The notes under the pieces: model-generated
Databases searched by the model: none
Told to the model about the DNA's origin: nothing
The model's input: only the letters and a program-made list of their open reading frames with translations
Made by a program: the position numbers and the translations under genes
DNA from: an uncultured archaeon
Lineage (GTDB): Archaea > Asgardarchaeota > Lokiarchaeia > Sigyniarchaeales > SOKP01
Direction of reading: 5' to 3'
NCBI GenBank assembly: GCA_964525635.1
Contig: CAZGJX010000080.1
Span: 1 to 21,233 of the forward strand
DNA length: 21,233 nt
In this document: in pieces, positions 1-21,233 of the stretch
Numbering within the stretch: the first letter of the stretch is position 1
Layout: the number at the start of each line of letters is the position of its first letter

Positions 1-117
1 AATTGAAAGAAATCAAAAAAAATAAAAAGATTAAAAGTTAAAATTTACTCAATTCATAATTTTTTCTATTTCTAAAGTAAAAAAAATCTTTATGTGTGAA
101 TAAAATTTTTTAATATT

Positions 118-596
118 TTATCTTACAATAATAACATCACATAGGGCTTCATTCAATAATTTAGTACTAATAGTAACTAAAAATATTCTCCTAAATGCAG
201 AATGTCCTCCTTCAGACCCCATAACTAGTAGATCAAAATCTTCATCTTCTATTGTTTCTAATATATAATCCTCTGGAGATTGATCCTCAATTACTCTCAA
301 TTCTACGGGAGTTAACAACCCATCTAATATTTCTCTTGCCTTATCTAACCTTCCTTTTGCTTCTATTTTCTTAGAATCAAATAATTTAGATCTTGGGACA
401 ATAAGCCTTATAGTAAATTATGAGGAAAAACAGAAAGATGAGGGGTAGTTAATTTCTCATAGAAATGATCTTCTAATGCATTAAAAATTACTACTTTAGT
501 TGATTCATCTCCAATTTGATTAACTCTTTAATTTACTCTAAAGGAGTCATCTGATTTATCAATTACCAATAAAAACTTTTTATAAATTTAAACCAT
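118..596 (-). pseudogene. Universal stress protein (UspA family) pseudogene
   Basis: Minus-strand reading from ATG at 596 gives MV*IYKKFLLVIDKSDDSFRVN*RVNQ..., resembling the USP N-terminus FKKILVAIDGS. It has in-frame TAA stops and a frameshift near 415-420. The C-terminal ORF (118..318) has the USP motifs DLLVMGSEG and STKLLNEALCDVIIVR. Confidence 0.8.
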
Positions 597-914
597 CTCA
601 ATATAGTTTAAGATTTTTATAGATCTAATTAATTTAATTAAAGCATGAAAAAATATCTTTAAAAATTATAATTTAATGATTATTTATATTTTATAAGAGA
701 TTTAAGAATTTATTTACTTTTCTAAAATTAACTAGAATTATGATATTTTCAATAAAATTCAAGATTTTTTTTTCAAATATACATTTTTTATATTATAGAA
801 TAAAAATCAATAGATAGGATATATTTCTATTTATTATTAAGAAAAATATAAATATTAATATACTTTCATTTCAAATACTTGATTATCAATTATCTATCCA
901 ATAAAGTATATTAA

Positions 915-1829
915 ATGAAACCTTTAATACTTGTAGTGGATGATGATCCACACATACTAAAATATATTAGAATGATATTAGAATTCAACGAATGTCAGAT
1001 TATTACAGCAGAGAATGGAATTGAGGGTCTGAAAGTCCTCACACAACAAAAAAAAAATCCTGATCTCATCATTAGTGATATAATGATGCCAAAAATGGAC
1101 GGATATGAGTTTTTTAAGGAAATTTCTGATAATCCTAATTTCTGTCATATACCATTTATCTTTTTATCTATTCTTGATTCATCCGAGGATATTCGATTAG
1201 GAAAGATACTTGGAGCAGATGATTATCTTACTAAACCTATTAATGAAAGTGATTTCTCAGCGATAGTTGCCGGTAAAATTAAACGTAGTAAACAAATTCA
1301 ACTAATAAATAAAAAAATAAATGATGACCTTCTTTCAATAGGAATTTCAAAGGATAATCTATCAAATGATAATCTTAATGATGATTATAAGGACTATTTA
1401 ATTATGGTTGAAGTAAATTGGGATGATAGAGTCGGTCCAAAATTAGTAAGTTATTACCCTAAAGGTATTAATTTAGATTTTTCACTCGATAATGTTAGTT
1501 TTCAACTCTATGAGGCAATCAGTGCAATGTATGGTCAAGATAAAATACTAAATGCAGAAGGTCTTTTATTAAATTTAAAAAACTTTAAAATTATGGCGTA
1601 TGTTTATTTTGATTCATATCCAGATGAATCTTACAGAGGTGGAAGAAAGGATTATATGTTATCAATTATTGCACCTAAAATTACATATATACAATCTTTA
1701 AAACTCAAAAAAGTGTTTATGAACATATCTTCTATGTATAAGGAAAAGGGAAAATTGAATATTAAAGCATTTTGGAATCAAATTTTAGATATATTTAAAA
1801 GCCCAACTGTAAAAATTAAAACAGGTTAG
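915..1829 (+). CDS. Response regulator receiver domain fused to a C-terminal longin/uDENN-like domain
   Basis: Intact REC domain: VVDDD, PDLIISD55IMMPKMDG, FLS, ADDYLTK107P. The C-terminal ~140 aa begin with W-D-D-R-V-G-P-K-L-V-S-Y-Y-P (uDENN/longin F-x4-G-P hairpin pattern) and contain DESYRGGRKDYMLSII. REC is certain; the longin assignment is by motif and secondary-structure pattern. Confidence 0.85.
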   Translation: MKPLILVVDDDPHILKYIRMILEFNECQIITAENGIEGLKVLTQQKKNPDLIISDIMMPKMDGYEFFKEISDNPNFCHIPFIFLSILDSSEDIRLGKILGADDYLTKPINESDFSAIVAGKIKRSKQIQLINKKINDDLLSIGISKDNLSNDNLNDDYKDYLIMVEVNWDDRVGPKLVSYYPKGINLDFSLDNVSFQLYEAISAMYGQDKILNAEGLLLNLKNFKIMAYVYFDSYPDESYRGGRKDYMLSIIAPKITYIQSLKLKKVFMNISSMYKEKGKLNIKAFWNQILDIFKSPTVKIKTG

Positions 1830-2380
1830 ATATCAAAGGCTTTTTTAATACTATTTAAATCAAAAATCGTTGTATCATAGGTCTGGTATTGTGTATTAGT
1901 AGTTTGTAAAAAGGGATGAATTTTTTCTATAAATTTATTTTTTAGATTCTTCTCTTTTGGATCATAGTTAGGATCCATCTTATGAAAAAGGAGAATGATT
2001 TTTGCATCAGGACTGTATTTTTGAATAAGTTGATGAACTGCCATGAAATACATAGTAGAATTAAAAAATCGATAATAATCCTGAACATCTACTACATAAT
2101 AGAAAAACGAGATCTCATAAAAATATGATTCAGGATCTTCTAAATAATAATTTCTAAATAACTCTTGACCTCCAAAATCCCAAACCATTATATTTTTTTG
2201 AGGAAGTAATTTTCTTTTTACATTTTTTGTTGGAGTCATATTCGGTGGATAATCGGGATCTATATCAGGCATTTCAATTATATAATCTACGATTGTGGTT
2301 TTTCCAGCGTTTTCCATACCCATAATTACTAATTTACTGGGTTCTTTTTGATTATTAACATCATCCATTTGAAATCTCAT
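1826..2380 (-). CDS. Ras-superfamily small GTPase, Rag/Gtr1-like (Arf/Rag-related), G-domain only
   Basis: G1 GMENAGKT, G2 PT, G3 WDFGGQ, G4 HKMD, G5 TTIFD. HKMD and T(S/T)I(F/W)D are typical of Rag GTPases. Confidence 0.85.
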   Translation of the reverse strand: MRFQMDDVNNQKEPSKLVIMGMENAGKTTIVDYIIEMPDIDPDYPPNMTPTKNVKRKLLPQKNIMVWDFGGQELFRNYYLEDPESYFYEISFFYYVVDVQDYYRFFNSTMYFMAVHQLIQKYSPDAKIILLFHKMDPNYDPKEKNLKNKFIEKIHPFLQTTNTQYQTYDTTIFDLNSIKKAFDI

Positions 2381-2502
2381 CTCTTTTTTTTATTCTCTCT
2401 ACTTCGAATATATAGATGAAATTATCTAGTTAAATATTTAAATTATTTGAACAAAAAATTTAAAATTCTAAAATTTTATAAATTTTCTATTGATACTAAT
2501 GC

Positions 2503-3867
2503 TTATTCTAATTCTTCTAATTCATCAAAAGTACTATCAATTTCATCAATTATATCTGTAAAGTTGATGTTCTTTTGTATTTCAGATACCATATTTTTAA
2601 TGGTAATTTTTCTTTGTTCCATTTCCTTAGGACCAATTATAATAGATATCAAAACACCTAGATCATTTGCTTTACTTAATTGATTCCCTAAACTTTCGAA
2701 TCTATAATCTATAATACATGAAAAATCTTCTTTTCTTAACTTTTCAGCTATTTCACGAGCGTATGGGGCAACATTTTTATTAATCGAAGCAATGTATATT
2801 ATGTCAGAGTAATCATTTTCAGCTATATCATCAGGTATTAAATCATATGTTTCAAGAAAGAGTTTTAAAATTAAAACCCCCATCCCAAAACCGATCCCTG
2901 ATAAGTCTTCATTAGAAAATAAAGACAATAAATCATCATAACGACCTCCTCCAAAAATAGCTCTTCTATTTTCTTTACCTGTATCAAATACTTCAAAAAC
3001 AGTACCAGTATAATAATCAAGTCCTCTAACAACGCCTGATGAAAATGAACAATAATTAGAAAGATTAGATGTTTGAATTAAATTTTCTAATTCTATCAAT
3101 TCTTTATATCCTTGAGATTTAAAAAAATCGTCTGGTATTTTTTCAAAAGATTCTAGAAGGATTTTTAAATTGGTAGCATCCTTTAATTTAAATATTCCTT
3201 GGATAATATAATCATCTTGAAAATAATCAAGAATATATTTTTCAAATTCTGTTTCTTCCATCTTAGAAGATTTGTCTAGAATTTTATAAATAATTGATAT
3301 TTTATCTTTAGGAACTTTTAGAATATACTCACATATCGCATCAATAAGTCGTCTATTATTGAAATAGATCTGAAATTGTTCTGGACTAGCTCCAAAGTTA
3401 GTTAAAATATCAACAATGATATTTAAAACTTCTAAATCAGCATATATACTATTTTCACCTAATATATCAACATTAATTTGAATAAATTCCCTCCTACGAC
3501 CTCTTTGAGGGGCCTCATATCGATAACAGGTAGGAACAGAATACCATCTTATTGGTTTTTTAAACTCTTGTTTTTTTTTCGAAATCATTCGTGCAAGTGT
3601 TGGAGTAATTTCAGGTCTTAATATTAACTTATTTCCTTTTTTATCTTTAACCCAAAAAGCTTGTTCTTGAACTAATTCTTCAGAAGATTTAGCAGCAAAT
3701 ATCTCAATGGGTTCCAATAGTGGTCCAGAATATTCCTCATAACAATAGAGTTCAATTATATCTCTTATTTGATCTATAATCCAATTATTAATCCTTAAAT
3801 CTGAAGGATATGAATCCTCCATACCTCTTAGAGGTAAAGTCGAAAATCTTTTCTTATCTTCTTCCAT
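2503..3867 (-). CDS. hisS: Histidine--tRNA ligase
   Basis: Motifs LRGMED, LRPEITPTLAR, YRYEAPQRGRRREFIQ, VRGLDYYTG, GGGRYD, GIGFGMG and a C-terminal anticodon-binding domain. The probable start is the Met at 3867 (MEEDKKRF), not the ORF-track start at 3960. Confidence 0.96.
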   Translation of the reverse strand: MEEDKKRFSTLPLRGMEDSYPSDLRINNWIIDQIRDIIELYCYEEYSGPLLEPIEIFAAKSSEELVQEQAFWVKDKKGNKLILRPEITPTLARMISKKKQEFKKPIRWYSVPTCYRYEAPQRGRRREFIQINVDILGENSIYADLEVLNIIVDILTNFGASPEQFQIYFNNRRLIDAICEYILKVPKDKISIIYKILDKSSKMEETEFEKYILDYFQDDYIIQGIFKLKDATNLKILLESFEKIPDDFFKSQGYKELIELENLIQTSNLSNYCSFSSGVVRGLDYYTGTVFEVFDTGKENRRAIFGGGRYDDLLSLFSNEDLSGIGFGMGVLILKLFLETYDLIPDDIAENDYSDIIYIASINKNVAPYAREIAEKLRKEDFSCIIDYRFESLGNQLSKANDLGVLISIIIGPKEMEQRKITIKNMVSEIQKNINFTDIIDEIDSTFDELEELE

Positions 3868-4034
3868 CAAGTTATAATAAAGTAAGTTCAAAATTAAATA
3901 TTCTCTAAAATCAAATAGAGAAGACCAATATAAATCTACTAATATTAATCTTTCCAGCATTAATTCTTTTATATATTGGATTAAAAAGGATAAAAAAATT
4001 AAATTATTATTTCATATTTTTTTCCTTTACTAAT

Positions 4035-4334
4035 TCAAATTTGATTTAATTTAGAATTTCTCTTTGATCTTAATTTTCCTGCAATTATTAATAGTAAAAT
4101 TGAAATTATTAAGAAGTTAATACCCCAAGGATTATTAAAAATATCCTTAAATATAGAAACAGTATTTTCTAAGGGATCGATAATAAACATATGAATTGTA
4201 AAATAGAGAAAAGTTACTAGCTTAAAACTAAGAAAAAGAAATTTGCTTTGATAGCATATAAAATAAATAATAATAAGAAATATGTAGCAAATAAAAATTC
4301 CATTATAATATTCTTCTATAACTGTTGTAATCTT
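4035..4334 (-). pseudogene. Start-less 99-codon hydrophobic open frame, probable remnant of a small membrane protein
   Basis: Stop-to-stop frame KITTVIEEYYNGIFICYIFLIIIYFICYQ...NNPWGINFLIISILLLIIAGKLRSKRNSKLNQI* with TM-like segments and a basic tail. No ATG, GTG or TTG near its 5' end. Confidence 0.35.
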
Positions 4335-4432
4335 TTATTAAATAAACTAATAAATTTTGATGATTTTTATCAGAATCATTTAATTTTATGGTTTTATTAT
4401 CTCAATGAATTATCATAAATATTTATATCTAA

Positions 4433-4446
4433 TGAATAATTATTCA
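4433..4446. promoter_or_regulatory. Palindromic operator TGAATAATTATTCA (copy 1)
   Basis: Perfect 14-bp palindrome 25 bp upstream of the ATG at 4472; identical copies at 7818, 10861 and 13371. Confidence 0.8.
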
Positions 4447-4471
4447 GAAATAAAATAAGATTAAAGAGAAC

Positions 4472-4831
4472 ATGACAAGAATAATCGGAATTCCTGCTGA
4501 TGGGCCAGAACTAATAGATAATATATCTGATCATTTTGGACATTGTAATTACTTTGTTGGTGTTGAAACTGATAATAATAATTTAAATAAAACCTTTTCA
4601 ATAAGAAATGAAGGTCATTCTAGTTGTATGGAACCTGTGTTAAATATGAGAGAGAGAAATGTAACTGATATGATCATTGGGGATATTGGGGAAAGACCCT
4701 ATATGAGATTTCTTAAAGTTGTAATTAATCTTTTTCAAGGGCTTCGAGGTAAAACAATAAAGGAAAATATTGAATTTTTATTAGAAGGAAAATTAAACGA
4801 ATTAAAAGGATCAAGTTGTAATAATCATTAA
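4472..4831 (+). CDS. NifB/NifX (IPR003731) family Fe/Mo-cofactor-binding protein
   Basis: IGIPADG...ISDHFGHCNYF motif, GHSSC, and C-terminal SSCNNH. Confidence 0.85.
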   Translation: MTRIIGIPADGPELIDNISDHFGHCNYFVGVETDNNNLNKTFSIRNEGHSSCMEPVLNMRERNVTDMIIGDIGERPYMRFLKVVINLFQGLRGKTIKENIEFLLEGKLNELKGSSCNNH

Positions 4832-4964
4832 ATTGATAATTTTAGAATATTTATTTTATTTATATAATACAATTAATAGTTTGCAAAAATGATATTTAAC
4901 TTTCGAAATTGAATAGGATATAAATCTTAAACTATTGTCTTCGAAAAAAATCAATTGATCTAAT

Positions 4965-5384
4965 ATGGGAAGAAGAATTCGTAGAAGATGGGTAAAATAC
5001 ACACCTAATAATTTTTATTTTCCTGATGCAAGACCATCAAATGAAGATTCTATTATATTAACAATTTCTGAATTTGAGGCTATGCGTCTTAAACATTATT
5101 TAAATTTAGATCAAAAAGCAGCAGCAGATGAAATGGGAATTAGTCAACCAACATTTTCTCGTATTCTTGAAACTGCTCATCAAAAGACAACTCAAGCTCT
5201 TATAGAAGGTAAAGATATTAAAGTTCATGGAGGCAATTTTGATTACAAAGTAAGTTTTGTAGGATATGGATGTATAGATTGTAACCATGAATGGGAGGAT
5301 CAAACTGCATCAAAAGATAAAAAAGTTAATTGCGTTAAATGTAATTCTAAAAATGTCTATTTATTCATTAGAGAACAAATTTAA
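4965..5384 (+). CDS. DUF134 (UPF0251) predicted DNA-binding protein with C-terminal CxxC...CxxC zinc-ribbon-like domain
   Basis: MGRRIRRR start, EFEAMRL, HTH QKAAADEMGISQPTFSRIL, ALIEGKDI..GG, then CIDC and CVKC. Confidence 0.88.
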   Translation: MGRRIRRRWVKYTPNNFYFPDARPSNEDSIILTISEFEAMRLKHYLNLDQKAAADEMGISQPTFSRILETAHQKTTQALIEGKDIKVHGGNFDYKVSFVGYGCIDCNHEWEDQTASKDKKVNCVKCNSKNVYLFIREQI

Positions 5385-5434
5385 TTTACTTCTGTTAATT
5401 ATTTTTTATAAATCTCTTTGAAAAATAATAATAA

Positions 5435-6355
5435 TCAATTCAAAAAAGCTTTTTTTAACTTTAAATAAATTTCATTAATAGCTATACTTGCTTTTGATTT
5501 AGGATCATATTCAACTACAGATTGTGCAAAAGACATTGCTTTAGCTATAGAAAAATCAAATGGAATCCTTCCAATAATATCAAATCCAGTTTCATCAATA
5601 TATTGTTTAAATTCTTTTTGAAAAGGACTTTTTAAATCAGCTTTATTGATAATAATACCGAAAGGGATACCAAACTGTTTTATAACCTCAATTGCTCTAA
5701 TAAGATCATGTAAGCCCGATGGTGTTGGTTCCGTAATTGTTATTACATAATCTAATCCAGAAACGGTAGCTATAACAGGACATCCGATTCCTGGAGGGCC
5801 ATCAATTAAAACCATATTATATTCCTCAAAATTTTCAATATTCTTTATATATGATTTACATTCCGTTACTAATTTACCTGAAGTTGTACTTCCCAATCTC
5901 GTTTTTCCATAGATCAATGGTGCTCCCATATCAGATATATAAGAAATGATTTCACCACTTTTAACAGGATTTATTATAAAAGCATTTTCGGGGCATAATA
6001 CTTTACAAGCACCACATCCTTCACATGATAAATAATTTAATTGAGGTATTCTATTGACATCATCCCAACTTAAAGCGTTAAATTCACAAAATTGTTCATC
6101 AATACATCGTTTACAATGGGTGCATTTTTCATTTTCAAACGTGGCTTTTAAAGTATTATATACGTCTTCTCGTTTAATATCATTATTAGATTTTGATGGA
6201 AGGATTAAAGCCAAATTAGGAGCATCTACATCACAATCTATAATGATTGTTTTTAAGGCAGGATCTTTATTTATCAAAGTTGCAAGAGATGCAACAAGAG
6301 AAGTTTTACCAACACCTCCTTTTCCTGAAACCACTCCAATCATTTTTTTTTTCAA
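5435..6355 (-). CDS. MinD/ParA-superfamily P-loop ATPase with inserted 2x[4Fe-4S] ferredoxin domain
   Basis: [61 protein letters not shown] start with a GAGGTG RBS. Confidence 0.92.
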   Translation of the reverse strand: MKKKMIGVVSGKGGVGKTSLVASLATLINKDPALKTIIIDCDVDAPNLALILPSKSNNDIKREDVYNTLKATFENEKCTHCKRCIDEQFCEFNALSWDDVNRIPQLNYLSCEGCGACKVLCPENAFIINPVKSGEIISYISDMGAPLIYGKTRLGSTTSGKLVTECKSYIKNIENFEEYNMVLIDGPPGIGCPVIATVSGLDYVITITEPTPSGLHDLIRAIEVIKQFGIPFGIIINKADLKSPFQKEFKQYIDETGFDIIGRIPFDFSIAKAMSFAQSVVEYDPKSKASIAINEIYLKLKKAFLN

Positions 6356-7275
6356 TTTTCGATACTCACCTCTTTATTGTTTAACCATTCTAATAAATTT
6401 CTAAATATATTTTGAAATGATTTATATCCTTCATTTTCTCTATTAAAATCATTTTTTTCATCCATTAGAGGCATTCCTTGACAATATGATAATACAATAT
6501 CATCATCTAAAGGAATATCACCAAGAATATTTATCTTATTTTCATCCAACTCTTTTAAAAATAATTCTCTAAAGCCCAATAATGAAGAACGATTAATTAT
6601 AACACGATAATCTTTCTCTAAAAGTTTTATTAACTCTATGATTCTGAATAAATCTAATTTTCCAAATTTTGTAGGTTCGGTAACAGGTATGATCAAATCA
6701 GATTTATTTATTAATAGTTCCACATCACAATGAGCTCCTGGAGCTGTATCAAGAATAATTATATCAAATTTATTGATAATATCATCTAATCTTTCGAGAA
6801 GATTTTCAATTATAGCAGCAGAACGTGCTTCAGATGGTACTAATTCCCCAACCATAAGTGATAGATTATTATCTGTTGAATAATATGTCCATCCTATTAT
6901 TTTAAAATCCTCTTCAATTGCTTTTTGAGGACATATCTTATAACATAATTTACATCCCGAACATACTGTTAATATTGGAATTGGGTAAGCATCTTTCACA
7001 TGTAATAGTGCATGGGTAGCACAATTTTCAGCACATAATCCACATTTATAACAGAATTCTTCTATTATTTTTGGCTTAAAAAAGTATACTGGTTTATTAT
7101 TTTCTAATTTCCTACCCAATAATAAATATGTGTTAGGATTATCAACATCTCCATCTATTAGAAGAACATTTTTTCCTTCGTTTTTAAACATAATTGCTAG
7201 ATTAACGGCAACTAATGTTTTACCTGTCCCTCCTTTTCCTCCTGTAATACAAATTATTTTTGAATTATCAGACAT
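6352..7275 (-). CDS. MinD/ParA-superfamily P-loop ATPase with inserted 2x[4Fe-4S] ferredoxin domain (partner of the downstream paralog)
   Basis: GGKGGTGKT, DGDVDNPN, CYKCGLCAENC, CSGCKLCYKICP, DTAPGAHC, VTEPT. Overlaps the next gene by 4 nt. Confidence 0.92.
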   Translation of the reverse strand: MSDNSKIICITGGKGGTGKTLVAVNLAIMFKNEGKNVLLIDGDVDNPNTYLLLGRKLENNKPVYFFKPKIIEEFCYKCGLCAENCATHALLHVKDAYPIPILTVCSGCKLCYKICPQKAIEEDFKIIGWTYYSTDNNLSLMVGELVPSEARSAAIIENLLERLDDIINKFDIIILDTAPGAHCDVELLINKSDLIIPVTEPTKFGKLDLFRIIELIKLLEKDYRVIINRSSLLGFRELFLKELDENKINILGDIPLDDDIVLSYCQGMPLMDEKNDFNRENEGYKSFQNIFRNLLEWLNNKEVSIEN

Positions 7276-7357
7276 TGTCTACTTTTTACTGTTTATATAA
7301 AATCAATAATTTTATTATTAATTGTGTTGAATATCGAATAATAGACTTAGTTAAAAT

Positions 7358-7759
7358 TTATTTGGGTATATTTTCTTCCATACCATTATGAGAATTAACA
7401 TTTGAAGAAATTAATTCTTTTAATTGACCTTTAATATAAAGATCTACTACATTTTTTATTGAAATTTCTTCTTCCTTTATTTCAAAAACTTTTATATTAA
7501 AAGCTTTAATTGCTTTGTCAGCATTCGGACCCAAAAACCCAATTATTAAAACTTCTGCTTTGTTTTCTCCAACAATTTGAGCCGCTTGTATACCTGCACC
7601 TCCCATTGATTTAGAAGCATAATTACTTAAAATTTTAACTGACTTTATATTATTATTTTCTAATTCAACAAATGTAAAACAAGGACATCTTCCAAAACGT
7701 GGATTTAGCTTATCATTTAATCCACCATTATCCATTGAAGGAATTGCAATAACAACCAT
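7358..7759 (-). CDS. NifB/NifX family protein (MTH1175/Orange-protein-like)
   Basis: IAIPS...LNPRFGRCPCF, GGAGIQAAQ, GFLGPNA. Lies directly upstream of the two Fe-S ATPases, as in ORP-type clusters. Confidence 0.88.
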   Translation of the reverse strand: MVVIAIPSMDNGGLNDKLNPRFGRCPCFTFVELENNNIKSVKILSNYASKSMGGAGIQAAQIVGENKAEVLIIGFLGPNADKAIKAFNIKVFEIKEEEISIKNVVDLYIKGQLKELISSNVNSHNGMEENIPK

Positions 7760-7817
7760 TTTTTAAAAGCCTATTATTAATTGTTTTATGTTTAAATTAT
7801 AGTTATATAAATTATTC

Positions 7818-7831
7818 TGAATAATTATTCA
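7818..7831. promoter_or_regulatory. Palindromic operator TGAATAATTATTCA (copy 2) in a divergent promoter
   Basis: Exact palindrome between divergent genes 7759(-) and 7942(+). A minus-strand TATA-like TTTATATA begins 6 bp beyond it. Confidence 0.85.
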
Positions 7832-7941
7832 TAATAATAAACTTATTAAAATATTTAAATTTAATCTAAATTGAAACTAAAAATTAAATTAAAATTAAAT
7901 TATAGTAATAAAAGAATATAAATAAAAAAAGGTAGACAAAT

Positions 7942-8814
7942 ATGGAAAATCAGAAAATTCCGGATGTTGATTTAAAAGAAACCATTAAACAAGGAAAGAA
8001 AGAAATGATAGATCAACAAACAAAAGATATCAATGAAAATATGGAGAAAATTAAACATAAAATAGTTATTATTTCAGGTAAAGGGGGAGTAGGAAAAACA
8101 ACTGTAGCAGTTAATTTAGCAATGAGTCTTGCAAGTGTTGGTAATAAGGTTGGAATATTAGATGTAGATATTACTGGTCCAAATATCAATAAAATGTTGG
8201 GGATTGATTCAACTTTAAAACCAAGAATTGATCCTGGAATGAAAAAATTCTATCCTGTTGATGGACCATTAAATACTAAAGTAATGAGTATGGCCTTTCT
8301 TATCGAGAGTGCAGATTCACCTGTAATTTGGAGAGGTCCAATGAAAATGGGAGCTGTAAGGCAGTTTCTTGGAGATGCTATATGGGGAAATTTAGACTAT
8401 TTAATATGTGATTTACCTCCCGGAACTTCAGATGAAACTTTAGATATTTTACAACTCATTCCTGATGAGAATGTAATAGTTGTTTCAACGCCTCAAGAAG
8501 TGGCACTAATGGATGCCCGAAAAACCATAAAAATGGCTCAAATTATGCAAAGAAATGTTTTGGGAATTATTGAAAATATGTCGGGATTCCGATGCCCTCA
8601 TTGTAGCAAGGAAATTGATCTTTATCCCCCGGGAGGTGCAGAAAAAGCAGCAAAGGATTTTAATATTGAGCTTTTAGGAAAAATTCCTTTTGATATTAAT
8701 GTAAGTATACAAGGTGATGAAGGTTTACCTTTTGTAATTAAACATGCTGATAATGAAAGTTCTAAATCTTTTAAAGAGATAGTAGATAAAATTCAGATAC
8801 TTTTGGAAAAATAA
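7942..8814 (+). CDS. mrp: Mrp/ApbC/NBP35 family Fe-S cluster carrier ATPase
   Basis: [49 protein letters not shown]. Confidence 0.95.
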
Positions 8815-8845
8815 AATAAAACAATAATTAAAAAAAAAAATAAGT

Positions 8846-9289
8846 ATGTCAAAAAAAGATTTTGATACTTTTTTGGAAAAACTTCAAAAAGAGATTATAG
8901 ATAAAGAAATTGAAGAATATAATGAATATATTGTTGAATTATTTCATAATCCAAAGAATTGGGGAAAACCAGATGAGCAGAATATAACCGTATGGCATGC
9001 ATATGAGGGGTCTTGTGGTGATACCATGCAATTTTTTCTTAAAATAAAGGACAATATTATTGAAAAAATAAATTTCATTACAGATGGATGTGGTGCTTCA
9101 GTTGCCACAGGAAGCCAAACAACTTTACTTGTTCAAGGTAAATCTTTAGATATTGCTGAAAAAATAGAACCGATAGATATTGATAATGCTTTAAAAGGAT
9201 TACCAGATGATCATAAACATTGTGCTGTATTAGCGGCAGAAACGTTAAAAGGAGCAATAAGTAAATATAAAATTTCTGATAATCTATGA
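8846..9289 (+). CDS. iscU: IscU/NifU-N family Fe-S scaffold protein
   Basis: HNPKNWG, SCGDTM, DGCGAS, HKHCA: the three conserved Cys of IscU. Confidence 0.9.
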   Translation: MSKKDFDTFLEKLQKEIIDKEIEEYNEYIVELFHNPKNWGKPDEQNITVWHAYEGSCGDTMQFFLKIKDNIIEKINFITDGCGASVATGSQTTLLVQGKSLDIAEKIEPIDIDNALKGLPDDHKHCAVLAAETLKGAISKYKISDNL

Positions 9290-9365
9290 AAAGTAGATAT
9301 TTTAAACTAAAAATATCAGAAAAAGAGACACAATTATTTTTATAAATTTAATTAAATGATTTAAG

Positions 9366-10307
9366 ATGAAATATGTCTATGGACCCGTTCCCAGCAGAAG
9401 ATTAGGGAGTTCTTTAGGAATTGATCCTATTCCTTTTAAAACGTGCAATTATCAATGTATTTATTGCCAATTGGGAAGGACCAATAATTTTACAAATAAA
9501 AGAAAGAATTATTTCCAAAAAAACGACATAATTAATGAGATAAAAATTGCTTTAAAGTTAAATAATAATAATTTTAAATATATAACCTTTGTAGGGAGTG
9601 GAGAACCTACTCTATACAAAGATTTAGAAGATTTAATATTGGAAGTAAAAAAGAATTCAAAAAAACCAATCTCTGTTATTACAAATGGGGCTTTATTGTA
9701 TAATGAAGAAGTGAGAAATGCTCTTATTAATGCTGATGTTGTTTTACCAAGTTTTGATGCTGGAAATGAGAAATTATTTATTCAAATTAATCGTCCTCAT
9801 CCTTCTATTAAATATAGTGATGTTATTAAAGGTTTTATTGATTTTAGAAAAGAATTTAAGGGAAAACTATGGATTGAAATAATGATAATGAAAGGAATTA
9901 ATGATTCTAAAGAAGTTTTATTGGAAATAAAGAAGAAATTAAATAAAATAAAACCTGACAGAATTGATATTAATATTCCAATAAGAAGTCCTACAGAAGA
10001 TTGGGTTAATATTCCAGATAACCAGGTTTATAATCTTTTAAATAATATTTTTGGAAATTTCAAAAATCTTAATTTTCCTGAGGAAGGAGAATTTCAGATA
10101 TATTCTTCAAATTTTGAAGGAGAAGTTTTATCTATAATTCAACGTCATCCTATGAGGCAAGAACAAATCTTTAATACTTTTTCTTCACAATTTTTAAATG
10201 AAAAAGATATTTTAACACGTTTAGAGAAACTTGAGTCAAAAAAAAAAATCCAAAAAAAAATATATAATAAAAAGATTTATTGGAAATTTAGAGAGGATTC
10301 AAACTAG
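9366..10307 (+). CDS. Radical SAM protein (COG0731-like family)
   Basis: YVYGPVPSRRLGSSLGID, CNYQCIYC (CxxxCxxC), GSGEPTL, ITNG. Confidence 0.9.
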   Translation: MKYVYGPVPSRRLGSSLGIDPIPFKTCNYQCIYCQLGRTNNFTNKRKNYFQKNDIINEIKIALKLNNNNFKYITFVGSGEPTLYKDLEDLILEVKKNSKKPISVITNGALLYNEEVRNALINADVVLPSFDAGNEKLFIQINRPHPSIKYSDVIKGFIDFRKEFKGKLWIEIMIMKGINDSKEVLLEIKKKLNKIKPDRIDINIPIRSPTEDWVNIPDNQVYNLLNNIFGNFKNLNFPEEGEFQIYSSNFEGEVLSIIQRHPMRQEQIFNTFSSQFLNEKDILTRLEKLESKKKIQKKIYNKKIYWKFREDSN

Positions 10308-10348
10308 CTAAAAATAAATTATTTTATTATTTAAAACTCACTTTAGAA

Positions 10349-10816
10349 TTAATACCCCGTACGTCTACCTTGACCACCGCCTGCTCCAAGCCCCCCACCT
10401 GCTCCACGGCCTCCCCCCATTCCTCTTCCTCCGCCCATTCCATAATGTGCATTAACATTAGAATTTGTTATTTTTGTTAATTTATTTTGAAGAAATAAAT
10501 CAATAGATGTCTTAACCGTTAATTCCTGATTTGGTGCTTGGAAAATATCCAAATTTAAAGAACTTAATGATTGAAATGCATTTGGTCCTAAAAAGTTAAC
10601 AATTATTGCATTAGCACTATTATCTCCGATTATTTTTGCTGCTTGTATCCCAGCGCCTCCAAAAGCTTCATTTGCACTATTGGGAATTGTTTTTACTGCT
10701 TCTATTTTGTTATTTTCAATTGTTACAAAAGTAAAACTATCACAACGTCCAAAACGAGGATTTAAAGTTTCATTTAAACCACCATTCCCATATGTAGGAA
10801 CCGCAACTATTACCAT
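10349..10816 (-). CDS. NifB/NifX family protein with Gly/Arg-rich C-terminal tail (IssA-like architecture)
   Basis: LNPRFGRCDSF, GGAGIQAA, LGPNAF; tail HYGMGGGRGMGGGRGAGGGLGAGGGQGRRTGY. Confidence 0.88.
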   Translation of the reverse strand: MVIVAVPTYGNGGLNETLNPRFGRCDSFTFVTIENNKIEAVKTIPNSANEAFGGAGIQAAKIIGDNSANAIIVNFLGPNAFQSLSSLNLDIFQAPNQELTVKTSIDLFLQNKLTKITNSNVNAHYGMGGGRGMGGGRGAGGGLGAGGGQGRRTGY

Positions 10817-10860
10817 TTAAAATTCAACCTTGTTTTTTTAATAGTTATATTTAAGAATTA

Positions 10861-10874
10861 TGAATAATTATTCA
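10861..10874. promoter_or_regulatory. Palindromic operator TGAATAATTATTCA (copy 3) in a divergent promoter
   Basis: Exact palindrome, extending to 16 bp (ATGAATAATTATTCAT), between 10816(-) and 10960(+). A minus-strand CTTAAATA begins 5 bp beyond it. Confidence 0.85.
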
Positions 10875-10959
10875 TTAATATATAATAAAAATTATAACTA
10901 TAAAAATCTAATCATTAAAAAAAAATAATCAAAATCATTATTGGGAGTTAATTCAAAAA

Positions 10960-11364
10960 ATGAAATATGCAATAAGTACAGATGGAGATGAGGTATGTCC
11001 ACATTTCGGTAGAGCCCCTCATTTTACTATTATAAATATAAAAGATAATAAATTAATTGATAAAAATCTACTTACTAATCCAGGTCATACTATTGGAAGC
11101 ATTCCTAAATTTATTTCTGACCAAGGTGTAAATTGTATGATTACCGGAGGAATGGGTCATAGAGCAGTTCAATTCTTTAACCAATATGCTATAGACGTTA
11201 TAGTTGGTATATCTGGTAAAATAAATTATGTCATTGAAAAAATACTAGATGGAACATTAGAAGGAGGAGAAAGCATATGCGCCCCAGGAAGGGGTAAAGG
11301 ATATGGAATAGAAAAAATCCATACTGAAGAAGATGAAAATGATAAATTAAATCATCATCACTAA
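10960..11364 (+). CDS. NifB/NifX family protein with Cys/His-containing tail
   Basis: YAISTDG..VCPHFGRAPHF, NPGH, TGGMG; C-terminal CAPGRGKGYG...HHH. Confidence 0.88.
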   Translation: MKYAISTDGDEVCPHFGRAPHFTIINIKDNKLIDKNLLTNPGHTIGSIPKFISDQGVNCMITGGMGHRAVQFFNQYAIDVIVGISGKINYVIEKILDGTLEGGESICAPGRGKGYGIEKIHTEEDENDKLNHHH

Positions 11365-11488
11365 TCTTCAATACTTAATCAATCAATTAAGATCAATTTC
11401 TATAATAATAAAGAAGATAAAAATAATATGGATTTTACAAATATTTATTCAAAATTATATTTTTTATTTAAATTTATTTTAGAGAAAA

Positions 11489-12175
11489 ATGTTAAAAAAT
11501 ATACAATCATTTAGAATTGATATTGTATTTGATAATAGGTCTATAAAAAATGAATTTTTAGAGGGTTTTGGATTTTCTGCATTAATATATAATTATTTTA
11601 CAGGTAACTTTTTATTATTTGATACAGGAGGTAATTCTGAAATTCTTATTCATAATTTCAAATCACTTAATATTGATATTAAAGAGATAAAAAAAATAAT
11701 AATTTCTCATGATCATTTTGATCATTCTGGCGGGCTTGAAGGAATTTATAATATTAATTCGGAGATAGAAATTTATATACCATTCGAAACTTACACTAAT
11801 TATAAATCAAAATTCCCAAATTCAAAAATAAATAAAATATCAAATTCTATAGTAATTGAAAAGAATGTATATTCATCCGGTCAATTAGGAACTTCATTAA
11901 AAGAACAAGCTATTTATTTAAAAACATTAAAGAATGAAATAATTATTTTAGTTGGTTGTGCTCACCCTGGATTGGAGAATATTATTGTAGATGCAAATAA
12001 ATTTGGAAATATTAAAGCTATAATTGGTGGATTTCATAATTTTCGTAAATATTCTTATTTAAAAAATATACAATTTATTGGTGCATGTCATTGTACGACA
12101 CATATAAATGATATTAAAAAAAGATTTCCCAATCAATATAAAGAAATTTTTGTTGGATCTTCGTTAATATTTTAA
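11489..12175 (+). CDS. Metallo-beta-lactamase fold hydrolase (COG1237-like)
   Basis: LLFDTG, SHDHFDHSGG (HxHxDH), GCAHPG, GGFH, CHCT. Confidence 0.9.
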   Translation: MLKNIQSFRIDIVFDNRSIKNEFLEGFGFSALIYNYFTGNFLLFDTGGNSEILIHNFKSLNIDIKEIKKIIISHDHFDHSGGLEGIYNINSEIEIYIPFETYTNYKSKFPNSKINKISNSIVIEKNVYSSGQLGTSLKEQAIYLKTLKNEIIILVGCAHPGLENIIVDANKFGNIKAIIGGFHNFRKYSYLKNIQFIGACHCTTHINDIKKRFPNQYKEIFVGSSLIF

Positions 12176-12285
12176 AATAATAAATTAATCAAGAGAATTA
12201 GATTAAACATAGATTAAAAAGGAAAAAAAAATATTGGAGAAGAAAGCTAATATTTAGATAAAATTACTATTAAAGAGATTCCAAA

Positions 12286-12495
12286 TTGAAAGCTAAAACT
12301 AAAATATGTAAATGGTATACTCTTTGTCCGATAAAATATTATGTTGAAAATGGTAAATTGGATATAAAATGGATTGAAGAATATTACTTAATAGGAAATA
12401 AAGATTGTTTTAGATATAAAATGGAAGAAGATAGAATTCATCATCCAAATAATATGCTACCTAATGGCGAAATAAATCAAGATCTTCATTTTTAA
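12286..12495 (+). CDS. Small Cys-containing hypothetical protein
   Basis: 69 aa, TTG start; CKWY..CP, C.RY.MEE, HP.NMLP.G. Fills the gap between neighbouring genes; function unknown. Confidence 0.65.
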   Translation: MKAKTKICKWYTLCPIKYYVENGKLDIKWIEEYYLIGNKDCFRYKMEEDRIHHPNNMLPNGEINQDLHF

Positions 12496-12522
12496 TTAAA
12501 TTCATTGATATGATTTTTTTTA

Positions 12523-12921
12523 TCAGTTGTTATGAGTAAAGTTATCTAAAGCTTCAGTGACTTCTGATGTGATATGATGTTCAATTCCACAGCATAATTT
12601 ATTTAGTAAATATTTATCATTAATTTTTAATGTATTAATAAAAAAAGATTTCAAAATATTATATCGTGTTAAAATCTTTTTTGCAATCATTTTACCTTCA
12701 GAAGATAATCTTAATGAACGTCTTGGTTTCCAAAATATCAAATTATTTTTCTTAAGTTTATATAACATTCCTGTCACTGAAGGAGGTCTAATTTTTAAGT
12801 AATCTGCAATTTCTGAATTCGAAACCCATCCACCTCTTTTTCTTTTTGAAATTATATAAATTGCCTTTAGATAGTCTTCTCTACTTTCATAAATATCGTT
12901 AGAAATTTCTTCCACCTTCAA
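12523..12921 (-). CDS. DtxR/MntR family metal-dependent transcriptional regulator (no SH3/FeoA domain)
   Basis: EDYLKAIY, HTH SEIADYLKIRPPSVTGMLYKL, LSSEG, CCGIEHH. TTG start 6 bp after the DUF5320 stop. Confidence 0.9.
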   Translation of the reverse strand: MKVEEISNDIYESREDYLKAIYIISKRKRGGWVSNSEIADYLKIRPPSVTGMLYKLKKNNLIFWKPRRSLRLSSEGKMIAKKILTRYNILKSFFINTLKINDKYLLNKLCCGIEHHITSEVTEALDNFTHNN

Positions 12922-12927
12922 AATGAA

Positions 12928-13290
12928 TTATTCTGGTTTTTTTACATTAGTAATTTTTTTCGTAATATCATTAATAGCTTTATTAATTTCGTTCATTTCA
13001 CTCTCTAAATATTCCTTTTCTTGTTTAAGAATATCTATTTGGTTCTCAGGAGTGACATTTGGTACACTTATAGGTACAAAAGGATTATATGATGGCGGCC
13101 AGTATCCTCCGAATCCTCTAAAACCTCTACTAAATCGAATACCTCTGCCTCTACCTCTGCCCCCCCCAAAATATCCCCCCATTCCAGGACCTCTTGTATA
13201 TCCTGGTGAATCAAAGCCTGAACAATAACCTAAACCTCGACCCGTCCTTGGACCTAGTCCATTAGGGCCCGTACGATCTCCACCTGGCAA
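12928..13290 (-). CDS. DUF5320 family protein (Gly/Arg-rich N-terminus, C-terminal coiled coil)
   Basis: MPGGDRTGPNGLGPRTGRGLGYC signature, RG-rich middle, LKQEKEYLESEM..I coiled coil. GAGGTG RBS before the TTG start. Confidence 0.88.
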   Translation of the reverse strand: MPGGDRTGPNGLGPRTGRGLGYCSGFDSPGYTRGPGMGGYFGGGRGRGRGIRFSRGFRGFGGYWPPSYNPFVPISVPNVTPENQIDILKQEKEYLESEMNEINKAINDITKKITNVKKPE

Positions 13291-13370
13291 ATTTTTTACA
13301 CCTCTTATTTTTATTTTAATTATTAATTTTTTCTTATGTATAAAATAGTAAAATTCATATTTAAGTTTTA

Positions 13371-13384
13371 TGAATAATTATTCA
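13371..13384. promoter_or_regulatory. Palindromic operator TGAATAATTATTCA (copy 4)
   Basis: Exact palindrome upstream of the DUF5320-dtxR unit. A minus-strand CTTAAATA begins 5 bp beyond it. Confidence 0.85.
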
Positions 13385-13549
13385 GAATAAATATTTTCAT
13401 TTAAAAATCGTAAAAATGTAAACGATAGAAATGATAATTATAATGACATTTCCTTACTCTTAATAATCCAATAAATATATATTGTATTTCTTTCAAATAA
13501 TATAAAATTTAAATATGATTGATATAATCAAATCACTATAAATGTATTA

Positions 13550-13563
13550 TGAATATATATTCA
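13550..13563. promoter_or_regulatory. Variant operator TGAATATATATTCA
   Basis: Perfect palindrome with the same TGAATA/TATTCA arms and a different 2-bp centre; extends to ATG...CAT. Confidence 0.6.
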
Positions 13564-13727
13564 TTAACACTCTTCAATGAAATTCATTTTAATTATAAAT
13601 TGAAATCTCAAATTTTATATTGTTTTGCTTTTATTATTTATCTAAATTTATTTTTTTTTAAAAAGCATCATAATATAAACTAAAATCATAATTTTTAGAG
13701 AATAAATTAAAAAGAAAAATAATTAAA

Positions 13728-13765
13728 TTAGGAAACCCTAATATTTTAATATTAGTTATGACTAA
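13728..13765. promoter_or_regulatory. Tandem DtxR/MntR-type boxes TTAGGAAACCCTAA (13728-13741) and TTAGTTATGACTAA (13752-13765)
   Basis: Two TTAG-N6-CTAA inverted repeats, starting 24 bp apart, just upstream of feoA1 and near a dtxR gene. Confidence 0.7.
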
Positions 13766-13803
13766 ATTACTTAGAAAAATATCTTTTTTTATTTAAAACT
13801 AAA

Positions 13804-14100
13804 ATGGGATCTAGTTATAAAGATACAAGGAAAACCTCTATGAAAAATACACCATTAATTAAGTGTCTTAATGAATGTAATATAGGAGAGGAGCTTGAAG
13901 TCCAAAAAGTTGATGCAGGAATTATGGCAACACAAAGATTAGCTAACTTAGGAATTGTTCCTGGTGTTAAAATAATTATAAGTAAAGCAGCTCCATTAAA
14001 TGGTCCTATCGAAATAACAGTTAAGGGAACTAAAATAGTACTCGGTAGAGGATTAGTTTCTAAAATTATAGTGAAATGTAATAATAGTTGTAATGGTTAA
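13804..14100 (+). CDS. feoA: Ferrous iron transport protein A (copy 1)
   Basis: RLANLGIVPG, APLNGPIEI.VKG..IVLGRG. An alternative start exists at 13840. Confidence 0.92.
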   Translation: MGSSYKDTRKTSMKNTPLIKCLNECNIGEELEVQKVDAGIMATQRLANLGIVPGVKIIISKAAPLNGPIEITVKGTKIVLGRGLVSKIIVKCNNSCNG

Positions 14101-14338
14101 AATTTAAATACTTTTTTAGATCCTATTTATTAAAGAAAAAGTCATATTTCTATTTATAAAACTAAAAAGATAAACTAAATAATAAATTATCTATATTACA
14201 TAACTTTATTGAATTATTCAATAAATTTATTATATTTGATTTAAACTTTTTATTTTTGATTAAATATTTATTATTAAATATAGAAAATTCATATATTTTG
14301 ATTTATAATCTCAAAATTAGAATATTTCTTTATATTAA

Positions 14339-14352
14339 TTAGTTGTACCTAA
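14339..14352. promoter_or_regulatory. DtxR/MntR-type box TTAGTTGTACCTAA
   Basis: Third TTAG-N6-CTAA, directly before a CTTAAATA TATA-like element upstream of feoA2. Confidence 0.65.
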
Positions 14353-14412
14353 AAGCTTAAATATGATTATTCATAATATGAATATAGGAAAAATCATTTT
14401 TTTTTTATAATT

Positions 14413-14718
14413 ATGAATAATACAATAACAAAAAAATTAAAACATGTAGAAAGACAAGGAATTCCACTAATAAGATGCTTAACTCAATGTGAAAAAAATG
14501 AAGTTTTATTAGTTGATTCAGTAAATTCTGGAGGAAATGCTAAAAATCGTTTAGCAAATTTAGGAATTATTCCTGGATCTAAGATAATAAAAAAGAAAAT
14601 CGCTCCATTAAAAGGTCCACTAGAAATTGAAATAAAAGGATCTAAATTAATTATTGGAAGAGGATTAGCTTCAAAAATATTAGTTAAGTGTCCAAAAAAA
14701 TGTCAATCTGAAATATAA
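14413..14718 (+). CDS. feoA: Ferrous iron transport protein A (copy 2)
   Basis: RLANLGIIPG, APLKGPLEIEIKG..LIIGRG. Confidence 0.92.
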   Translation: MNNTITKKLKHVERQGIPLIRCLTQCEKNEVLLVDSVNSGGNAKNRLANLGIIPGSKIIKKKIAPLKGPLEIEIKGSKLIIGRGLASKILVKCPKKCQSEI

Positions 14719-14814
14719 AGAATTTAAAATATAATATCTCTATTTAAAAAAACCTAAAATACCAAATCTTTGAATTAAAATCTATTTTATTGGAGTGTAA
14801 AAACAAGATCAAAA

Positions 14815-16977
14815 ATGAAAAAACATAAAAGAAAACATCGTTTCAAGGAACAATTTAAAGGTTGTAAAAAAAAGCAAGAGACGAAGGATGGAAGAATTAT
14901 AAATATTGCTTTAGCGGGTAATCCTAATGTTGGAAAAAGTGTTATCTTTAACCAATTAACGGGACTTTCACAAACTATCGGTAATTGGCCTGGAAAAACA
15001 GTTGAAAGGATGGAAGGTCATTTGAATTTCTTAGGTCATTATATTAATATAGTTGATTTACCAGGTATTTATTCATTATCGACTTATTCTTTAGAAGAAA
15101 TTGTTAGTAGGGAATACATTGTTTCTGATGAAGTTGATATAATTATAAATGTTGTTGATGCTACAAACCTAGAAAGAAATCTTTTTTTAACTTTTCAATT
15201 GCTAGAATTAAGGATTCCTATAATCATTGCTATTAATCAAATGGATATACTTAGAAAGCGAAATATTGAACTTAATTTTGAGAAATTTGAGGAAATATTT
15301 AAGGTCCCAGTTATTCCCGTTGTAGCTGTTCATGGTGTTGGTGTACATCAATTATTAGAAGAAGTAATTGAATTAATTTATCACCAAGAATTCCATCCAC
15401 ATCGTCAAGAACATAAGACTAAACACTGGAGAGAACATCAACATTCTTTTAATATGAAAAGTATTTATCACCAACTAGAATCTAAGACTTCATTTAAGGA
15501 TATTTATAAATTTCCTGATTTGTCTTCCTTACTTTTATTTGGTAAAGAAATAGAATATAAAATTAATGATTTATGGAAACAATTGGATAATCGTTTTATA
15601 AATCCTAATCAATATTCATATCCCTCTCGATTTTTAGCATTAAAAATCCTTGAAAATGATAATGAAATTATAAAAATACTTTCAAAGAAAAAAGAAAACA
15701 TTAAAATAATAGAATCAGCAGAAAAATTTAGAAAAGAATTGGAGGATTATCATGGAGAGGATATTTCTACTATATTATCTTCCGAAATATATCAAAATAT
15801 TAATAGAGTTTTAGATGATTTAATAATTATTAAGTCTAAAAATGAAATTAAGAAAGAGACAATTACCGATATTTTAGATCATATAACAACTCATTCAATT
15901 TTTGGCTATATTATTTTAATTTTTGTTCTAATTGGAATATATTTATTTACTTTTACTATTGGAGACTTTTTGAAAGGATTATCAGAGGATTTATATAATA
16001 ATTTAAGCAATAATATAGATACTGATACTAATTTATCAAAAATTTTATGGGAAGGTGCTATGGGGGGATTCTTTGGAGCTGTGGGTGGTGTATTAGTATA
16101 TGTCATCCCGTTTTTCTTGATTATCGAAATCTTGCAAGATTCTGGTTACTTACCAAGAGCAGCATTTTTATTAGATAAATTTATGCATTTTCTAGGTGTT
16201 CATGGTAAAACTATTATTCCAATGATTCTTGGTTTTGGATGTAATGTACCTGCTTGCGCAGGATGTAGAATTATGGAGACTGAGAGAGAGAAAAAGATTT
16301 CTGTAGCTCTTACTTCATTGATTCCATGTGCTGCAACAATGACTGTTGTTATGGGATTAGTTGGTAGATATTTAGGATTTAATTATGTTTTGATTTTGTT
16401 TGGAATTAATTTTATTGTTATACTAATAGTTGGAAGAATTTTAAATAGAATTATGCCAGGTGAATGTACTGAACTAATTATGGAAATGCACGAGTACCGT
16501 GCCCCAAATACTAATGTTATTATGAAACAAACATGGATTCGTTCCAAAGAATTTATCTTTAAATCATTACCTATTATCGTCATAATTGGAATTCTAATGG
16601 AAGTTATGTACATATTTAATGCTCTCGATCCAGTCAATTTAGTACTCTCACCAATTACGGTTTTATGTTTAGGTCTTCCAGCTGTAACTGGAGTATTTCT
16701 AATATATGGAATTTTAAGAAAAGAATTAACAGTTGTTCTGCTTGGAGGTCTTGCTGAATCTATGGGTTTAGTATCCATATTGGAATTATTGACTCCTATT
16801 CAAATGTTTACTTTTAGTTTGGTTACAATGTTGTATATCCCCTGTTTTGCTACGATAATCATAATTGCTAAGCAAACTAATTGGAAGTATGCAATTCAAA
16901 TTTCCTTAATGGAGATATTCATTGCTATATTAATAGGAAGTCTTATTAATTGGGGATATTATTTATTTACAATTTAA
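14815..16977 (+). CDS. feoB: Ferrous iron transport protein B
   Basis: GNPNVGKS, GNWPGKTVE, DLPGIYSL, NQMD, DSGYLPRAAF, GFGCNVPA, LYIPC, and multiple TM helices. Confidence 0.97.
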   Translation: MKKHKRKHRFKEQFKGCKKKQETKDGRIINIALAGNPNVGKSVIFNQLTGLSQTIGNWPGKTVERMEGHLNFLGHYINIVDLPGIYSLSTYSLEEIVSREYIVSDEVDIIINVVDATNLERNLFLTFQLLELRIPIIIAINQMDILRKRNIELNFEKFEEIFKVPVIPVVAVHGVGVHQLLEEVIELIYHQEFHPHRQEHKTKHWREHQHSFNMKSIYHQLESKTSFKDIYKFPDLSSLLLFGKEIEYKINDLWKQLDNRFINPNQYSYPSRFLALKILENDNEIIKILSKKKENIKIIESAEKFRKELEDYHGEDISTILSSEIYQNINRVLDDLIIIKSKNEIKKETITDILDHITTHSIFGYIILIFVLIGIYLFTFTIGDFLKGLSEDLYNNLSNNIDTDTNLSKILWEGAMGGFFGAVGGVLVYVIPFFLIIEILQDSGYLPRAAFLLDKFMHFLGVHGKTIIPMILGFGCNVPACAGCRIMETEREKKISVALTSLIPCAATMTVVMGLVGRYLGFNYVLILFGINFIVILIVGRILNRIMPGECTELIMEMHEYRAPNTNVIMKQTWIRSKEFIFKSLPIIVIIGILMEVMYIFNALDPVNLVLSPITVLCLGLPAVTGVFLIYGILRKELTVVLLGGLAESMGLVSILELLTPIQMFTFSLVTMLYIPCFATIIIIAKQTNWKYAIQISLMEIFIAILIGSLINWGYYLFTI

Positions 16978-16989
16978 GAAGCGAGATAA

Positions 16990-17014
16990 CACATCTCTTT
17001 AGGTTAGGGATGTG
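16990..17014 (+). terminator. Hairpin CACATCTCT-TTAGGTT-AGGGATGTG after the feoB stop
   Basis: 9-bp stem with one G-U pair and a 7-nt loop, between convergent feoB and aor; function uncertain. Confidence 0.35.
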
Positions 17015-17103
17015 ATAAATTTTTAAATATTATAATTATTTTAGATTTTTGTGAATAATTGTTGAACAATTGAAAGAATATAAAAAAATAATTTAAGATC
17101 TAA

Positions 17104-19290
17104 TTATTGATAGGGTTTTATTACATGAATAACATCATCATAATCAATGCCAAGCTCTTTAATTAGTTCGATTTTAGGACAACCGAAAGCATTCCATCCA
17201 CGTTTTTCGTAAACAGCTTCTTGTAATTTAAAATATTGGATTGTTCTGTATTTTTTTAAAATAACCATTTTTTCTTCTATAGTTTTTTCAGAAATATCAA
17301 TGTCTAATTCTTTAAGCTGGTCATCATATCTTTCTTGTCGGCTCTTATATTCTTTTTTTGTTACAGGTCCCATTGCTCTATATGGTAAGTTGGAATCTTG
17401 TTCTCGAAGTCCTTTACCTTGACGAATATTGAAAATCCTCTGAAAATTGTATACTCGTTCAGACATTCTTATTAGATCATCAGGAGCAGATAGAATACCA
17501 GTTACAGCAGAAAAATAATCAGCGTACCATTGAACATGTTGAGGAATTTTTGCTTGGATTAATTCTCCTGCCATTTTTATTGGTAGATCATAATTACTTG
17601 GAGGAGGTACATCATTCCAACCAAGCTTACATAAACCAACCAATCCAAACCAAGTTCTCCATAAAGGAAACCAATAAAGGGCTTTAGCTTTATCTTCAAA
17701 GGTGGGAATGGAATGTCGTACAACATCTTCAAAAATCAGCCATGCTTCATCATGTTGTGGTCCCTTATTTGTGAATCCATATCCACCTTGCTGAGTAAGG
17801 CTTTCTTTAGTTACATATTCGGAAAATTCTAGACCTTTATGCTCCATCCCTATATCTTGAAGAAATTGGGAATCACCACCATATTCCTCAGCAAAAATCT
17901 TTTTCATTTGTTTTATGCCTTTTCCCACAATAATACCAAATCCTTCTCCTCGAGCCATTTGATGTATTAATTCTAAGCCAGCCTCAGCGTTTCCGAATTT
18001 TAATTCAAGCCCTCCAGTGATTTCCTTATTTAAGATCCCCTCCTCATAACATTCCATTACAAATGCAATACCAGTGCCTGTACTAATTGTATCTAATCCA
18101 TACGTGTCGCAGTAGAAATTTGCTTCTAATACCCATTTTGGGTCCCAAACTCCCCAATTTGATCCACATCCAGCAATTGTTTCATATTCAGGACCATCGA
18201 CTATAACTTTTTGTCCCTTGAAAGGACCGGTCATAACTTCATAATTACTAACCCAATGAGAGCAACTTATTGAACATCCAAGCCAACAACCATCTGCGCC
18301 CTTACCTGTATGTTCTCCAAAAATTTCAAGCCATGTTTGACGATTATAAGGAATATCTTTACCAGAAATTTCAGGATGATGTCCAAATCGATAATTTTCA
18401 GTAGGAAGTAAATCCGTCATGTTCATTATATCAGGTAGATATCCTGTTCCTACAAACCTCATCTGGTTCATAGAAGGATCATAAGTTATTATTTCTTTAT
18501 TATGTTTTTTCCCAATAGTTAACAATTTTTCGGGATCGGCAGGATTATTTTTCTTAACGTCGTATGGAGGCGCTCTGCATACAAGAGCTTTAACTTTTTT
18601 ATCAGCCAAAACAGTACCAATCCCACCACGACCTGCTTGTTTACATGAAGCCCATTTTCTTTTCCTATTATACCATGAAAAATTCAACATCCCCCAATTT
18701 GAATTTTTTGAAGCAGGGCCAGTACTTACTACAGATATTAATTGTTTTTCCTTTTCTGTAGGTTCTTTCGCGTATTTATCTGTCAATTGTTGCGTTAATG
18801 TATGAGAATAGTCAGAGAATCCATCTAATTCCTTCGAATCAAGGATTTGAATAAGATGATCTTGTCCATTAATAAATATAATTACTTCTTTTTCTGATTT
18901 TCCTTGAATTTCAATAGCATCAAAACCTGAATATTTAGTATATGGACCAAAATGACCTCCTACATTACTATCAATGATAATTCCTGTTAGAGGTGAAATT
19001 GTTGTTACTATCGACTTTCCACCACCCGGATAATATGTCGAAGCTCCAAGAGGTCCTGTAGCGATACATATCTCATTTTCAGGATCATTCCATTTAACGA
19101 TGCGATCTTTTGGTAAACTGTTCCACATAAGCCAAATATCAAATCCTCTTCCACCAATGAATTTCTCTTTCATTTCGTTAGTTACAGGTTTAATTTTTAT
19201 CTCGTTTGTAGTGAGATTTATATAAAGAGTTCTCCCAGTATAACCTTTGATCATATCTTGATGTTCATATTTAAGTTCTGCTAAAACCAA
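17104..19290 (-). CDS. aor: Aldehyde:ferredoxin oxidoreductase family (tungstopterin, AOR/WOR) enzyme
   Basis: FIGGRG, SPLTG..DSNVGG.FG, AGRGGIG, CWLGCSISC, GPEYET, CDTYGLDTISTG, ERVYNFQRIFN, YEKRGW. Confidence 0.92.
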   Translation of the reverse strand: MVLAELKYEHQDMIKGYTGRTLYINLTTNEIKIKPVTNEMKEKFIGGRGFDIWLMWNSLPKDRIVKWNDPENEICIATGPLGASTYYPGGGKSIVTTISPLTGIIIDSNVGGHFGPYTKYSGFDAIEIQGKSEKEVIIFINGQDHLIQILDSKELDGFSDYSHTLTQQLTDKYAKEPTEKEKQLISVVSTGPASKNSNWGMLNFSWYNRKRKWASCKQAGRGGIGTVLADKKVKALVCRAPPYDVKKNNPADPEKLLTIGKKHNKEIITYDPSMNQMRFVGTGYLPDIMNMTDLLPTENYRFGHHPEISGKDIPYNRQTWLEIFGEHTGKGADGCWLGCSISCSHWVSNYEVMTGPFKGQKVIVDGPEYETIAGCGSNWGVWDPKWVLEANFYCDTYGLDTISTGTGIAFVMECYEEGILNKEITGGLELKFGNAEAGLELIHQMARGEGFGIIVGKGIKQMKKIFAEEYGGDSQFLQDIGMEHKGLEFSEYVTKESLTQQGGYGFTNKGPQHDEAWLIFEDVVRHSIPTFEDKAKALYWFPLWRTWFGLVGLCKLGWNDVPPPSNYDLPIKMAGELIQAKIPQHVQWYADYFSAVTGILSAPDDLIRMSERVYNFQRIFNIRQGKGLREQDSNLPYRAMGPVTKKEYKSRQERYDDQLKELDIDISEKTIEEKMVILKKYRTIQYFKLQEAVYEKRGWNAFGCPKIELIKELGIDYDDVIHVIKPYQ

Positions 19291-19498
19291 TTATCTTCAC
19301 TTATCTTTAATTGAATGTATTAGTATAATTAATTATATGATGTGAAATTGTTTAACTATAATTAAATTTAGGTTTTTGTAGGGATAAGATAAAATTAGTT
19401 CATATCTTTAATATTTAATTTTTAAATCCTATAATCCCCTAATAAAGGAATTTTATAATCTTAAAATTCTTTAATTATTCGGCTTTTAATTTTTTAAC

Positions 19499-20449
19499 GT
19501 GAGGAATAAAAAAATAATTATAGGAATATCAGCGGCTCTAAGTGCTATGATATTAGTAGGGATACAACCAATAATAGCATTAGGTCGTAATGATTCAATT
19601 GATCCTTTTTTTTTTGCTGCTATTACTTGTCTTTATCAAGCCTTATTATTTTTACCAATTACTTTTCTAAATAGAAAAAAATTAAAATCACAGTTAAAAA
19701 AACATCCTACAATATATCACGTAAATTATTCGCTTTTATACGGTTGGAAAAAAAAGAAAAATATTTACTTTTTATTATATATTGGAATTAGTTTTTCTAT
19801 TTCTCAAATCTTATTTTATCTGGCTCTTGATATGGCAGGGGCTATAAATGGAGCATTAAGTCAAAAAATAACAATTCTTTTTGGTTTACTTTTTGGATAT
19901 TTAATAAATCATGAGAAGGTTTCATTTAAACAGATTCTTTTTTCATTTATTCTTTTATTTGGTCTTGTTATAGCGATAACAGAGGGAAAATTTAATTTAT
20001 TAGATTTGAATATAGGTGTTATTCTAATGACCATCACAACAATGCTTTGGATGCTTGCTCATTCATTAACAAAACCTATATTAGATTATAATCAAATAAG
20101 TTCTAGTCAATTAGTATTAACTCGTAATTTATTAAATGGATTAATAATATTTTCAATATATTTTATTTTTTTTCCATTAGAAAATATTAAACTATTCTTT
20201 AGTCCTGAAAATCAATTAGCTTTTTTTTTAATGGCTATAACTTATGGACTTGATTTAATATGTTGGTATACCACGCTTAAATATTTAGAGGTCTCCAAAG
20301 CAACTACTATTATGGCACCCACTCCAGTAGTAACCGCTATCTTATCAACGATTATAATAGGAGAAATTTTCACAGTTTATCATTTAATCGGTACAATAAT
20401 CATGGTCATATCAATTGTTATTATTGTAAAAGAAAAAAAAAAAAATTGA
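19499..20449 (+). CDS. DMT/EamA family transporter
   Basis: About 10 hydrophobic helices in two repeats, with the typical ends LFGYLINHEK and ILSTIIIGE; GTG start. Confidence 0.85.
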   Translation: MRNKKIIIGISAALSAMILVGIQPIIALGRNDSIDPFFFAAITCLYQALLFLPITFLNRKKLKSQLKKHPTIYHVNYSLLYGWKKKKNIYFLLYIGISFSISQILFYLALDMAGAINGALSQKITILFGLLFGYLINHEKVSFKQILFSFILLFGLVIAITEGKFNLLDLNIGVILMTITTMLWMLAHSLTKPILDYNQISSSQLVLTRNLLNGLIIFSIYFIFFPLENIKLFFSPENQLAFFLMAITYGLDLICWYTTLKYLEVSKATTIMAPTPVVTAILSTIIIGEIFTVYHLIGTIIMVISIVIIVKEKKKN

Positions 20450-20640
20450 CAGATTAATTCTTTTTTTTTTTAAGATTTGTATAAATCATATACATCAATA
20501 TATTCTTATATGATTCATATACGGCTAAATTTAGGAAAAATATCTATATTTGAGGCTTAGATAGAGAACTAGAAATATTTATAAATAGGATAATATTAGT
20601 ATATATCATTCTATATATTAATAAACTAATTTGTAAAAAT

Positions 20641-21233
20641 ATGTCTAATAAAGCTATTATCCAAGTTAAGAATTTAAAAAAATTTTTTGAACAAATCGTA
20701 AACAATAATATTGTACAAATTAAAGCAGTAAACGACATAACTTTTAATGTAAATGAAGGAGAGATCTTTGGTTTGTTGGGACCAAATGGAGCAGGAAAAA
20801 CAACCACAATTAAATTATTACTTGGTCTTTTAGAACCAAATGATGGAGAAATACGTGTCTTTGGGTTGAATCCAGAACGAGAGGATGTAAAAATCAAAGA
20901 AAATGTAGGATATGTAGCAGAAGATCCTTTAATATTCAAATCTCTAACACCAAAAGACTTATTTGATTTTATCTCATCTATAAGAAATTTAGATCCTTCT
21001 GAAGTTGATGCCAAAGTAAAAGAATATTTAGAGAGTTTAGAAGCAATCCAATATTATGATCAAATAATTGCTACATTATCTCATGGAAATAAGCAGAAGA
21101 TGCAATTAATTGCTGCAATCATCCATAATCCTAAATTATTGATACTTGATGAACCATTAGCAGGCCTTGATGCAAAATCTGTAAAAGTAGTTAAGGGAAT
21201 TTTGGATATTCATAAAGAAAATGGAGGAGCTGT
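20641..21233 (+). CDS. ABC transporter ATP-binding protein (3' truncated by the window end)
   Basis: Not in the ORF track. ATG at 20641 gives MSNKAIIQVKNL, Walker A GPNGAGKTT, signature LSHGNKQK and Walker B LILDEP. Confidence 0.92.
   Translation, partial: MSNKAIIQVKNLKKFFEQIVNNNIVQIKAVNDITFNVNEGEIFGLLGPNGAGKTTTIKLLLGLLEPNDGEIRVFGLNPEREDVKIKENVGYVAEDPLIFKSLTPKDLFDFISSIRNLDPSEVDAKVKEYLESLEAIQYYDQIIATLSHGNKQKMQLIAAIIHNPKLLILDEPLAGLDAKSVKVVKGILDIHKENGGA

Follow-up and report, generated by a model that had tools for sequence, protein, structure and literature searches.

The locus considered here raises the question of whether a protein that joins a two-component receiver to a longin domain, P0001, controls the small GTPase encoded beside it, P0002, and whether it does so as a GAP. 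Both genes lie near one end of the window, by which we mean the whole 21,233-nucleotide stretch of DNA analyzed, from an uncultured archaeon of the Lokiarchaeia. Our main reading, in which P0001 is a response regulator with a GAP-type longin output and P0002 is its client, has a probability of roughly 50%. Asgard genomes encode dozens of small GTPases and longin/roadblock proteins. The MK-D1 genes for GTPases and for longin/roadblock proteins are not generally found in shared operons (Tran et al. 2024), so that pairing a GTPase with its regulator is difficult.

A response regulator with an intact receiver

The features of P0001 that concern its gene and its N-terminal half are as follows.

915 to 1829, plus strand: P0001 gene, 304-aa receiver-longin response regulator (open reading frame and translation)
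927 to 1268, plus strand: REC domain, aa 5-118 (Pfam PF00072, Response_reg, E value of 1.5e-24)
1077 to 1079, plus strand: codon of D55, the predicted phospho-acceptor (receiver alignment)
1245 to 1337, plus strand: long α5/linker helix, aa 111-141 (DSSP of the AlphaFold2 model)

The original prediction had described an intact REC domain with D55 as its phospho-acceptor, and this description holds. The match to PF00072 scores 86.7 bits against a cutoff of 30.2, placing the domain in the CheY-like family, and the top NCBIfam matches are receivers of the PleD/RpaB/VanR/PhoB type. All residues of the receiver pocket (D9/D10, D55, S85, and K107) are present and are conserved among 63 relatives: D55 and S/T85 occur in 63/63 and K107 in 62/63, and position 10 is Asp in all 61 rows that have no gap there. 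In the family alignment, D55, K107, and P108 are nearly invariant. AlphaFold2 models the full-length protein with a pLDDT of 90.5 and a pTM of 0.87; after the long helix, the stretch from aa 141 to about 160 is flexible in the model (pLDDT of 60 to 71).

The C-terminal domain is a longin nearest to GAP-type longins

1401 to 1799, plus strand: longin domain, aa 163-295, β-β-α-β-β-β-α-α (DSSP, VIA-align, and Foldseek)

No Pfam model matches the C-terminal domain of P0001, and its identity comes from structure. The AlphaFold2 model of the domain (pLDDT of 91) has longin topology; by DSSP, two high-confidence models show the longin order β-β-α-β-β-β-α(-α) and lack the N-terminal helix of roadblock domains. 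In VIA-align comparisons, the best solved match was a Loki longin (8yqg_B, Z score of 14.5), followed by FLCN (6nzd_H, Z score of 13.0, with a root mean square deviation of 2.2 Å over 130 residues), Lst4 (12.5), C9orf72 (12.1), SMCR8 (10.4), and GATOR1 (10.3). The seven top matches, with Z scores from 14.5 to 10.2, were thus the Asgard longin, FLCN, Lst4/FNIP, C9orf72, SMCR8, GATOR1, and the SEA complex; the remaining longins scored below 10 (the lowest about 9) and roadblocks at most 8.1. A roadblock identity was rejected on the basis of the topology and this ranking. The top Foldseek matches were GATOR1 and FLCN chains, and the folliculin-like longin proposed earlier for this domain is therefore upheld as a longin nearest to the GAP-type members of the fold. 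The Foldseek list also includes the longins of DENND1 and DENND10, and LOV/PAS/GAF folds rank low in it.

Sequence comparison alone gives little of this. The Pfam Folliculin (PF11704) and NPR2 (PF06218) models do not match P0001, and genome-wide searches with the two profiles did not reach its open reading frame; among relatives, only P0121 reaches Folliculin, in a match too weak to pass the cutoff (E value of 0.0032). When the domain was compared with PDB sequences by phmmer, nothing matched, and the family profile found C9orf72 only, its best match to a solved longin GAP subunit (E value of 0.16). Searching the genome contigs with full-length P0001 returned mostly bacterial receiver domains and nothing on the longin part, and a search for longer homologues yielded two receiver fusions only. 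The ESM Atlas offered weak leads (scores of 0.80 and 0.76); in one neighbor cluster, NPR2 is annotated on 19% of the members, which we treat as a lead only. P0001 terminates at the longin domain, with no DENN or NPRL2 C-terminal domain after it, and the cassettes at the loci of relatives show no conserved gene for another longin protein.

A WD-x3-GP motif and a candidate arginine finger

1419 to 1439, plus strand: W169-D170-x3-G174-P175 at the β1-β2 hairpin (family alignment and profile)
1635 to 1637, plus strand: codon of R241, candidate arginine finger in the β4-β5 loop (placed by topology)

The segment WDDRVGPKLVSYYP begins at W169 of P0001, and G174-P175 sit where strand 2 begins, as judged by DSSP of the model. 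W169 is kept in 115 of 120 family representatives and in all 63 locus copies, G174 in 116/120 representatives, and P175 in 114/120. The WD-x3-GP spacing is that of C9orf72, and the family profile aligns the motif with C9orf72 WDNILGP. The GP motif has been reported to be specific to GAP-type longins and absent from non-GAP longins, among them DENND proteins, TRAPP subunits, FNIP2, and NPRL3 (PMC12290439), and the GAP activity of C9orf72 needs W33/D34 (PMC8213707). Published work specifically associates all three features (GP, WD, and the Arg finger) with longin GAPs.

Arginine fingers of eukaryotic longin GAPs include FLCN R164, NPRL2 R78, and SMCR8 R147. P0001 contains D237-ESY-R241-GGRKD-Y247-MLSII, as quoted previously, and the D-x3-R-G-x4-Y spacing around R241 is presumably that of human FLCN. 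The R241 loop lies between the strands at aa 226-236 and 244-253, a placement made from the topology of the AlphaFold2 model rather than by residue-level superposition. The position is Arg in 93 of 120 family representatives and Lys in 6 more, so that the expected conservation of R241 is borne out. It is tied to the neighborhood of the gene: R241 is kept in 42 of 43 copies linked to a GTPase versus 11 of 20 unlinked copies (losses in 1/43 versus 9/20; Fisher P value of 6e-5), and the losses amount to about five independent events, four of them in unlinked copies. Loss of the Arg together with the GTPase neighbor is the pattern predicted for a catalytic finger. R241 is retained across GTPase-, kinase-, and TPR-fused architectures and, with WD-x3-GP, ranks as the most conserved feature of the family (181 representatives); both persist in all architectures examined.

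A Rag-like GTPase converging on the receiver-longin gene

1826 to 2380, minus strand: P0002 gene, 184-aa Rag/Gtr1-like GTPase, G domain only (Pfam Gtr1_RagA)
2297 to 2320, minus strand: G1/P-loop GMENAGKT, aa 21-28 (translation; conserved among cassette GTPases)
2165 to 2179, minus strand: G3 DFGGQ with predicted catalytic Gln72 (translation and alignment)
1973 to 1984, minus strand: G4 HKMD, aa 133-136, with Rag-type His replacing Asn (alignment to Gtr1)
1859 to 1873, minus strand: G5 TTIFD, aa 170-174 (translation; T[ST]I[FY] conserved in cassette GTPases)
1826 to 1829, both strands: TTAG, the overlapping convergent stops (TAG on the plus strand, TAA on the minus strand)

The top Pfam match of P0002 is Gtr1_RagA (PF04670; E value of 3.7e-19, 69.5 bits against a cutoff of 22). 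Among solved structures, LokiRagM from a Lokiarchaeon (8zla/9m28; E value of 1.6e-29) is its closest relative, followed by Gtr1 and RagA; a literature search found no paper for the PDB entries of LokiRagM or of a Loki Roadblock-Longin protein. P0002 aligns with yeast Gtr1 across KYSPDAKI..L.HKMD, HKMD falling on the Gtr1 HKMD, and in the 11 cassette GTPases that were aligned, both WD[FYL]GGQ and HKxD occur in 11/11. These data agree with the initial identification of a Rag-like GTPase with HKMD and TTIFD motifs and an intact G3 Gln. The C-terminal roadblock domain, which mediates the obligate heterodimer in Rag/Gtr proteins, is missing; since P0002 ends with its G domain, we call it Rag-like and not a Rag ortholog.

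That the two genes converge with overlapping stop codons was confirmed by reading TTAG at 1826 to 1829. Four other salt-marsh metagenome runs yielded contigs that cross both junctions without a single difference, those spanning TTAG being X3 (877 to 2336), X4 (1289 to 2075), and X5 (1447 to 1898). On this ground we discarded the possibility that the convergent layout is an assembly error.

The gene pair is conserved in relatives

Among 63 relatives, 43 (0.68) encode a small GTPase no more than 3.5 kb from the receiver-longin gene. The chance expectation, calculated for this genome with its approximately 77 small-GTPase open reading frames, is about 0.14 when small GTPases of every kind are counted and 0.04 when the neighbor must be Rag-like. 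The orthogroup of the window comprises five genomes (SH-aLRT of 98), and in 5/5 of them a P0002 ortholog (56 to 58% identity) adjoins the P0001 ortholog while the flanking genes differ. These loci are not near-identical copies from one strain, as identities are 56 to 61% and several genera are represented. Elsewhere, a GT>HK>LON> cassette occurs at 29 loci, 27 of which lie behind Lrp< ArsR>; one is a second copy, a paralog, in the same genome (contig C85), with a kinase of the MASE3-PAS type (C85, 8284 to 10215). The longin domain is also fused directly to GTPases in Rosetta stone proteins, to a Ras-like one in P0007 (60% identical; 7 of the 8 members of its cluster are 378 aa long) and to an Arf-like one in P0127. 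In one family (f24), the GTPase neighbor is a 462-aa multidomain Rag-like protein.

Whether ArfR or Rag GTPases partner the GP-motif longins of Asgard archaea has been posed as a question (PMC12290439). Gene context points mainly to Rag-like partners, with Ras- or Arf-like partners suggested in some lineages.

Two caveats of the original prediction stand for the window itself and not for its relatives. The genes are convergent here and were for that reason described as not cotranscribed; at the other four orthologous loci they are codirectional, the receiver-longin gene preceding the GTPase gene (LON> GT>, versus LON> GT< in the window). Likewise, the window contains no kinase gene, as had been remarked, but histidine kinases are found in the orthologous and paralogous cassettes, with a divergent 9-TM HisKA-HATPase kinase at three of the four other orthologous loci (HK< LON> GT>).

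Alternative readings

The alternative that fares best accepts the pair as real and denies that the longin is a GAP. P0001 would instead be a GEF, or a nucleotide-state-specific platform or effector with phosphorylation recruiting or releasing the GTPase, or the GTPase would act on the two-component pathway. The conserved linkage counts for this alternative as well, and most longin/roadblock platforms (TRAPP, Mon1-Ccz1, DENN, and Ragulator) are GEFs or scaffolds. It is further favored by the DENND1 and DENND10 longins among the Foldseek matches, but by VIA-align the GAP-type longins outscore the GEF-type ones structurally. Tran et al. likewise describe longin/roadblock platforms as mainly GEFs and occasionally GAPs, and a report on Myxococcus has the receiver protein RomR, with RomX, binding MglA-GTP (PMC13408092), both of which count for a non-GAP role; set against these are the reported absence of the GP motif from non-GAP longins and the loss of the conserved Arg along with the GTPase neighbor. 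We regard a non-GAP role as somewhat unlikely.

We give considerably less credence to the idea that the window holds an orphaned or rewired remnant, in which the GTPase gene was inverted, the cognate kinase was lost, and the phospho-controlled pair is defunct, P0001 perhaps being fed by another kinase or remaining constitutively unphosphorylated. The inverted order at this locus, compared with the four orthologous loci and their three divergent 9-TM kinases, would be expected of such a remnant, as would the sequence upstream of P0001, which holds a broken Usp gene and the end of the contig. No full-length ortholog of the cassette kinase was found in the assembly, which is 100% complete; the best matches in this genome to the 9-TM kinase of the orthologous loci are 40% identical and cover the catalytic core only. 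However, the assembly is fragmented into 245 contigs, and contig C80, which carries the window, ends 914 nt upstream of P0001 in a high-depth repeat, so that the kinase could sit in unassembled sequence beyond that end. Neither open reading frame is broken, none of the catalytic or motif residues has been lost, and the genes still abut; response regulators without a kinase partner nearby are, moreover, widespread and do function. With its GTPase gene inverted and no ortholog of the cassette kinase found, this copy may nonetheless be wired differently.

Chance adjacency in a GTPase-rich genome, with the C-terminal domain serving an unrelated role such as dimerization or ligand binding, was raised as a caveat at the outset and is rejected as highly improbable: the 77 or so GTPase genes, the convergence seen here, and the low-ranking LOV/PAS/GAF folds speak for it, against a pair kept at all five orthologous loci without flanking synteny, cassettes at 29 further loci, GTPase fusions in other lineages, and a linkage rate of 0.68 where 0.04 to 0.14 is expected.

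A proposed model for phospho-controlled GTPase switching

Returning to the reading of P0001 as a GAP-type regulator of P0002, we infer that the two proteins bind, that P0001 works in the GAP rather than the GEF direction, and that it is a homodimer under phospho-control. A polytopic membrane histidine kinase, of the kind encoded in the orthologous and paralogous cassettes and missing beside this copy, would phosphorylate D55. The phosphorylated receiver would shift its dimer or packing state, and the signal would travel via the long α5 helix. Probably acting as a homodimer, the longin domain would cup the GTPase: the face formed by W169/D170 and G174/P175 would grip its switch regions, and the β4-β5 loop would supply R241 to complete the active site next to Gln72. 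The resulting GTP hydrolysis would turn the GTPase off.

Taken in full, the receiver-longin protein would be a longin GAP that works as a phospho-switched homodimer on a Rag-like GTPase monomer. It would amount to a pared-down prokaryotic equivalent of the GATOR1/FLCN-Rag nutrient switch, with a membrane sensor kinase replacing the lysosomal sensors and with a C9orf72-type holder (WD-GP) and an SMCR8/FLCN-type finger (Arg) in one polypeptide. We put this complete version forward tentatively.

Comparison with known systems

Eukaryotic longin GAPs comprise FLCN-FNIP (acting on RagC/D), the NPRL2-NPRL3 pair of GATOR1 (RagA/B), and C9orf72-SMCR8 (Arf). P0001 shares with them the longin fold and GP at the β1-β2 hairpin; it has a conserved Arg, the candidate finger, in the β4-β5 loop, and its candidate client is Rag/Gtr-like, as for the FLCN and GATOR1 complexes. 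It differs in joining a WD holder and a candidate Arg finger, features that eukaryotes divide between two subunits, in its predicted input from a His-Asp phosphorelay rather than from lysosomal nutrient sensors, and in lacking a DENN or NPRL2 C-terminal domain, just as P0002 lacks the roadblock dimerization domain.

Small-GTPase switches with regulators of the roadblock superfamily are also found in bacteria, in Myxococcus MglA-MglB-RomR/RomX and in the actinobacterial conservon (CvnA-D). In both, the GTPase switch is linked to a signaling protein, the receiver protein RomR in the first and the kinase-like sensor CvnA in the second. Unlike MglB and the conservon, P0001 has a longin and not a roadblock as its regulatory domain (VIA-align Z scores against MglB and roadblocks are about 8), carries a candidate Arg finger, and is covalently fused to its receiver; P0002 is Rag/Gtr-like and not MglA- or CvnD-like.

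Closer precedents come from Asgard archaea. Liu et al. reported NPRL2-like longins fused to two-component domains (Fig. 5c in bioRxiv 10.1101/2020.10.19.343400; Nature 2021) and, in the preprint, conjectured that "eukaryotic" regulators receive input from two-component systems. P0001 resembles these fusions, in which Asgard archaea of the Loki and Thor types carry an NPRL2/FLCN-type longin attached to a receiver or kinase domain; the available preprint text uses neither "histidine kinase" nor "receiver" and names no partner GTPase or gene cassette. A 2025 study in Traffic described FLCN/SMCR8-type longins of Asgard archaea that carry a GP motif together with an Arg finger and advanced an ancestral GAP hypothesis (PMC12290439). 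Its analysis covered 15 deposited Asgard longins, in which the motif pair occupies, judged by topology, the same structural places as in P0001, and the words "receiver" and "response regulator" are never used in it.

Implications

Novelty is accordingly limited, since both the two-component-to-longin wiring, as a surmise, and the pairing of GP with an Arg finger in Asgard longins are already published. New here are the Rag-like, G-domain-only GTPase as a conserved neighbor, the two cassette types GT>HK>LON> and HK< LON> GT>, and the association of the Arg with GTPase adjacency. The pairing of a receiver-longin protein with a GTPase in a Loki-type Asgard archaeon supplies testable partners for the published idea: a three- to five-gene cassette provides one sensor kinase, one receiver-longin protein, and one Rag-like GTPase, all of them small and either soluble or separable. 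If the GAP activity that we propose for P0001 proves false, the result would set a bound on inferring function from conserved motifs in the "eukaryotic signature" proteins of Asgard archaea. If it proves true, the pairing of longin GAPs with Rag GTPases would be older than eukaryotes and would once have been driven by a His-Asp phosphorelay, and the conserved Lrp/AsnC and ArsR regulators by the main cassette would tie the switch to nutrient or amino acid status.

Convergent receiver-longin and Rag-like GTPase genes

Both open reading frames named in the original prediction were recovered as described by ORF calling and translation:

915-1829, +: receiver-longin protein P0001, 304 aa
1826-2380, -: Rag-like GTPase P0002, 184 aa

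Their stop codons share TTAG. The convergent layout is real, since contigs from four other salt-marsh metagenome runs span both ends of the P0002 gene with zero differences. The window is contig C80 of the G000 assembly (4.45 Mb, 245 contigs), which is placed within the Asgard phylum sample; GC content is ~26% across this AT-rich sequence, and its proteins have close homologues annotated from 'Candidatus Lokiarchaeota/Promethearchaeota archaeon'. At positions 1-54, contigs from other metagenome runs are 3-6 times deeper and continue elsewhere; therefore, contig C80 breaks in a repeated element. Between this end and the receiver-longin gene lies a universal stress protein gene (118-600, -) with only its last 66 aa in open frame (Pfam Usp, 84-141 of 141); its N-terminal part seems broken, and it is probably a pseudogene. 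A dense iron/Fe-S island, for which no link to the receiver-longin pair was found in other genomes, occupies the following region:

4400-17000: four NifB/NifX-like proteins, two ferredoxin-ATPases, Mrp/NUBPL, IscU
4400-17000 (further members): radical SAM protein, DtxR, FeoA-FeoA-FeoB

The Rag-like assignment of P0002 was borne out: its best Pfam score was to Gtr1_RagA (3.7e-19), with Arf behind at 5.4e-15, and its nearest solved relative is the Lokiarchaeal 'monomeric Rag-like GTPase' (8zla/9m28, 1.6e-29), followed by yeast Gtr1 and human RagA. The alignment with Gtr1 passes through KYSPDAKI..L.HKMD. All G motifs are intact, Gln72 included, and the protein is a G domain only, without a roadblock domain. 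Elsewhere in the genome, a 286-aa Rag-like GTPase ORF (contig C8, 65654-66512, +) gives the best, albeit sub-threshold, Folliculin match (E 4.7e-4); this match points to a fusion of GTPase and longin like those described for MK-D1.

Structure of P0001

P0001 begins with a canonical receiver (PF00072, E 1.5e-24, aa 5-118) whose acidic pocket, along with D55, S85 and K107, is complete and conserved. Its closest models are PleD/PhoB/VanR-type receivers, which dimerise upon activation. The last ~140 residues matched no Pfam or NCBIfam model and, by sequence, no solved protein. AlphaFold2 modeled the full-length protein with a pLDDT of 90.5 and a pTM of 0.87 (66-sequence alignment) and the C-terminal domain alone with a pLDDT of 90.9; the receiver leads through a long a5 helix (aa 111-141) and then a flexible linker to a domain with elements b163-170, b174-181, a191-206, b215-221, b226-236, b244-253, a258-278 and a283-295. 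This secondary-structure order is that of a longin, which rules out a roadblock fold. The topology and structural searches thus agree with the longin fold first proposed from sequence.

Matches to the P0001 domain model in an all-against-all structural search
Lokiarchaeal longin domain 8yqg: Z 14.5
FLCN: Z 13.0 (rmsd 2.2 A over 130 residues)
Lst4/FNIP longin: Z 12.5
C9orf72: Z 12.1
SMCR8: Z 10.4
GATOR1: Z 10.3
SEA complex: Z 10.2
TRAPP, sedlin, VAMP7 and adaptin longins: Z below 10
Roadblock proteins: Z 8.1 or less

The top Foldseek matches were GATOR1 chains, 8yqg, DENND10 and FLCN (E 2e-4 to 9e-4). The family profile found the C9orf72 longin at full length, but with an E value of only 0.16; P0001 is missed by both Pfam models, Folliculin and NPR2, and P0121 is the sole relative to touch Folliculin (E 0.0032). 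Because the sequence-level link is weak, we call the modeled domain 'FLCN/NPRL2/C9orf72-type' on structure and motifs and do not assign it to those Pfam families.

Conserved motifs and the candidate arginine finger

A full HMMER scan yielded 181 representative relatives, 108 of them below 1e-10. Over 120 full-domain representatives, conservation was highest at W169 (115), D170, G174 (116), P175 (114), P182, D233, R241 (93, plus 6 with Lys), M248 and P254. In the model, G174-P175 lies in the b1-b2 hairpin and R241 in the b4-b5 loop. The W169-D170-x3-G-P spacing is the same as that of W33-D34...G38-P39 in C9orf72, with which the family profile aligns it. A GP motif distinguishes the GAP longins C9orf72, SMCR8, FLCN and NPRL2, in which it lies close in space to the arginine finger; FNIP2, NPRL3, adaptins, TRAPP and DENND proteins all lack it (PMC12290439). 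SMCR8 R147 points at BeF3- in ARF1, and the C9orf72 W33G/D34K substitution abolishes GAP activity (PMC8213707). Judged by these features, eukaryotic longin GAPs split the 'holder' and 'finger' between subunits, whereas the archaeal domain, with WD-GP and R241, unites both in one chain. On modeled loop topology, R241 would be the exact structural counterpart of R164 (FLCN), R78 (NPRL2) and R147 (SMCR8).

The WD-GP-R triad is kept in kinase-, PAS-, RsbRD-, DUF1638- and TPR-fused versions of the domain. In the TPR-fused proteins (P0122, P0130, P0133, P0134, P0141, P0150 and P0155; sizes of 310 aa and 680 aa), an N-terminal longin with the triad intact is followed by TPR repeats. In three receiver-longin proteins (P0121, P0109 and P0073), the chain continues for another 110-130 aa past the longin domain.

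Gene neighbourhoods of receiver-longin relatives

Of the 301 phylum genomes sampled, 89 carry the domain, and most of these belong to the window's own family (59/68) or to one other (21/21). Annotation covered the ~12 kb surrounding each of 60 further copies, as well as all of contig C85, which carries a second G000 copy. A small GTPase lies within 3.5 kb of 43 of the 63 full-length receiver-longin genes, whereas the density in G000 would give by chance ~0.14 if every small GTPase is counted and 0.04 if only Rag-like ones are; the adjacency is not a chance one. The dominant form (29 loci) is a same-strand cassette of GTPase, histidine kinase and receiver-longin, and in 27 of these loci an ArsR-type HTH gene and a divergently oriented Lrp/AsnC gene come before it. 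The C85 copy is one such cassette:

C85 10837-11229: ArsR-type HTH
C85 10242-10796: 184-aa Rag/Arf-like GTPase
C85 8284-10215: MASE3-PAS-HisKA-HATPase kinase
C85 7330-8217: receiver-longin, second copy

The complete cassette (locus L083, C85 6733-11987) runs from the divergent Lrp/AsnC gene through receiver-longin to an unannotated 171-aa ORF that is not conserved in other loci. In another family, a 462-aa multi-domain Rag-like protein lies 10 nt from receiver-longin, and at one locus the neighbour is a Ras-like GTPase.

P0001 itself falls into a five-genome clade apart from these (SH-aLRT 98). In the other four, the receiver-longin gene is followed after 22-99 nt by a same-strand P0002 orthologue (56-58% identical), and in three of them an orthologous kinase, with ~nine hydrophobic segments and HisKA-HATPase, is divergent upstream (62-67% mutual identity); no synteny was found beyond GTPase and kinase. 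No orthologue of this kinase was found in the G000 assembly, although C80 ends 914 nt upstream of P0001 in a high-depth repeat. Given the layout of its sister loci, the window is a derived variant with the GTPase gene inverted and the kinase not adjacent. The caveats first raised, convergent genes and no kinase, hold for the window but are largely answered by the four orthologous loci, all with a co-directional GTPase gene and three with a kinase.

Probable functional link and proposed mechanism

The domain is also fused directly to GTPases: to a Ras-like one in P0007 (60% identity to the P0001 domain; 7 of 8 cluster members are 378 aa) and to an Arf-like one in P0127 of Odinarchaeota. The proposed arginine finger, conserved across most representatives, is retained in 42 of 43 GTPase-linked versus 11 of 20 unlinked copies (Fisher p 6e-5, which overstates significance, as relatives are not independent). 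The direction of this difference is what a GTPase-directed arginine predicts. Copies without the arginine make up roughly five lineages, independent of one another and in four cases unlinked; one of them comprises a long-branch third paralogue. This paralogue (loci L158-L161 and L171; genomes G204, G222, G189, G225 and G240) carries K, H or Q at the R241 position, has no kinase or GTPase within 6 kb, and shares its genomes with the cassette copy; it may have been repurposed or may act as a non-catalytic partner. We put the probability that P0001 and P0002 are functional partners at roughly 85%.

A membrane sensor kinase, as in the cassettes of relatives, would phosphorylate D55. The receiver would then change its association, relayed by the modeled a5 helix and linker, and the longin domains would form the dimeric platform typical of the fold; the top structural match, 8yqg, is an Asgard longin dimer. 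The Rag-like GTPase could dock there, with R241 completing catalysis together with Gln72. We give GAP activity of the P0001 longin about even odds; that it serves instead as a GEF or effector platform is a less probable alternative.

The receiver-longin protein class and its underlying idea are already known. Tran et al. reported that GTPase and longin genes of MK-D1 do not as a rule share an operon, and a full-text literature search joining Asgard, histidine kinase, response regulator and longin found no paper. The present analysis refines the known idea, and makes it testable, by adding specific cassettes, an orthologous pairing with a Rag-like GTPase that is a G domain only, a correlation of the arginine with GTPase adjacency, and GTPase fusions of the domain.

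Follow-up and report, generated by a model that had tools for sequence, protein, structure and literature searches.

Archaeal transcription factors that bind upstream of the BRE and the TATA box are usually activators. SurR, TrmBL1/Tgr, TFB-RF1 and MDR1, which represent protein families other than DUF134, recognize palindromic sites in fixed positions relative to the BRE/TATA elements, upstream as well as downstream of the TATA box within one regulon. The Bacillus subtilis repressor DeoR (SorC family, DeoR subfamily) has been described on the dra-nupC-pdp operator (PDB 7bhy, 8r7y); its operator, ATTGAACAAAATTTCAAT, has the form TGAA-N6-TTCA, the G of which is contacted by Arg39 (PMC11229326). 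In Desulfovibrio vulgaris, the orp (orange protein) operons are controlled by the sigma-54 activator OrpR, which senses redox state via an Fe-S cluster (PMC8359166). The palindrome analyzed here, from a window of 21,233 bp (the whole stretch of DNA under study), is a real, widely conserved DNA switch of Asgard (Loki-type) archaea, and it probably serves as operator for DUF134, a transcription factor whose gene lies at 4965–5384. We found no publication describing this palindrome or operator, and our literature search yielded neither a characterized member of DUF134/UPF0251 nor a paper on the function of this family.

The 14-mer TGAATAATTATTCA is present in four exact copies, at positions 4433, 7818, 10861 and 13371 of the window. 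The genome-wide scan suggested in an earlier note on this DNA detected these four copies only, all in the island, among the 4,454,025 bases searched, and 0 copies are expected from 100 dinucleotide-preserving shuffles of the window. The palindromic variant TGAATATATATTCA at 13550, which that note listed next to the four identical copies, is real as well: its position weight matrix score, 23.0, is in the range of the exact copies (22.7–27.5). The further 11/14 match that the note placed before the metallo-beta-lactamase-fold (MBL) gene (11438..11451, CAAATATTTATTCA) has to be discarded, given that it lacks the near-invariant G, scores 5.6 and belongs to a class of matches, those with up to three mismatches, that occur at chance level (13 seen vs 13.6 expected); MBL orthologues in other genomes have an exact site of their own. 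In full, the motif extends over 20 bp as the palindrome TTATGAAT-N4-ATTCATAA (written as one duplex, TTATGAATAATTATTCATAA), with the core TGAAT-N4-ATTCA, that is, TGAA-N6-TTCA.

All five sites are intergenic and precede genes of the island, as had been claimed. Operator 1 (4433..4446) is located 25 bp before the ATG of NifX1 and 3 bp past the TATA-like TTTATATC (4422–4429), and hence follows the TATA box but precedes the transcription start of the NifX1-DUF134 genes, an arrangement that recurs in genomes of the same genus, with the site 22 bp from the NifX1 ATG. The first gene behind it encodes NifX-like protein 1, of the orange-protein/MTH1175 type (4472..4831, plus strand), and is followed on the same strand by the gene for the 139-aa DUF134 protein, the proposed reader. 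Operator 2 (7818..7831), with a TATA-like box at 7803–7810 (TTATATAA), occupies the divergent region between a minus-strand operon (5435..7759, ATG at 7759), which encodes NifX-like protein 2 (7358–7759) and two MinD-type ATPases (6352–7275 and 5435–6355), each with an inserted 4Fe-4S ferredoxin domain, and the plus-strand mrp, iscU and radical SAM genes (7942..10307, ATG at 7942), of which mrp encodes an MrpORP-like Fe-S carrier; in dozens of genomes, the orthologous site is found 20–60 bp from NifX2/3 and 48–194 bp from Mrp. Operator 3 (10861..10874) separates NifX3 (10349..10816, minus strand, ATG at 10816) from NifX4 and the MBL gene (10960..12175, plus strand, ATG at 10960) and is flanked by TATA-like boxes on both sides, at 10847–10854 (ATATTTAA) and 10879–10886. 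Operator 4 (13371..13384) lies 80 bp before the minus-strand gene pair encoding DUF5320 and a DtxR/MntR-type regulator (12523..13290), which we consider a regulated target rather than the reader; together with its TATA-like box (13357–13364, again ATATTTAA, in minus-strand reading TTAAATAT), it makes up a block that is conserved when the region is aligned with G001, a genome of the same genus. The target of operator 5 (13550..13563; TATA-like box CTATAAAT at 13536–13543) is ambiguous, with feoA 240 bp downstream; the ATAT-centred form of this site is the sole or standard one in other Asgard families (f14, f20). With four PF02579 proteins and two CbiA/ParA proteins containing Fer4 domains, the island qualifies as an orange-protein (ORP) cluster. 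The NifX-like proteins match the ORP structure 2wfb (E = 2.7e-12) and MTH1175 (1eo1); Mrp scores 328 bits against the MrpORP model, under the cut-off of 450, because the C-terminal NifX domain is absent.

Beyond the island, the weight-matrix scan of the genome produced sites on three contigs only, C174, C64 and C103. Three sites on C174 are adjacent to thioredoxin reductase and thioredoxin-FMN reductase genes, and two on C64 are located between ZIP and thioredoxin-ferredoxin genes; the regulon extends to the thioredoxin, thioredoxin reductase, FMN reductase and ZIP genes on other contigs. Conservation at orthologous promoters, the other check proposed, holds across the order and beyond: within the order, 27 of 41 genomes contain the exact 14-mer, next to orthologues of the same genes (with a near-zero count for the reversed control), and 61 of the 151 Asgard genomes contain the 20-mer with at most two mismatches. 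Eighty DUF134-centred loci, 585 kb in total, contain 121 core sites, only 2 of them intragenic. Twenty-seven tandem pairs of sites are spaced by 60–62 bp, about six helical turns, which can be compared with DeoR, a repressor that overlaps the promoter and the dimers of which pair on one face of the DNA.

Genome-wide specificity, conservation at orthologous promoters and phasing with TATA boxes support the suggestion of the note that a dimeric factor coordinating Fe-S/metal-cofactor genes uses the palindrome as its operator; that this factor is DUF134 we infer from gene linkage and from the DeoR precedent. In 13 of 16 loci from other, distant Asgard families, chosen by the motif alone, the DUF134 gene is directly downstream of the site; 11 of the 16 sites head a DUF134-NifX-NifX-MinD-MinD operon, and two, both from f20, precede a lone DUF134 gene. 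G000 contains a single DUF134 gene. The protein is a clear member of PF02001 (70.1 bits, cut-off 27) and combines a helix-turn-helix of the DeoR/sigma-70-region-4 type (recognition helix ISQPTFSRIL) with a zinc-ribbon-like CxxC...CxxC domain at the C-terminus. Its AlphaFold2 model (pLDDT 90.7, three helices) matched sigma-70 region 4 and the DeoR DNA-binding domain in a structure search, and the family profile matches the DNA-binding domain of B. subtilis DeoR (E = 1.3e-7) with a nearly identical recognition helix (ISRPTVSRLL in DeoR); the operator architecture, TGAA-N6-TTCA, is likewise common to both. The relationship is limited to DNA binding: the 139-aa DUF134 lacks the C-terminal effector domain of the SorC/DeoR family, which binds sugar phosphates, is NagB-like and comprises about 250 aa, and has the four-cysteine tail in its place. 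Furthermore, the first arginine of the recognition helix is replaced by glutamine in Asgard DUF134, the target genes are unrelated, and DUF134 would act on an archaeal TBP/TFB promoter, whereas DeoR acts on a sigma-70 promoter. TGAAT was not seen at the bacterial DUF134 promoters examined; two Clostridia share ATGCCAATAAC at these promoters, in C. butyricum as part of GTTATTG-N8-CAATAAC, and delta-proteobacterial DUF134 loci carry TATTTAT repeats, so a similar recognition helix alone does not dictate the half-site. A distance of about 300 bp between DUF134 and the nearest site, as seen in many f1 genomes, implies that its self-regulation is not universal.

The note also put the site at or next to the BRE. 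This stands for 7818, 10861 and 13371, where TATA-like boxes are found 6–7 bp from the palindrome on the side of the minus-strand gene, and does not for the NifX1-DUF134 promoter, with its site downstream of the TATA box. Across genomes, TTTAWATA in outward orientation is most frequent at offset 5 (21% of flanks vs a background of about 1.5%) and inward TATWTAAA at offset 3 (17%), with the caveat that TATA orientation is not reliably readable in DNA of 27% GC; flanks with an adjoining box have a same-side ATG at a median of 57–65 bp. An operator that ends 5–6 bp from the TATA box overlaps the BRE, as is the case at most sites. In f14, the site follows the TATA box after 5 bp and is itself followed after 4 bp by the GTG start, implying a leaderless, self-repressing promoter; in f7, the site comes first, 10 bp before the TATA box (TTTATATA). 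Repression, conceivably through exclusion of TFB or RNA polymerase, is the most economical reading of these geometries, and a single dimer could serve two divergent promoters. By the archaeal rule mentioned above, operators that abut the BRE or lie upstream of it (most f1 promoters, and f7) predict activation, so that the sign of regulation may depend on position. It is possible, if the less probable option, that DUF134 reads the same operator mainly as an activator that recruits TFB/TBP from a BRE-adjacent position (centre about -42), with repression confined to promoters whose site is downstream of the TATA box, such as that of its own operon in this genus, a dual, position-dependent mode like that of SurR or TrmBL1. 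Such activation would fit the location of most TATA-adjacent sites, which, seen from the nearest gene, are upstream of the box, the room for a BRE in the 10 bp before the clear f7 box, and the central position of single sites in divergent regions, with some 50 bp to the ATG on either side. Conversely, a core-to-TATA gap of 5–6 bp puts the TAA flank of the operator on the BRE positions, favouring competition with TFB; the f14, f20 and genus-g1 promoters have the site between TATA and start; and repression explains every geometry by one mechanism.

The reader of the palindrome is most likely DUF134 rather than a DtxR/MntR-family metal-dependent repressor, be it the island copy (12523-12921) or the second paralogue on contig C3. 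The operators of this family are AT-rich palindromes, dtxR itself stands behind operator 4, allowing self-regulation, and the regulon includes metal genes (ZIP, and a site near feoA); nevertheless, DtxR as the reader appears quite unlikely. The feo promoters have distinct boxes of the family-typical TTAGG-N4-CCTAA form, which G001 and G002 share and which represent a separate, DtxR-type operator: feoA1 is preceded by two TTAG-N6-CTAA boxes (13728 and 13752, together 13728..13765) and feoA2 by a third (14339-14352). The TGAAT arms of the palindrome do not resemble the TTAGG...CCTAA-type arms of characterized family operators; the motif is retained in G002, G003, G010, G013 and G014, where the island-type DtxR was not found; no DtxR gene is near the site in the f7, f14, f20 and f23 loci; and G022 retains the C3-type DtxR yet has no sites.

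That an unlinked factor of another family reads the site, with DUF134 merely a co-regulated neighbour, would accommodate the many f1 genomes with a solitary DUF134 gene or with about 300 bp between this gene and the site. This is improbable considering that the linkage of site and DUF134 persists across families whose linked DUF134 proteins share only 30–40% identity, that DeoR provides a precedent with the same half-site and spacing, and that G022 (99% complete) has lost DUF134 together with the regulon, lacking MinD-Fer4, NifX and DUF5320 as well as the site. The search for the FUR family produced one marginal PF01475 match (24.9 bits, model residues 13–70) within a 323-aa frame. The fixed distance to TATA-like boxes could also be expected of a structural core-promoter element or, alternatively, the site could be a small mobile or repeat element; either would be very surprising, because the copies share only about 20 bp amid unrelated flanking DNA, genome-wide searches confine the motif to one functional gene set rather than promoters in general, and the dyad symmetry and the in-phase 61-bp pairs suit protein dimers.

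With DUF134 as the reader, a dimer would insert two DeoR-type recognition helices into successive major grooves, on the two TGAAT arms, and the C-terminal four-cysteine domain would change state with metal, Fe-S or redox status, relieving repression; the four cysteines may just hold a structural zinc. Expression of the orange-protein-type NifX/MinD-ferredoxin genes would thereby be coordinated with that of Mrp-IscU, DUF5320-DtxR and the thioredoxin system. The D. vulgaris orp system similarly combines NifX/ORP-like proteins and an MrpORP-like carrier with MinD-type ATPases that contain ferredoxin inserts, in divergent operons co-regulated from one intergenic region. Its regulator differs: OrpR belongs to the AAA+ enhancer-binding proteins and has a PAS [4Fe-4S] domain, unlike the small helix-turn-helix and zinc ribbon of DUF134, and it is an obligate activator of two operons only, whereas IscU, DtxR and the thioredoxin system are included here. 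The Fe-S-sensing repressors IscR and SufR offer a possible parallel as small dimeric helix-turn-helix proteins with a cysteine-ligated metal site, self-regulation and scaffold/carrier targets (IscU, Mrp); there is no homology, the Rrf2 and DeoR/ArsR-type folds being different, and cluster binding by DUF134 is putative, CxxC...CxxC being more typical of zinc or rubredoxin-type iron.

The 20-bp operator, the target set and the DeoR precedent make the DUF134/UPF0251 family (PF02001, COG1342), with 4,739 clusters at 50% identity that match the profile (E ≤ 0.001), testable by a single gel shift. Knowledge of the regulator and its signal would help explain the orange-protein-type NifX/MinD-ferredoxin genes of anaerobes. 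Asgard genetics is barely possible, and conserved operators at fixed TATA spacing offer a rare glimpse of how promoters are built in these archaea, some of them apparently leaderless. More tentatively, DUF134 might be the Asgard counterpart of IscR/OrpR: with iron or an Fe-S cluster bound to its four-cysteine domain, it would report on redox or Fe-S status and act as a BRE-overlapping, position-dependent switch, repressing its own operon and controlling each divergent promoter pair by one dimer, and it would rank higher than DtxR in a cascade linking Fe-S assembly with iron uptake. If so, this would be the first defined combination of factor, operator and regulon for the DUF134 family and for Asgard archaea.

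The four identical copies of the 14-bp palindrome claimed in the earlier note, TGAATAATTATTCA, are indeed present in the window, at positions 4433, 7818, 10861 and 13371, where none are expected by chance (100 shuffles). They are the only four in the entire host genome (4.45 Mb, 26.8% GC; chance expectation about 0.5 copies, estimated from base frequencies), all inside a 9-kb part of the window. The palindromic variant at 13550, TGAATATATATTCA, differs at two positions and attains a weight-matrix score on a par with the exact copies. By contrast with these, the suggested 11/14 site at 11438 did not hold up: it is missing the key G, scores 5.6, and three-mismatch matches occur in the window at the frequency expected by chance.

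Pfam annotation agrees with the original gene map of the island, which comprises genes for a NifX-like protein (4472–4831, plus strand), DUF134 (4965–5384, plus), two MinD/CbiA+Fer4 ATPases and a NifX-like protein (5435–7759, minus), mrp-iscU-rSAM (7942–10307, plus), another NifX-like protein (10349–10816, minus), a NifX-like protein and MBL (10960–12175, plus), DtxR and DUF5320 (12523–13290, minus), and feoA-feoA-feoB (13804–16977, plus). The DUF5320 gene (12928–13290) has a TTG start codon and encodes a conserved N-terminus, (M)PGGDRTGPNGLGPRTGRGLGYC; DUF5320 genes nearly always have an operator in front, and dtxR is often next. Outside the palindrome finding, a response-regulator receiver protein adjoins a Gtr1/RagA-like small GTPase at 915–2380, an arrangement typical of Asgard genomes.

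One-mismatch and weight-matrix scans of the whole genome produced additional, clustered sites on other contigs, so that the putative regulon reaches beyond the island: on C174, at 1347, before a small ORF and a thioredoxin reductase gene, and at 4779 and 4840, near a thioredoxin-FMN reductase; on C64, in the region separating a ZIP transporter gene from thioredoxin-ferredoxin, at 16408 and 16506 (TGGATAATTATTCA); and on C103, at 8631. The matrix matches C35:20267 and C78:19420 are both intragenic and probably spurious. The generalized pattern TGAAT-N4-ATTCA occurs 28 times in the genome and 121 times in 80 DUF134-centred loci (585 kb), with 71 of these sites AATT-centred and only 2 intragenic.

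The conservation anticipated at orthologous promoters is observed: 27 of the 41 genomes of the same order contain the exact 14-mer (with a reversed-sequence control near zero), and the sites in relatives flank orthologues of the same genes, namely NifX, MinD-Fer4, Mrp, IscU, rSAM, DUF5320 and DtxR, along with FeoA, MBL, Trx/FMN reductase and DUF134. The flanking bases of 155 intergenic sites in related genomes are T (0.71), A (0.64) and A (0.87), which extends the motif to a 20-bp palindrome, TTATGAAT-N4-ATTCATAA, with an AT-rich centre and G as the most informative base. Allowing at most two mismatches, the 20-mer was detected in 61 of 151 genomes across the phylum, including the distant families f7, f14, f20 and f23 (control again near zero). 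A seeming exception, the related genome G004, carries TGAATAATTATTCG 20 bp ahead of a NifX-NifX-NifX-MinD-MinD operon.

On four lines of evidence, DUF134, encoded by a single gene in the host genome, is the predicted reader of the palindrome. Among 16 loci from other Asgard families selected by the motif alone, the DUF134 gene lies directly downstream of the palindrome in 13, and heads a DUF134-NifX-NifX-MinD-MinD operon in 11 of these; in the other two, both from f20, the search for neighbouring NifX and MinD genes came up empty. The DUF134 proteins of the motif-selected loci are only 30–37% identical to that of the window, and the recognition helix S-Q-x-x-x-x-R is found in all site-proximal DUF134 proteins. 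DtxR, the other regulator encoded in the island, was rejected as the reader: none of the 16 loci has a DtxR gene near the site, several palindrome-bearing genomes yielded no island-type DtxR, and DtxR has a motif of its own at feo. TTAG-N6-CTAA, probably the DtxR operator, forms three boxes in the window (13728–13765 and 14339–14352), all before the two feoA genes, and 206 genome-wide; TTAGG-N4-CCTAA boxes recur at the feo promoters of the related genomes G001 and G002. Fur, PerR and Zur are likewise improbable readers, with a single marginal FUR match in the genome, and Rex, CRP/FNR and Fur boxes are unlike the palindrome in spacing or half-sites.

Another presence-absence pattern comes from G022 (same family, 99% complete), which keeps a DtxR paralogue; the palindrome site is absent, and DUF134, NifX-like, MinD-Fer4, DUF5320 and extra IscU paralogues were not found. 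Its sister G013 has DUF134, NifX-like genes, the MinD-Fer4 pair and extra IscU paralogues, with no detectable DUF5320. The joint absence of DUF134 and its sites is only suggestive of DUF134 as the reader because the regulon genes were lost along with it; the module looks dispensable and lost as a unit.

A second, short DUF134 paralogue, with S-R-G-T-V-W-R in the helix, has no adjoining TGAAT site and may read a different operator; the Q/R difference between the paralogues (Q61 in the DUF134 of the window) hints that this residue may bear on specificity. It was seen at L174:7490–7813, L175:244–564 and L185:10659–10982 (107–116 aa; helix VSRGTVWRLL), has a Gly/Arg-rich N-terminus, and is located at the operon end or, in the related genome G149, directly before feoA-feoB.

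Alignments show that DUF134 consists of an N-terminal arginine-rich arm, a helix-turn-helix, and a tail in which C103, C106, C123 and C126 are invariant or nearly so (AlphaFold2 pLDDT 90.7); the tail resembles the zinc ribbons of Rpo12/RpoP and HypA, with a weaker likeness to rubrerythrin's rubredoxin-like domain. The f7 proteins, of about 100 aa, lack the four-cysteine tail, and those of f20 (L176:3522–4028, L177:3518–4018) end in a Gly/Arg-rich tail, RGRGRGGRGKGAG..., resembling that of a NifX-like protein of the window (10349–10447). Only Asgard relatives were among the top matches in a homologue search; public annotations go no further than 'predicted DNA-binding protein', and we located no paper addressing what DUF134, UPF0251 or COG1342 does. 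In a profile comparison, the DUF134 family hits the DNA-binding part of Bacillus subtilis DeoR (E = 1.3e-7), in agreement with the structure search, and the recognition helices are nearly the same. The DeoR operator ATTGAACAAAATTTCAAT is TGAA-N6-TTCA, in which Arg39 contacts the G (PMC11229326); the Asgard TGAA-TAATTA-TTCA has the same core and spacing.

With the caveat that AT-rich DNA leaves the orientation of TATA boxes uncertain, outward TTTAWATA at offset 5 from the operator and inward TATWTAAA at offset 3 are found in 21% and 17% of the flanks, respectively, compared to about 1.5–2% elsewhere, and the same-side ATG lies at a median of 57–65 bp in flanks with an adjacent TATA-like box. 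This phasing, together with the ATG distances, would place the operator just upstream of TATA, over the BRE and centred near −42, in most promoters, in line with the position at or next to the BRE that the earlier note gave for three copies; the placement fails for NifX1-DUF134, where the order TTTATATC, 3 bp, operator, 25 bp, ATG puts the operator apparently between TATA and the start. A single site can also lie centrally in a divergent intergenic region, with an ATG about 50 bp away on either side. TATA-like boxes are clearer in GC-richer families: in f14, the site begins 5 bp after TTTAAATG and is followed, 4 bp further on, by the GTG start codon, an order that points to a leaderless promoter under self-repression; f20 has TATATTTAAATA, 4 bp, site, 12 bp, ATG; and in f7 the site is separated by 10 bp from a downstream TTTATATA, with the ATG about 21 bp beyond that box. 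Tandem operator pairs (n = 27; for example, L035:5437/5498, L082:1108/1170 and C174:4779/4840 of the host) are 60–62 bp, or about six helical turns, apart with a TATA-like box in between, and may reflect looped binding or co-operative binding on one DNA face, as with DeoR tetramers. Repression by the palindrome-bound factor would account for every observed geometry with a single mechanism; a position-dependent dual role is a serious alternative.

Different motifs are present at those bacterial DUF134 promoters that were examined, and thus the Asgard half-site does not carry over to bacteria. Delta-proteobacterial metagenome loci have no TGAAT palindrome; what they conserve is an AT-rich block containing TATTTAT repeats. 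Two clostridial loci, L173 (Clostridium butyricum pCBU1) and L172 (Acetoanaerobium noterae), have ATGCCAATAAC in common, overlapping the predicted sigma-70 promoter of DUF134 in both; in C. butyricum, it is part of GTTATTG-N8-CAATAAC, about 120 bp upstream of the gene, a candidate operator for DUF134 in bacteria whose half-sites are unlike the Asgard ones.

Judging from protein matches, the island gene set is of the orange-protein (ORP) type: the NifX-like proteins match Desulfovibrio gigas ORP and MTH1175, and Mrp matches the MrpORP model. The ORP operons of Desulfovibrio vulgaris are controlled by the sigma-54 activator OrpR, which senses redox via a [4Fe-4S] cluster (PMC8359166) and is unrelated to DUF134, though the gene set is of the same type. 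In the Asgard island, given that the feo boxes are probably DtxR operators, DUF134 would control dtxR, and DtxR would in turn control feo, forming a cascade.
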